From assembly GCF_988242995.1 (NCBI RefSeq), contig NZ_OZ547043.1: a stretch of 64,000 bases of DNA; one strand, given 5' to 3'. A program made the translations under genes and the position numbers. Shown piece by piece: positions 1 to 64,000 of this stretch. The notes under the pieces were generated by a model that was not told the DNA's origin, did not search any database, and was given only the letters and a program-made list of their open reading frames with translations. Each line of letters begins with the position of its first letter. Position 1 is the first letter of the stretch.

Positions 1-1962
1 GTAACCGAGCGCTGCCTGGGTGTTGCTATTATTCGGTTCCAGTTCCAGCGCGGCGCGCAAATCACTCACCGCCGCCGGGACATTATGACGTTGGCGATAA
101 ATTGTCGCCCGCGCAACGTAAGCGTTGGCAGAAGGCGCAATATTGATTGAGCGCGTGAGATCGTTCAGTGCGAGTTCCGGCTGACCAGGAATGTAACGTT
201 GCGCATGCAGCCACCAGTAGAGGGCATTGTTTCCCAGCCCACGTTGTTCTGCCTGCTGAAGCCAGCGATCGCGAGCCGCACCATTTCCTGCCGCCTGGGC
301 GGTATTGGCAGCAGCAAGCAGATCCTCATTGCTCATGTCGTGAAGACTGATTTTCTGCCAGGCCGCCAGTGCGGTGGCGTAATCCTCAACCTGATACGCC
401 TGATAGGCTACCGCACGATGTTGCCAGGCGTTCGGTTGTCGTTGTTCGGCCTGAAGCCATGCATACAACGCCACACCGGGTAGCGTGTCCCGATAACACT
501 TTGCCAGACGGTTCCAGGCGGCGGCATCGTAGGAAGGCGACATATCGCCCAGCAAGCGAACTATTGCCGGGCAATTATCTGCAATACCCGGCAACTGACT
601 TTGCCACTGACGTTGCTCCGCCAGCGGTAAGGGTTTCGATAAAATCGCCACCTTCGCCGGCGTTGCCAGGTAAGGATGACTTTCCAGCAGAGACGCCAGT
701 CGCGCCATTAAAGTCTGGCTGACACGCGCATCGCCCTGGAAAGGATAGCGTTGCAGCAATAAATCGGCAGCTTCGCGTGACTGCTCGTTCTGCATCAGTT
801 GCCAGGTCAGTTGATCCAGGCGGGTAAGATTTTCCGGTTCTTGCTGATACAGCAATCGTGCCAGACGCAGAGCTTCAGCCTTGTTATGGGTCGCTACGCT
901 AACGGTATAACGCTCCTCAAGCATTTCATTGGCGGGGAGGGTGGCGAGCAGTTTTTGCGCTGCGTCGTACTGACCTTCTTTTAACAGCACCGGTAGCGTC
1001 GCGCCAACAACATACTGGCGGTTGTCAGCAAACTGTACCGTATAATTCGCCAACGCCTGAACGGGGTTGCCGCTGTATTTAGATAACAGATAGAGCCAAC
1101 TTTTCTCTTGTGCGTCCGTGGTAAATAGCGGCGTATTTTCAATGAGATAACGCTGGAGGCGTGCTTTTTCGTCACGATAAGCCAGCGCGGTCGCGTAAGT
1201 AATATATGACTGCGGATCGGTGAAGATCCCCTGTGATTGCAGCGCCAGGATCCGATCGTCCAGCTGCCCGGCAAGAAGCACATCAAACCACTGGCGGCGT
1301 TCTGCCGCGCTTAATGTGTTCTGCTGGCGTGCTTCATTGTATAGCGTATCTGCCTGGGACCATTGCTTCAGGTAGATTGCCCGTTGCAGCAGATCGGTTC
1401 GCAGCGTTTTTCCTTCCGGCGATGCAGCAAACGTCGCATCGTTCAGTTGCGCTCTGGCGACAGGTAATTGTGCCAGCCGCAGGGCATTCTGCCCAACTTC
1501 ACTGCGACAACGCAGGGTCGGCGCAGCATCGCACGCTTTTTGCTGGGCAAGCAGTTCTTCAACAGTCGTAACGCTTTTCACTTCAACTGGAATAGCCGCC
1601 AGACTGCGCTCAAGTCGGGCATCTCCTGGGTGACGTTTCAGTTGATCCTCAAGCAACAGCCGCGCCCGGTCATCATGACCAAAATGGCGATAGGCTTCCG
1701 CAAGGTATAAAGTTAGCGGAATATTATCCGGCACCTGCTGGTGTATATATTCAAATTCGCGGATGGCGGTTGCTTCGTCGTTATTTTTCTGTGCCTTCAG
1801 CGCCTTGTCGAGACGGGGATAAATAACAAAATGGCGATAATCGCTCAGCCCCAGCTCTTCTGCGCTGGTGCCGATATTGTCTGCGAGTGCGCTGGTACTC
1901 AATAAAGACGTCAGCAGTAAACCAGACCATCCGATGACGCGATTAAGGTTATTCTCCTTCAT
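1..1962 (-). CDS. nfrA: Bacteriophage N4 adsorption protein A (NfrA), TPR outer-membrane protein; N-terminal ~654 codons only, 3' end lies beyond window start
   Basis: Minus-strand ATG at 1960-1962 preceded by AAGGAGAA-type RBS, translating MKENN...; overlaps nfrB stop by 14 bp as in K-12. Not in ORF track because no stop inside window. Confidence 0.85.
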   Translation of the reverse strand, partial: MKENNLNRVIGWSGLLLTSLLSTSALADNIGTSAEELGLSDYRHFVIYPRLDKALKAQKNNDEATAIREFEYIHQQVPDNIPLTLYLAEAYRHFGHDDRARLLLEDQLKRHPGDARLERSLAAIPVEVKSVTTVEELLAQQKACDAAPTLRCRSEVGQNALRLAQLPVARAQLNDATFAASPEGKTLRTDLLQRAIYLKQWSQADTLYNEARQQNTLSAAERRQWFDVLLAGQLDDRILALQSQGIFTDPQSYITYATALAYRDEKARLQRYLIENTPLFTTDAQEKSWLYLLSKYSGNPVQALANYTVQFADNRQYVVGATLPVLLKEGQYDAAQKLLATLPANEMLEERYTVSVATHNKAEALRLARLLYQQEPENLTRLDQLTWQLMQNEQSREAADLLLQRYPFQGDARVSQTLMARLASLLESHPYLATPAKVAILSKPLPLAEQRQWQSQLPGIADNCPAIVRLLGDMSPSYDAAAWNRLAKCYRDTLPGVALYAWLQAEQRQPNAWQHRAVAYQAYQVEDYATALAAWQKISLHDMSNEDLLAAANTAQAAGNGAARDRWLQQAEQRGLGNNALYWWLHAQRYIPGQPELALNDLTRSINIAPSANAYVARATIYRQRHNVPAAVSDLRAALELEPNNSNTQAALGY

Positions 1963-4186
1963 TTTCGGACTCCAGTTGCGCAACCTGTTCTGTGTTTAAA
2001 CCTGCTTTGAGTAATAGTGATTGCATCGAAACTTGTAATTCGCGTTGAATTGTCAGGACGCGATCCAACGTTTCCTGGCTGATAACGCCTTCGGTGACCA
2101 AAAACTTGCCGAGCGGCAGAGAACTACGTTCATGGCGCAATAACAACACGTTAATTGCTGAACGATTAATATGACCGAGTGTGGTCAGTATTTCGGCGAA
2201 CAGGAACTGATGCGGCACATATTGCCGCCAGATTTCACCGGCCTGCTGTTCCGTGAGCCACTGATGCTGAACCGCATTGTACAACATTGCCCGCGGATCG
2301 TGACCGCGTCGGCGCGCATACCAGTGGCGTAACCCCGTGACAATTTGTCCCCGCAGAACAATGACGTAACGCACTTTGCGTCCGACTTTACGCGTCAGGG
2401 CCGCCAGCGAAACCGGGTCAATACCATCTTCACTGCCGACAATTAACTCATCATTTTCCAGACGCAGCGGCAGTACTGCATAATGCAGCGCCACGGAGGC
2501 CGGCATTTCGGCAATCAGTGATGAAGGGATCTGCCAGGCGTCGATCGACTCCCACGCCACGCCGTTTTGCTCTGCCAGCGCCTGTGCCAGCTGTTCGGCG
2601 CTAATCAGCCCCTGCATCAGCATTGAACCGCCCAGGCGTAGACCTTCGACGCGATTACGCAGTGCTGTATCGAGTTGTTCTTCAGTGATGACCTGATTTT
2701 CCAGCAGGATTTGACCTAACGGACGCAACGAGCGGGTATCGCCAGTCACGCTGGGGAAGTCATGCGTTGTTTTATCCCACGCGACACGACGTGGATCGCC
2801 GTGTTGAAGTACCTGTTTTAACGCGCGCCAGTTGGCCATGAAGTTAATCAGGTTGCCCCAGAAAAGACGCAGGACAGATAGCAGCCCCTGCGTCAGGCCG
2901 TAGTAGCCAGTAACGAAAATCACCCGCTGCACGATGCGGTTAATCATCAAGCCAAAGTTTAGCCACAGCAGAGTCATTAACCATGCGCTGCCGCTGAAAA
3001 TAGAAAGGAAATGCCAGGCATCGGGCCACAAACTTTCATACGCCAGCAACAGCAAAAGCTGGATCATCACCAGCATCGCGAGGAAGCTGACAAAGTTACT
3101 GATTGCCCCTTTGCGGTCGCGCCAGAGAAAGTAGTTCAGCGTCAGGCTGGAGGTCCATTTGTGGGTTTTAAAGCCCTGGAAAACAATGCCGATGATCCAG
3201 CGAGATTTTTGTCGAACCGCAGTCGAAAAGGTATCGGGGAAATATTCGCGCACGCAGATCATGTTTGACGTCCGCGCGTGCTGTAAAAATTTACGCTGCT
3301 CGCGTTCTTTGGCTTCGTCCACCACCGGAAAACGGACAAAAATTTCCGTCATACCTTTTTCTTTCAGGCGGAAACCAATGTCGTAATCTTCAGTAAGACT
3401 CTGCACGTCGAAAGCAATACCGTCACCGTCAGCTAACAGTGCGGTCACGGCGCGGCGGCTGAAACAGGTGCCGACGCCTGCGCTGGGCACTTGTCCGGCG
3501 AGGGCTTCACGCACCGGAACATCTTTGCCATGCAGTTCTGAAAACTCATCAATGTAAGTCATGCTGGTGAAGTGCGTCCATTCGCGTTCGAACGGATACA
3601 CCGGGATCTGAATCAGATCTTTACGCTCGACCAGATAGTTGAACAGACGCAATTCCATCGGTGAAATTACGTCTTCGGCGTCATGCAGAATAAAACCAGC
3701 AAAAGCGAAATTGGCGCTACGCTCAAACTGGGTGATGGCGTCCAGCACGTTGTTCAGGCAGTCGGCTTTGCTGGTGGGGCCAGGACGCGCGCAGACTACC
3801 TTATGCACATTCGGGAAGCGAGCGCACACTTCGTCAACATCACGCTGAGTATCGGGGTCGTTGGGGTAGGTGCCAACAAAGATATGATAGTTTTCATAGT
3901 CGAGCGTGGTCGCCGCCAGCTCGGCCATATTGCCGATGACGCCCGTTTCATTCCACGCCGGAACCATAATCGCTAACGGTTTTTCATCTGGTTTATACAG
4001 TTCGCGGTAACTCATTCGCGGGTAGCGGCGATAAACACTCAACTTGCGTTTAATGCGGCGTACCCAGTAGACGACATCAATAAAAAAATCGTCCAGCCCG
4101 CTGATGAACATGATGACCGCTAACGTTATCGCGATTACTTTTAAGCCGTAGAGCCAGGTAGCAAAAACATCAAGAAGCCAGTCCAC
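1949..4186 (-). CDS. nfrB: Bacteriophage N4 adsorption protein B (NfrB), inner-membrane glycosyltransferase, 745 aa
   Basis: ORF track 745 aa, MDWLLDVFATWLYGLK..., full-length match to remembered NfrB; GTG start. Confidence 0.95.
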   Translation of the reverse strand: MDWLLDVFATWLYGLKVIAITLAVIMFISGLDDFFIDVVYWVRRIKRKLSVYRRYPRMSYRELYKPDEKPLAIMVPAWNETGVIGNMAELAATTLDYENYHIFVGTYPNDPDTQRDVDEVCARFPNVHKVVCARPGPTSKADCLNNVLDAITQFERSANFAFAGFILHDAEDVISPMELRLFNYLVERKDLIQIPVYPFEREWTHFTSMTYIDEFSELHGKDVPVREALAGQVPSAGVGTCFSRRAVTALLADGDGIAFDVQSLTEDYDIGFRLKEKGMTEIFVRFPVVDEAKEREQRKFLQHARTSNMICVREYFPDTFSTAVRQKSRWIIGIVFQGFKTHKWTSSLTLNYFLWRDRKGAISNFVSFLAMLVMIQLLLLLAYESLWPDAWHFLSIFSGSAWLMTLLWLNFGLMINRIVQRVIFVTGYYGLTQGLLSVLRLFWGNLINFMANWRALKQVLQHGDPRRVAWDKTTHDFPSVTGDTRSLRPLGQILLENQVITEEQLDTALRNRVEGLRLGGSMLMQGLISAEQLAQALAEQNGVAWESIDAWQIPSSLIAEMPASVALHYAVLPLRLENDELIVGSEDGIDPVSLAALTRKVGRKVRYVIVLRGQIVTGLRHWYARRRGHDPRAMLYNAVQHQWLTEQQAGEIWRQYVPHQFLFAEILTTLGHINRSAINVLLLRHERSSLPLGKFLVTEGVISQETLDRVLTIQRELQVSMQSLLLKAGLNTEQVAQLESENEGE

Positions 4187-4373
4187 ACAAAAACCTTACA
4201 TTAACGCTGGTTATGTTTAGGGTGGCGTATATTAAGGTTTTTTATGAATTGTGACAGCTTTTTACCATTAATAGGTATGACTATTGCGGCACGTTATTTT
4301 TACACTGGTTATAAAAGTTGCCGTTTGCGTAGAATGTAGACAAAAGCGTGGTGTCAAGGAGGGGAGGTTAACG

Positions 4374-5663
4374 CAGGGCAAGATTACGAAAGCCCGCTCC
4401 CCGCAAGGACTGACGCGAGATAGTTTCTGCCCATGGCTGCTTTTCGCATCTTACGTCTTAACCCTGCCTTGAATATCTTATCATTCGTTAAAATATTAAT
4501 AGCGATGTGCCGTATCCCTGAATATAATTCTGCGGCGTTTCCTCTTCTTATTTTGCAGTCGTCTTCATTCATTACCACGTCCAGACGCCAGTGCAGCTTA
4601 TTCTCCACGTGCCAGTGGTTTCGGATTGCTGTGGCGAACTTCTCTGCGGTTAAATCAGCAGAACTGATATAATATCTGACCGTCATTTCTGGCTCTTTCT
4701 TTTGTTCTGCTATTATTGACCGAAAGGAGACTGCCACACATAATTTCTTCAGTCCTTTCCATTCAAACGTGAAATCAATAAGTTCATCAGGGACATCGCA
4801 AACAATATGAAGACGGATTTCTTCTCTGCCGTGACTCTTTTCACTAATGGCGTAACTGTCATGCTCTGGATTATTTAATTCTTTCAGTGGAAATTTTTCC
4901 TCAAAGGCTTTATTAAGCCGCCCCTGGTTTCCTTTTACAGCGAATAAATAATCACCGCCCTGTTTTTGTATCTTCTCTGCAATATCTTTCTGGCAACCCA
5001 TCGCATCAGTTGTGATGATTTTTCCTTTAATATACAGCATGTTAAGAAGTTCTGGGATAGCTGTAATCTCATTAGATTTCTCATCCGTTCTGATCTGTCC
5101 GATGACCAGACTGTGCATTGTTGAGAACGCACTAATGACATGAATCGCTCCCCTGCGGCGACTCTTGTCATAAGAATGCCGGAGTGTTTTTCCATCGATT
5201 GCAATAACGTCTTTATCATCTGAAGTATGGCAATCTCGCATCCAGTTAATAAAGCACTCGTGAAATTTTGAAGGACTGATACAGGATACAACTCTGGCGA
5301 TGGTATCGTGAACAGGAATACCATTTTCAAAATCACCATATTGTTTTAAAAAATCGAGATGTGTTTCCCCAAAATCCTCTATATCTTCCCAACCTTCTGC
5401 ACCAGAAATAACGGCACAAATAGTCAACAGTAGAATATCCGATAATTTATGTTCCACTTTCCAGGCTTGTCTGTAATCGGGGATAATAGAAATATGCTCC
5501 ATCAATTTTTTAAGTTCCATTTTGTTCTCCTTAATTATGTAAGGAGTATTTGATCATGTATAAGCAATAAAAACAGCTTTAGGTAATGAGGAATATCTCA
5601 ATTTTTAAACATAAAATGCGAATTATTTAGTACAAAAAAGCAGCGTTACGTGATCTTTCCCTG
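4374..5663 (-). mobile_element. ISAs1-family insertion sequence (H-repeat / ISEc1-like), ~1.29 kb
   Basis: Contains H-repeat transposase ORF; imperfect terminal inverted repeats beginning CAGGG (left CAGGGCAAGATTACG near 4374, right ...ATCTTTCCCTG ending near 5663). Boundaries approximate. Confidence 0.6.
4384..5520 (-). CDS. ISAs1-family transposase (H-repeat-associated protein, YhhI-like), 378 aa
   Basis: ORF track [32 protein letters not shown]..., characteristic of Rhs-associated H-rpt proteins; strong AAGGAGA RBS upstream. Confidence 0.9.
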
Positions 5664-5743
5664 GTGTACTTCTGATGATCTTTCCCTGGGTTAAACAGGT
5701 GGTGAAGGGAATGAAGAATGGGATATCCGGCGTATTACGCGAG

Positions 5744-5780
5744 GTATAAAAATAAAAGCCGGGAGATTGTCACTCCCGGC
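5744..5780 (-). terminator. Rho-independent terminator downstream of the Rhs immunity gene (hairpin GCCGGGAGATTGTCACTCCCGGC flanked by T-runs on both strands)
   Basis: Perfect GC-rich inverted repeat at ~5758-5780 with T-run on the minus strand immediately after. Confidence 0.5.
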
Positions 5781-5786
5781 AACATA

Positions 5787-6068
5787 TTATTTTTTTATTT
5801 CATTATATCTGATAAAAAAAGTATTTAGTGCATCATGTTCATCTTGTGAGAACAATAAAATAATTTTATCCCATGAATGTCCTGTTACTCCATAATAGTC
5901 TTCAATATAAGATTGAAGCCTTATTAATATCTCAATATTGACGATTTCTTTTGGCTCTCTCATTTGCCATCCATCCAGGAAAGCTTTTAACGCCGATATG
6001 GTATGCCTGCTTAAATATAAAGCTGGTCTTTTTTCTATCATATCAATCAGTTTAACAATATCATTCAT
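5787..6068 (-). CDS. Putative Rhs immunity protein (RhsI-like), 93 aa, no recognised family
   Basis: Small ORF starting 2 bp after the rhs stop, AT-rich like the rhs 3' toxin-encoding end; this position is canonical for the cognate immunity gene. Function by position only. Confidence 0.55.
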   Translation of the reverse strand: MNDIVKLIDMIEKRPALYLSRHTISALKAFLDGWQMREPKEIVNIEILIRLQSYIEDYYGVTGHSWDKIILLFSQDEHDALNTFFIRYNEIKK

Positions 6069-6070
6069 AA

Positions 6071-9000
6071 TTAAAACCTTGATGGAGTAATGGTGTATTC
6101 GCCAGGAGAGTATATATCATTCAGCCAATCTTCATACTTTATACCAGAAGGATTCATATTATCAAAAACTGTATCACCTACTTTTATTGCTTCATGATGA
6201 CCATTAGTTGCTATATTTTTACCTATTCTATCACTCCATATATTGCCAAAGGCGCCTTGTTTATTTTTAGTTTCGAGTATGAGATGCTCACCATTTACCC
6301 CAGCTTGTTGCATTTTACTTTTTAACGCTGCGGCAAATTTATCGCATTGAAAAAGCTGTTTAAACTTATCACTTATTGTTGTTGCAAGATCCCTTGTTTT
6401 TGCGATATCGCAAATGGTTAATCCTAATGGATCAATATAACCAAGGGGATTATGAACATATGCATAATTGTTTATCCCGCCTCTCAGCCCTATCGGATCA
6501 CTCACCAGGTACATCCCGGTTTCCGGCTCGTAATACCGGAACCGGTTATAGCACAGCCCGGATTCCGCATCCTGCCACTGTCCTGCATACAGCAGGCCGG
6601 GGTCGGCTTCCGGGTCCAGCTCCCCACGCGGGTCCGGGTAGCCGGTGTCTGCGGGCAGGCTGAGTGCCAGCCCCCACAGGCTGGTCTGTCCCGGTCGCCA
6701 GACGGTTTTACCTTCACTGTTAAAGAGCATCAGCGGCCGGCCCGTCAGGTCGCTCACCGCATGATTCGTCCGCGTCACCCACTGCGGGGCCACGGACGGA
6801 TGCGCCTGCCGTACCCGGCTGCACTGCTGGCTTATCAGCTCAAAGCCGTTAAACACCAGGTGCCGCACACTGTACAGTTTATCATCGCGGTATTCCCGGA
6901 TTTCCGCAATACTGTCGCCATCCCACAGGTACGTAAAACGGATTTTCTTCCGGTCGCAGCGTTTCTCTGTTCGTCTGCCGCTGGCATCGTGGCGGTATTC
7001 CCACTGTTCACCCTGTGCGCTGCAATACCCGGTCAGCTGGTCCCGGCTGTCCCACCGGAACCGCTCTGTTTCCGGGCGGTAACCGTCACGGTGTCTGGTG
7101 CGGCTGACCATCCGGCCTGCGGCGTCATAGTCATACTGCGTGTTTCCGGCCTGTTTCAGCCGGTGGCCTCCGGCATACTGGTCAGTCTCTTCACTTATCC
7201 GGTGCCTGCCCGCAGACTGCGCCTTCAGGTAGCCGCAGCTGTCATAGCCATAAGTCTCATCGCCTTCGCCATAGCCCAGCCCGGTGCCTGAGGCTGTCAC
7301 CGCCGTGACCTGGCCGTTCCGGTCCAGCCGGTACTCCCGCCGTGTTTCCCGTCCGTAGTCTTCCCGGCTGGTGACAGCCGACACATTACCCGCGCTGTCG
7401 TAACGGTACTCCCGCACCAGTGAGGGGAGCAGCCCGCCCCATGTGGCTTCCGCCGGGAAAAATCCGGCGCGCTGGCTGACAGCCTGACCGGCTGCATTCC
7501 AGCCCTGCTCACAGGCAAAACCCCGGTTACTGTGCCGGAGCACTTCACGTCCTGCCTCATCACGGCTGAACGTCAGCGTCTCATCCCCCGGCAGGATAAC
7601 CTCCGTCAGTTCTCCGGCGGCGTTGTAGCGGTAGGTGGTTTTCAGCAGGGATTCACCGGGGTGTCTGTCGCGTTCATCTTCCGGTGGCAGGATACAGCGG
7701 ATGACGGTGTGTTCATCGGGGTGGTGGTATTCAATGGCCCGTCGGCCCTGAGTGGTGACATTCACCCGGCCGCGTTCGTCATAGCCGGTGCGCTGTGATG
7801 TGCCGTCCGGGCTGAAGATACCCGTCAGCCTGCCGGATTTGTCATACGCATACTGCGTTTTGCCTTCCGGCGTGATGACTTCTGCCAGGCGGCCTGCGGC
7901 GTCCCGGCTGTAGAGGATAGTTTCCTCCAGGCCGTTGACCCTGGCGGTACACAGGCCATCGGCGTCATAGCGGTAACGCCAGACCACGCCGCCCCAGTCA
8001 CGCTCTTCCGTCACCCGGCCGCAGTTATCCAGAACATAAAGATATGACTCACCCTGCGGATTGATGACTTCTGTCAGTTGCAGCGTGTCTTTATCGTAGC
8101 GGTACTGCCAGCGGTGGCCTTCACCGTCCGTTCGCGCCACCGGCAAATCAAACGGGCCGTACTCCATTGTCCAGACAACGCCATTGCCGTCCGTCCAGGC
8201 CAGCAGGTTGCCGTGGCGGTCGTTGCGGAATCCTTCCGCGCCGGTTCCAGTGCGCTCAAGGCCGCTCAGTTTATGGTGCTGCTGCCACTGCAACCGCACT
8301 GACTGACCGCCGGGGCCGCGCATCTTCACCGGCAGGTCGTGACCACTGTATTTGGTGTGGTGTTCGCGGCCCATCACGTCGGTGAGTGTTTCCGGCCGGT
8401 TGTGGCGGTCGTACTCTATGCCCAGACGCCGTTCATCCTGGCGGAATATCCCCGACAGCAGCCCCTGAGCGGTGTATGCCAGCCGGGTCTCTTCGCCCTG
8501 TGGCGACACCTGACTTACCGGCAGGCCGCGTTCATCACACTGCTGTGTCCACGTCTGCCCGGCAGGGTCGGTGATGTTGCTGAGCAGGCCGCGCTCATCA
8601 TAGCGGTACAGCCACTCCGCGCCGTCTGCCGCCGTGTAACGGCTTAACTGACCGAGTGCGGCGTTGTCTTCAAATTTCTCCACCCGCCCGGCAGGGGAGT
8701 GGCGGGCCAGCAGGTGATGGAATTCATCCCATTCATACGTGGTGGTACTGCCGTCCGGCGCGTCTTCCCGCAGGATATTGCCGTCAGGATCATAGTAATA
8801 ACGGTGAATGCCCTTGCCGTCCGTCACGGTGGTGCAGCCGTCCCCATAGTCCAGCGTGGCGTTGTAATAGCCCTCCGCCCCGGTGACGGTCACGCACCGG
8901 CCCTGTGTATCGTAGGTGAAACGGCTCCACGTCTGGTCGTTATCGGACCAGCGGATGATCCGGTCCGCATCGTCGTACTCATAAAACAGGTGGTAGTCCA

Positions 9001-10735
9001 GCCGCGCATCCGCTTCTGTCAGCCGCCCCCGCGCATCCTGTTCGTAGGTCGCCAGCGTCTGTATGCCGTTATCCGTGCGGTGAATGGCTTTCAGGTAGCC
9101 GCTGGCGTGGTACGTCAGTTTAAGCCGGATCCCGTCAGTGTGACTGACACCTGTGATCCGGTACTGGCTGTCGCGCTCAAACGTGATGCGGTTGCTGGCG
9201 GTGTCGCTCATCCCGCCCAGCATGTACATCCGGTCTGCGGGGCTGTGTGCCAGACGGTCATCGCTGGTATCGTCAGTCACCGGGTGGCGCAGACGCATTC
9301 CCGGAAAGGCGTCATAAAAGAAGCGGCTGCTCAGTGCATCCCTGTCGAACAGCTCCAGGTAATCATCGCGGCGGCGCAGAATGTACTGGGCGTGATACGG
9401 GTTAACCGCCGTATCACTGTCACCGTCGAAGGCAAATCTCAGCGTGGTTCCCTGGCTGATGATATCCACCCGGTTTCCCTGTTCACGCACCCAGGCGTAT
9501 TCGCTCCAGGAGTCGCTCCAGCCCACGCCCGTCAGGCCATGCAGTGGCAGTACAGAACTGTGGAAACGGGTGAAGGAGAGGGGGAGTGTCTGGCCCAGCG
9601 TAAAGTCGGTACGTTCGTCGCAGTATGCGCCGGTTACCGGATCGACAGGATCTGTTACCCATCTGATGACTTTATTGGCAATACTTTTTAACGACTTACC
9701 TGTTTTCCCCAGCAACGCGCCGAGCTTTGCCCCCAGCAGCTTCCCGCTTTTCCCCAGCAGGTTTCCCAGTTTGCCGAGTCTCGCCAGATTCTTCAGTTTT
9801 CCCAGCAGTCCCGCTGGCGGCAGAAGATAGCTGGCTATCGTTATTCCCCCCAGGATCATTCTCTGCCACGGCGGGAACTCCGGCTGGATATCCAGATAGG
9901 TGACCTGCTCACCCCCAATAAAGACGTCCGGCGAACCTTCCACGATTGCCGCACTGCACTCCAGTTTGTCCCCCTTGCGTGCAGCAGGCTGATTGTTGAT
10001 AAAGACGTTGCTGCTGCCCTGGGCTATCCTCGGCGGTTTGTTCTCCTTGTCGCAGAGCGCCGTGTCCTCACCGGCTTCCGGGAAATCCACGTCTTTTTTG
10101 ATTTCGCCACGCCCGCCCACCATGGTGGCAAACTCCATTAATACCGGACCGGCGGGAAACAGAAGCGATGCGCCGGCGCTGACGCGATCCATAATACCGG
10201 CATTGCTGTCCGTCAGGGTGATAACAGCGTTCCCCCAGGCCTTCGCCAGTGGTACTGCTTTTTCCGCTGCCGATTCAAGCAGGTCAGTGGCAATATCCCC
10301 CCATGAAGGTTCCCCCTGTGGTAGAGAGGGTATTGCTTCAGTCAGGGGAGGAGGGGGAAGGGTGACGGCGGCCCTGGCAGCGGGCTTTCCGTTAATTTTT
10401 ACATTTTTAGAACCAGTATTGATGGCCCCGTCCTTGTCACAAAAGCTGTTTATCCATGACTCAAGCTGGTTCTGTTTCTCCTCCACATAATCACTCGCCT
10501 TATAGCTGGCATACATCAGCGCAGGCACCAGAACCAGCGCATAAGGGCCGGTGGCGCAGGCGGCCATAATCAGGCAACCTTCTGCGATAGTTACTATCGC
10601 CCCCAGCACGGCCCCTGCCAGTGCCCCCAGAAAACTTTTATGCTGAATTTCATCGTCCAGTCTGGCGGCAGGTGGGCCGGACTTCTTTGCTGCCAGCATC
10701 TCTGCAATGGCTTTGTCGTTGGCTGCCCGTTTCAT
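6071..10735 (-). CDS. rhs: Rhs-family T6SS effector: N-terminal prePAAR motif ([10 protein letters not shown]) and transmembrane segment, PAAR domain, YD-repeat core, DPxGL cleavage motif, unrecognised 115-aa C-terminal toxin domain; 1554 aa
   Basis: ORF track 1554 aa; repeated YD/RYxYD motifs, PAAR motifs, ...[27 protein letters not shown] near C-terminus. Start could instead be Met13 (about 10699). Confidence 0.9.
   Translation of the reverse strand: [1554 protein letters not shown]
6074..6418 (-). other. Variable C-terminal toxin domain of the Rhs protein (residues after DPLGL), AT-rich, family not recognised
   Basis: Base composition shifts from the GC-rich rhs core to AT-rich downstream of the DPxGL motif, typical of displaceable Rhs-CT/immunity cassettes. 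Confidence 0.7.
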
Positions 10736-10800
10736 CTAGCTGGCGACCATCGCCCGCTGCGACTGCATTCGCATTGCCAGCGTACCGCCTGCGGTCGCTC

Positions 10801-10886
10801 CCTGTGGCCCGCTCTGTCCTTCGCTCATTGGTTTTATCCCTGTGGCCCGCTCTGTCCTTCGCTCATTGGTTTTATCCCTGTGTCTG
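10801..10886. repeat. Direct tandem repeat, 38-bp unit CCTGTGGCCCGCTCTGTCCTTCGCTCATTGGTTTTATC x2 plus partial third copy, in the eagR-rhs intergenic region
   Basis: Read directly from sequence at 10801-10838 and 10839-10876, then CCTGTG. Confidence 0.85.
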
Positions 10887-11348
10887 TCAGCGCGGCTGGT
10901 CCTGTTTGATATTCTTCTCCGGCGGTAATGGTGTGAAGCTCTTTATCACATCGAGCAGCATCGTCTTTTGACTGTTCTTAAGGGGTAAAGACGTACTGAA
11001 CGTGAAGGTCAGCAGCGTATCACCACGCCGCTGAAATACGGCTATCTGGCTAATCCGCCCCTGATTCCCTTCATCTTCCGGACCGTTCCAGGAATAATCC
11101 AGCAGCCAGGCCGGGGCCTCTGCCAGAGTGATTTCCCGGCAGGCATGTTCGGTGTAACCGTCCAGCTTGCCCTGGTACAGCGCCAGCGTTTCCTTGTACA
11201 GTTCTGGTGTCAGGGTTCCCTGTGGAACGGGTTCGCGGGTAATGACCAGGTTGATGCCACTGTTATCTGTGGACACCAGGACCTGCATTGACTGATCCTG
11301 CCATTGCGATGGCAGCTGAATATGACCTTCATTAAAAGTGAACTGCAT
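10887..11348 (-). CDS. DUF1795-family (EagR-like) effector-associated chaperone, 153 aa
   Basis: ORF MQFTFNEGHIQLPSQWQDQSMQVLVSTDNSGINLVITREP... lying between vgrG and a prePAAR Rhs effector; AGGGAG RBS. Confidence 0.75.
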   Translation of the reverse strand: MQFTFNEGHIQLPSQWQDQSMQVLVSTDNSGINLVITREPVPQGTLTPELYKETLALYQGKLDGYTEHACREITLAEAPAWLLDYSWNGPEDEGNQGRISQIAVFQRRGDTLLTFTFSTSLPLKNSQKTMLLDVIKSFTPLPPEKNIKQDQPR

Positions 11349-11375
11349 AAAATACTCCCTGATAATTTGAATGAA

Positions 11376-13277
11376 TCAGTTAATGAAAACAGAACCGCCC
11401 ACGATGGTGATGCCATCCTTCGACAGCCTGATTACCGTCGATTCCCCGACCTGTAGCTGAATGCCATCCGGCGTCAGCGCAATTTTGCTTTCCTCCACGG
11501 CCAGCATAATTTGCTTAATTGCCGTATAAGCCTGTATACCGTCGCCTTCGCCACCATTGTTTACAGCGTCAACATGCACTGAACCGGCAATCGTGCCTCT
11601 GTCCTGAAAAACATCCTCAGATAAAGACCCTTTTAGTACGCCTGTGATTTTGTGGCCTTTTTCCACCGTAAGAAGGCGGTTACCTTCCTGGATCGTGACC
11701 GTCTGGTCATTTTTTACGGTTTCGCGGTGATCGTGTTTTACGGTGGTGGTACGGTCGTTGAGTACCTCGGTATCCATGTTCTTCTGGGCGTGGATGTAGA
11801 CCTGTTCTTTCCCTGTCGCATCGTCAAACTTCAGCTCGTTAAACCCGCTGCCCATATATGTTTTGGAGCGGATGGTCATCTGCGTCTTCGTTCCCGGCAG
11901 GCTGCCCGGCGAGCGGTTATCTTCGTGGTAGGTGCGCCCCATAATGATCGGCTGGTCCGGATCGCCGTTGAGGAAGTCCACAATGACCTCCTGACCCACA
12001 CGCGGTATCGCCAGATTGCCGAACCCGGCTCCTGCCCACGCCTGTGCCACACGGATCCAGCACGAACTGTCCTGGTCTGCCGGGTTATAGCGGTCCCAGT
12101 TGAATTTCACCCGCACCCGGCCATGCTCGTCGCAGAAGATTTCCTCTCCCGCAGGCCCCGTCACGACGGCGCTCTGTGGACCGTCCACTGACGGCTTTGG
12201 CTTCGGCTGTGGCCGCCACGTCCGGTCTGCCGGGATTACCACAAACTGGTTCTCCAGCGCCGTCCCCGCGCCCCGCCGTCCCGGCACCGCCTGCGGCTGT
12301 TCGCCGTGCAGTTCGCTCGCCACCACCTGCCATTCCCGGTTCAGGTTCGCCTGCGGATGCTCCGTCAGCACAATTCGCCGTCCCGGCCATATCTCCGGCG
12401 AGCGGCTCATTCCCCGCGCGGTTTCTGCGTTGTTTCGCCAGCCGTCCATCTGCCAGCGGGCAAAGTTCTGCCCGTGGGCGCTCTTGAAACGCCCGGGGTA
12501 GTCATACACTTCATACTGCGTGCGCTGGTAGTCCTGGTGCTGGCCTTCCTGTTCAAAACGTCCGGCCCAGCCGGGGCGTTTAAAGGTGTAGTCTTTGGTC
12601 ACCACGGAAGAAGGGCGGATTTGTGCGCTGTAGCGGAACTGGCTGATGCAGAGGGTGCTCACCTCGGTACGGGTGTTCGGGTTCCATGGGATTTCAAAAG
12701 ATTCGGGCAGATGGCGGACTGTGTCGCACAGCACCAGGCTCTGGTCGGTACTTTTGTAAGCATGCTCCTCATAAAAGAAGATGCCTTCCTCCGCCGCCAT
12801 CCGGCACAGGAAATCGTAATCAGTCTCACCGTACTGGACACAAAACTCACGGGAAGGATGCGGCTCGCTGAACAGCGGACTCCATTCGGTCACCCCGTTT
12901 TCCTGCAACATCGTGCCGAGGATGCTTCTGATGTCCTCGTTCTGGAAGATACGGAAGTTCTGACGCAGTCCTGCCCGCCACAGCGGCGGGCGCACCTTCA
13001 TGCTGTACAGCATCTGGTTTTTGTCGTTCTCCCCGAGTTCAAACCAGGTCACCACGCCTTTCACCCGGCGCTGTACGTCATCGCCCTGCCATACCGTCAG
13101 GTAGGCCATTTTGTCCAGCACCTGCGCAAATTCAAGGTAGAGAAACTGCTGACTGACCAGAGAAAGGTCAAGGGAAAAAAGTGAAGAGAGTGACTGGGTG
13201 AGATGAAAGGAGACCACCGCAAAAGCGTCCGGTGGCAGGCCGTCCACTTCCAGTGTGAAACGTAATCCGGTTGACAT
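11376..13277 (-). CDS. vgrG: Type VI secretion system spike protein VgrG (Rhs-element Vgr protein), 633 aa
   Basis: ORF track translation contains MSTGLRFTLEVDGLPPDAF... ending ...KDGITIVGGSVFIN; start moved to Met13 (ATG at 13277 with GGAGG RBS). Confidence 0.9.
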   Translation of the reverse strand: MSTGLRFTLEVDGLPPDAFAVVSFHLTQSLSSLFSLDLSLVSQQFLYLEFAQVLDKMAYLTVWQGDDVQRRVKGVVTWFELGENDKNQMLYSMKVRPPLWRAGLRQNFRIFQNEDIRSILGTMLQENGVTEWSPLFSEPHPSREFCVQYGETDYDFLCRMAAEEGIFFYEEHAYKSTDQSLVLCDTVRHLPESFEIPWNPNTRTEVSTLCISQFRYSAQIRPSSVVTKDYTFKRPGWAGRFEQEGQHQDYQRTQYEVYDYPGRFKSAHGQNFARWQMDGWRNNAETARGMSRSPEIWPGRRIVLTEHPQANLNREWQVVASELHGEQPQAVPGRRGAGTALENQFVVIPADRTWRPQPKPKPSVDGPQSAVVTGPAGEEIFCDEHGRVRVKFNWDRYNPADQDSSCWIRVAQAWAGAGFGNLAIPRVGQEVIVDFLNGDPDQPIIMGRTYHEDNRSPGSLPGTKTQMTIRSKTYMGSGFNELKFDDATGKEQVYIHAQKNMDTEVLNDRTTTVKHDHRETVKNDQTVTIQEGNRLLTVEKGHKITGVLKGSLSEDVFQDRGTIAGSVHVDAVNNGGEGDGIQAYTAIKQIMLAVEESKIALTPDGIQLQVGESTVIRLSKDGITIVGGSVFIN

Positions 13278-14020
13278 AGCAACCTCCGTGAAAATGAATA
13301 ATAATCCGCACATATTGCATGTACAACATGTCGGGTAATGAGATAAGCGGGCCGGCTTCAGGTGTTACCGGGGAATATCAGAAAAGTGTCATGGTTATGT
13401 GAGAATTTTGTCCGGGATTTTACTTCAGAGAAACGGGGGTCTGTTGAGTCAACAAAATAATCACAAACTCAACTGACGGGTTCACGATGTTATTAAGGAC
13501 AGGCTCGTATATTACATCGAGTAACAAAAAAACACCTGATATGCAAAGTTAAACCAATATTCATAATGTCTTTTTATTCACAGTAATAAATAATTCAATA
13601 AACATCATTGAAATGAATGATGGTTTGTATAAGGAATATACGCTACCGCCCCACCCTGATAACATGATCTGCACATTGCCATCTTAACGTCGTTAGACGC
13701 TGGCTTAATAGTGAATATTTTAAATTAGGAATTTATCAAATCCACTTGATAAATAGATTGTGTGAATAATATAGAGATTAATGATGCCTGACTGCGCTTT
13801 ATATTATAGCCGATTCTTTTATAGTGATGAAAATTTAGTAATAGCATTGTGCTCTACAATTGGTAGAAACACGAATTTGATTAAATTGCATATCTAAATA
13901 TCTCGTAAATATCCGAAAATGAATAACCTTCGATTTCAGACGACCAATAAGGTCTTCCCTGTTTTATTGATAAATAATAACAGAAGGCGATACATCACTC
14001 TTTGAGTTTGAACTAACTAA

Positions 14021-15469
14021 TTAACCTTTCTCCGGTAGTTTGATCATAAACCTTGTTCCCCGCGCATCTGACGTTACCGCAACCGTGCCTTTATGCGCGA
14101 CAACAATTGATTTCACTATCGCCAGGCCAATGCCGCTACCTTCGCCTTTTCGCTGGCGGGAAGGATCAACGCGGTAGAAACGGTCAAACAATCGCGGTAA
14201 GTGTTCGGGCGCAATGGGCGTACCGGGGTTTTCGACGGAAACTTGCACCTGGTGATCGACCGTCTGGCAGCGCACAACAATTGCCTCTCCGGGTGGCGTA
14301 TAACGCAGGGCGTTCGAAAGCAGGTTGCTTAACGCCCGACGCAGCATCAGCGGATCGCCCGCAACCTGACACTCGTCACCAACAAACCGCAACTCCACGC
14401 CGCGATCTTCCGCTAACGCCTCGAAAAAATCGAACACTTTGCCGACTTCATCCGCCAGGTTGAGCATTTTCTTTTCGGGGATTAACTGGTTGTTATCGGC
14501 CTGGGCGAGAAACAACATATCGCTGACCATTTTCGCCATTCGCGTCAGCTCTTCGAGATTAGAGTAGAGCACATCTTCCAGCTCCTTCTGGCTGCGTGAC
14601 TGGCTGAGGGCGATTTCGGTTTGCGTTATGAGATTCGTAATTGGTGTACGAATTTCGTGAGCGATATCCGCTGAGAAATTGGACTGGCGAGTAAAGACAT
14701 CCTCAATACGCTCGATCATATGGTTGAACGACAGTACCAGCTGTTCCAGCTCAATCGGCACGGTCTGCGGGTCAAGGCGAACGTCGAGATCTTTCGAGGT
14801 GATATTCTGGATTTGACGGCTGACGCTGCGGATCGGCGCGTGACCTTTATGTACCGCCAATAGCACGATAAAGACGATCAGGATGCTGATGATCGATGCG
14901 GTCATAATAAGTTTATTCATCAAATCATTTATGTAATGAAGATGAAAATCGATCGAAAGCGCGATGTAGAGCGTATAAATCGGTTTGCCGTCCACCAACG
15001 GGCCAACCGGCAAGTTAATCATCCGCCAGTTGCTGTGTTCCATATGCCCGTGACCGTGGCCCGGCATCATCATTGTCGGGCCGGAAAGGAGATACACCTC
15101 GCCGCCCCGCGCGTCTTTATCGGGTATGGCATCACGTGCAAACTCGCGGATATCGGGCGCACCGGGGGAGTGATATACCGTTTTACCGTGGCTATCTGCC
15201 AGGGAGATCAACACATTGGAATAACCACTGACAATATCTTCCAGCGTCATTAAGCGTCGGGCTTGCGTTTCGTCAGGGTGATTAAGTACCCGTTCAAGTG
15301 TGGCGCTAATTTCTTTTAAATCATTAATATCCTGCTCGGCAAAATGCACTTTTACCGAGTGGATCATTATCCATGCAAAGGCGAAAAACGCCGCGATGGT
15401 GGCGAGGCTGATAAAAAAGGTCAGGCGGGTTGCCAGCGAAAACGGGCGCTGAAATGGCTTACTGACCAT
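14021..15469 (-). CDS. cusS: Copper/silver sensor histidine kinase CusS
   Basis: ORF track match to CusS; start set at [16 protein letters not shown] (ATG at 15469), overlapping cusR 3' end by 11 bp. Confidence 0.95.
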
Positions 15470-16142
15470 CCGGCACCTCAAGCATGTAACCCACGCCGCG
15501 CACGGTTTGAATCAGCTTCGGCTCAAAGTCGTTGTCGATTTTGCCACGCAGCCGCTTCACCGCCACATCAATGGCGTTAGTGTCGCTGTCGAAATTCATG
15601 TCCCACACCTGCGAGGCGATAAGCGAGCGGGGCAGCACTTCGCCCTGATGGCGAAGGAAAAACTCCAGCAGAGTAAACTCTTTACTGGTCAGAGTGATGC
15701 GCGTACCGCTGCGGGTGACTTTGCGGCTGACGAGATCGACCATCAAATCGGCAACCTGAAACTGACTTTCGATAATCACCGCCGCCCCGCGCCGCAGTAA
15801 TGTGCGCACCCGCGCCAGCAGTTCAGCAAAAGCGAATGGCTTCACCAGGTAGTCATCTGCCCCCAACTCCAGCCCCTTGACGCGATGTTCAATGGTGCCA
15901 AGCGCGGTAAGCAACAGAATCGGCATCCCTTTATTGGCGGAACGCAACATACGCACGATATCCCAGCCGTTCACGTCTGGCAGCATAATATCGAGGATTA
16001 TCAGGTCATAATCACCGGTCATCGCCAGATGGTAGCCATTCAGCCCGTTGTCGGCCAAATCGACCACAAAACCGGCTTCGGTTAACCCTTTGGTCAAGTA
16101 TTCTCCGGTTTTCTTTTCATCTTCGACAATCAACAGTTTCAT
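15459..16142 (-). CDS. cusR: Copper/silver response regulator CusR, 227 aa
   Basis: ORF track [20 protein letters not shown]..., OmpR-family; GGAGG RBS. Confidence 0.97.
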
Positions 16143-16207
16143 ATTTCCTCCGCATGTTGCCCGGGCAATTCTAGAGTAGCGGGATCAGATGGCAATCGCT
16201 TATTGGC

Positions 16208-16229
16208 AAAATGACAATTTTGTCATTTT
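16208..16229. promoter_or_regulatory. CusR box, perfect palindrome AAAATGACAATTTTGTCATTTT, in the divergent cusR/cusC promoter region
   Basis: Palindrome read from sequence; matches the known CusR-binding consensus. Confidence 0.8.
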
Positions 16230-16298
16230 CCTGTCACCGGAAAATCAGAGCCTGGCGGGTAAAGTTGGCGACATAAAATCACCAGAAATTATGTGCCT

Positions 16299-17681
16299 AT
16301 GTCTCCTTGTAAACTTCTGCCATTTTGTGTGGCCCTTGCGCTAACCGGTTGTTCACTGGCACCGGATTATCAGCGCCCGGCAATGCCCGTGCCGCAGCAG
16401 TTCTCACTCAACCAGAACGGCCTGGTTAACGCAGCAGATAACTACCAGAACGCGGGCTGGCGCACCTTTTTTGTTGATAATCAGGTGAAGACGCTGATTA
16501 GCGAGGCGCTGGTGAATAACCGGGATTTGCGCATGGCGACGCTGAAAGTGCAGGAAGCGCGGGCGCAATATCGTCTGACCGATGCCGACCGCTACCCACA
16601 GCTCAATGGCGAGGGCAGCGGCAGCTGGAGCGGCAATCTTAAAGGCGATTCAGCCACGACGCGGGAGTTCTCGACTGGCCTTAACGCCAGCTTTGATCTC
16701 GATTTTTTCGGTCGCTTAAAGAACATGAGCGAAGCCGAGCGACAAAATTATTTAGCCACTGAGGAAGCCCAGCGCGCGGTGCATATTCTGCTGGTTTCTA
16801 ATGTCGCGCAAAGCTATTTCAATCAGCAGCTGGCGTATGCGCAATTGCAAATCGCCGAAGAAACGCTGCGTAATTATCAGCAGTCATATGCGTTTGTCGA
16901 AAAACAACTGTTGACCGGTAGCAGCAATGTTCTGGCGCTGGAACAGGCTCGCGGGGTGATTGAAAGTACCCGCAGCGACATCGCTAAACGTCAGGGGGAA
17001 CTGGCGCAGGCGAATAATGCATTGCAACTGTTATTGGGAAGCTACGGCAAGCTGCCGCAAGCGCAGACAGTAAACAGCCACAGCCTGCAAAGCGTTAAAT
17101 TACCGGCGGGCTTGTCGTCGCAAATTTTATTGCAGCGCCCGGATATTATGGAAGCTGAACACGCGTTAATGGCGGCTAATGCCAATATTGGTGCTGCACG
17201 TGCAGCATTTTTCCCGTCTATCAGCCTGACCAGCGGAATATCGACCACCAGCAGCGATCTGTCGTCATTATTTAACGCCAGCAGCGGGATGTGGAATTTT
17301 ATTCCCAAAATTGAGATCCCCATTTTTAATGCCGGACGCAACCAGGCCAATCTGGATATCGCCGAAATTCGCCAGCAGCAGTCGGTGGTGAATTATGAAC
17401 AGAAAATCCAGAACGCCTTTAAAGAAGTGGCAGATGCGCTGGCATTACGTCAAAGCCTGAACGATCAAATTAGCGCCCAGCAGCGTTATCTGGTGTCGCT
17501 GCAAATTACTTTGCAACGGGCGCGGGCATTATATCAGCACGGCGCAGTAAGCTATCTGGAAGTGCTGGATGCTGAGCGTTCTTTATTTGCAACCCGACAA
17601 ACTTTACTTGACCTGAATTATGCCCGTCAGGTTAGCGAAATTTCTTTATATGCCGCCTTAGGCGGCGGTTGGCAGCAATAA
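16299..17681 (+). CDS. cusC: Copper/silver efflux outer membrane factor CusC
   Basis: ORF track; start set at ATG giving MSPCKLLPFCVALALTGCSLAPDY (lipoprotein signal); track ORF begins 6 bp upstream at GTG. Confidence 0.93.
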   Translation: MSPCKLLPFCVALALTGCSLAPDYQRPAMPVPQQFSLNQNGLVNAADNYQNAGWRTFFVDNQVKTLISEALVNNRDLRMATLKVQEARAQYRLTDADRYPQLNGEGSGSWSGNLKGDSATTREFSTGLNASFDLDFFGRLKNMSEAERQNYLATEEAQRAVHILLVSNVAQSYFNQQLAYAQLQIAEETLRNYQQSYAFVEKQLLTGSSNVLALEQARGVIESTRSDIAKRQGELAQANNALQLLLGSYGKLPQAQTVNSHSLQSVKLPAGLSSQILLQRPDIMEAEHALMAANANIGAARAAFFPSISLTSGISTTSSDLSSLFNASSGMWNFIPKIEIPIFNAGRNQANLDIAEIRQQQSVVNYEQKIQNAFKEVADALALRQSLNDQISAQQRYLVSLQITLQRARALYQHGAVSYLEVLDAERSLFATRQTLLDLNYARQVSEISLYAALGGGWQQ

Positions 17682-17704
17682 TTTTTAACTCCAGGAGAGA
17701 ATAA

Positions 17705-18037
17705 ATGAAAAAAGCACTGCAAGTCGCAATGTTCAGTCTGTTTACCGTTATTGGCTTTAATGCCCAGGCTAACGAACATCATCATGAAACCATGAGCGAA
17801 GCAAAACCACAGGTTATTAGCGCCACTGGCGTGGTAAAAGGTATTGATCTGGAAAGCAAAAAAATCACCATCCATCACGATCCGATTGCTGCCGTGAAAT
17901 GGCCGGAGATGACCATGCGCTTTACTATAACCCCGCAGACGAAAATGAGTGAAATTAAAACCGGCGACAAAGTGGCGTTTAATTTTGTCCAGCAGGGCAA
18001 CCTTTCTTTATTACAGGATATTAAAGTCAGCCAGTAA
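17705..18037 (+). CDS. cusF: Periplasmic copper chaperone CusF, 110 aa
   Basis: ORF track MKKALQVAMFSLFTVIGFNAQA... Confidence 0.97.
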   Translation: MKKALQVAMFSLFTVIGFNAQANEHHHETMSEAKPQVISATGVVKGIDLESKKITIHHDPIAAVKWPEMTMRFTITPQTKMSEIKTGDKVAFNFVQQGNLSLLQDIKVSQ

Positions 18038-18052
18038 CCCAGGTTTAATGAG

Positions 18053-19276
18053 ATGAAAAAAATCGCGCTTATTATCGGCAGCATGATCGCGGGCGGTATT
18101 ATTTCTGCGGCAGGTTTTACCTGGTTTGCAAAGGCGGAACCGCCCGCAGAAAAAACGTCGACCGCAGAACGTAAAATCTTATTCTGGTACGACCCGATGT
18201 ATCCCAATACGCGGTTCGATAAACCAGGTAAATCGCCGTTTATGGATATGGATCTGGTGCCGAAATATGCCGATGAAGAGAGTTCTGCGTCTGGTGTGCG
18301 CATTGACCCGACTCAGACGCAGAATCTGGGGGTGAAAACGGCTACCGTCACGCGCGGGCCGCTGACTTTTTCCCAGAGTTTCCCGGCGAATGTCAGTTAC
18401 AACGAGTATCAGTATGCCATTGTGCAGGCTCGCGCTGCCGGGTTTATCGACAAGGTGTATCCGCTTACCGTGGGCGATAAAGTGCAAAAGGGCACACCGC
18501 TTCTCGACCTGACCATTCCCGACTGGGTGGAAGCGCAGAGTGAGTATTTACTGCTGCGCGAAACCGGCGGTACGGCGACCCAGACTGAAGGCATTCTTGA
18601 GCGGCTGCGACTGGCGGGAATGCCGGAGGCGGATATTCGCCGCCTGATCGCTACGCAAAAAATCCAGACTCGCTTTACGCTCAAAGCGCCCATTGATGGC
18701 GTGATCACCGCGTTTGATCTGCGCGCGGGAATGAATATCGCCAAAGATAATGTGGTAGCGAAAATTCAGGGTATGGACCCGGTGTGGATCACTGCCGCGA
18801 TCCCGGAGTCCATCGCCTGGCTGGTGAAAGATGCCTCGCAGTTTACGCTCACCGTTCCGGCGCGACCTGATAAAACACTCACCATTCGCAAATGGACCCT
18901 GCTACCCGGCGTGGATGCCGCGACCCGCACGCTGCAGCTGCGTCTGGAAGTCGACAACGCCGACGAGTCGCTAAAACCGGGCATGAACGCCTGGTTGCAA
19001 CTCAATACCGCCAGCGAACCGATGCTGCTCATTCCGTCACAAGCGCTGATTGATACCGGCAGCGAACAGCGGGTGATTACCGTTGATGCCGACGGGCGCT
19101 TTGTACCGAAACGCGTTGCCGTTTTCCAGGCATCGCAAGGCGTCACCGCGTTACGCTCTGGTCTGGCGGAAGGTGAAAAGGTGGTTTCCAGCGGCCTGTT
19201 CCTGATTGATTCCGAAGCCAATATTTCTGGCGCACTGGAGCGGATTCGCTCTGAAAGTGCTACCCATGCGCATTGA
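18053..19276 (+). CDS. cusB: Copper/silver efflux membrane fusion protein CusB, 407 aa
   Basis: ORF track full-length match. Confidence 0.97.
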   Translation: MKKIALIIGSMIAGGIISAAGFTWFAKAEPPAEKTSTAERKILFWYDPMYPNTRFDKPGKSPFMDMDLVPKYADEESSASGVRIDPTQTQNLGVKTATVTRGPLTFSQSFPANVSYNEYQYAIVQARAAGFIDKVYPLTVGDKVQKGTPLLDLTIPDWVEAQSEYLLLRETGGTATQTEGILERLRLAGMPEADIRRLIATQKIQTRFTLKAPIDGVITAFDLRAGMNIAKDNVVAKIQGMDPVWITAAIPESIAWLVKDASQFTLTVPARPDKTLTIRKWTLLPGVDAATRTLQLRLEVDNADESLKPGMNAWLQLNTASEPMLLIPSQALIDTGSEQRVITVDADGRFVPKRVAVFQASQGVTALRSGLAEGEKVVSSGLFLIDSEANISGALERIRSESATHAH

Positions 19277-19287
19277 GGGAATAACCA

Positions 19288-22200
19288 ATGATTGAATGGA
19301 TTATTCGTCGCTCGGTGGCGAACCGTTTTCTGGTACTGATGGGCGCGTTGTTTCTGAGTATCTGGGGCACCTGGACCATCATTAACACGCCAGTGGATGC
19401 GCTGCCGGATCTCTCCGATGTGCAGGTGATTATTAAAACCAGCTATCCCGGTCAGGCACCGCAAATCGTTGAAAATCAGGTGACTTATCCGCTAACCACC
19501 ACCATGTTGTCGGTGCCTGGCGCGAAGACTGTGCGCGGTTTCTCGCAGTTTGGCGACTCTTATGTGTATGTCATTTTCGAAGATGGCACTGATCCGTACT
19601 GGGCGCGTTCGCGGGTGCTGGAGTACCTCAACCAGGTACAGGGTAAGCTCCCTGCGGGAGTCAGCGCCGAGCTGGGGCCAGATGCCACGGGTGTTGGCTG
19701 GATCTATGAATATGCACTGGTGGATCGCAGCGGTAAGCACGATCTTGCCGATTTACGCTCATTGCAGGACTGGTTTCTCAAATATGAGCTGAAAACCATT
19801 CCTGACGTTGCGGAAGTGGCGTCGGTAGGCGGTGTGGTGAAAGAGTATCAGGTGGTTATCGATCCTCAGCGTCTGGCGCAATATGGCATCAGTCTCGCCG
19901 AAGTAAAAAGCGCGCTGGATGCTTCAAACCAGGAAGCGGGCGGTTCGTCGATCGAATTGGCGGAAGCGGAATATATGGTGCGCGCCAGCGGCTATCTGCA
20001 AACGCTCGACGACTTTAATCACATCGTTTTAAAAGCCAGTGAAAATGGCGTGCCCGTTTATCTGCGCGATGTTGCGAAGGTCCAGATTGGCCCGGAGATG
20101 CGCCGGGGCATTGCCGAACTAAACGGCGAAGGCGAAGTGGCGGGCGGGGTGGTGATCCTGCGCTCCGGCAAAAACGCCCGAGAAGTAATCGCCGCCGTGA
20201 AGGACAAACTGGAAACGCTGAAAAGCAGTCTGCCGGAAGGCGTGGAGATAGTTACAACATACGATCGCAGCCAGCTCATTGACCGCGCCATCGACAACCT
20301 CAGCGGCAAGTTGCTGGAAGAGTTTATTGTGGTGGCGGTAGTCTGTGCGCTGTTTCTCTGGCATGTGCGCTCGGCGCTGGTGGCGATTATTTCGTTGCCG
20401 CTGGGGTTGTGTATTGCTTTTATTGTCATGCACTTTCAGGGACTGAACGCCAATATTATGTCGCTGGGCGGTATTGCTATTGCCGTCGGGGCGATGGTCG
20501 ATGCCGCTATCGTCATGATCGAGAATGCGCATAAACGGCTGGAAGAGTGGCAGCACCAGCATCCTGACGCCACGCTGGATAATAAAACGCGCTGGCAGGT
20601 GATCACCGATGCATCTGTTGAAGTGGGGCCGGCGCTGTTTATCAGTCTGCTGATTATCACGTTGTCGTTTATCCCGATCTTCACCCTGGAAGGGCAGGAA
20701 GGGCGTCTGTTTGGCCCGCTGGCGTTCACCAAAACGTATGCGATGGCGGGTGCGGCGCTGCTGGCGATCGTAGTGATCCCTATCCTGATGGGCTACTGGA
20801 TCCGTGGCAAAATTCCGCCGGAAAGCAGTAACCCGCTCAATCGCTTTTTGATTCGTGTTTATCATCCGCTGTTGCTGAAAGTACTGCACTGGCCGAAAAC
20901 CACGCTGCTGGTGGCGGCGCTTTCGGTGCTGACGGTTCTCTGGCCGCTCAATAAAGTTGGCGGGGAATTTTTACCGCAGATCAATGAAGGCGACTTGTTG
21001 TATATGCCATCGACGCTGCCGGGGATTTCCGCAGCAGAGGCGGCGAGTATGCTGCAAAAAACCGACAAGCTGATTATGAGCGTACCTGAAGTGGCGCGGG
21101 TATTTGGCAAAACCGGGAAAGCGGAAACCGCCACCGATTCTGCTCCGCTGGAGATGGTAGAAACGACCATCCAGCTTAAGCCGCAGGATCAGTGGCGGCC
21201 AGGCATGACGATGGACAAAATCATTGAGGAACTGGATAACACCGTGCGTCTGCCGGGGCTGGCGAATCTGTGGGTGCCGCCAATTCGTAACCGTATCGAT
21301 ATGCTCTCAACCGGCATTAAAAGCCCCATCGGCATTAAAGTTTCCGGCACTGTGCTGGCGGATATCGACGCGATGGCGGAGCAAATTGAAGAAGTGGCGC
21401 GAACGGTGCCAGGCGTAGCTTCTGCGCTTGCCGAGCGTCTGGAAGGTGGGCGCTATATCAACGTTGAGATTAACCGTGAAAAAGCCGCGCGTTACGGTAT
21501 GACGGTGGCGGATGTGCAATTGTTTGTGACATCTGCGGTGGGCGGGGCGATGGTTGGCGAAACGGTGGAAGGGATTGCCCGTTATCCAATTAATCTGCGT
21601 TATCCGCAAAGCTGGCGCGATAGTCCGCAGGCGCTGCGCCAGTTGCCGATTCTGACGCCGATGAAGCAGCAAATCACCCTGGCAGACGTGGCTGACGTTA
21701 AAGTCTCTACCGGACCGTCGATGCTGAAAACCGAGAATGCGCGCCCGACGAGCTGGATTTATATCGATGCCCGCGATCGTGACATGGTGTCGGTGGTTCA
21801 CGATTTGCAAAAAGCGATAGCTGAAAAAGTGCAGTTAAAACCGGGCACCAGCGTGACATTCTCCGGGCAGTTCGAGCTACTGGAGCGCGCCAACCATAAG
21901 CTGAAACTCATGGTGCCGATGACGCTGATGATCATCTTCGTGCTGTTGTATCTGGCGTTCCGTCGGGTGGGCGAAGCGTTGCTGATTATCAGCAGCGTAC
22001 CGTTTGCGCTGGTGGGCGGCATCTGGTTGCTGTGGTGGATGGGCTTTCATCTTTCCGTGGCGACGGGCACCGGTTTTATTGCCCTTGCCGGGGTCGCCGC
22101 CGAATTTGGCGTGGTGATGCTGATGTATTTACGTCACGCCATAGAGGCCGAGCCGTCGTTGAATAATCCGCAAACATTCAGCGAGCAGAAGCTGGATGAG

Positions 22201-22431
22201 GCGTTATATCACGGCGCGGTCCTGCGCGTGCGCCCGAAAGCGATGACGGTGGCAGTGATTATCGCCGGTCTGCTGCCGATTCTGTGGGGAACGGGGGCTG
22301 GTTCAGAGGTGATGAGCCGGATTGCCGCACCGATGATTGGCGGCATGATCACCGCACCTTTGCTGTCGCTGTTTATTATCCCGGCGGCGTATAAGCTGAT
22401 GTGGCTGCACCGACATCGGGTACGGAAATAA
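19288..22431 (+). CDS. cusA: Copper/silver efflux RND transporter CusA, 1047 aa
   Basis: ORF track full-length match, [27 protein letters not shown]... Confidence 0.98.
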
Positions 22432-22532
22432 AAGCAGGATACCCGGTTTAACCGTGTGGATTGTGTCTTGCGACGATGGGCACTAAATGTTAAAAGGTGC
22501 CCCTCAACAAAAAAGACACACAGGGGAAAGGC

Positions 22533-23909
22533 GTGAAAAACGCGTCAACCGTATCGGAAGATACTGCGTCGAATCAAGAGCCGACGCTTCATCGCGGATT
22601 ACATAACCGTCATATTCAACTGATTGCGCTGGGTGGCGCAATTGGTACTGGTCTGTTTCTTGGCATTGGCCCGGCGATTCAGATGGCGGGTCCGGCTGTA
22701 TTGCTGGGCTACGGCGTCGCCGGGATCATCGCTTTCCTGATTATGCGCCAGCTCGGCGAGATGGTGGTCGAAGAGCCGGTATCTGGTTCATTTGCCCACT
22801 TTGCCTATAAATACTGGGGACCGTTTGCGGGCTTCCTCTCTGGCTGGAACTACTGGGTGATGTTCGTGCTGGTGGGAATGGCAGAGCTGACCGCTGCGGG
22901 CATCTATATGCAGTACTGGTTCCCGGATGTTCCAACGTGGATTTGGGCTGCCGCCTTCTTTATTATCATCAACGCCGTTAACCTGGTGAACGTGCGCTTA
23001 TATGGCGAAACCGAGTTCTGGTTTGCGCTGATAAAAGTGCTGGCAATCATCGGTATGATCGGCTTTGGCCTGTGGCTGCTGTTTTCTGGTCACGGTGGCG
23101 AGAAAGCCAGTATCGACAACCTCTGGCGCTATGGCGGTTTCTTTGCCACCGGCTGGAATGGACTGATTTTGTCGCTGGCGGTAATTATGTTCTCTTTCGG
23201 CGGTCTGGAGTTGATTGGGATTACTGCCGCTGAAGCGCGCGATCCGGAAAAAAGCATCCCTAAAGCAGTGAATCAGGTGGTGTATCGCATCCTGCTGTTT
23301 TATATCGGTTCACTGGTGGTTTTACTGGCACTCTATCCGTGGGTGGAAGTGAAATCCAACAGTAGCCCGTTTGTGATGATTTTCCATAATCTCGACAGCA
23401 ACGTGGTAGCTTCTGCGCTGAACTTCGTCATTCTGGTGGCATCGTTATCGGTGTATAACAGCGGGGTTTATTCTAACAGTCGGATGCTGTTTGGCCTTTC
23501 TGTGCAGGGTAATGCGCCAAAGTTTTTGACTCGCGTCAGCCGTCGCGGTGTGCCGATTAACTCGCTGATGCTTTCCGGAGCGATCACTTCGCTGGTGGTG
23601 TTAATCAACTATCTGCTGCCGCAAAAAGCGTTTGGTCTGCTGATGGCGCTGGTGGTAGCAACGCTGCTGTTGAACTGGATTATGATCTGCCTGGCGCATC
23701 TGCGTTTTCGCGCGGCGATGCGACGTCAGGGACGTGAAACACAGTTTAAGGCGCTGCTCTATCCGTTCGGCAACTATCTCTGCATCGCCTTCCTCGGCAT
23801 GATTTTGCTGCTGATGTGCACGATGGATGATATGCGCTTGTCAGCGATTCTGCTGCCAGTGTGGATTGTATTCCTGTTTGTAGCGTTTAAAACGCTGCGT
23901 CGGAAATAA
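22533..23909 (+). CDS. pheP: Phenylalanine-specific permease PheP, 458 aa (GTG start)
   Basis: ORF track; start placed at GTG encoding (M)KNASTVSEDTASNQ, as remembered for PheP. Confidence 0.93.
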   Translation: MKNASTVSEDTASNQEPTLHRGLHNRHIQLIALGGAIGTGLFLGIGPAIQMAGPAVLLGYGVAGIIAFLIMRQLGEMVVEEPVSGSFAHFAYKYWGPFAGFLSGWNYWVMFVLVGMAELTAAGIYMQYWFPDVPTWIWAAAFFIIINAVNLVNVRLYGETEFWFALIKVLAIIGMIGFGLWLLFSGHGGEKASIDNLWRYGGFFATGWNGLILSLAVIMFSFGGLELIGITAAEARDPEKSIPKAVNQVVYRILLFYIGSLVVLLALYPWVEVKSNSSPFVMIFHNLDSNVVASALNFVILVASLSVYNSGVYSNSRMLFGLSVQGNAPKFLTRVSRRGVPINSLMLSGAITSLVVLINYLLPQKAFGLLMALVVATLLLNWIMICLAHLRFRAAMRRQGRETQFKALLYPFGNYLCIAFLGMILLLMCTMDDMRLSAILLPVWIVFLFVAFKTLRRK

Positions 23910-23950
23910 GGCATTCACGCCGTATCCGACAAAATGATGTCAACCATCCG

Positions 23951-23987
23951 AAACCGCTCTCATCCATTCGATAAGAGCGGTTTTTTT
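23951..23987 (+). terminator. Rho-independent terminator after pheP (hairpin CCGCTCT...AGAGCGG followed by TTTTTTT)
   Basis: Inverted repeat plus 7-T run read from sequence. Confidence 0.65.
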
Positions 23988-23989
23988 AA

Positions 23990-25285
<1,296 letters not shown>

Positions 25286-25344
25286 TTATGCAAATCAGGA
25301 GAATCTGAGGGGAAATAGCCGGGCAGATGCCCGGCAAGAGAGAA

Positions 25345-25998
25345 TTACACTTCGGTTAAGGTGATGTTTTGCGGCAGACGAGATTTCGGCAGCGTAGCGT
25401 TAAAATCTTCAACGCTGTGATGACCCACCGGAACAACTACCAGACTGGTGTAGCCTTTCTCTTTCAGACCAAATTCTCCATCGAGGATTGCGGCGTCAAA
25501 ACCTTCGATGGGTACCGCGTCCAGACCCAGCGCCGCCACGCCGAGCAGGAAGTTGCCGACGTTGAGATAAACCTGTTTTGCCATCCACTCTGCATCATCA
25601 TGCAGATCTTTACGGTGCATATCGGCGAAGAACTTGCGACCTTTATCGTTCGCGGCTTTCGCTTCCGGCGTGGCAAAGCGGCCATCGGCATCTTCCTGGT
25701 CAACAACCAGCTTCAGCCAGGCATCGTCCATCGCGGTTTTTGCACAGAACACCACAACGTGCGAGGCATCAAGCATTTTACGCTCGTTGAACACGTAATT
25801 ACCGGCAGCGGATTTGGCAACACGCGCTTTACCTTCTTCCGTGCTGGCAACAATAAAATGCCACGGCTGGGAGTTGGTGCTGGATGGGCTGTATTGCAGG
25901 AGAGTTTTGATCTGCTCGGCCTGTTCCGGGGTTAGTTTTTTGCTGGCATCAAATGCCTTAGTGGAATGACGCTTTAAGGCGACAGAAATGATATCCAT
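25345..25998 (-). CDS. nfsB: Oxygen-insensitive NAD(P)H nitroreductase NfsB, 217 aa
   Basis: ORF track [31 protein letters not shown]... Confidence 0.97.
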
Positions 25999-26076
25999 AA
26001 AGACTCCATGTGAAAGTAATTTTGCGTGCCAGCAGATTACAAGGATCGAGATGAAATGGTAAGCGAGAAAAATGCG

Positions 26077-26460
26077 CTATTGATTTACGGTTGAGTAAGG
26101 ACGCAGTCGTTTTTGATCGCGTTTAGCCAGACCATCAACCACCAGATTCCACGAATCGTTGATCAGATCGCGAAGTAACGCTTCGGAGATTTCCTCGCCG
26201 GGATACACCGAAATCCAGTGCTTTTTATTCATGTGATACCCTGGCTTGATGCTTGGGTATATTTGCTGATTTAGCAGGGATTTTTGTGGATCGGACTTCA
26301 GATTGATAAAGGGGACGCCGCGCAGCTCCGACGACAGCATAAAAATCTTGCCGCCAATTTTAAAAACATCGAACTCCGGGCCAAAAGGCCAGCAAAGCTC
26401 GACAAAGGGTAACTCAAGGGCCAGGCGTTTCGCCGTTTCGTGCAGTGATTGCTTATCCAT
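26077..26460 (-). CDS. ybdF: Uncharacterised protein YbdF (DUF419)
   Basis: ORF track; start moved to internal [13 protein letters not shown] (ATG 26460, AAGGAA RBS); track ORF is over-extended into ybdJ. Confidence 0.85.
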
Positions 26461-26524
26461 AAACGTTCCTTTAGGCGAAGGAGAATAAGCAAAGTATGCC
26501 GCGAAGTTCGGCGATAATCGACGT

Positions 26525-26773
26525 TTAATCCGCCAGCGAGAACCAGCGTCGCCAGATAAAGCGCAGAACAAAATACTCAATAGCGCCCAGCACTAAAAAC
26601 CACAGACAAAACAATAAAGTGTAAAGCTGGCTAAGATCCATCAGATGGAACGTGGTCACCAGTTTTTGTGCCAGCGTCAGCCCCAATGCGGGGGCGGGAA
26701 GCAGCAGGCAAGAGAGGAAAGCCATCAGCAAAATGCCTGCTGCGGTGGTCAAGGTTTCTAAAGGGTGTTTCAT
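26525..26773 (-). CDS. ybdJ: Small inner-membrane protein YbdJ, 82 aa
   Basis: ORF track [31 protein letters not shown]... Confidence 0.85.
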
Positions 26774-26838
26774 AACATTGTTAAATGTAAGTTAAAACAC
26801 CATTGTCAGGGATATTCTTCTGTAAGGCAATTCCCGAC

Positions 26839-27966
<1,128 letters not shown>

Positions 27967-28254
27967 TTATGTTGGCGTTTTCTATTCAGTATAGAAGTGG
28001 GAGCGACTGGGCGAGATGCGGAAGTTCTGGAATGTTTCTTTTTTTTGGTGATGGTGAACTGATTGTGACTGAAGAAGTTTGGCTACTTCTGCAATGTGAC
28101 AAGTTATGGCAGAGCTGGCTGGTGGCGAAGAATTTTGACGATTGAGGCATGCAGAAAAAAACGGGTTCAGCTTCAGTTGATCAAATGAGGAGTGAGAAGT
28201 CCGAAACAGGACTCGCTGTATAAATAAACAGCTATTTTGCTGAGGAAGGGTAAG

Positions 28255-28320
28255 ATAACGGCGGGTGCCTGAAGCTTTCCGGTTTCAGGTTTACTCTGAG
28301 GTCTGGAAAGATGAAGCCCC
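28255..28320 (-). ncRNA. Predicted Sok-like antisense RNA for hok copy 1 (position inferred from hok/sok architecture)
   Basis: Inference only: antisense to the hok leader / mok start region; no promoter verified. Confidence 0.25.
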
Positions 28321-28409
28321 AGGAGATATTTCTATCAACCCTGGGGCTGCCACTCCAAACCCAAACAATTTGGATGGTAGTCCCTTCTTCGCATGGAGGC
28401 AATATAAAC

Positions 28410-28562
28410 ATGCTGACGAAATATGCCCTTGCGGCAGTCATAGTGCTGTGTTTGACGGTGCTGGGATTTACGCTTCTGGTCGGAGACTCGCTGTGTGAGT
28501 TTACGGTGAAGGAACGTAATATTGAGTTTAAGGCTGTTCTCGCTTACGAACCGAAGAAGTAG
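28410..28562 (+). CDS. hokE: Hok-family toxin (HokE-like), 50 aa, copy 1
   Basis: [50 protein letters not shown]; GGAGG RBS; in-frame upstream mok-like extension in ORF track (28311). Confidence 0.8.
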
Positions 28563-28757
28563 CCGTTGTGCGGGGAGTAATCCCCGCATATCCGGTTGTC
28601 AGGTCAGGGTGGTAAGGCACCTGTTTTACACTTTCGCCCGCGGTCAGCAATGGCTGCGGGCGATTTCGTTTTACGAGCAATAACGAGTGTTGCCAACAGA
28701 AGTCCGAAACAGGATTTACTGTATAAATAAACAGTTATTTTGCTAAGGAAGGGTAAG

Positions 28758-28823
28758 ATAACAGCGGGTGCCTGAAGCTTTCCGGTTTCAGGTTAACTCT
28801 GAGGTCTGGAAAGATGAAGCCCC
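28758..28823 (-). ncRNA. Predicted Sok-like antisense RNA for hok copy 2 (position inferred)
   Basis: Inference only, by symmetry with copy 1. Confidence 0.2.
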
Positions 28824-28912
28824 AGGAGATATTTCTATCAATCCTGGGGCTGCCACTCCGAACCTCAACAACTCGGATGGTAGTCCCTTCTTCGCATGGA
28901 GGCAATATAAAC

Positions 28913-29065
28913 ATGCTGACGAAATATGCCCTTGTGGCAGTCATAGTGCTGTGTTTAACGGTGCTGGGATTTACGCTTCTGGTCCGCGACTCGCTGTGTG
29001 AGTTTACGGTAAAGGAACGTAATATTGAGTTTAAGGCTGTTCTCGCTTACGAACCGAAGAAGTAG
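28913..29065 (+). CDS. Hok-family toxin (HokE-like), 50 aa, copy 2
   Basis: [50 protein letters not shown]; differs from copy 1 at two residues. Confidence 0.8.
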
Positions 29066-29186
29066 CCGTTGTGCGGGGAGTAATCCCCGCATATCCGGTT
29101 GTCAGGTCAGGATGGTAAGGCACCTGCTTTACACTTTCGCCCGCGGTCAGCATTGGCTGCGGGCGAATCGCTCCGGGTATTGTCAA

Positions 29187-29816
29187 TTAATCGTGTTGGT
29201 ACAGCGTTATGACTATCTTTTCTTTTATCTGCCAGTGCACAGCAAACTGCTCATCCTCTAGTCGAATGATGATCTGCTGTTTATTCCAGCTAATTATCTG
29301 ATAATCCAGAAAACCTTGAGCGGCCTGTATCTTGCTTGCCTTAAATGCGCTCTCTTTGGCGGAAAATGCCAGTGTCAGCGCCAGAGAAAAGGTTAAACCG
29401 CATTCTGCGAGTCGCTCGTGTTCTGCTAGTGTAATAATGTTGTCTGTCAATTCTCTTGCGGTTTGTACAGAGAAAATCTCTTCGATATCAATGCCAATCG
29501 GTTGACGAGATACCACGGCTAATGCCGTAGTCCCACAGTGACTAATGCTGCCGTATACCCCCGCAGGCCACACAGGTTGGCGTAGCTCGCCGATTGCGGG
29601 CACACATTTATAGCCATATTCCCGCAGCGCATAAACTGCAGCGATCCGTCCGGCTAAATGCTCTGTTTTACGTTTACGTCCAGCGTGTTGCAGTTGCGCG
29701 TAGTGTGGCAGCCAGAGTAAATCCTGCTCACAAAAACTCGCCGGATCAAACTCAACAAAATGCAGCGTATGTCCTGCAAAGGGGAGGGAGGTATGCGTAG
29801 TTTTCATGTCGACCAT
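29187..29816 (-). CDS. entD: Enterobactin synthase phosphopantetheinyl transferase EntD, 209 aa
   Basis: ORF track; start moved to MVDMKTTHTSLPFAGHTLHF (alternative ATG 9 bp downstream); track ORF over-extended across a REP element. Confidence 0.9.
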   Translation of the reverse strand: MVDMKTTHTSLPFAGHTLHFVEFDPASFCEQDLLWLPHYAQLQHAGRKRKTEHLAGRIAAVYALREYGYKCVPAIGELRQPVWPAGVYGSISHCGTTALAVVSRQPIGIDIEEIFSVQTARELTDNIITLAEHERLAECGLTFSLALTLAFSAKESAFKASKIQAAQGFLDYQIISWNKQQIIIRLEDEQFAVHWQIKEKIVITLYQHD

Positions 29817-29907
29817 ATTAGAGAATGATGACAAACGCAAAACTGCCTGATGCGCTACGCTTATCAGGCCTACGTGGTCCTGCAATGTATTGAATTGGCA
29901 AGATTTT

Positions 29908-29945
29908 TGTAGGCCGGATAAGGCATTCACGCCACATCCGGCATG
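29908..29945. repeat. REP (repetitive extragenic palindromic) element between fepA and entD
   Basis: GTAGGCCGGATAAGGCATTCACGCCACATCCGGCATG matches the REP consensus. Confidence 0.55.
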
Positions 29946-29981
29946 AATTACGCGCACTTTGTCAACAATCTGACGTTAGCA

Positions 29982-32222
29982 TCAGAAGTGAGTATTAATG
30001 CTCATATACCACGTACGTCCCGGCTCGTTATAGGTATACGCCCCGGCACCGGCGATATAGTTGGCTCCTGCCAGATCGCCCGTGGTCTGGGCATTACCCG
30101 CACGCCACAAACGTTTGTCGAACAGGTTGTCCACGCCGCCGGTCAGACTGACATTCTTCGTCACATCCCACGTCGCGCTCAGGCCTACAATGCTGTACGG
30201 GCTGATTTCTTTGGTTTCCGGTCCAACCGCTGGCTGACCTTTATAGTTGTACTTCTTCGGCTGCTGCTTGCCGTACCAGGTGAAGGTTGTTTGCATCGAC
30301 AAATCTTCCCGTGCCTGCCAGCTCAGCGTTGAGTTCAACGTATACTCCGGGATGATCGACAAACGGTCGCCCGTGGTTTTGTTTTCACTCTTCAGCATAT
30401 AAGTGATGTTATTGGTCCACATCACCGTTTCGCTAACCGGTACGTTTAACGATCCTTCCAGACCTTCAACCACCGCTTTCGGTACGTTATCCCACTGATA
30501 GAGATCGGTGCCGACTGCGTTTTGCCCTACAGCCACATAGCCCGCTTCAATCTTATTGCGATAATCGTTGCGGAACCAGGTGACGCCCGCCAGCCAGCCG
30601 TCGCGTTTGAACTCCAGGCCAATCTCCTTGTTGATACTGGTTTCCGCTTTCAGGTCATCATTACCTTGCAGATAGCAGCCGCCCGCGCTGGCATAGCAGC
30701 CCTGACCTTTACTGTAGAGAATGTAGTTTGGGTTAGTCTGGTACAGACTCGGCGCTTTATAAGCACGGGCAATGCCCATTTTCAGCGTGAAGTCATCGCC
30801 TAAACCTTGCGATATGTTTAGAGCCGGACTCCAGTTATTGCCAACAATGCTGTGATGATCGAAACGCAGCCCCGGCGTTACGATGGTGCTGTCAGTCAGC
30901 TCCATATTGTTTTCGGCAAACAGCGAGAAAATTTCTGCTTTTGAATACGGGCTACGGTCTGTCGCACTCACGCCATCAATAGCACCGCCGGTATTCGTCC
31001 CGGTGAGCGCCTGGGTGTTGGAACTTAAATCCTTCATCCGCTGCTGATTCCACTCCGTACCCAGCGTCAGCGTCTGGTTAACGAGGAAATCAATCGGCAG
31101 GTTAACTTCGCTGTGCAGCATCACGTCATCGAGATCGATATCGACGAAATCCTGTGTCGCTTTTTCGTTAAATTTCCCTTCGGTACCGCCCGCCAGACCT
31201 TCCGGAATACGCGAGTTACGGGTGTGTTCGTACTGCACCCAGTTGCTGGTGGTCACGCCGTTATCCCAGCCGCCGTTCCATGTCAGCGAGTAGTTCTGGC
31301 GATACAGACGGTTGGTTTCATCGCCATATTTCGAGCGGGTATAGGAGTCAGAGTTGGTGTTCTGGGTGTCGCCCGCATACAGGTTACCCTGGCGGCTGTA
31401 GCCCGCTTCCAGTTCGAGTGATTGCAGAGGCGCGAAGTCCCAGCGCACCACGCCATTAATATCTTTGTTAATTACCCCTTCGCGCCCGGCTGGTAACGTC
31501 GTGGCATACGTTCCGGCACGCGCGGACTGATGGCCCTGGTTGATATCCCACGCGTCAGCCTGGGTTTTGTCGAGGTTGCCATACAAGCGGAAGCTGAATT
31601 CGTCGCCCAGCGGACCGGTCAGGCTGAAGTTGGTGCGTTTAGTGGCACCTTCCTCTTTATGTTCTGGCGCATTGAAATAAGCGTCCCAGGAGCCGTGCCA
31701 CTCACCACTGCCTTTTTTGGTAATGATGTTAACCACGCCGCCCGCCGCGCCGTTGCCATAACGCGCAGCTGCCGGACCACGCAGAACTTCAATACGTTCA
31801 ATCATTTCAGGTGGCACCCAGGAAGTATCACCACGGGTATCGCGCTCGCCACGCCAGCCCTGACGCACCGAGTTACGGCTGCTTACCGGTTTGCCGTCAA
31901 TCAAAATCAGCGTGTTTTCCGGACCCATGCCGCGAATATCAATCTGGCGGTTATTACCACGCTGACCACTGGTGGAGTTGCCGGTCAGGTTAACGCCTGG
32001 CATGGTACGGATGATCTCCGACACATCGCGGGCAACCGGGTTTTTGCGGATTTCATCTGCGGTGATGGTCGAAACGCCAGGCGCCTGCAAGTTCTGCTCG
32101 GCGGCGGTAACGACAATGGTATCGTCATGTGAAACAGGAGTATCGGTCGGCTCTTGTGCCTGCGCTACCCCATAAATCCCCAGATTGACCAACAAGGCCA
32201 GGGAATGAATCTTCTTGTTCAT
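29982..32222 (-). CDS. fepA: Ferric enterobactin TonB-dependent outer membrane receptor FepA, 746 aa
   Basis: ORF track; start moved to MNKKIHSLALLVNLGIYGVAQA (signal peptide), codon 21 of the track ORF. Confidence 0.95.
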   Translation of the reverse strand: MNKKIHSLALLVNLGIYGVAQAQEPTDTPVSHDDTIVVTAAEQNLQAPGVSTITADEIRKNPVARDVSEIIRTMPGVNLTGNSTSGQRGNNRQIDIRGMGPENTLILIDGKPVSSRNSVRQGWRGERDTRGDTSWVPPEMIERIEVLRGPAAARYGNGAAGGVVNIITKKGSGEWHGSWDAYFNAPEHKEEGATKRTNFSLTGPLGDEFSFRLYGNLDKTQADAWDINQGHQSARAGTYATTLPAGREGVINKDINGVVRWDFAPLQSLELEAGYSRQGNLYAGDTQNTNSDSYTRSKYGDETNRLYRQNYSLTWNGGWDNGVTTSNWVQYEHTRNSRIPEGLAGGTEGKFNEKATQDFVDIDLDDVMLHSEVNLPIDFLVNQTLTLGTEWNQQRMKDLSSNTQALTGTNTGGAIDGVSATDRSPYSKAEIFSLFAENNMELTDSTIVTPGLRFDHHSIVGNNWSPALNISQGLGDDFTLKMGIARAYKAPSLYQTNPNYILYSKGQGCYASAGGCYLQGNDDLKAETSINKEIGLEFKRDGWLAGVTWFRNDYRNKIEAGYVAVGQNAVGTDLYQWDNVPKAVVEGLEGSLNVPVSETVMWTNNITYMLKSENKTTGDRLSIIPEYTLNSTLSWQAREDLSMQTTFTWYGKQQPKKYNYKGQPAVGPETKEISPYSIVGLSATWDVTKNVSLTGGVDNLFDKRLWRAGNAQTTGDLAGANYIAGAGAYTYNEPGRTWYMSINTHF

Positions 32223-32379
32223 TGTTTTATTCCTGCATTTTTGCCACGAATTGCAACTGTCGGGCATGGTCGTCATCAACACGACGCATCCCGCTACCGC
32301 GAAAACCTTTGATCCTGAAAGACACGCAGTGCAGTTGGTTAATTAATGTCCGCGCTTCCCACGGCGCGCCATTACGCTA

Positions 32380-32425
32380 TTGCAAATGCAAATAGTTATC
32401 AATAATATTATCAATATATTTCTGC
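32380..32425. promoter_or_regulatory. Fur-box region in the divergent fepA/fes promoter (AATAGTTATCAATAATATTATCAATA)
   Basis: AT-rich near-palindromic hexamer repeats resembling GATAATGATAATCATTATC. Confidence 0.5.
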
Positions 32426-32464
32426 AATCAATGAAAAATTGCACAGTAAACATGGGGTTATGGT

Positions 32465-33667
32465 GTGACGGCGTTAAAAGTAGGAAGTGAGAGCTGGTGG
32501 CAGTCGAAACATGGCCCGGAATGGCAGCGTCTGAATGACGAAATGTTTGAGGTCACTTTCTGGTGGCGTGATCCCCAAGGTTCTGAAGAATACTCGACGA
32601 TAAAGCGGGTATGGGTCTACATCACTGGTGTGACCGATCACCATCAGAACAGCCAGCCCCAGTCGATGCAGCGAATTGCAGGCACCAACGTCTGGCAGTG
32701 GACGACACAGCTCAATGCCTACTGGCGCGGCAGCTACTGCTTTATTCCCACCGAACGCGATGACATTTTTTCTGCACCATCCCCCGATCGCCTCGAATTA
32801 CGTGAAGGCTGGCGAAAACTATTACCCCAGGCGATAGCCGATCCGCTGAATCCACAAAGCTGGAAAGGCGGGCGAGGGCACGCTGTTTCTGCACTCGAAA
32901 TGCCGCAAGCGCCTCTGCAACCGGGTTGGGATTGTCCGCAAGCGCCAGAAACACCTGCCAAAGAAATTATCTGGAAAAGTGAACGGTTGAAGAATTCACG
33001 CCGTGTATGGATTTTTACCACCGGCGATGCAACAGCAGAAGAACGCCCGCTGGCAGTTTTGCTCGATGGCGAATTTTGGGCGCAAAGTATGCCCGTCTGG
33101 CCTGTGCTGACTTCGCTGACCCATCGTCAGCAACTTCCTCCCGCCGTGTATGTGTTGATCGACGCTATCGACACCACGCACCGTGCCCACGAACTGCCGT
33201 GTAATACGGATTTCTGGCTGGCAGTACAGCAAGAGTTATTACCCCTGGTGAAAGCTATTGCCCCTTTTAGCGATCGCGCCGATCGCACCGTGGTCGCCGG
33301 GCAGAGTTTTGGTGGGCTTTCTGCGCTGTATGCCGGACTGCACTGGCCTGAACGCTTTGGCTGTGTATTAAGCCAGTCAGGATCGTACTGGTGGCCGCAT
33401 CGGGGCGGGCACCAAGAGGGCGTGTTACTTGAACAGCTAAAAACTGGTGAAGTTAGCGCCGAAGGTCTGCGCATTGTGCTGGAAGCGGGTGTTCGCGAGC
33501 CGATGATCATGCGGGCCAATCAGGTGCTGTATGCGCAATTACACCCCATAAAAGAATCCATTTTCTGGCGTCAGGTTGACGGCGGACATGATGCGCTTTG
33601 TTGGCGCGGTGGCTTGATGCAGGGGCTAATCGACCTCTGGCAACCACTTTTCCATGACAGGAGTTGA
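32465..33667 (+). CDS. fes: Enterobactin esterase Fes (GTG start, 400 aa; alternative ATG start at 32543 gives 374 aa)
   Basis: ORF track MTALKVGSESWWQSKHGPEWQRLNDEMFEV... Confidence 0.9.
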   Translation: MTALKVGSESWWQSKHGPEWQRLNDEMFEVTFWWRDPQGSEEYSTIKRVWVYITGVTDHHQNSQPQSMQRIAGTNVWQWTTQLNAYWRGSYCFIPTERDDIFSAPSPDRLELREGWRKLLPQAIADPLNPQSWKGGRGHAVSALEMPQAPLQPGWDCPQAPETPAKEIIWKSERLKNSRRVWIFTTGDATAEERPLAVLLDGEFWAQSMPVWPVLTSLTHRQQLPPAVYVLIDAIDTTHRAHELPCNTDFWLAVQQELLPLVKAIAPFSDRADRTVVAGQSFGGLSALYAGLHWPERFGCVLSQSGSYWWPHRGGHQEGVLLEQLKTGEVSAEGLRIVLEAGVREPMIMRANQVLYAQLHPIKESIFWRQVDGGHDALCWRGGLMQGLIDLWQPLFHDRS

Positions 33668-33669
33668 AT

Positions 33670-33888
33670 ATGGCATTCAGTAATCCCTTCGATGATCCGC
33701 AGGGAGCGTTTTACATTTTGCGCAATGCGCAGGGGCAATTCAGTCTGTGGCCGCAACAATGCGCCTTACCGGCAGGCTGGGACGTTGTGTGTCAGCCGCA
33801 GTCACAGGCGTCCTGCCAGCAGTGGCTGGAAGCCCACTGGCGTACTCTGACACCGACGAATTTCACCCAGTTGCAGGAGGTGCAATGA
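33670..33888 (+). CDS. ybdZ: MbtH-like protein YbdZ, 72 aa
   Basis: ORF track; start set at MAFSNPFDDPQGAFYILRN; stop overlaps entF start (ATGA). Confidence 0.9.
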   Translation: MAFSNPFDDPQGAFYILRNAQGQFSLWPQQCALPAGWDVVCQPQSQASCQQWLEAHWRTLTPTNFTQLQEVQ

Positions 33889-36800
33889 GCCAGCATTTAC
33901 CTTTGGTCGCCGCACAGCCTGGCATCTGGATGGCAGAAAAACTGTCGGATTTACCCTCCACCTGGAGCGTGGCGCATTACGTTGAGTTAACCGGAGAGGT
34001 TGATGCGCCATTACTGGCCCGCGCGGTGGTTGCCGGATTAGCGCAAGCAGATACGCTGCGGATGCGTTTTACGGAAGATAACGGCGAAGTCTGGCAGTGG
34101 GTCGATGATGCGCTGACGTTCGAACTGCCAGAAATTATCGATCTGCGTACCAACATTGATCCGCACGGTACTGCGCAGGCATTAATGCAGGCGGATTTAC
34201 AGCAAAATCTACGTGCCGACAGCGGCAAACCGCTGGTCTTTCATCAGCTCATTCAGGTGGCAGATAACCGCTGGTATTGGTATCAGCGTTATCACCATTT
34301 GCTGGTCGATGGCTTCAGTTTCCCGGCCATTACCCGCCAGATCGCCAATATTTACTGCGCATGGCTGCGTGGCGAACCAACGCCTGCTTCGCCGTTTACG
34401 CCTTTCGCTGATGTCGTGGAAGAGTACCAGCAATACCGCGAAAGCGAAGCTTGGCAGCGTGATGCGGCATTCTGGGCGGAACAGCGTCGTCAACTGCCAC
34501 CGCCCGCGTCACTTTCTCCGGCACCTTTACCGGGGCGCAGCGCTTCGGCAGATATTTTGCGCCTGAAACTGGAATTTACAGACGGGGAATTCCGCCAGCT
34601 GGCTACGCAACTTTCAGGTGTGCAGCGTACCGATTTAGCACTTGCGTTGGCGGCTTTGTGGCTGGGGCGATTGTGCAACCGCATGGACTACGCTGCCGGA
34701 TTTATCTTTATGCGTCGACTGGGCTCGGCGGCGCTGACGGCTACCGGACCCGTGCTCAACGTTTTACCGTTGGGTATTCACATTGCGGCGCAAGAAACGC
34801 TACCAGAACTGGCAACCCGACTGGCGGCTCAACTGAAAAAAATGCGTCGCCATCAACGTTACGATGCCGAACAAATTGTCCGTGACAGCGGGCGAGTGGC
34901 AGGAGAGGAGCCTCTGTTCGGTCCGGTACTCAATATCAAGGTATTTGATTACCAACTGGATATTCCTGGTGTTCAGGCGCAAACCCATACCCTGGCAACC
35001 GGTCCGGTTAATGACCTTGAGCTGGCCCTGTTCCCGGATGAACACGGTGATTTGAGTATTGAGATCCTCGCCAATAAACAGCGTTACGATGAGCCAACGT
35101 TAATTCAACACGCTGAACGCCTGAAAATGCTGATTGCCCAGTTCGCCGCGGATCCGGCGCTGTTGTGCGGCGATGTCGATATTATGCTGCCAGGTGAATA
35201 TGTGCAGCTGGCGCAGATCAACGCCACTCAGGTTGAGATTCCAGAAACCACGCTGAGCGCGCTGGTGGCGGAACAGGCGGCAAAAACACCGCATGCTCCG
35301 GCGCTGGTTGATGCGAGTTACCAGTTTAGCTATCGGGAAATGCGCGAGCAGGTGGTGGCGCTGGCGAATCTGCTGCGTGAGCGCGGCGTTAAACCAGGCG
35401 ACAGCGTGGCGGTGGCGCTACCGCGCTCGGTCTTTTTGACTCTGGCGCTACATGCAATTGTTGAGGCTGGTGCGGCCTGGTTACCGCTGGATACCGGCTA
35501 TCCGGACGATCGCCTGAAAATGATGCTGGAAGATGCGCGTCCGTCGCTGTTAATCACCACCGACGATCAACTGCCGCGCTTTGCCGATGTTCCAGATTTA
35601 ACCAGCCTTTGCTATAACGCCCCGCTTACACCGCAGGGCAGTGCGCCGCTGAAACTTTCACAACCGCACCACACGGCTTATATCATCTTTACCTCTGGCT
35701 CCACCGGCAGGCCGAAAGGGGTAATGGTCGGGCAGACGGCTATCGTTAACCGCCTGCTTTGGATGCAAAACCACTACCCGCTTACAGGCGAAGATGTCGT
35801 TGCCCAAAAAACGCCGTGCAGTTTTGATGTCTCGGTGTGGGAGTTTTTCTGGCCGTTTATTGCCGGGGCTAAACTGGTGATGGCTGAACCGGAAGCGCAC
35901 CGCGATCCGCTCGCTATGCAGCAATTCTTTGCCGAATATGGCGTAACGACCACGCACTTTGTGCCGTCGATGCTGGCGGCATTTGTTGCATCGCTGACTC
36001 CGCAAACCGCTCGCCAGAATTGCGCGACGTTGAAACAGGTTTTCTGTAGTGGTGAGGCCTTACCCGCTGATTTATGCCGCGAATGGCAACAGTTAACCAG
36101 CGTGCCGTTGCATAATCTATATGGCCCGACGGAAGCGGCGGTAGATGTCAGCTGGTATCCGGCTTTTGGCGAGGAACTGGCAGAGGTGCGCGGCAGTAGT
36201 GTGCCGATTGGTTATCCGGTGTGGAATACGGGCCTGCGTATTCTTGATGCGATGATGCATCCGGTGCCGCCAGGTGTGGCGGGTGATCTCTATCTCACTG
36301 GCATACAACTGGCGCAGGGCTATCTCGGACGCCCCGATCTGACCGCCAGCCGCTTTATTGCCGATCCTTTTGCCCCAGGTGAACGGATGTACCGTACCGG
36401 AGACGTTGCCCGCTGGCTGGATAACGGCGCGGTGGAGTACCTCGGGCGCAGTGACGATCAGCTAAAAATTCGCGGGCAGCGTATCGAACTGGGCGAAATC
36501 GACCGCGTGATGCAGGCGCTGCCGGACGTTGAACAGGCCGTGACCCACGCCTGCGTTATTAACCAGGCTGCCGCAACGGGAGGCGATGCGCGTCAGTTGG
36601 TTGGGTATCTGGTGTCGCAATCAGGCCTGCCGTTGGATACCACTGCATTGCAGGCGCAGTTGCGCGAAACATTGCCACCGCATATGGTGCCCGTGGTTCT
36701 GCTGCAACTTCCGCAGTTGCCGCTTAGCGCCAACGGCAAGCTGGATCGCAAAGCCTTACCGTTGCCTGAACTGAAGGCACAAGCGCCGGGGCGTGCGCCG

Positions 36801-37766
36801 AAAGCGGGCAGTGAAACGATTATCGCCGCGGCATTCTCGTCGTTGCTGGGTTGTGACGTGCAGGATGCCGATGCTGATTTCTTCGCGCTTGGTGGTCATT
36901 CGCTACTGGCAATGAAATTGGCAGCGCAGTTAAGTCGGCAGTTTTCCCGTCAGGTGACGCCGGGGCAGGTGATGGTCGCATCAACCGTCGCCAAACTGGC
37001 AACGATTATTGATGGTGAAGAAGACAGCTCCCGGCGCATGGGATTCGAAACCATTCTGCCGTTGCGTGAAGGTAATGGCCCGACGCTGTTTTGTTTCCAT
37101 CCGGCCTCCGGTTTTGCCTGGCAGTTTAGCGTGCTTTCGCGTTATCTCGATCCACAATGGTCGATTATTGGCATTCAGTCGCCGCGCCCTCATGGCCCCA
37201 TGCAGACGGCGGCAAACCTGGATGAAGTCTGCGAAGCGCATCTGGCAACGTTACTTGAACAACAACCGCACGGCCCTTATTACCTGCTGGGGTATTCGCT
37301 GGGCGGTACGCTGGCGCAGGGCATTGCGGCGCGACTGCGTGCCCGTGGCGAACAGGTGGCATTTCTTGGCTTGCTGGATACCTGGCCGCCAGAAACGCAA
37401 AACTGGCAGGAAAAAGAGGCTAATGGTCTGGACCCGGAAGTGCTGGCGGAGATTAACCGCGAGCGCGAGGCCTTCCTGGCGGCACAACAGGGAAGTACTT
37501 CAACGGATTTGTTTACCACCATTGAAGGCAACTACGCTGATGCTGTGCGCCTGCTGACGACTGCTCATAGCGTACCGTTTGAAGGTAAAGCGACGCTGTT
37601 TGTTGCTGAACGCACACTTCAGGAAGGTATGAATCCCGAACGCGCCTGGTCGCCGTGGATTGCGGAGCTGGATATCTATCGTCAGGATTGTGCGCATGTG
37701 GATATTATCTCTCCAGGGGCGTTTGAAAAAATTGGGCCGATTATTCGCGCTACGCTAAACAGGTAA
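33885..37766 (+). CDS. entF: Enterobactin non-ribosomal peptide synthetase EntF (C-A-PCP-TE), 1293 aa
   Basis: ORF track; start moved to MSQHLPLVAAQPGIWMAEKL (ATG 33885, GGAGG RBS); track ORF over-extended. Confidence 0.97.
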   Translation: MSQHLPLVAAQPGIWMAEKLSDLPSTWSVAHYVELTGEVDAPLLARAVVAGLAQADTLRMRFTEDNGEVWQWVDDALTFELPEIIDLRTNIDPHGTAQALMQADLQQNLRADSGKPLVFHQLIQVADNRWYWYQRYHHLLVDGFSFPAITRQIANIYCAWLRGEPTPASPFTPFADVVEEYQQYRESEAWQRDAAFWAEQRRQLPPPASLSPAPLPGRSASADILRLKLEFTDGEFRQLATQLSGVQRTDLALALAALWLGRLCNRMDYAAGFIFMRRLGSAALTATGPVLNVLPLGIHIAAQETLPELATRLAAQLKKMRRHQRYDAEQIVRDSGRVAGEEPLFGPVLNIKVFDYQLDIPGVQAQTHTLATGPVNDLELALFPDEHGDLSIEILANKQRYDEPTLIQHAERLKMLIAQFAADPALLCGDVDIMLPGEYVQLAQINATQVEIPETTLSALVAEQAAKTPHAPALVDASYQFSYREMREQVVALANLLRERGVKPGDSVAVALPRSVFLTLALHAIVEAGAAWLPLDTGYPDDRLKMMLEDARPSLLITTDDQLPRFADVPDLTSLCYNAPLTPQGSAPLKLSQPHHTAYIIFTSGSTGRPKGVMVGQTAIVNRLLWMQNHYPLTGEDVVAQKTPCSFDVSVWEFFWPFIAGAKLVMAEPEAHRDPLAMQQFFAEYGVTTTHFVPSMLAAFVASLTPQTARQNCATLKQVFCSGEALPADLCREWQQLTSVPLHNLYGPTEAAVDVSWYPAFGEELAEVRGSSVPIGYPVWNTGLRILDAMMHPVPPGVAGDLYLTGIQLAQGYLGRPDLTASRFIADPFAPGERMYRTGDVARWLDNGAVEYLGRSDDQLKIRGQRIELGEIDRVMQALPDVEQAVTHACVINQAAATGGDARQLVGYLVSQSGLPLDTTALQAQLRETLPPHMVPVVLLQLPQLPLSANGKLDRKALPLPELKAQAPGRAPKAGSETIIAAAFSSLLGCDVQDADADFFALGGHSLLAMKLAAQLSRQFSRQVTPGQVMVASTVAKLATIIDGEEDSSRRMGFETILPLREGNGPTLFCFHPASGFAWQFSVLSRYLDPQWSIIGIQSPRPHGPMQTAANLDEVCEAHLATLLEQQPHGPYYLLGYSLGGTLAQGIAARLRARGEQVAFLGLLDTWPPETQNWQEKEANGLDPEVLAEINREREAFLAAQQGSTSTDLFTTIEGNYADAVRLLTTAHSVPFEGKATLFVAERTLQEGMNPERAWSPWIAELDIYRQDCAHVDIISPGAFEKIGPIIRATLNR

Positions 37767-37781
37767 ATTAATATTATCTAT

Positions 37782-37826
37782 AAACCCATAATTACAGGAA
37801 ATAATTATGGGTTTATCATTTATTTA
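37782..37826 (+). terminator. Rho-independent terminator after entF (AAACCCATAATTA...TAATTATGGGTTT followed by T-rich tract)
   Basis: Perfect 13-bp inverted repeat read from sequence. Confidence 0.65.
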
Positions 37827-37981
37827 ATTTATAAGTTTGGTGGATATTTCTCTTAAATAGAGTGAATGTTGCATTCAGTGGAAGGAATTTACAAACTTCA
37901 GCTTCGGATAATTCTCACCAACTGGTAAAGTGAGCGCCGTGGAGATTTCCCCCTATTGGACTCATTTTCAGGTTATACCCC

Positions 37982-39115
37982 ATGTCATCACTGAATATTA
38001 AACAGGGAAGTGACGCTCATTTTCCCGAGTATCCTCTGGCGTCGCCCAGTAATAATGAAATTGATTTACTTAATCTAATCGCAGTTTTATGGCGGGCCAA
38101 AAAAACGGTCATGGCGGTCATTTTTGCATTTGCCTGCGCAGGTTTACTGATCTCTTTCATCCTGCCGCAAAAATGGACCAGCGCGGCGGTTGTCACGCCT
38201 CCAGAACCTGTTCAGTGGCAGGCGCTTGAGAAAACATTCACTAAGCTTCGTGTGCTGGATCTGGATATCAAAATTGATCGTACAGAAGCATTTAACCTGT
38301 TTATCAAGAAGTTTCAGTCGGTTAGCTTGCTGGAAGAGTACCTGCGCTCAACACCTTATGTGATGGACCAATTAAAAGAGGCGAAAATCGACGAACTGGA
38401 TTTGCATCGCGCAATTGTCGCATTGAGCGAAAAAATGAAAGCGGTTGATGACAATGCCAGTAAGAAAAAAGATGAACCGTCACTGTATACCTCCTGGACG
38501 CTAAGTTTTACCGCGCCAACCAGCGAAGAGGCGCAGACCGTTTTGAGCGGGTATATCGATTATATCTCTGCGTTGGTGGTGAAAGAGTCGATAGAAAACG
38601 TCCGTAATAAACTGGAGATCAAAACCCAGTTTGAAAAAGAAAAACTGGCTCAGGATCGCATTAAAACGAAAAATCAACTTGATGCAAACATTCAGCGCCT
38701 CAATTATTCACTCGACATTGCCAACGCGGCAGGAATTAAAAAGCCCGTTTACAGTAATGGTCAGGCCGTTAAAGATGACCCCGATTTCTCTATTTCTCTC
38801 GGCGCAGACGGTATTGAACGCAAACTGGAAATTGAAAAAGCGGTTACTGACGTTGCGGAACTGAACGGTGAATTACGTAATCGTCAGTATCTTGTCGAGC
38901 AATTAACAAAAGCAAATATCAACGATGTGAATTTTACGCCGTTTAAATATCAGTTAAGCCCGTCATTGCCAGTGAAAAAAGACGGTCCGGGTAAGGCGAT
39001 TATTGTGATCCTTTCTGCGATGATCGGCGGGATGGTGGCTTGTGGTGGCGTGCTGTTGCGCTATGCGATGGCATCCAGAAAACAGGATGCCGTGATGGAA
39101 GAGCACTTAGTTTAA
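37982..39115 (+). CDS. fepE: Polysaccharide co-polymerase (O-antigen chain-length regulator family) FepE, 377 aa
   Basis: ORF track MSSLNIKQGSDAHFPEYPLASPSNNEIDLL... Confidence 0.95.
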   Translation: MSSLNIKQGSDAHFPEYPLASPSNNEIDLLNLIAVLWRAKKTVMAVIFAFACAGLLISFILPQKWTSAAVVTPPEPVQWQALEKTFTKLRVLDLDIKIDRTEAFNLFIKKFQSVSLLEEYLRSTPYVMDQLKEAKIDELDLHRAIVALSEKMKAVDDNASKKKDEPSLYTSWTLSFTAPTSEEAQTVLSGYIDYISALVVKESIENVRNKLEIKTQFEKEKLAQDRIKTKNQLDANIQRLNYSLDIANAAGIKKPVYSNGQAVKDDPDFSISLGADGIERKLEIEKAVTDVAELNGELRNRQYLVEQLTKANINDVNFTPFKYQLSPSLPVKKDGPGKAIIVILSAMIGGMVACGGVLLRYAMASRKQDAVMEEHLV

Positions 39116-39927
39116 ATCTTGGCAGTTGAAGGTGCCGTTCGTCCGAGCGGCACCACGAGCGGCGTTCCGGCTACCGGATCGTCAATAATCATGCAGCGCA
39201 GACCATAAATGCGCTCGATCAATTCAGCAGTGACAATCTCCTTCGGCGCTCCCTGAGCAACAATTTTCCCTTCCCGCAATGCAATCAAATGGCTGGCGTA
39301 ACGACAGGCCTGATTAAGATCGTGCAGCACCGCCGCCAGGGTATAGCCTTTCTCGCGGTTCAGTTCGCTTAACAGTTCCAGCAAATCAATCTGATGACTG
39401 ATATCCAGCCAGGTCGTGGGTTCGTCGAGCAGCATAATTGCCGTTTCCTGGGCCAGCACCATCGCGATCCACGCTCGCTGGCGTTGTCCGCCAGAAAGGG
39501 TATCCACGCTTTGATCCGCCAGATGAGTTATTCCCGTGGCCTGCATCGCTTTTGTGACTGCCTCTTCATCTTCTTTCCGCCAGCGGGTAAACAGCGGTTG
39601 ATGTGGGTAACGTCCACGCGCCACCAGCTCCTGCACGGTGATATCGCCCGGCGTGGTGGCATTTTGCGCCAACAGGCCAATCCGGCGTGCAACCTCTTTA
39701 CTGGCGTAATGTTGAATGTGCTCACCATCCAGCCAGACATGCCCGTGAGCAGGCGTCATCAGGCGGCTTAAGGTACGCAGTAACGTGGATTTACCGCAGC
39801 CATTTGGCCCGATAATTGCCGTGAAGTGACCATCAGGAATTTCTACAGTCAGATTTTCCGCAACGGTATATTTGCCATATCCGAGGGTTAACTGTTCGCC
39901 ACGCAAACGGGCTACTGATTCGGTCAT
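39112..39927 (-). CDS. fepC: Ferric enterobactin ABC transporter ATPase FepC, 271 aa
   Basis: ORF track; start moved to MTESVARLRGEQLTLGYGKY; Walker A GPNGCGKST. Confidence 0.95.
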   Translation of the reverse strand: MTESVARLRGEQLTLGYGKYTVAENLTVEIPDGHFTAIIGPNGCGKSTLLRTLSRLMTPAHGHVWLDGEHIQHYASKEVARRIGLLAQNATTPGDITVQELVARGRYPHQPLFTRWRKEDEEAVTKAMQATGITHLADQSVDTLSGGQRQRAWIAMVLAQETAIMLLDEPTTWLDISHQIDLLELLSELNREKGYTLAAVLHDLNQACRYASHLIALREGKIVAQGAPKEIVTAELIERIYGLRCMIIDDPVAGTPLVVPLGRTAPSTAKI

Positions 39928-40916
39928 TTTTTGCGAGACTCCTGAATTAACAAGACGATAAGGTAAATACCGCCAAGGCTGACGGTAACGACGCCAACCG
40001 GAAGTTGATACGGCATAAACAGTTGTTGGGCGCAGAGATCGGCCACCAGCAGTAACAGCGCTCCGCACAGCGCCGCCTGGGTTAGCCCCCAGCGAGCGGT
40101 GCCGCTAATGCGTCGGGCAATGTGCGGCGCGACTAAAGCAATAAAGGAAATCGGCCCGGCAAGCGCCGTTGCCGCAGCGGTAAGCACCACTGCAACCAGC
40201 ATCATTAACAGCCGCGAACGTTCGACGCTGACGCCCAGCGCACACGCGGTGTCATCGCCCATTTCCAGCAAGCGCATTCGCCGCACCAGCAAGGCGGCGG
40301 CAATGAGCATCAATATAATGATGGGTGCGGAAGGCGAGGTTTTTGCCCACGTCAGGCCGTTGAGCGATCCGGCATTCCACAAACCCGCTGTTAGCGCCGT
40401 TTCTAAAGACGCTTTCAGCAACAGCCAGGTATTAAAGGCCACCAGCATGGCGCGAACGCCGATACCAATAATAATCAACCGAAAGGTGTCGATGCCGTTA
40501 CGCCAGGCGAGCAGCCAGACCAGCAGCGAGGTGACAATGCCGCCCACCATTGCTGCCAGGGCAATAGCCGTCAGGTCCTGACCAAATAGCACCATCGCCA
40601 CCAGCACGCCGCTCCACGCCCCGGTGTTAAAGCCCATTACGTCAGGGCTGCCGAGCGGGTTACGCATCAGCGACTGAAAAATCGCGCCGCTGACGCCCAG
40701 TGACGCGCCAATCAACAGCGCCATCAGTACGCGTGGTAAACGCCATTCGGTGACTACCATCGTCATACTGCGCGGTGCATCGCCCATCAGCGCGGCGAAT
40801 ACCTGCGAGGTTTCCAGCGTGACGGCACCGCTGCGTAATCCCCAGATACCTGCAACCACACAGGCGGAAACCAGCAGCAAACAGGTGATAATTAATCGGC
40901 GAGAGACGTAAATCAT
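39924..40916 (-). CDS. fepG: Ferric enterobactin ABC transporter permease FepG, 330 aa
   Basis: ORF track; ATGA overlaps with fepD and fepC. Confidence 0.95.
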   Translation of the reverse strand: MIYVSRRLIITCLLLVSACVVAGIWGLRSGAVTLETSQVFAALMGDAPRSMTMVVTEWRLPRVLMALLIGASLGVSGAIFQSLMRNPLGSPDVMGFNTGAWSGVLVAMVLFGQDLTAIALAAMVGGIVTSLLVWLLAWRNGIDTFRLIIIGIGVRAMLVAFNTWLLLKASLETALTAGLWNAGSLNGLTWAKTSPSAPIIILMLIAAALLVRRMRLLEMGDDTACALGVSVERSRLLMMLVAVVLTAAATALAGPISFIALVAPHIARRISGTARWGLTQAALCGALLLLVADLCAQQLFMPYQLPVGVVTVSLGGIYLIVLLIQESRKK

Positions 40917-41917
40917 GCGCCACCTCGCGTTTTACGTCGCACGAGGAAGATCAGCACCGGTGCGCCAATAAAGGCACTGACTACAGAAACGCGCAGTTCG
41001 CCGGGCACAATCACCCGCCCGATGATATCGGCAAACAGCAGCAGGGCAGGGGTAGCAAGTAGCGTGACGGGCAGCGACCAGCGATGATCGGCACCCACCA
41101 GCCAACGCGCCATATGCGGCATCATCAGGCCAATAAAGGCAATCGGGCCAACTACCGCCGTCGCACTACCACAAAGCACGGTAATCGCCAGCAGACCAAT
41201 CAACTGTGTGCGCGCCACGCGACTGCCCAGCGCCGTCGCGGTGTCACTGCCGAGGCTTAAACTGTTCAGCGCGCGGCTCAGTAATAGCGCGGTTGCTCCG
41301 GCGGTAAGCACCGGGATCAGCACCACTTTTAAGGTATGTAGATTGCGAATATCCAGCGAACCGGCTTGCCAGAAACGCAACTGATCGTAGACGTCAGGAT
41401 TAAGCAGGGCGATGCCGCTGGTCAGCCCTTCCAGCACCGCCGCCAGCGCCACGCCCGCCAGGGTTAAACGCACCGGACTTAACTGCCCGCCGCCCTGGCT
41501 GCCGGTAAAGGCAACAATCAACGAGGCCACCAGCGCCCCGGCGAAGGCCATCGCCAGTTGTTCCTGTGCGGAAGAGTAACCAAACAGCGCCGCACCCAGC
41601 ACAATGGCAAAGCTGGCTCCGGCGTTCACGCCAAGCAAGCCGGGGTCGGCAAGTGGGTTTCGGGTGAGGGTTTGCATTAACGCCCCGGCAAGCCCAAGCG
41701 CGCCGCCTGCCAGTAAACCGGCAAGGGTGCGCGGCAGCCGCGCGTCGAGCACGATGGTGCAGTCGGCGCTCTGGCAGGTGCCGGAGAGGGCCTCCAGCAC
41801 TACGGAAGCGGGGAGTGATTTTGCCCCAATGAGCAGGCTTAATGCCGTCGCGATAATCAGTAATAACAGCAATCCGGGCACGGCAATGGCGCGTGTCACG
41901 GCAACAGAACCAGACAT
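40913..41917 (-). CDS. fepD: Ferric enterobactin ABC transporter permease FepD, 334 aa
   Basis: ORF track; start moved to MSGSVAVTRAIAVPGLLLLL. Confidence 0.95.
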   Translation of the reverse strand: MSGSVAVTRAIAVPGLLLLLIIATALSLLIGAKSLPASVVLEALSGTCQSADCTIVLDARLPRTLAGLLAGGALGLAGALMQTLTRNPLADPGLLGVNAGASFAIVLGAALFGYSSAQEQLAMAFAGALVASLIVAFTGSQGGGQLSPVRLTLAGVALAAVLEGLTSGIALLNPDVYDQLRFWQAGSLDIRNLHTLKVVLIPVLTAGATALLLSRALNSLSLGSDTATALGSRVARTQLIGLLAITVLCGSATAVVGPIAFIGLMMPHMARWLVGADHRWSLPVTLLATPALLLFADIIGRVIVPGELRVSVVSAFIGAPVLIFLVRRKTRGGA

Positions 41918-41932
41918 ACGAACTTCCATGAT

Positions 41933-41957
41933 AATGAAATTAATTATCGTTATCGAT
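41933..41957. promoter_or_regulatory. Fur box in the divergent fepD/entS promoter (GATAATGAAATTAATTATCGTTATC)
   Basis: Close match to the Fur consensus, read from sequence. Confidence 0.6.
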
Positions 41958-42027
41958 CTTATTTGGATATGTTAGCATGTGCAGCCTAAGAATAGGTATT
42001 TAAAATATTTGATGGCAAGGCATTGTA

Positions 42028-43278
42028 ATGAATAAACAATCCTGGCTGCTTAACCTCAGCCTGTTGAAAACGCACCCGGCGTTTCGCGCAGTATTCCTCG
42101 CTCGTTTTATCTCAATTGTGTCTCTGGGTTTGCTCGGCGTCGCGGTGCCGGTGCAGATCCAGATGATGACGCATTCTACCTGGCAGGTGGGGCTTTCGGT
42201 AACGCTGACCGGCGGGGCGATGTTTGTTGGCCTGATGGTCGGCGGTGTGCTGGCGGATCGGTATGAGCGCAAAAAAGTGATTTTGCTGGCGCGCGGCACC
42301 TGTGGCATTGGCTTCATTGGACTGTGCCTGAACGCGTTGCTGCCGGAGCCATCTTTGCTGGCAATCTATTTACTCGGATTATGGGATGGTTTTTTCGCAT
42401 CGCTTGGCGTTACGGCGCTACTGGCGGCGACACCTGCACTGGTAGGGCGTGAAAACTTAATGCAGGCCGGGGCGATCACCATGTTGACCGTGCGTCTGGG
42501 GTCGGTGATTTCGCCTATGATTGGCGGTTTATTGCTGGCGACCGGCGGCGTAGCCTGGAACTACGGGCTGGCGGCGGCGGGCACGTTTATTACCTTGCTA
42601 CCGTTGTTAAGCCTTCCGGCGTTGCCACCGCCACCGCAGCCGCGTGAGCATCCGTTGAAATCATTACTGGCAGGATTTCGTTTTCTGCTCGCCAGCCCGC
42701 TGGTGGGAGGGATTGCGCTGCTGGGTGGTTTATTGACGATGGCGAGCGCGGTGCGGGTACTGTATCCGGCGCTGGCTGACAACTGGCAGATGTCGGCGGC
42801 ACAGATTGGTTTTCTCTATGCGGCGATCCCGCTCGGCGCGGCTATTGGCGCGTTAACCAGCGGTAAGCTGGCACATAGCGCGCGACCAGGGTTATTGATG
42901 CTGCTTTCCACGCTGGGATCGTTCCTCGCCATTGGTCTGTTTGGCCTGATGCCGATGTGGATTTTAGGCGTGGTTTGTCTGGCGCTGTTCGGCTGGCTGA
43001 GCGCGGTTAGTTCGTTGCTGCAATACACAATGCTGCAAACGCAAACCCCGGAAGCGATGTTAGGGCGGATTAACGGTTTGTGGACGGCGCAAAACGTGAC
43101 GGGCGATGCCATAGGCGCGGCGCTGCTGGGCGGTTTGGGCGCGATGATGACACCGGTTGCTTCCGCAAGCGCGAGCGGTTTTGGTTTGTTGATTATCGGC
43201 GTGTTGTTGTTGCTGGTGCTGGTGGAGTTGCGACGTTTTCGCCAGACGCCGCCGCAGGTGGCAGCGTCCGACAGTTAA
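42028..43278 (+). CDS. entS: Enterobactin exporter EntS (MFS), 416 aa
   Basis: ORF track [29 protein letters not shown]... Confidence 0.95.
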
Positions 43279-43281
43279 TGC

Positions 43282-44238
43282 TTAAAACAGCGCCTTAAGT
43301 CGTTCCAGCACTTGCATGGCGCTGTAGTAATCCAGTCGGAACGTCTCGGTTCCCAGCGCATAAACCTGCTTGTTTTGTACTGCGGGCAGGTGCGCGAGCA
43401 GTGGATTGGCATAAATAGCATCGGCATCTTTCTGATCACCGGCGAACAGGAATAGTGACTCGCCATTTAACCCTGCAGCCAGATTTTCACCACCAAGCTG
43501 AATGATGTCATGGCGTTTGCCCTGGCTTTGGCTGGCGTTTAACCCTGCGGGCAATTTCGCCAACGTAAAGCCGAGTTGTTCCAGCATCTGCCCTTGTGCT
43601 GATTCCGGCGTCCAGAGATTGGCACTGTGTGCAGCGGCGGTATAGACAATGGCAGTGACCGGCTGCGGCGGTAATTTGATTTGCTCTTTCGCCGCTGCCA
43701 GTTGCTTATCAAACTGTGCAATCCGCTCTGCCGCTTGTTTCTCATGCCCGGTAATTTCGCCAAGTTGCGTTAACAGCGACTGCCAGCTTTTGTCGTCGTA
43801 ATTGATGATTAATGTCGGGGCGATGGTGGAAAGCTGATCATACAGCGCCAGCGCCGAATCCCCGCCGGTTGCGCTAATTAAAATCAAATCCGGCATTTGC
43901 GCGGCAACGGCTTCGGCGCTCGGTTCGCCGATATAGAGCCGTTGCAGTTTGCGTTCTTTCGCCACCTTGCTCCACTGGCGTAAAAAGCCCTGGTCATCCG
44001 CGACGCGGTTATTCGGCGTGGTCGCGCCGCTGGCAATCACCGGAGCATCAATCGCCAGCAGTGAGCCAGTCAGGGTGACGCTGGTGGAAACAATACGCTG
44101 CGGCTGGCTTTCCAGGGTATGAGTGCCCCGGCTGTCAGTAATCTGACGCGGCCAGTCGGCGGCCTGAACTGCGACTATTCCTGAAAGCAAAAGTCCTGTT
44201 AATAGAAGGGCGTTGCGGTAGAGCGAGGCGAGTCTCAC
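43282..44238 (-). CDS. fepB: Ferric enterobactin periplasmic binding protein FepB, 318 aa (GTG start)
   Basis: ORF track [26 protein letters not shown]... Confidence 0.95.
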
Positions 44239-44375
44239 AAATCAGCTTCCTGTTATTAATGAAGTTAATGCTTCTCATTTTCATTGTAACCACAACCAGA
44301 TGCAACCCCGAGTTGCAGATTGCGTTACCTCAAGAGTTGACATAGTGCGCGTTTGCTTTTAGGTTAGCGACCGAA

Positions 44376-44398
44376 AATATAAATGATAATCATTATTA
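44376..44398. promoter_or_regulatory. Fur box in the divergent fepB/entC promoter (ATAAATGATAATCATTATTAAAG)
   Basis: GATAATCATTAT core matches the Fur consensus almost exactly. Confidence 0.7.
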
Positions 44399-44426
44399 AA
44401 GCCTTTATCATTTTGTGGAGGATGAT

Positions 44427-45602
<1,176 letters not shown>

Positions 45603-45611
45603 GGAGTGAGG

Positions 45612-47222
45612 ATGAGCATTCCATTCACCCGCTGGCCGGAAGAGTTTGCCCGTCGCTATCGGGAAAAAGGCTACTGGCAGGATTTGCCGCTGACCGACAT
45701 TCTGACCCGTCATGCCGCAAGCGATAGCATCGCGGTCATCGACGGCGAGCGGCAGTTGAGTTACCGGGAGCTGAATCAGGCGGCGGATAACCTCGCGTGT
45801 AGTTTGCGCCGTCAGGGCATTAAACCTGGTGAAACTGCGCTGGTACAACTGGGTAACGTCGCTGAACTTTACATTACTTTTTTCGCGCTGCTGAAACTGG
45901 GCGTTGCGCCGGTGCTGGCGCTGTTCAGCCATCAGCGTAGTGAACTGAACGCCTATGCCAGCCAGATTGAACCGGCGTTACTGATTGCCGATCGCCAGCA
46001 TGCGCTGTTTAGCGGAGATGATTTCCTCAATACATTTGTTGCAGAGCATTCCTCCATTCGCGTGGTGCAACTGCACAACGACAGCGGTGAGCATAATTTG
46101 CAGGATGCGATTAACCATCCGGCTGAGGATTTTACTGCCACGCCGTCACCTGCTGATGAAGTTGCCTATTTCCAGCTTTCCGGCGGCACCACCGGCACAC
46201 CGAAACTGATCCCGCGCACTCATAACGACTACTACTACAGCGTGCGTCGTAGCGTCGAGATTTGTCAGTTCACACAACAGACACGCTACCTGTGCGCGAT
46301 CCCGGCGGCTCATAACTACGCCATGAGTTCGCCAGGATCGCTGGGCGTATTTCTCGCTGGCGGCACTGTCGTTCTGGCTGCCGACCCCAGCGCCACGCTC
46401 TGCTTCCCATTGATTGAAAAACATCAGGTGAACGTCACCGCGCTGGTGCCACCCGCAGTCAGCCTGTGGTTACAGGCGCTGACCGAAGGCGAAAGCCGGG
46501 CGCAGCTTGCCTCGCTGAAACTGTTACAGGTCGGTGGTGCACGTCTTTCTGCCACGCTTGCGGCGCGTATTCCCGCAGAGATTGGCTGCCAGTTGCAGCA
46601 GGTGTTTGGCATGGCGGAAGGGCTGGTGAACTACACCCGTCTTGATGATAGCGCGGAGAAAATTATCCATACCCAGGGTTACCCAATGTGCCCGGACGAT
46701 GAAGTGTGGGTTGCCGATGCCGAAGGAAATCCACTGCCGCAAGGAGAAGTCGGACGCCTGATGACGCGCGGGCCGTACACCTTCCGCGGTTATTACAAAA
46801 GCCCGCAGCACAATGCCAGCGCCTTTGATGCCAACGGTTTTTACTGTTCCGGCGATCTGATCTCTATTGATCCAGAGGGTTACATCACCGTGCAGGGGCG
46901 CGAGAAAGATCAGATTAACCGTGGCGGCGAGAAGATCGCTGCCGAAGAGATCGAAAACCTGCTGCTGCGCCATCCGGCGGTGATCTACGCCGCACTGGTG
47001 AGCATGGAAGATGAGCTGATGGGCGAAAAAAGCTGCGCTTATCTGGTGGTAAAAGAACCGCTGCGCGCGGTGCAGGTGCGTCGTTTCCTGCGTGAACAGG
47101 GTATTGCCGAATTTAAATTACCGGATCGCGTGGAGTGTGTGGATTCACTTCCGCTGACGGCGGTCGGGAAAGTCGATAAAAAACAATTACGTCAGTGGCT
47201 GGCGTCACGCGCATCAGCCTGA
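45612..47222 (+). CDS. entE: 2,3-dihydroxybenzoate-AMP ligase EntE, 536 aa
   Basis: ORF track; start set at [23 protein letters not shown] (AAGGAG RBS). Confidence 0.96.
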
Positions 47223-47235
47223 AGGAGAGAACACG

Positions 47236-48092
47236 ATGGCTATTCCAAAATTACAGGCTTACGCACTGCCGGAGTCTCACGATATTCCGCAGAATAAAGT
47301 TGACTGGGCCTTTGAACCGCAACGTGCCGCGTTGTTAATCCATGATATGCAGGACTATTTTGTCAGCTTCTGGGGCGAGAACTGCCCAATGATGGAGCAG
47401 GTGATCGCGAATATTGCGGCACTACGCGACTACTGCAAACAGCACAATATCCCGGTTTATTACACCGCCCAGCCGAAAGAGCAGAGCGATGAAGATCGGG
47501 CGCTGTTGAATGATATGTGGGGGCCTGGCCTGACCCGTTCGCCGGAACAGCAAAAGGTGGTGGATCGCCTGACGCCAGATGCCGACGACACGGTGCTGGT
47601 GAAGTGGCGCTACAGCGCGTTTCATCGTTCTCCGCTGGAGCAAATGCTCAAAGAGAGTGGACGTAACCAGCTGATTATTACCGGGGTATATGCCCACATT
47701 GGCTGTATGACCACCGCAACCGACGCATTTATGCGCGATATTAAACCGTTTATGGTGGCGGATGCGCTGGCCGATTTCAGCCGTGACGAGCATTTGATGT
47801 CGCTGAAATATGTGGCCGGACGGTCTGGCCGGGTGGTGATGACTGAGGAATTACTGCCAGCACCTGTCCCCGCCAGCAAAGCGGCGCTGCGTGAGGTTAT
47901 CCTGCCGTTGCTGGACGAGTCCGATGAACCGTTCGATGACGACAACCTGATCGACTACGGTCTGGATTCGGTGCGCATGATGGCGCTGGCAGCGCGTTGG
48001 CGCAAAGTGCATGGCGATATCGACTTTGTCATGCTGGCGAAAAACCCGACCATCGACGCCTGGTGGAAGCTACTTTCCCGCGAGGTGAAATA

Positions 48093-48093
<1 letters not shown>
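47236..48093 (+). CDS. entB: Isochorismatase / aryl carrier protein EntB, 285 aa
   Basis: ORF track MAIPKLQAYALPESHDIPQNKVDWAFEPQ... Confidence 0.97.
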
Positions 48094-49255
<1,162 letters not shown>

Positions 49256-49296
49256 GCCCGACAGAATTAAATGAGATTGCAGGAAAACTCGGTTAA

Positions 49297-49318
49297 CGGA
49301 GTGATCGAGTTAACATTG
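49297..49318. promoter_or_regulatory. Candidate CRP-binding site upstream of cstA (GTGATCGAGTTAACA)
   Basis: Partial match to TGTGA-N6-TCACA; cstA is known to be CRP-dependent. Assigning this exact site is inference. Confidence 0.3.
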
Positions 49319-49435
49319 TTAAGTTAAATATTGGTTTCAACTCCGATTTACATGGTTGCTGTGTTGTTAAATTGCACAAAGATGTTATAGAAACAAAATG
49401 TAACATCTCTATGGACACGCACACGGATAACAACT

Positions 49436-51541
49436 ATGAACAAATCAGGGAAATACCTCGTCTGGACAGTGCTCTCTGTAATGGGAGCATTTGCTCTGGG
49501 ATATATTGCTTTAAATCGTGGGGAACAGATCAATGCGCTGTGGATTGTGGTGGCGTCGGTCTGTATCTATCTGATCGCTTACCGTTTTTATGGTCTGTAT
49601 ATCGCCAAAAATGTGCTGGCGGTTGACCCGACGCGTATGACGCCCGCGGTGCGCCATAACGACGGGCTGGACTATGTGCCGACGGACAAGAAAGTGCTGT
49701 TCGGTCACCATTTTGCGGCCATCGCCGGAGCAGGTCCATTGGTGGGGCCGGTGCTGGCAGCGCAAATGGGTTACCTGCCAGGGATGATCTGGCTGCTCGC
49801 TGGGGTGGTTCTCGCCGGTGCGGTGCAGGATTTCATGGTGCTGTTTGTTTCTACGCGCCGTGACGGTCGCTCGCTGGGTGAGCTGGTCAAAGAAGAGATG
49901 GGGCCAACCGCCGGGGTGATAGCGCTGGTGGCCTGCTTTATGATCATGGTCATTATCCTTGCAGTACTGGCGATGATCGTGGTGAAAGCCCTGACTCATA
50001 GCCCGTGGGGAACGTATACCGTTGCGTTCACCATTCCGCTGGCGCTGTTTATGGGGATCTACCTGCGCTATCTGCGTCCGGGGCGTATTGGCGAAGTGTC
50101 GGTCATCGGCCTGGTGTTCCTGATTTTCGCCATTATCTCTGGCGGCTGGGTGGCAGAAAGTCCGACCTGGGCACCGTACTTTGACTTTACCGGCGTGCAG
50201 CTGACCTGGATGCTGGTGGGTTACGGCTTCGTGGCGGCGGTGCTGCCGGTGTGGTTGCTGCTGGCTCCGCGTGACTACCTCTCTACCTTCCTGAAAATCG
50301 GGACTATCGTCGGTCTGGCGGTAGGCATTTTGATTATGCGCCCGACGCTGACCATGCCTGCGCTAACTAAATTTGTCGATGGCACAGGCCCGGTATGGAC
50401 CGGTAACCTGTTCCCGTTCCTGTTTATCACCATCGCTTGTGGCGCGGTGTCTGGCTTCCATGCGCTGATCTCTTCCGGTACCACGCCGAAGATGCTGGCG
50501 AACGAAGGGCAGGCGTGTTTTATCGGCTACGGCGGGATGTTAATGGAATCCTTCGTAGCGATTATGGCGCTGGTTTCCGCCTGTATCATCGATCCGGGTG
50601 TGTACTTCGCTATGAACAGCCCGATGGCGGTGCTGGCTCCGGCAGGTACGGCGGATGTGGTCGCTTCTGCAGCGCAAGTGGTGAGTAGCTGGGGATTTAG
50701 CATTACACCAGATACGCTCAACCAGATTGCCAGCGAAGTGGGTGAACAGTCGATCATTTCCCGTGCGGGCGGTGCGCCGACGTTGGCGGTGGGGATGGCC
50801 TACATTCTGCACGGCGCGCTGGGCGGCATGATGGATGTGGCGTTCTGGTATCACTTCGCCATTCTGTTTGAAGCACTGTTTATTCTGACGGCGGTGGATG
50901 CGGGTACGCGTGCTGCGCGCTTTATGTTGCAGGATCTGCTGGGCGTAGTGTCTCCGGGCCTGAAACGGACCGATTCACTGCCTGCTAACCTGCTGGCAAC
51001 GGCGCTGTGCGTACTGGCGTGGGGCTACTTCCTGCATCAGGGGGTGGTCGATCCGCTGGGCGGTATTAACACTCTGTGGCCGCTGTTTGGTATTGCCAAC
51101 CAGATGCTGGCAGGGATGGCGTTGATGCTCTGTGCTGTGGTGCTGTTCAAAATGAAACGTCAACGTTACGCCTGGGTGGCGCTGGTACCAACGGCCTGGC
51201 TGCTGATTTGTACCCTGACCGCAGGCTGGCAGAAAGCGTTTAGCCCGGATGCGAAAGTCGGCTTCCTGGCCATTGCTAATAAGTTCCAGGCAATGATCGA
51301 CAGCGGCAATATTCCGTCGCAGTATACTGAGTCACAGCTGGCGCAACTCGTGTTCAACAACCGTCTGGATGCCGGGTTAACCATCTTCTTTATGGTGGTC
51401 GTGGTGGTTCTGGCACTGTTCTCGATTAAGACGGCACTTGCGGCATTGAAAGAGCCGAAGCCAACGGCGAAAGAAACGCCGTATGAGCCAATGCCGGAAA
51501 ATGTCGAGGAGATCGTGGCGCAGGCGAAAGGCGCGCACTAA
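49436..51541 (+). CDS. cstA: Carbon starvation protein A (peptide/pyruvate transporter) CstA, 701 aa
   Basis: ORF track full-length match. Confidence 0.97.
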   Translation: MNKSGKYLVWTVLSVMGAFALGYIALNRGEQINALWIVVASVCIYLIAYRFYGLYIAKNVLAVDPTRMTPAVRHNDGLDYVPTDKKVLFGHHFAAIAGAGPLVGPVLAAQMGYLPGMIWLLAGVVLAGAVQDFMVLFVSTRRDGRSLGELVKEEMGPTAGVIALVACFMIMVIILAVLAMIVVKALTHSPWGTYTVAFTIPLALFMGIYLRYLRPGRIGEVSVIGLVFLIFAIISGGWVAESPTWAPYFDFTGVQLTWMLVGYGFVAAVLPVWLLLAPRDYLSTFLKIGTIVGLAVGILIMRPTLTMPALTKFVDGTGPVWTGNLFPFLFITIACGAVSGFHALISSGTTPKMLANEGQACFIGYGGMLMESFVAIMALVSACIIDPGVYFAMNSPMAVLAPAGTADVVASAAQVVSSWGFSITPDTLNQIASEVGEQSIISRAGGAPTLAVGMAYILHGALGGMMDVAFWYHFAILFEALFILTAVDAGTRAARFMLQDLLGVVSPGLKRTDSLPANLLATALCVLAWGYFLHQGVVDPLGGINTLWPLFGIANQMLAGMALMLCAVVLFKMKRQRYAWVALVPTAWLLICTLTAGWQKAFSPDAKVGFLAIANKFQAMIDSGNIPSQYTESQLAQLVFNNRLDAGLTIFFMVVVVVLALFSIKTALAALKEPKPTAKETPYEPMPENVEEIVAQAKGAH

Positions 51542-51653
51542 AGTCAGAGTGAGGGGGGATGTGCTGAGCGTTCCCATTACTCTCAGCCCGAGCGTGTTGA
51601 TAGCAATTAAGCCCTCTTAATTCAGGAGGGCATTTGTATTACCGGAGGTTTAG

Positions 51654-51851
51654 ATGTTTGATTCACTGGCAAAAGCCGGAAAATATTTAGGTCAGGCGGC
51701 GAAACTGATGATTGGTATGCCTGATTACGACAACTATGTCGAACATATGCGGGTTAACCATCCCGATCAAACGCCGATGACCTACGAAGAGTTTTTCCGT
51801 GAGCGGCAGGACGCGCGCTACGGTGGAAAAGGCGGCGCGCGCTGCTGCTAA
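51654..51851 (+). CDS. ybdD: Small protein YbdD (DUF466), 65 aa, partner of CstA
   Basis: ORF track [33 protein letters not shown]... Confidence 0.9.
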
Positions 51852-51860
51852 ATGTGTACG

Positions 51861-52949
51861 TCAGGCTTTAAACGATTCCACTTTTTCGAACGCTGCACGC
51901 AACGTATCCGGTGTCAGCGTGACCGGCAGGTAATGAATGGATTCCACCGGACGCAAGGTGTGGGCAATCACTTTGTCGATCTCCGCCTGATTATTGATAT
52001 CCACTTCCAGCTCCGCCAGCGTAGTCGGCAGATGAAAACGCTGATACGCTCCAGTTAATTGCGCCAGCACATCATCCTGACCCAGCAAGGCGCTTTGCAC
52101 CAGAATTCCGTAGGCGACTTTGGTGCCGTGGAGAAACTTCTCGGTTTGCGGCAGCACGGTCAGACCGTTATGCACGGCATGAGCTGCTGCCACACGCGTA
52201 AAACGATCGCCCAGACCACCGACCATTCCACCTCCGGCGATAATCGCATCCACCACATCGCAAAATGATTGCGTTAACTGGTGATTTTGCTGATCGCTCA
52301 GCGCCTGTTCGCTACTGTTTAACAAGACGTCGCGAATGGCCTGTGCATTATTGATCCCCAGTCGCACGGTTAGCGGCAACGTTTCTGGTTGCGGGGCCAG
52401 CACCACCGCTTCATACCATTTCGCCAGCGTGTCACCGATCCCCGCCAGCAGATATTGTTGCGGCGCGTTGAGGATAATCTCCGGTTCCACCAGCACCATA
52501 AAATTGGCGTCGTCGAAAATCTCATAATGCAGCGCCTGTCCGGCATCGTTATACCAGACGGAGAGCGGTGTCCAGGCGGCGCAGGTGGCGGCGATCGTCG
52601 GAACGGCAACAAACGGCAGACCGAGACGGCGGGCGAGGGCTTTCGCGGTGTCGAGCAGTGCGCCGCCGCCGACGCCAATCACCACGCTGCGATCGTCACC
52701 GGACTCAGCCGCCAGTTGTTGTACATCGCTTTCGCTGCAATGGCCGCGAAACAAAATATGCTTTGCCCCTGGCAGTTCAAACGCTGGCGGAAGTTTTGTT
52801 TGCGCCGCAGCAATGGCGCGTTCGCCGTAGATCCACACCGCGCGAGAAAGTTGTTCATCAGTGAAAAAATCGTGCAGGTGATTGAAACTTCCTGGATGTG
52901 AAAAGTAGTTAGCCGGGCCGACGACCACGCGGATAGGATTGTGAGGCAT
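51861..52949 (-). CDS. ybdH: Iron-containing alcohol dehydrogenase-family oxidoreductase YbdH (HcxA), 362 aa
   Basis: ORF track MPHNPIRVVVGPANYFSHPGSFNHLHDFF... Confidence 0.93.
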   Translation of the reverse strand: MPHNPIRVVVGPANYFSHPGSFNHLHDFFTDEQLSRAVWIYGERAIAAAQTKLPPAFELPGAKHILFRGHCSESDVQQLAAESGDDRSVVIGVGGGALLDTAKALARRLGLPFVAVPTIAATCAAWTPLSVWYNDAGQALHYEIFDDANFMVLVEPEIILNAPQQYLLAGIGDTLAKWYEAVVLAPQPETLPLTVRLGINNAQAIRDVLLNSSEQALSDQQNHQLTQSFCDVVDAIIAGGGMVGGLGDRFTRVAAAHAVHNGLTVLPQTEKFLHGTKVAYGILVQSALLGQDDVLAQLTGAYQRFHLPTTLAELEVDINNQAEIDKVIAHTLRPVESIHYLPVTLTPDTLRAAFEKVESFKA

Positions 52950-53057
52950 GTTGTGTTGTCCTTATTGTTTTATTTAGACATCTAAACGTCTTGATTGCCA
53001 AATACTAGCATCGTGTTATAGTGCCTTCAACACGCAACTTCGTCAGGTACAATAAAA

Positions 53058-54218
53058 ATGACAAATAACCCTCTGATTCCACAAAGCAAACTTCCACAAC
53101 TTGGCACCACTATTTTCACCCAGATGAGCGCGTTGGCGCAGCAACACCAGGCGATTAACCTGTCGCAAGGCTTTCCTGATTTTGATGGTCCGCGCTATTT
53201 GCAGGAGCGGCTGGCGTACCACGTTGCTCAGGGGGCAAACCAATACGCGCCTATGACTGGCGTGCAGGCCTTGCGCGAGGCGATTGCTCAGAAAACGGAA
53301 CGTCTGTATGGCTATCAACCGGATGCCGATAGTGATATCACCGTAACGGCAGGGGCGACGGAAGCGTTATATGCAGCGATTACCGCATTGGTGCGCAATG
53401 GTGATGAAGTGATCTGCTTTGATCCCAGCTATGACAGTTACGCGCCCGCCATCGCGCTTTCGGGGGGAATAGTGAAACGTATTGCACTGCAACCACCGCA
53501 TTTTCGCGTGGACTGGCAGGAATTTGCCGCATTGTTAAGCGAGCGCACCCGACTGGTGATCCTCAACACCCCGCATAACCCCAGTGCAACTGTCTGGCAG
53601 CAGGCTGATTTCGCCGCTTTGTGGCAGGCAATTGCCGGGCACGAGATTTTTGTCATTAGCGATGAAGTCTACGAGCACATCAACTTTTCACAACAGGGCC
53701 ATGCCAGCGTGCTGGCGCATCCGCAGCTGCGTGAGCGGGCGGTGGCAGTTTCTTCATTTGGCAAGACCTATCATATGACCGGCTGGAAAGTGGGTTATTG
53801 CGTTGCGCCAGCGCCCATCAGTGCCGAAATTCGCAAGGTACACCAGTATCTGACCTTTTCGGTGAATACCCCGGCACAGCTGGCACTTGCGGATATGCTA
53901 CGTGCAGAACCTGAGCATTATCTTGCGTTACCGGACTTTTATCGCCAGAAACGCGATATTCTGGTGAATGCCTTAAGTGAGAGTCGGCTGGAGATTTTAC
54001 CGTGCGAAGGTACATACTTTTTGCTGGTGGATTACAGCGCCGTGTCTACGTTGGATGATGTTGAGTTTTGCCAGTGGCTGACGCGGGAGCACGGTGTAGC
54101 GGCGATTCCGCTGTCGGTGTTTTGCGCCGATCCCTTCCCCCATAAACTGATTCGTCTCTGTTTTGCCAAGAAGGAATCGACGTTGCTGGCAGCAGCTGAA
54201 CGCCTGCGCCAGCTGTAG
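53058..54218 (+). CDS. ybdL: PLP-dependent methionine aminotransferase YbdL, 386 aa
   Basis: ORF track MTNNPLIPQSKLPQLGTTIFTQMSALAQQH... Confidence 0.95.
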   Translation: MTNNPLIPQSKLPQLGTTIFTQMSALAQQHQAINLSQGFPDFDGPRYLQERLAYHVAQGANQYAPMTGVQALREAIAQKTERLYGYQPDADSDITVTAGATEALYAAITALVRNGDEVICFDPSYDSYAPAIALSGGIVKRIALQPPHFRVDWQEFAALLSERTRLVILNTPHNPSATVWQQADFAALWQAIAGHEIFVISDEVYEHINFSQQGHASVLAHPQLRERAVAVSSFGKTYHMTGWKVGYCVAPAPISAEIRKVHQYLTFSVNTPAQLALADMLRAEPEHYLALPDFYRQKRDILVNALSESRLEILPCEGTYFLLVDYSAVSTLDDVEFCQWLTREHGVAAIPLSVFCADPFPHKLIRLCFAKKESTLLAAAERLRQL

Positions 54219-54848
54219 TTATTTAACCGTCCAGGCACGGGAATATTGACGGTCGGCAAACAACTCTTGCAGGCCATTAATTTGTTTCAGGCGCAGCACC
54301 TCGTCGCTGTCCATTCCCAGCTCTTTGCCAATTTTATTATCGTCCCATCCCAACTGGCTGAGTTCACGGACGATTTCTGACATGGCAGTGATTTGGTGAC
54401 GTCCACGGGCGCGATTATGACGAATAGTCGCGGCGATGCGTTGATTACGCGTACCTTCCAGACAGGTCACCGGCAAATAACCTTTTAAGCGTAATTTTAA
54501 CGATGATGAGCCTTTACCAATTTCATGGCGGTGAAAACCATCCACGATTTCCAGGGCATTTTTATCCGTATGCGTGACCACAATGGGTTGGGTAAAACCA
54601 TCTATTTCAATGGATTTTTTCAGCAGTTTTTTTTCGGGTGGTGCCACGTTGTTTGGGTTGTAATCATTAGGCATAAGTTGGCTGTTTTTAACCCACAGAA
54701 CGCAATCCACTGGCTCTTCTCGAAAGGGGCTAACCTGATGGATCGCCATGCGGATTTCATTAATCGCTTTGATGCGATCGTCTTCCGGCAAGCTGGCGAG
54801 AAATTGGGTTAAATCCTGCGTTAATCGTTGTTGCATAGTATCCCCCAT
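54219..54848 (-). CDS. ybdM: ParB-like nuclease-domain protein YbdM, 209 aa
   Basis: ORF track; 5' end overlaps ybdN 3' end by 28 bp. Confidence 0.85.
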   Translation of the reverse strand: MGDTMQQRLTQDLTQFLASLPEDDRIKAINEIRMAIHQVSPFREEPVDCVLWVKNSQLMPNDYNPNNVAPPEKKLLKKSIEIDGFTQPIVVTHTDKNALEIVDGFHRHEIGKGSSSLKLRLKGYLPVTCLEGTRNQRIAATIRHNRARGRHQITAMSEIVRELSQLGWDDNKIGKELGMDSDEVLRLKQINGLQELFADRQYSRAWTVK

Positions 54849-56041
54849 TCCTGACGTTTTCCTTTTATTCGTTCGTTATAACGCTGATAGTTCTTCGCTT
54901 TGGTCGGGCTAAATGATAATGCCCGACACCAGTAATCGTTATTGAGTAAAACTTTGCATATTCGCCGCCAGGAGGGGATATCTTTCGCGCCAATGTCCCC
55001 TTGCTGGGTTTGTGGAACCTCGATGCCTTTTTTCTGATACCAGTGCAAATAAATGGCGATTTTATTGCGATAATGCTCAGCTGTTTTCTCCGGCATGCTG
55101 TTGAGTAGCAATAATGCATACTCCTGCCAGTCTAAATGTTCGGGCTTGAGGATTTTCCGATGACCATAAAAATGGTTGTCATGTCCGGCGTAAATGCCGC
55201 CACTTTTTACCCCGCTGACTCGTGCGCACATAGCAGCCCAGCGATCCGGTTCGATAACGTGATAGAGCCATAATCCTTGCCGTTGTTCCGGACCAAAAGG
55301 TTCGCAAATTCGCATATGACGTAGAGGAACGCCTGCCTGATACATTATATTATACAGTGGGTTACAGAGGCGTTGATGGCTAGCATACCAGGTCCAGATA
55401 TCAGCGACTTTCCAGTCGTAGATGGGGTAAATGTACCAGCTATGACCGCCTGGTGCGGCAGTGGTCCAGGGCTTATCATCGGCAAAACGTTGTTTATTTA
55501 AACTGGCGATGGCGACAAAACGGTTGTAGGACTCATCCGCACGGATGCCGATCATCATCGCCGCCGGACGTTTTTGTGAAAACCATTCGGCAAACTCACG
55601 CACAAATTGTTCGAAGGTCATGCCTGGCTGGTAAAAGGAGAAAAAGTCAGGATCGGTTATCGCATCTTGCGGAGGCTGACGTACCCATTCGACATCAGGT
55701 TCCCAGCACTGCCATTCGGGTTGGTATTGTGATAGGGAATTTTGCGTTGTAAGCGGGAGCGCAACCCAGTAAAACTCTTCGATGACATCGGTGTACAACT
55801 CGCGCAGAGACTGAACATAGTTAATGGTGCAAGAGAACTGAGCTTCCCAGTCGATAAATAAAACACAAATTTTTTTGCCCATTTGTCGGGCAAGTTCGGC
55901 GGTCAGATGCAGCATTAATCCGGAATCTTTACCACCCGAAAAAGAAACGCAGACGCGGGGTAGGGTGTTAAGTGTCCAGGTAATACGTTCTTTTGCAGCT
56001 TCCAGAATATTCAGTGGAAGCGGGATTTTATAAATAGACAT
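54821..56041 (-). CDS. ybdN: PAPS-reductase-like (phosphoadenosine phosphosulfate reductase family, SGGKDS P-loop) protein YbdN, 406 aa
   Basis: ORF track MSIYKIPLPLNILEAAKERITWTLNTLPRVCVSFSGGKDSGLMLHL... Confidence 0.85.
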   Translation of the reverse strand: MSIYKIPLPLNILEAAKERITWTLNTLPRVCVSFSGGKDSGLMLHLTAELARQMGKKICVLFIDWEAQFSCTINYVQSLRELYTDVIEEFYWVALPLTTQNSLSQYQPEWQCWEPDVEWVRQPPQDAITDPDFFSFYQPGMTFEQFVREFAEWFSQKRPAAMMIGIRADESYNRFVAIASLNKQRFADDKPWTTAAPGGHSWYIYPIYDWKVADIWTWYASHQRLCNPLYNIMYQAGVPLRHMRICEPFGPEQRQGLWLYHVIEPDRWAAMCARVSGVKSGGIYAGHDNHFYGHRKILKPEHLDWQEYALLLLNSMPEKTAEHYRNKIAIYLHWYQKKGIEVPQTQQGDIGAKDIPSWRRICKVLLNNDYWCRALSFSPTKAKNYQRYNERIKGKRQEWGILCNND

Positions 56042-56187
56042 CTGAAAACGCTCTCTGAACGTTACGGGGTGACTCGTGAGATGAATCCGTTAATTATAGG
56101 GTAAACGAAGCAAGATAGAGCACATTATTTTATATTCACACAATGAATCAATTGATGCGTAATATAACATTTATCCGTGGTAATAAA

Positions 56188-57090
56188 TCAGAAGCTATCA
56201 TTTAAACGATCTATGAATCGTGAGAAGACAAGGTTGTTCAACGAAGCCTTGTTATAGGAAATATAAAGTTTAACCGCAGGAAGTGGTCGTTCCAGTTTTA
56301 TCTCTTGTAACTTCAAAAAATCACGATGTAAATCGTACAGTTCGGTGGGCACAATGCCCAATAAGTCAGTAACAGAAATACTATTAATTATCGTCAACAA
56401 AGAAGAACTGCGAAATGAAATTTTACGGTTCATAAAACGTTCATCTATGTCCATTTGAATTTCGTCAATCCCTGCTGATTTAGATATCAACAAGGTGAAT
56501 TCTTCGGCGATAATTTGTTCATAGTTACTGGTATCGGTAATACGAGGATGTTTATTGCTACATATAAGAGAATTGCGAATAGTATGTAACGGCATGCAGA
56601 TGACAGAGCGGCTAATTACTGGTTGTAGTGTAATTGCCAGGTCAGTTTTGCGTTGAACCAACAGTTCTTCGGCATTTTCAGCTGAAAGCAGTATGTCATG
56701 GCATTCTATATCGATTGAAGTATCTTGTCTAAGACAGCGGATTAGCATGTTGTTATTAGTACAAGAAATAAGCTGAGGACCGTAGATAATAAAATTTTTC
56801 TTTAGCTCAGACTTATTAACAATATTGATCGTTTGTTCAAGGCCTCTGAGATTTTTCTCAAGATGATGATGCAGATTTAACCCTGTCGTAGTCGGCGCGA
56901 TACCTTTCCCTGAGCGAATGAATAACGGGTCATTAAATTGCGCACGTAAACGTTGTAACGACTGACTAACAGCAGAGGGCGTTATATATAATGATTCTGC
57001 TGCTTTGCTAATGCTGAGGTGTTGATAAATGCACTCAAATATGACCAGTAAATTCAGATCAAATTTTTTTAGGTCATAAAGATTCGCCAT
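56188..57090 (-). CDS. ybdO: LysR-family transcriptional regulator YbdO, 300 aa
   Basis: ORF track; start moved to MANLYDLKKFDLNLLVIFECIY; markedly AT-rich gene. Confidence 0.85.
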   Translation of the reverse strand: MANLYDLKKFDLNLLVIFECIYQHLSISKAAESLYITPSAVSQSLQRLRAQFNDPLFIRSGKGIAPTTTGLNLHHHLEKNLRGLEQTINIVNKSELKKNFIIYGPQLISCTNNNMLIRCLRQDTSIDIECHDILLSAENAEELLVQRKTDLAITLQPVISRSVICMPLHTIRNSLICSNKHPRITDTSNYEQIIAEEFTLLISKSAGIDEIQMDIDERFMNRKISFRSSSLLTIINSISVTDLLGIVPTELYDLHRDFLKLQEIKLERPLPAVKLYISYNKASLNNLVFSRFIDRLNDSF

Positions 57091-57297
57091 AACATACTCC
57101 GTTATATTATCTCTTCTATAAATCATTCATTTGTTCAATAATGTTGCTGTTGTATTTATTTGTATTATGTTTTTTTGCTTAACTCAGAATTAAGTTTTTC
57201 TAAAATAGCACAGCCACTTAGGGCAGAGCGAGCAATTCATGCTTTTTTAGGATGGTTGAAAAACAGGGATATATTTCAACCATCCATGAATTATCTT

Positions 57298-58044
57298 TTA
57301 TTTATTCCCCATAATGATATTAAGCGTTTTCTGATCGGGCAACCCCACGGCCTGTTGCAGCGTATTTTCCTTACTCATGTAGTAGATAGCTGGTGTGACA
57401 TTTGCCCCCAGATCGTCCATGAGTTTTTCGTTGTCGCTTAACACTTTCATTTGCTCTGTACTTACGTTTGCAGGCACGTTTAGCTTAAGCTTGCCACCAG
57501 AGGCTTCATATTCTTGCCAGGTTTTTGCGGGATCTTTGGAGGCAAGAATTGCCGCTGCTGTCGCCGGGCTTTCTGGCTTGATAACGCCAACCAACAATGT
57601 TCTTAATTGCACTTTGCCAGAATCTACCCACGGGCGAGCCTGCTGCCAGAACTGTTTACAATATGGGCAGAACGGATCGGCGAAGACGTAGACAATGACC
57701 GGCGCGTCTTTTTTACCGTCGAGGAGCCAGTGGGATTGTTCCATCCGTTGCCACATTTCGCGTCCGGCTGGTGCGTAAATTTCTTTTTCGATAAGTGTGT
57801 TACTCAGGTTTTCACCTTTCTCGTTGTACATGTAACCGGAGATAGCGTGCTTACCATCTGGAGTCAGGTAGATGGTGACGCCCATATCCTGATACTTTCC
57901 GAGATAACCTTTCATTCCTCCGGGAGCATCGAATGTTTTGATGATCGTAATACCCTGTTTTTCAATCGCTTTTACTGGATCAGGAAGTTCCTCTGCGAAG
58001 GCGATTGCAGGAAGCAGAGCCAGTAAAAGTATCTTTTTTAACAT
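57298..58044 (-). CDS. dsbG: Periplasmic thiol:disulfide oxidoreductase DsbG, 248 aa
   Basis: ORF track; start moved to [17 protein letters not shown] (signal peptide); CPYC active site. Confidence 0.93.
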
Positions 58045-58329
58045 TAATTTGTCCTTTTCAGTCAGTGCAAAAGTCGGGTAAAAGGCATAACCTATCACTG
58101 TCATAGGTAAGAGCTTAGATCAGGTGATTGCCCTTTGTTTATGAGGGTGTTGTAATCCATGTCGTTGTTGCATTTGTAAGGGCAACACCTCAGCCTGCAG
58201 GCAGGCGCTGAAGATACCAAAGGGTAGTTCAGATTACACGGTCACCTGGAAAGGGGGCCATTTTACTTTTTATCGCCGCTGGCGGTGCAAAGTTCACAAA
58301 GTTGTCTTACGAAGGTTGTAAGGTAAAAC

Positions 58330-58385
58330 TTATCGATTTGATAATGGAAACGCATTAGCCGAATCGGCAAAAATTGGTTACCTTA
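58330..58385. promoter_or_regulatory. Probable OxyR-binding region of the ahpC promoter
   Basis: Position relative to the ahpC start and established OxyR control of ahpCF; motif not rigorously matched. Confidence 0.35.
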
Positions 58386-58415
58386 CATCTCATCGAAAAC
58401 ACGGAGGAAGTATAG

Positions 58416-58979
58416 ATGTCCTTGATTAACACCAAAATTAAACCTTTTAAAAACCAGGCATTCAAAAACGGCGAATTCATCGAAATCACCGAAAAAGATA
58501 CCGAAGGCCGCTGGAGCGTCTTCTTCTTCTACCCGGCTGACTTTACTTTCGTATGCCCGACCGAACTGGGTGACGTTGCTGACCACTACGAAGAACTGCA
58601 GAAACTGGGCGTAGACGTATACGCAGTATCTACCGATACTCACTTCACCCACAAAGCATGGCACAGCAGCTCTGAAACCATCGCTAAAATCAAATATGCG
58701 ATGATCGGCGACCCGACTGGCGCCCTGACCCGTAACTTCGACAACATGCGTGAAGATGAAGGTCTGGCTGACCGTGCGACCTTCGTTGTTGACCCGCAGG
58801 GTATCATCCAGGCAATCGAAGTTACCGCTGAAGGCATTGGCCGTGACGCGTCTGACCTGCTGCGTAAAATCAAAGCAGCACAGTACGTAGCTTCTCACCC
58901 AGGTGAAGTTTGCCCGGCTAAATGGAAAGAAGGTGAAGCAACTCTGGCTCCGTCTCTGGACCTGGTTGGTAAAATCTAA
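58416..58979 (+). CDS. ahpC: Alkyl hydroperoxide reductase peroxiredoxin subunit AhpC, 187 aa
   Basis: ORF track [33 protein letters not shown]... Confidence 0.98.
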
Positions 58980-59149
58980 ATTTCCTTCGTCTTTCGCGCT
59001 ACCAACTCCGGCGCGAAATACTTCGGAAATTCACCTAATTCTTCGGGTGCTGCGGCACCCGATTTTCTTCCCCGCACCATGATGCAAGCTGCATCCAGGT
59101 AGCCGCAGAGGCCGCTTGCATGATGATGTTTAAAGCCCAGGAGATAAAC

Positions 59150-60715
59150 ATGCTCGACACAAATATGAAAACTCAACTCAAGGCTTACCTTGAGAAATTG
59201 ACCAAGCCTGTTGAGTTAATTGCCACGTTGGATGACAGCGCTAAATCGGCAGAAATCAAGGAACTGTTGGCTGAAATCGCAGAACTGTCAGACAAAGTCA
59301 CCTTTAAAGAAGATAACAGCTTGCCGGTGCGTAAGCCGTCTTTCCTGATCACTAACCCAGGTTCCAACCAGGGGCCACGTTTTGCAGGTTCCCCGCTGGG
59401 CCACGAGTTTACCTCGCTGGTACTGGCGTTGTTGTGGACCGGTGGTCATCCGTCGAAAGAAGCGCAGTCTCTGCTGGAGCAGATTCGCCATATTGACGGT
59501 GATTTTGAATTCGAAACCTATTACTCGCTCTCTTGCCACAACTGCCCGGATGTGGTGCAGGCGCTGAACCTGATGAGCGTACTGAACCCGCGCATCAAGC
59601 ACACTGCAATTGACGGCGGCACCTTCCAGAACGAAATCACCGATCGCAACGTGATGGGCGTTCCGGCAGTGTTCGTAAACGGGAAAGAGTTTGGTCAGGG
59701 TCGCATGACGTTGACTGAAATCGTCGCCAAAATTGATACTGGCGCGGAAAAACGTGCGGCAGAAGAGCTGAACAAGCGTGATGCTTATGACGTATTAATC
59801 GTCGGTTCCGGCCCGGCGGGTGCAGCGGCAGCAATTTACTCCGCACGTAAAGGTATCCGTACTGGTTTGATGGGCGAACGTTTTGGTGGTCAGATCCTCG
59901 ATACCGTTGATATCGAAAACTACATTTCTGTACCGAAGACCGAAGGCCAGAAACTGGCAGGTGCGCTGAAAGTTCACGTTGATGAATACGACGTTGATGT
60001 GATCGACAGCCAGAGCGCCAGCAAACTGATCCCGGCAGCGGTTGAAGGTGGCCTGCATCAGATTGAAACAGCTTCTGGCGCGGTACTGAAAGCACGCAGC
60101 ATTATTGTGGCGACCGGTGCAAAATGGCGCAACATGAACGTTCCGGGCGAAGATCAGTATCGCACCAAAGGCGTGACCTACTGCCCGCACTGCGACGGCC
60201 CGCTGTTTAAAGGTAAACGCGTAGCGGTTATCGGCGGCGGTAACTCCGGCGTGGAAGCGGCAATTGACCTGGCGGGTATCGTTGAGCACGTAACGCTGCT
60301 GGAATTTGCGCCAGAAATGAAAGCCGACCAGGTTCTGCAGGACAAACTGCGCAGCCTGAAAAACGTCGACATTATTCTGAATGCGCAAACCACGGAAGTG
60401 AAAGGCGACGGTAGCAAAGTCGTAGGTCTGGAATATCGAGATCGTGTCAGCGGCGATATTCACAACATCGAACTGGCCGGTATTTTCGTGCAGATTGGTC
60501 TGCTGCCGAACACCAACTGGCTCGAAGGCGCAGTCGAACGTAACCGCATGGGCGAGATTATCATTGATGCGAAATGCGAAACCAACGTGAAAGGCGTGTT
60601 CGCAGCGGGTGACTGTACAACGGTTCCGTACAAGCAGATCATCATCGCCACTGGCGAAGGTGCGAAAGCCTCTCTGAGTGCTTTTGACTACCTGATTCGC
60701 ACCAAAACAGCATAA
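59150..60715 (+). CDS. ahpF: Alkyl hydroperoxide reductase flavoprotein subunit AhpF, 521 aa
   Basis: ORF track; start moved to [23 protein letters not shown] (ATG 59150, CAGGAG RBS). Confidence 0.97.
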
Positions 60716-60743
60716 GAAGAAGTAAGATTCACCTGCAATTGCT

Positions 60744-60777
60744 TAGCCGCCGGGGTCAAACCTGGCGGCTTTTTTAT
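60744..60777 (+). terminator. Rho-independent terminator after ahpF (AGCCGCCGGGGTCAAACCTGGCGGCT followed by TTTTTTATT)
   Basis: Inverted repeat plus T-run read from sequence. Confidence 0.6.
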
Positions 60778-60835
60778 TGCATTAAAAAGCCCTGCAGGGA
60801 TGGCTCCGGGCAGGGCGGGATACTTATTCTGGCAA

Positions 60836-61264
60836 TTAACGCACAACCAGCACCGGCAAATTGGCGTGGCGGATCACGCTCGAGGCGTTAGAACCCAACA
60901 GATGAGTTGAAATTGATGGGTTACGCGAACCAATCACTACTACATCTGCATCAAGTTCTTTCGCTAACTCGTTAACTTCATCCCGCACACTACCAAAACG
61001 GACATGTTGCTTAATGCGGGAAGGATCGATGGTGAAGTGGCTGACCATCGTTTGCAAACGTTCTTCTGCTTCATGTTGCAGATGCTCTTCAAAACGACGT
61101 ACATCAGCGGCAAAACGGTGCAGGCTCAGGCTGGCTGACCCCGGTAGTACGTGAAGTAGATGAATAACTCCGTCATCCTGGGCGAGGAATTCAGCGTGGC
61201 GAACCGCTTTGTCGCTCAATTCCATTTCGAAAACATCCACTGGCATGATGATTGTTTTGTACAT
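60836..61264 (-). CDS. uspG: Universal stress protein UspG (YbdQ), 142 aa
   Basis: ORF track; start moved to [21 protein letters not shown] (ATG 61264, AAGGAGAGA RBS). Confidence 0.93.
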
Positions 61265-61387
61265 AAGCATTCTCTCCTTGTTTTTGCATGTATACATAAC
61301 AGCACATTATTGGTTATGAATCTATGATTTGCGAGGCTGATTTGATCTGAATTTGCTATTGAGCTGGAAAATAAATAAAACCAGGCG

Positions 61388-61477
61388 CTACCAGCGTTGT
61401 TCAAGGTATAGCACTGCAGCAACAATAATTGCGGCTATGAATATATAAAATGCAGTGATACCGAGAGCTTCGCTCAT
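61388..61477 (-). CDS. Hypothetical small hydrophobic protein, 29 aa (MSEALGITAFYIFIAAIIVAAVLYLEQRW)
   Basis: Short ORF below the track threshold, found by reading the uspG-rnk intergenic region; single predicted transmembrane helix; weak RBS. Speculative. Confidence 0.25.
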   Translation of the reverse strand: MSEALGITAFYIFIAAIIVAAVLYLEQRW

Positions 61478-61619
61478 ATGAGGTTCCGCAGATGAATAAC
61501 CAGTTCAGATTAGAATGCTGCGCTTAAGAGCAAAATGATAAATCTGGTTGATATTTGAGCGGAAAGAGGATGCGAGTGCATCCTCTGGGCAAAGCGAGTT
61601 ATCGCTTGTGCAGATGGGA

Positions 61620-62030
61620 TTAAAGCAGGTAGTCGCCAGCAGCTTCTGGCTGGTATTCGAGTTCCAGCACTTCAAGGTGGGTTGCAACGCCGCCCGGAAG
61701 TTCCCAGTGAATGGAATCGCCAACGCGCAGCCCCAGCAGTGCGGCACCTACCGGAGCCATAACGGAAAGCTGAGTATTGCTGTCGGTCATTTTTGCCGGA
61801 TACACCAGCGTGCGCACACGCACTTCGCCATCGCTAAGATTGCGGAATTTAACCCGGCTGTTCATTGTCACCACGTCGTGTGGCATCTCTTCTGGCGAAC
61901 ACATTTGGGCGCGATCCAACTCTGCGTTTAACGCGTCGGCGATTGGCAAACCAGCATAGGCTGGTTGCTCCAGCAGAATATCGATGCGTTCGGCATCCAG
62001 GTCGTTAATGATGATAGTTGGTCTGGACAT
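61620..62030 (-). CDS. rnk: Regulator of nucleoside diphosphate kinase Rnk (GreA/GreB-like), 136 aa
   Basis: ORF track [34 protein letters not shown]... Confidence 0.95.
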
Positions 62031-62259
62031 TTTTACTCCATGTCGTCGGTACTGCGAGTGTCGCAGATAAACATACCCAAAAGAAAACCCTCACCGTCAG
62101 GCGGCGAGGGTTTAACTCACATGATGATACTGACTGTTGCTCACTCTTTGAAGTGATTTGCGTCACATTCAGGGAATTCCTCAATGTAGCGCATTATGTA
62201 TAAATCTTAATCGTCATGGTTTATGGAAGACGAATTAGCGTGTTTTGTAAATCAGAGGA

Positions 62260-63066
62260 TTAATAACCTGCTTTATCAATCACAAAGGTTTTGCCACAGT
62301 TGCCTGGGTGTGGTTGTGGCAAGAATGAGTTGGCAGAAAGCGGAGCGTTGATGGCGTCAGCTTTGATCGAGATCTGAATTTCAGTCAAATACGCAGGGTT
62401 ACCCTGGCACGTTAGCTTAACTGCTTTCACGTTCTCTTTTCCCCAGCTTTTGGCAAAGGCGGCATCAAAGTCACGGCGGCTCACTGTTTTACCGTAGTTA
62501 TCCGCAAGGAATTTTCCGGCTTCGCTCTCTTTAATTTCTTGATTCAGGCGTACCATCGTGCCGAAGTATGCGTCTGGATCAAAACCAAAGCAGGCACCGT
62601 GTTTGGCATATTCGTAGCGTTCCAGGCAGGAACGTACGCCAGCTCCTGGCATGACTTCACTTAGTTTAGCTGCCGTTTCCAGTGATAACCCGGTTTCCGG
62701 CGATGAACACATCCGGCTGGCGCGTGCTTCTGGCAGATTCGGGATTGGGCGAGTAGCGCAACCGAAGCGCATCCAGCGGCGTTCATCAACACCACGGGCA
62801 GCAACCGATTTAGGCAATCCTGGCCATAGACCATGTACGGTCAGAAAATCAGCTTTGTTGGTCGTTTCGGTTTGCAGGCGACATTCATCTCGTTCGTTAC
62901 GATTTCGATCGTGTTGACTCTGGCAAAATCCGGTTTGCCAGGAGAGGGCCAGGACATAGCGATCAAAATCGCCATACTGTTTTGCCTGCAACGCCACGGC
63001 GTTGGCAGAAGAGAAGGGAAGCAGAGAAACCGCGAGCAACGCGGCGTTACGCCAGAATGCTTTCAT
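62260..63066 (-). CDS. rna: Periplasmic ribonuclease I (RNase I), 268 aa
   Basis: ORF track; start moved to MKAFWRNAALLAVSLLPFSSANA (signal peptide). Confidence 0.95.
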   Translation of the reverse strand: MKAFWRNAALLAVSLLPFSSANAVALQAKQYGDFDRYVLALSWQTGFCQSQHDRNRNERDECRLQTETTNKADFLTVHGLWPGLPKSVAARGVDERRWMRFGCATRPIPNLPEARASRMCSSPETGLSLETAAKLSEVMPGAGVRSCLERYEYAKHGACFGFDPDAYFGTMVRLNQEIKESEAGKFLADNYGKTVSRRDFDAAFAKSWGKENVKAVKLTCQGNPAYLTEIQISIKADAINAPLSANSFLPQPHPGNCGKTFVIDKAGY

Positions 63067-63113
63067 AATGGGTGTGGAACTCATACATACACTGAATACT
63101 ATCTATTAAATCA

Positions 63114-63150
63114 TAAAAAAGCCCGCCAGGTGGGCTTACCTGGCGGGCGT
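63114..63150 (-). terminator. Rho-independent terminator downstream of citT (GCCCGCCAGGT...ACCTGGCGGGC with T-run on the minus strand)
   Basis: Inverted repeat read from sequence, preceded on the plus strand by an A-run. Confidence 0.55.
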
Positions 63151-63179
63151 GATGATTTATTCAGCGTTTGGCGAACGTA

Positions 63180-64000
63180 TTAGTTCCACATGGCGAGAAT
63201 CGGCCAGCCAACCAACAGCAACATAGAGATGTAAATCACCCCGAAGATTGCGCCAAGACGCCAGTAATCTTTTGATTTCACATAGCCACAGCCGTAAATA
63301 ATCACCCCAGGACCGGTTGCATACGGCGTCAGACAGCCCATGATACCGATAGACAGCACCAGCAGGATACACAGTTGTTCCATTGGTACGCCCGGAATAC
63401 CTTTACCGACGGCCAGAATAACCGGCAGCATGGTTGCGGTGTGCGCAGACAGGCTGGCAAACAGGTAGTGCGCAAAGTAGAACACCAGAACCAGTACAAT
63501 CACCGTTGCGTTTGGTGAGAATCCTTCCAGGTGCGTACTCATGGTACCGGCAAACCAGTCAATAAAGCCAGAACGAGTCAGGCCATTCGCCATCACAACC
63601 AGCGTTGCCAGGTTGACCAGCGTGTTCCATGCGCTGTTATAGCGGGTAATGTCTTTCCACGGCACAACGTGCAGGGCCAGCATTAGTGAAACTGCCAGCA
63701 GACCTACCGCAGTAGCATTAATGACTTCACTGCCAAATACCCACAAACCTAAGCTGAGCAATACAAGGCCAATCAGCGTCCACTCTCTGCGTGTCAGCGC
63801 ACCCATGGTTTTTAGTTCATCACCCGCCCAGGTTGCCACTTCTTCACTGTGTGTGATTTCCGGTTTGTACAGCACGTAGGAAAGCCACGGCGCAATGATA
63901 AGTAAGATAACGCCAACCGGCAGGAAGCAGAGGAACCACTGCAACCAGCTAATCTGGATACCGGCAATTTTGCTGACGAACTCCAGACCCAGCACGTTTG
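63180..64000 (-). CDS. citT: Citrate:succinate antiporter CitT, C-terminal ~273 codons; 5' end beyond window end
   Basis: ORF track translation ...LLVGWPILAMWN matches the CitT C-terminus; reading frame stays open to the window edge. Confidence 0.9.
   Translation of the reverse strand, partial: NVLGLEFVSKIAGIQISWLQWFLCFLPVGVILLIIAPWLSYVLYKPEITHSEEVATWAGDELKTMGALTRREWTLIGLVLLSLGLWVFGSEVINATAVGLLAVSLMLALHVVPWKDITRYNSAWNTLVNLATLVVMANGLTRSGFIDWFAGTMSTHLEGFSPNATVIVLVLVFYFAHYLFASLSAHTATMLPVILAVGKGIPGVPMEQLCILLVLSIGIMGCLTPYATGPGVIIYGCGYVKSKDYWRLGAIFGVIYISMLLLVGWPILAMWN

Follow-up and report, generated by a model that had tools for sequence, protein, structure and literature searches.

The 355-bp spacer between uspG and rnk in the 64-kb window (the whole stretch of DNA analysed here) is best explained overall as an ordinary form that the rnk-uspG interval takes in E. 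coli, the haplotype without ybdR, carrying the rnk terminator, the small membrane protein gene yldA and the uspG upstream region, a reading to which we assign a probability of about 85%. On the minus strand it has three functional elements, namely the hairpin of the rnk terminator, yldA with a Shine-Dalgarno-like site of its own, and the uspG upstream region (Table 1). None of this is new: the open reading frame (ORF) already has an annotation and a name, and any comparison of genomes shows that strains commonly differ in whether they have ybdR.

Layout of the rnk-uspG interval

The window comes from E. coli. Its 1.4 kb around the spacer are 99.8% identical to strain 1105 and 99.4% identical to UTI89, and the window is 97.8% identical to IAI39. 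Compared with K-12, the flanking proteins are 100% (Rnk) and 97.9% (UspG) identical in amino acid sequence, the uspG coding DNA being 92.8% identical. A first-pass annotation, made from the letters alone, had placed uspG and rnk ~355 bp apart, stated that K-12 has ybdR (~1.2 kb) between them, and called ybdR absent. All three statements hold: the spacer measures 355 bp, K-12 b0608 lies at this place and is 1239 bp long, and tblastn with K-12 YbdR as the query finds no YbdR-like sequence anywhere in the 64-kb window.

Table 1 Features of the window around the rnk-uspG spacer, in order of position.
Feature	Position	Strand	Remarks
ahpF	59120-60715	+	
uspG, universal stress protein G, 142 aa	60836-61264	-	Low-coordinate flank of the variable segment; uspG annotation in the closest genome
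uspG-rnk spacer	61265-61619		355 bp
uspG upstream region	61265-61387	-	123 bp, yldA stop to uspG start; presumed to hold the uspG promoter of the short haplotype
Haplotype-specific segment	61283-61558		276 bp; stands in for the K-12 1611-bp segment
yldA, small membrane protein YldA	61388-61477	-	29 codons
GGAA, Shine-Dalgarno-like purine run	61484-61487	-	7-10 nt 5' of the yldA ATG; read from sequence
rnk intrinsic-terminator-like hairpin	61565-61586	-	Folding and conservation
Second, smaller hairpin	61589-61611	-	Directly 3' of the rnk stop codon; minimum-free-energy structure
rnk, nucleoside diphosphate kinase regulator, 136 aa	61620-62030	-	High-coordinate flank of the variable segment
rna	62260-63084	-	
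citT	from 63180	-	

Two other places nearby also differ from K-12. The citR gene (56191-57090, minus strand) is a strongly divergent allele, with 64-80% nucleotide and 89% amino acid identity to K-12 citR, and lies beside dsbG and ahpC, which are 99-100% identical to K-12; the divergent citR is a second haplotype replacement, less than 5 kb from the uspG-rnk spacer. The gap between ahpC and ahpF (window about 58999-59006) is without ~78 bp that K-12 carries, probably a small intergenic repeat element of one strain only. Separately, a 300-kb record labelled E. coli MSB1_9D (NZ_LR890350.1) has an rnk only 81.9% identical to that of the window, which suggests a replicon or contig of another genus filed as E. 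coli.

Comparison with the K-12 locus

By blastn and by global alignment, homology to K-12 breaks off at 61282, shortly beyond the uspG start codon, and returns at 61559, at the base of the rnk terminator, so that the breakpoints fall at 61282/61283 and 61558/61559. Between them, the 276 bp of the window and the 1611 bp of K-12 are mutually unalignable; the K-12 segment holds the uspG-ybdR intergenic region, ybdR and a K-12-type yldA. The first-pass annotation had described a ybdR deletion with endpoints that could be found in K-12 coordinates. The alignment does not bear this out: it gives no colinear clean endpoints, and instead two unalignable segments with different yldA alleles.

The DNA upstream of uspG falls within this replacement. 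It does not align to K-12 past 61282, and past the first ~18 bp the two haplotypes are unrelated here, K-12 having the uspG-ybdR divergent promoter region. Over the 59 bp adjoining uspG, the window has 78-80% identity to the corresponding stretch of five Citrobacter loci without ybdR. A promoter role for the uspG upstream region is only inferred, because no consensus sigma-70 site was found in it. As the haplotypes differ in the DNA 5' of uspG, regulation of this gene could differ between strains.

Divergence is also uneven within uspG itself, where nucleotides 261-360 (window about 60905-61004) are 83% identical to K-12, against 94-97% for the rest of the gene. Over these nucleotides the window groups with Escherichia sp. 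MOD1-EC7003 and K-12 with strain SCPM-O-B-8794; uspG is therefore a recombination mosaic.

Two haplotypes within E. coli

We surveyed 5426 complete E. coli genomes, 5422 of which match the locus. The short segment of the window is present in 1818 and the K-12 segment in 3605, always with a K-12-type yldA in the latter; since one hybrid genome has both segments, the two sets add up to exactly the 5422 locus-matching genomes. UTI89, IAI39 and 042, of phylogroups B2, F and D, have the short form, and K-12, H10407 and EDL933, of phylogroups A and E, have the ybdR form. The locus is thus almost certainly a common dimorphism and not a strain-specific deletion, and the absence of ybdR, which the first-pass annotation had treated as a deletion, belongs to a form that is common in E. 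coli and recurs in three other Escherichia lineages. The two yldA allele classes that accompany the forms in E. coli are only about half identical, and results obtained with K-12 may therefore not transfer to B2, D and F pathogens.

The hybrid genome is that of E. coli HH97 (NZ_CP116409, 2656-3323 of the extracted locus), which combines both haplotypes in the order K-12-type uspG, a 192-bp ybdR fragment, window-type sequence, and a K-12-type yldA whose stop codon is lost (46 aa). The ybdR fragment is 77% identical to K-12, with 35 of its 72 substitutions being changes to C and with many indels. HH97 could pass for an intermediate between the two forms, but we set it aside: given the indels and the excess of changes to C, it is probably an artefact that arose in assembling a mixed sample.

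Age of the short form and probable direction of change

Outside E. coli, the same spacer is found in E. albertii, Escherichia sp. MOD1-EC7003 and strain SCPM-O-B-8794 at 85-96% identity (85-89% for E. albertii). The nearest relatives of the window yldA beyond Escherichia are Citrobacter alleles with ~74% nucleotide identity, a level in line with vertical descent; for K-12 yldA, even the best relative reaches only 69%. From the presence of the short spacer in other Escherichia lineages and from these allele relationships, parsimony makes the short form the older one and the K-12 form imported or selectively retained, and we consider the short form probably ancestral within Escherichia. K-12 YbdR shares 92-93% identity with the YbdR encoded at this locus in Salmonella and C. 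sedlakii, and the flanking Rnk and UspG stand at the same level; a re-import therefore explains the data no better than a long-standing polymorphism or losses of ybdR in several Escherichia lineages would.

The same interval varies across the family. Among 78 Enterobacteriaceae species loci that have both rnk and uspG, 21 carry yldA only, 10 carry ybdR only, 12 carry both genes and 34 carry neither, and more than one configuration occurs within Citrobacter, Enterobacter, Lelliottia, Leclercia and Kosakonia. With all four configurations found, several of them within single genera, the stretch from the rnk terminator to uspG is therefore a small site of repeated gain and loss.

Based on the above data, we propose two old, mutually exclusive haplotypes, of which the short one is shared by E. 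albertii and the B2/D/F reference strains and the ybdR-bearing one is found in the A/E strains. The ybdR form would most likely have been brought into, or kept only in, the A/E part of the species by homologous replacement, for which the conserved rnk terminator on one side and uspG on the other could serve as anchors.

The alternative is that a deletion in the lineage of the window strain took ybdR from a K-12-like ancestor, leaving the spacer as its scar and the small ORF as a remnant or an accident. That ybdR is old at this locus, occupying the same place in K-12, Salmonella, C. sedlakii and many Enterobacter, would suit such an event, as would a stretch at 61314-61328 (GGTTATGAATCTATG) that agrees with ybdR, at the codons around GHEFM, in 13 of its 15 positions; by our own estimate, however, about one match of this kind is expected by chance in a comparison of such size. 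No other trace of ybdR is found in the spacer, neither by tblastn with YbdR (best E = 3.2) nor by blastn, which returns chance-level matches only. Moreover, both sides of the supposed scar fail to align with K-12, and its yldA is intact, conserved and unlike the K-12 allele; as yldA is present in both forms of the locus, it was therefore not left behind by a deletion. Since E. albertii and one third of E. coli have the same spacer, a recent deletion in the lineage of the window strain is largely refuted, and the scar explanation as a whole is improbable. An ancient loss of ybdR in the Escherichia ancestor is possible.

Identification of the small ORF as yldA

The 29-codon ORF of the spacer encodes MSEALGITAFYIFIAAIIVAAVLYLEQRW. 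This product is exactly WP_001287361.1, named small membrane protein YldA by RefSeq/PGAP, and is found at the same position in strain 1105, IAI39 and 042. It scores 59 bits, against a cutoff of 45, with the NCBIfam equivalog model for YldA (NF041476), covering model positions 1-29 of 29, and all 33 distinct YldA orthologs match this model as well. With the Pfam family PF23689 (YldA-like) it reaches 22.9 bits (E = 9e-5), narrowly missing the gathering score of 27; the allele is a divergent one in a family of only 29 residues.

A yldA gene (b4734) is also present in K-12, where it lies on the rnk strand between ybdR and rnk and encodes MAEAFYILIGFLIMAAIIVMAVLYLENHS. The protein has been detected by chromosomal epitope tagging (PMC6001520, Table 1), in a study of the K-12 allele only, which is 52% identical to that of the window. 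The two alleles are alike in length (29 aa), in a common C-terminal core (AAIIV.AVLYLE) and in their place on the rnk strand ~140 nt 3' of rnk (142 nt past the rnk stop codon in the window and 137 nt in K-12). They differ in sequence, with 15 of 29 residues and 48 of 87 nucleotides identical, and the 80 nt 5' of the gene are also unlike. The neighbors differ too: in K-12, yldA and ybdR converge, with yldA only 3 bp away from the stop codon of ybdR, whereas in the window the next gene is uspG, on the same strand and 123 bp further on.

Residues 4-25 of YldA are strongly hydrophobic, with a mean hydropathy of 2.5. The protein is predicted to be a 29-residue, single-pass inner-membrane protein with an acidic N-terminus, a 22-residue hydrophobic helix and a short tail. 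The N-terminus has the invariant E3, and the tail consists of an invariant glutamate followed by basic residues; from the positive-inside rule, and by analogy with the membrane protein YoaI, the tail would be cytoplasmic. There is no published account of YldA function, and the literature names the protein only in the study that detected it, in a catalogue of overlapping transcripts and in a table of transcriptome data.

Conservation and coding evidence

An ORF of this size proves little in itself, as 76 ORFs of at least 20 aa overlap the 4.5 kb examined and a lone 29-codon ORF is not beyond chance. We take it as real because it is conserved, not because an ORF exists. For this comparison, 80 loci around rnk were fetched, one genome per species, and all six-frame small ORFs were searched with an HMM built from the two yldA alleles; the species returned do not include E. 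fergusonii, E. marmotae and E. ruysiae. A 29-codon ATG ORF lies ~140 nt 3' of rnk on the same strand in 36 loci, with the window and K-12 counted; orthologs at the place of the window gene are given by 33 of the species loci and by K-12, 34 in all. The genera represented are Escherichia, Citrobacter, Enterobacter, Lelliottia, Leclercia, Phytobacter, Kosakonia and Pseudenterobacter. The synteny of yldA with rnk is kept in all 36 of 36, the window and K-12 again included.

The pattern of substitution is that of a coding sequence. Variable sites number 19, 18 and 28 at codon positions 1, 2 and 3, respectively, and the mean pairwise dN/dS is 0.21 (0.17 for codons 15-29). Between E. albertii and the window, the 7 differences in 87 nt are all synonymous (dN = 0, dS = 0.46). 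The length is fixed at 29 codons, the start and stop codons are conserved, residues M1, E3, A21, V22, L25 and E26 are invariant, and a purine-rich g.gGg block occupies the GGAA position throughout the 36-locus alignment. Judged from these alignments, yldA is under purifying selection.

We have very little doubt that the ORF is yldA and a real gene. The possible 29-aa membrane peptide of the first-pass annotation thus stands as a genuine membrane-protein gene, on the strength of NF041476 and of conservation, but it is not a new one, having already been named yldA. A small ORF not conserved in related genomes would have spoken against that annotation; the loci from these eight genera show the opposite.

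The probable rnk terminator and transcription signals

The GC hairpin reported by the first-pass annotation is present, its letters at 61566-61585 being GAGGATGCGAGTGCATCCTC. As RNA it reads AGAGGAUGC-ACUC-GCAUCCUCU followed by UUCCG, with a 9-bp stem, and it lies 34 nt past the rnk stop codon on the rnk strand, preceded by the smaller hairpin. The rnk 3' region folds at -24.2 kcal/mol, with z = -6.2 against shuffles. Across genera, the stem hardly varies in the 36-locus alignment, and the hairpin is common to the window and K-12, marking the point at which homology resumes. It is best read as the rnk terminator. A simple terminator scan misses it because its U-tract is short, and for the same reason some read-through into yldA appears plausible.

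Transcription of yldA could accordingly proceed in one of two ways: RNA polymerase could run past the weak rnk terminator, or it could start at a promoter, as yet unmapped, within the 80 nt that separate this terminator from the yldA start codon. A scan for consensus promoters and terminators over 61100-61800 found none. No terminator was found 3' of yldA, where folding is no better than that of shuffled sequence, and the region 5' of yldA has no significant structure when compared with shuffles. The only real Rfam match lies on the other side of rnk, where RF01771 (Enterobacteria rnk leader) is found 5' of the gene at 62076-62184 on the minus strand, with a score of 124.9 bits (gathering score 50). 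Within the spacer, neither strand has a match above the gathering score of any Rfam family, and the single sub-threshold match, to a snoRNA, is implausible.

Possible function of YldA

The closest relative of YldA among small-protein families is YoaI. Window YldA scores 30 bits (E = 4e-7) with the YoaI model NF041475, under its cutoff of 45, and all 33 of the 33 distinct YldA sequences match this model below the cutoff (best E = 1.2e-8); no other small-protein family is matched by all 33. We treat YldA as a family of its own, related to YoaI but separate from it, and the hydrophobic composition common to both may account for part of the match.

YoaI, a membrane protein of 34 aa, binds EnvZ and activates it, and its invariant residues are S26, V27 and E31; the substitutions E31A and E31Q abolish EnvZ binding (PMC11429745). 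Both proteins have a single hydrophobic helix and a short C-terminal tail, and in a pairwise alignment E3, I7-T8, V22 and E26 of YldA align with E8, I12-T13, V27 and E31 of YoaI. The equivalents of the YoaI valine and glutamate, V22 and E26, are invariant in YldA, whereas that of the invariant Ser26 is the equally invariant A21. YldA is also five residues shorter at the N-terminus and is encoded at another locus, and the partner of YoaI is EnvZ, whereas no partner, regulator or phenotype is known for YldA. In K-12, yoaI abuts the convergent yeaK without a gap (yeaK ends at 8078 and yoaI at 8079 of the extracted yeaK-yoaI locus, 7575-8183). This mirrors the arrangement of ybdR and yldA in K-12, which may be a coincidence.

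YldA thus has the residue that YoaI needs for EnvZ binding, and this gives a testable lead on its function. By analogy, YldA would bind a larger membrane protein, for example a sensor kinase, through the tail glutamate E26, and so change the activity of its partner. We regard a YoaI-like function as a tentative proposal. A bolder version, which we consider doubtful, is that YldA is a YoaI paralog binding a sensor kinase or another membrane protein via E26, that the two allele classes differ in partner or in strength, and that the rnk-uspG interval is a recombination cassette re-tuning stress signalling between phylogroups. If true, this cassette would also swap the uspG upstream region between phylogroups.

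Two other roles for the conserved element appear less likely than a YoaI-like one. YldA might be the toxin of a type I toxin-antitoxin system, that is, a small hydrophobic membrane-damaging peptide checked by an antisense RNA, and its 29 residues with the hydropathy given above would suit this role. For a type I toxin, accumulation of the protein in growing cells is unusual. Chromosomally tagged K-12 YldA does accumulate in growing cells (PMC6001520), and although the K-12 yldA transcript overlaps that of the convergent ybdR, the pair being listed as an excludon (PMC12288877), the short haplotype has no convergent gene, and Rfam gives no match above a gathering score for either strand of its spacer. 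With a single-copy gene at a fixed syntenic place beside rnk in many genera, and with the signalling modulator YoaI as the nearest family, a toxin is quite improbable. Still less credible is that the conserved element is a long rnk 3' UTR, or a small RNA derived from it, in which the reading frame is incidental. Its constant position ~140 nt 3' of rnk on the same strand, behind a terminator whose short U-tract could leak, is compatible with such an RNA, but the substitutions are of the coding type, with third positions varying most, a low dN/dS, 29 fixed codons and conserved start and stop, the K-12 product has been detected as protein (PMC6001520), the RNA folds no better than shuffled sequence (z = -1.6 and +0.5), and Rfam gives no match above threshold in the spacer.

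Comparison with known presence/absence polymorphisms

As a normal ybdR-less haplotype, the spacer resembles the presence/absence polymorphisms of E. coli that are kept by recombination in the flanks. Here too, two mutually exclusive haplotypes sit between the same flanking genes, the split follows the major phylogroups in the six reference strains, and divergence is raised in one flank, uspG. The rnk-uspG unit differs from them in being very small, with one enzyme gene and one 29-codon gene, and in having neither mobility genes nor repeats. It differs also in that yldA and ybdR vary independently of each other across the family, in all four combinations.
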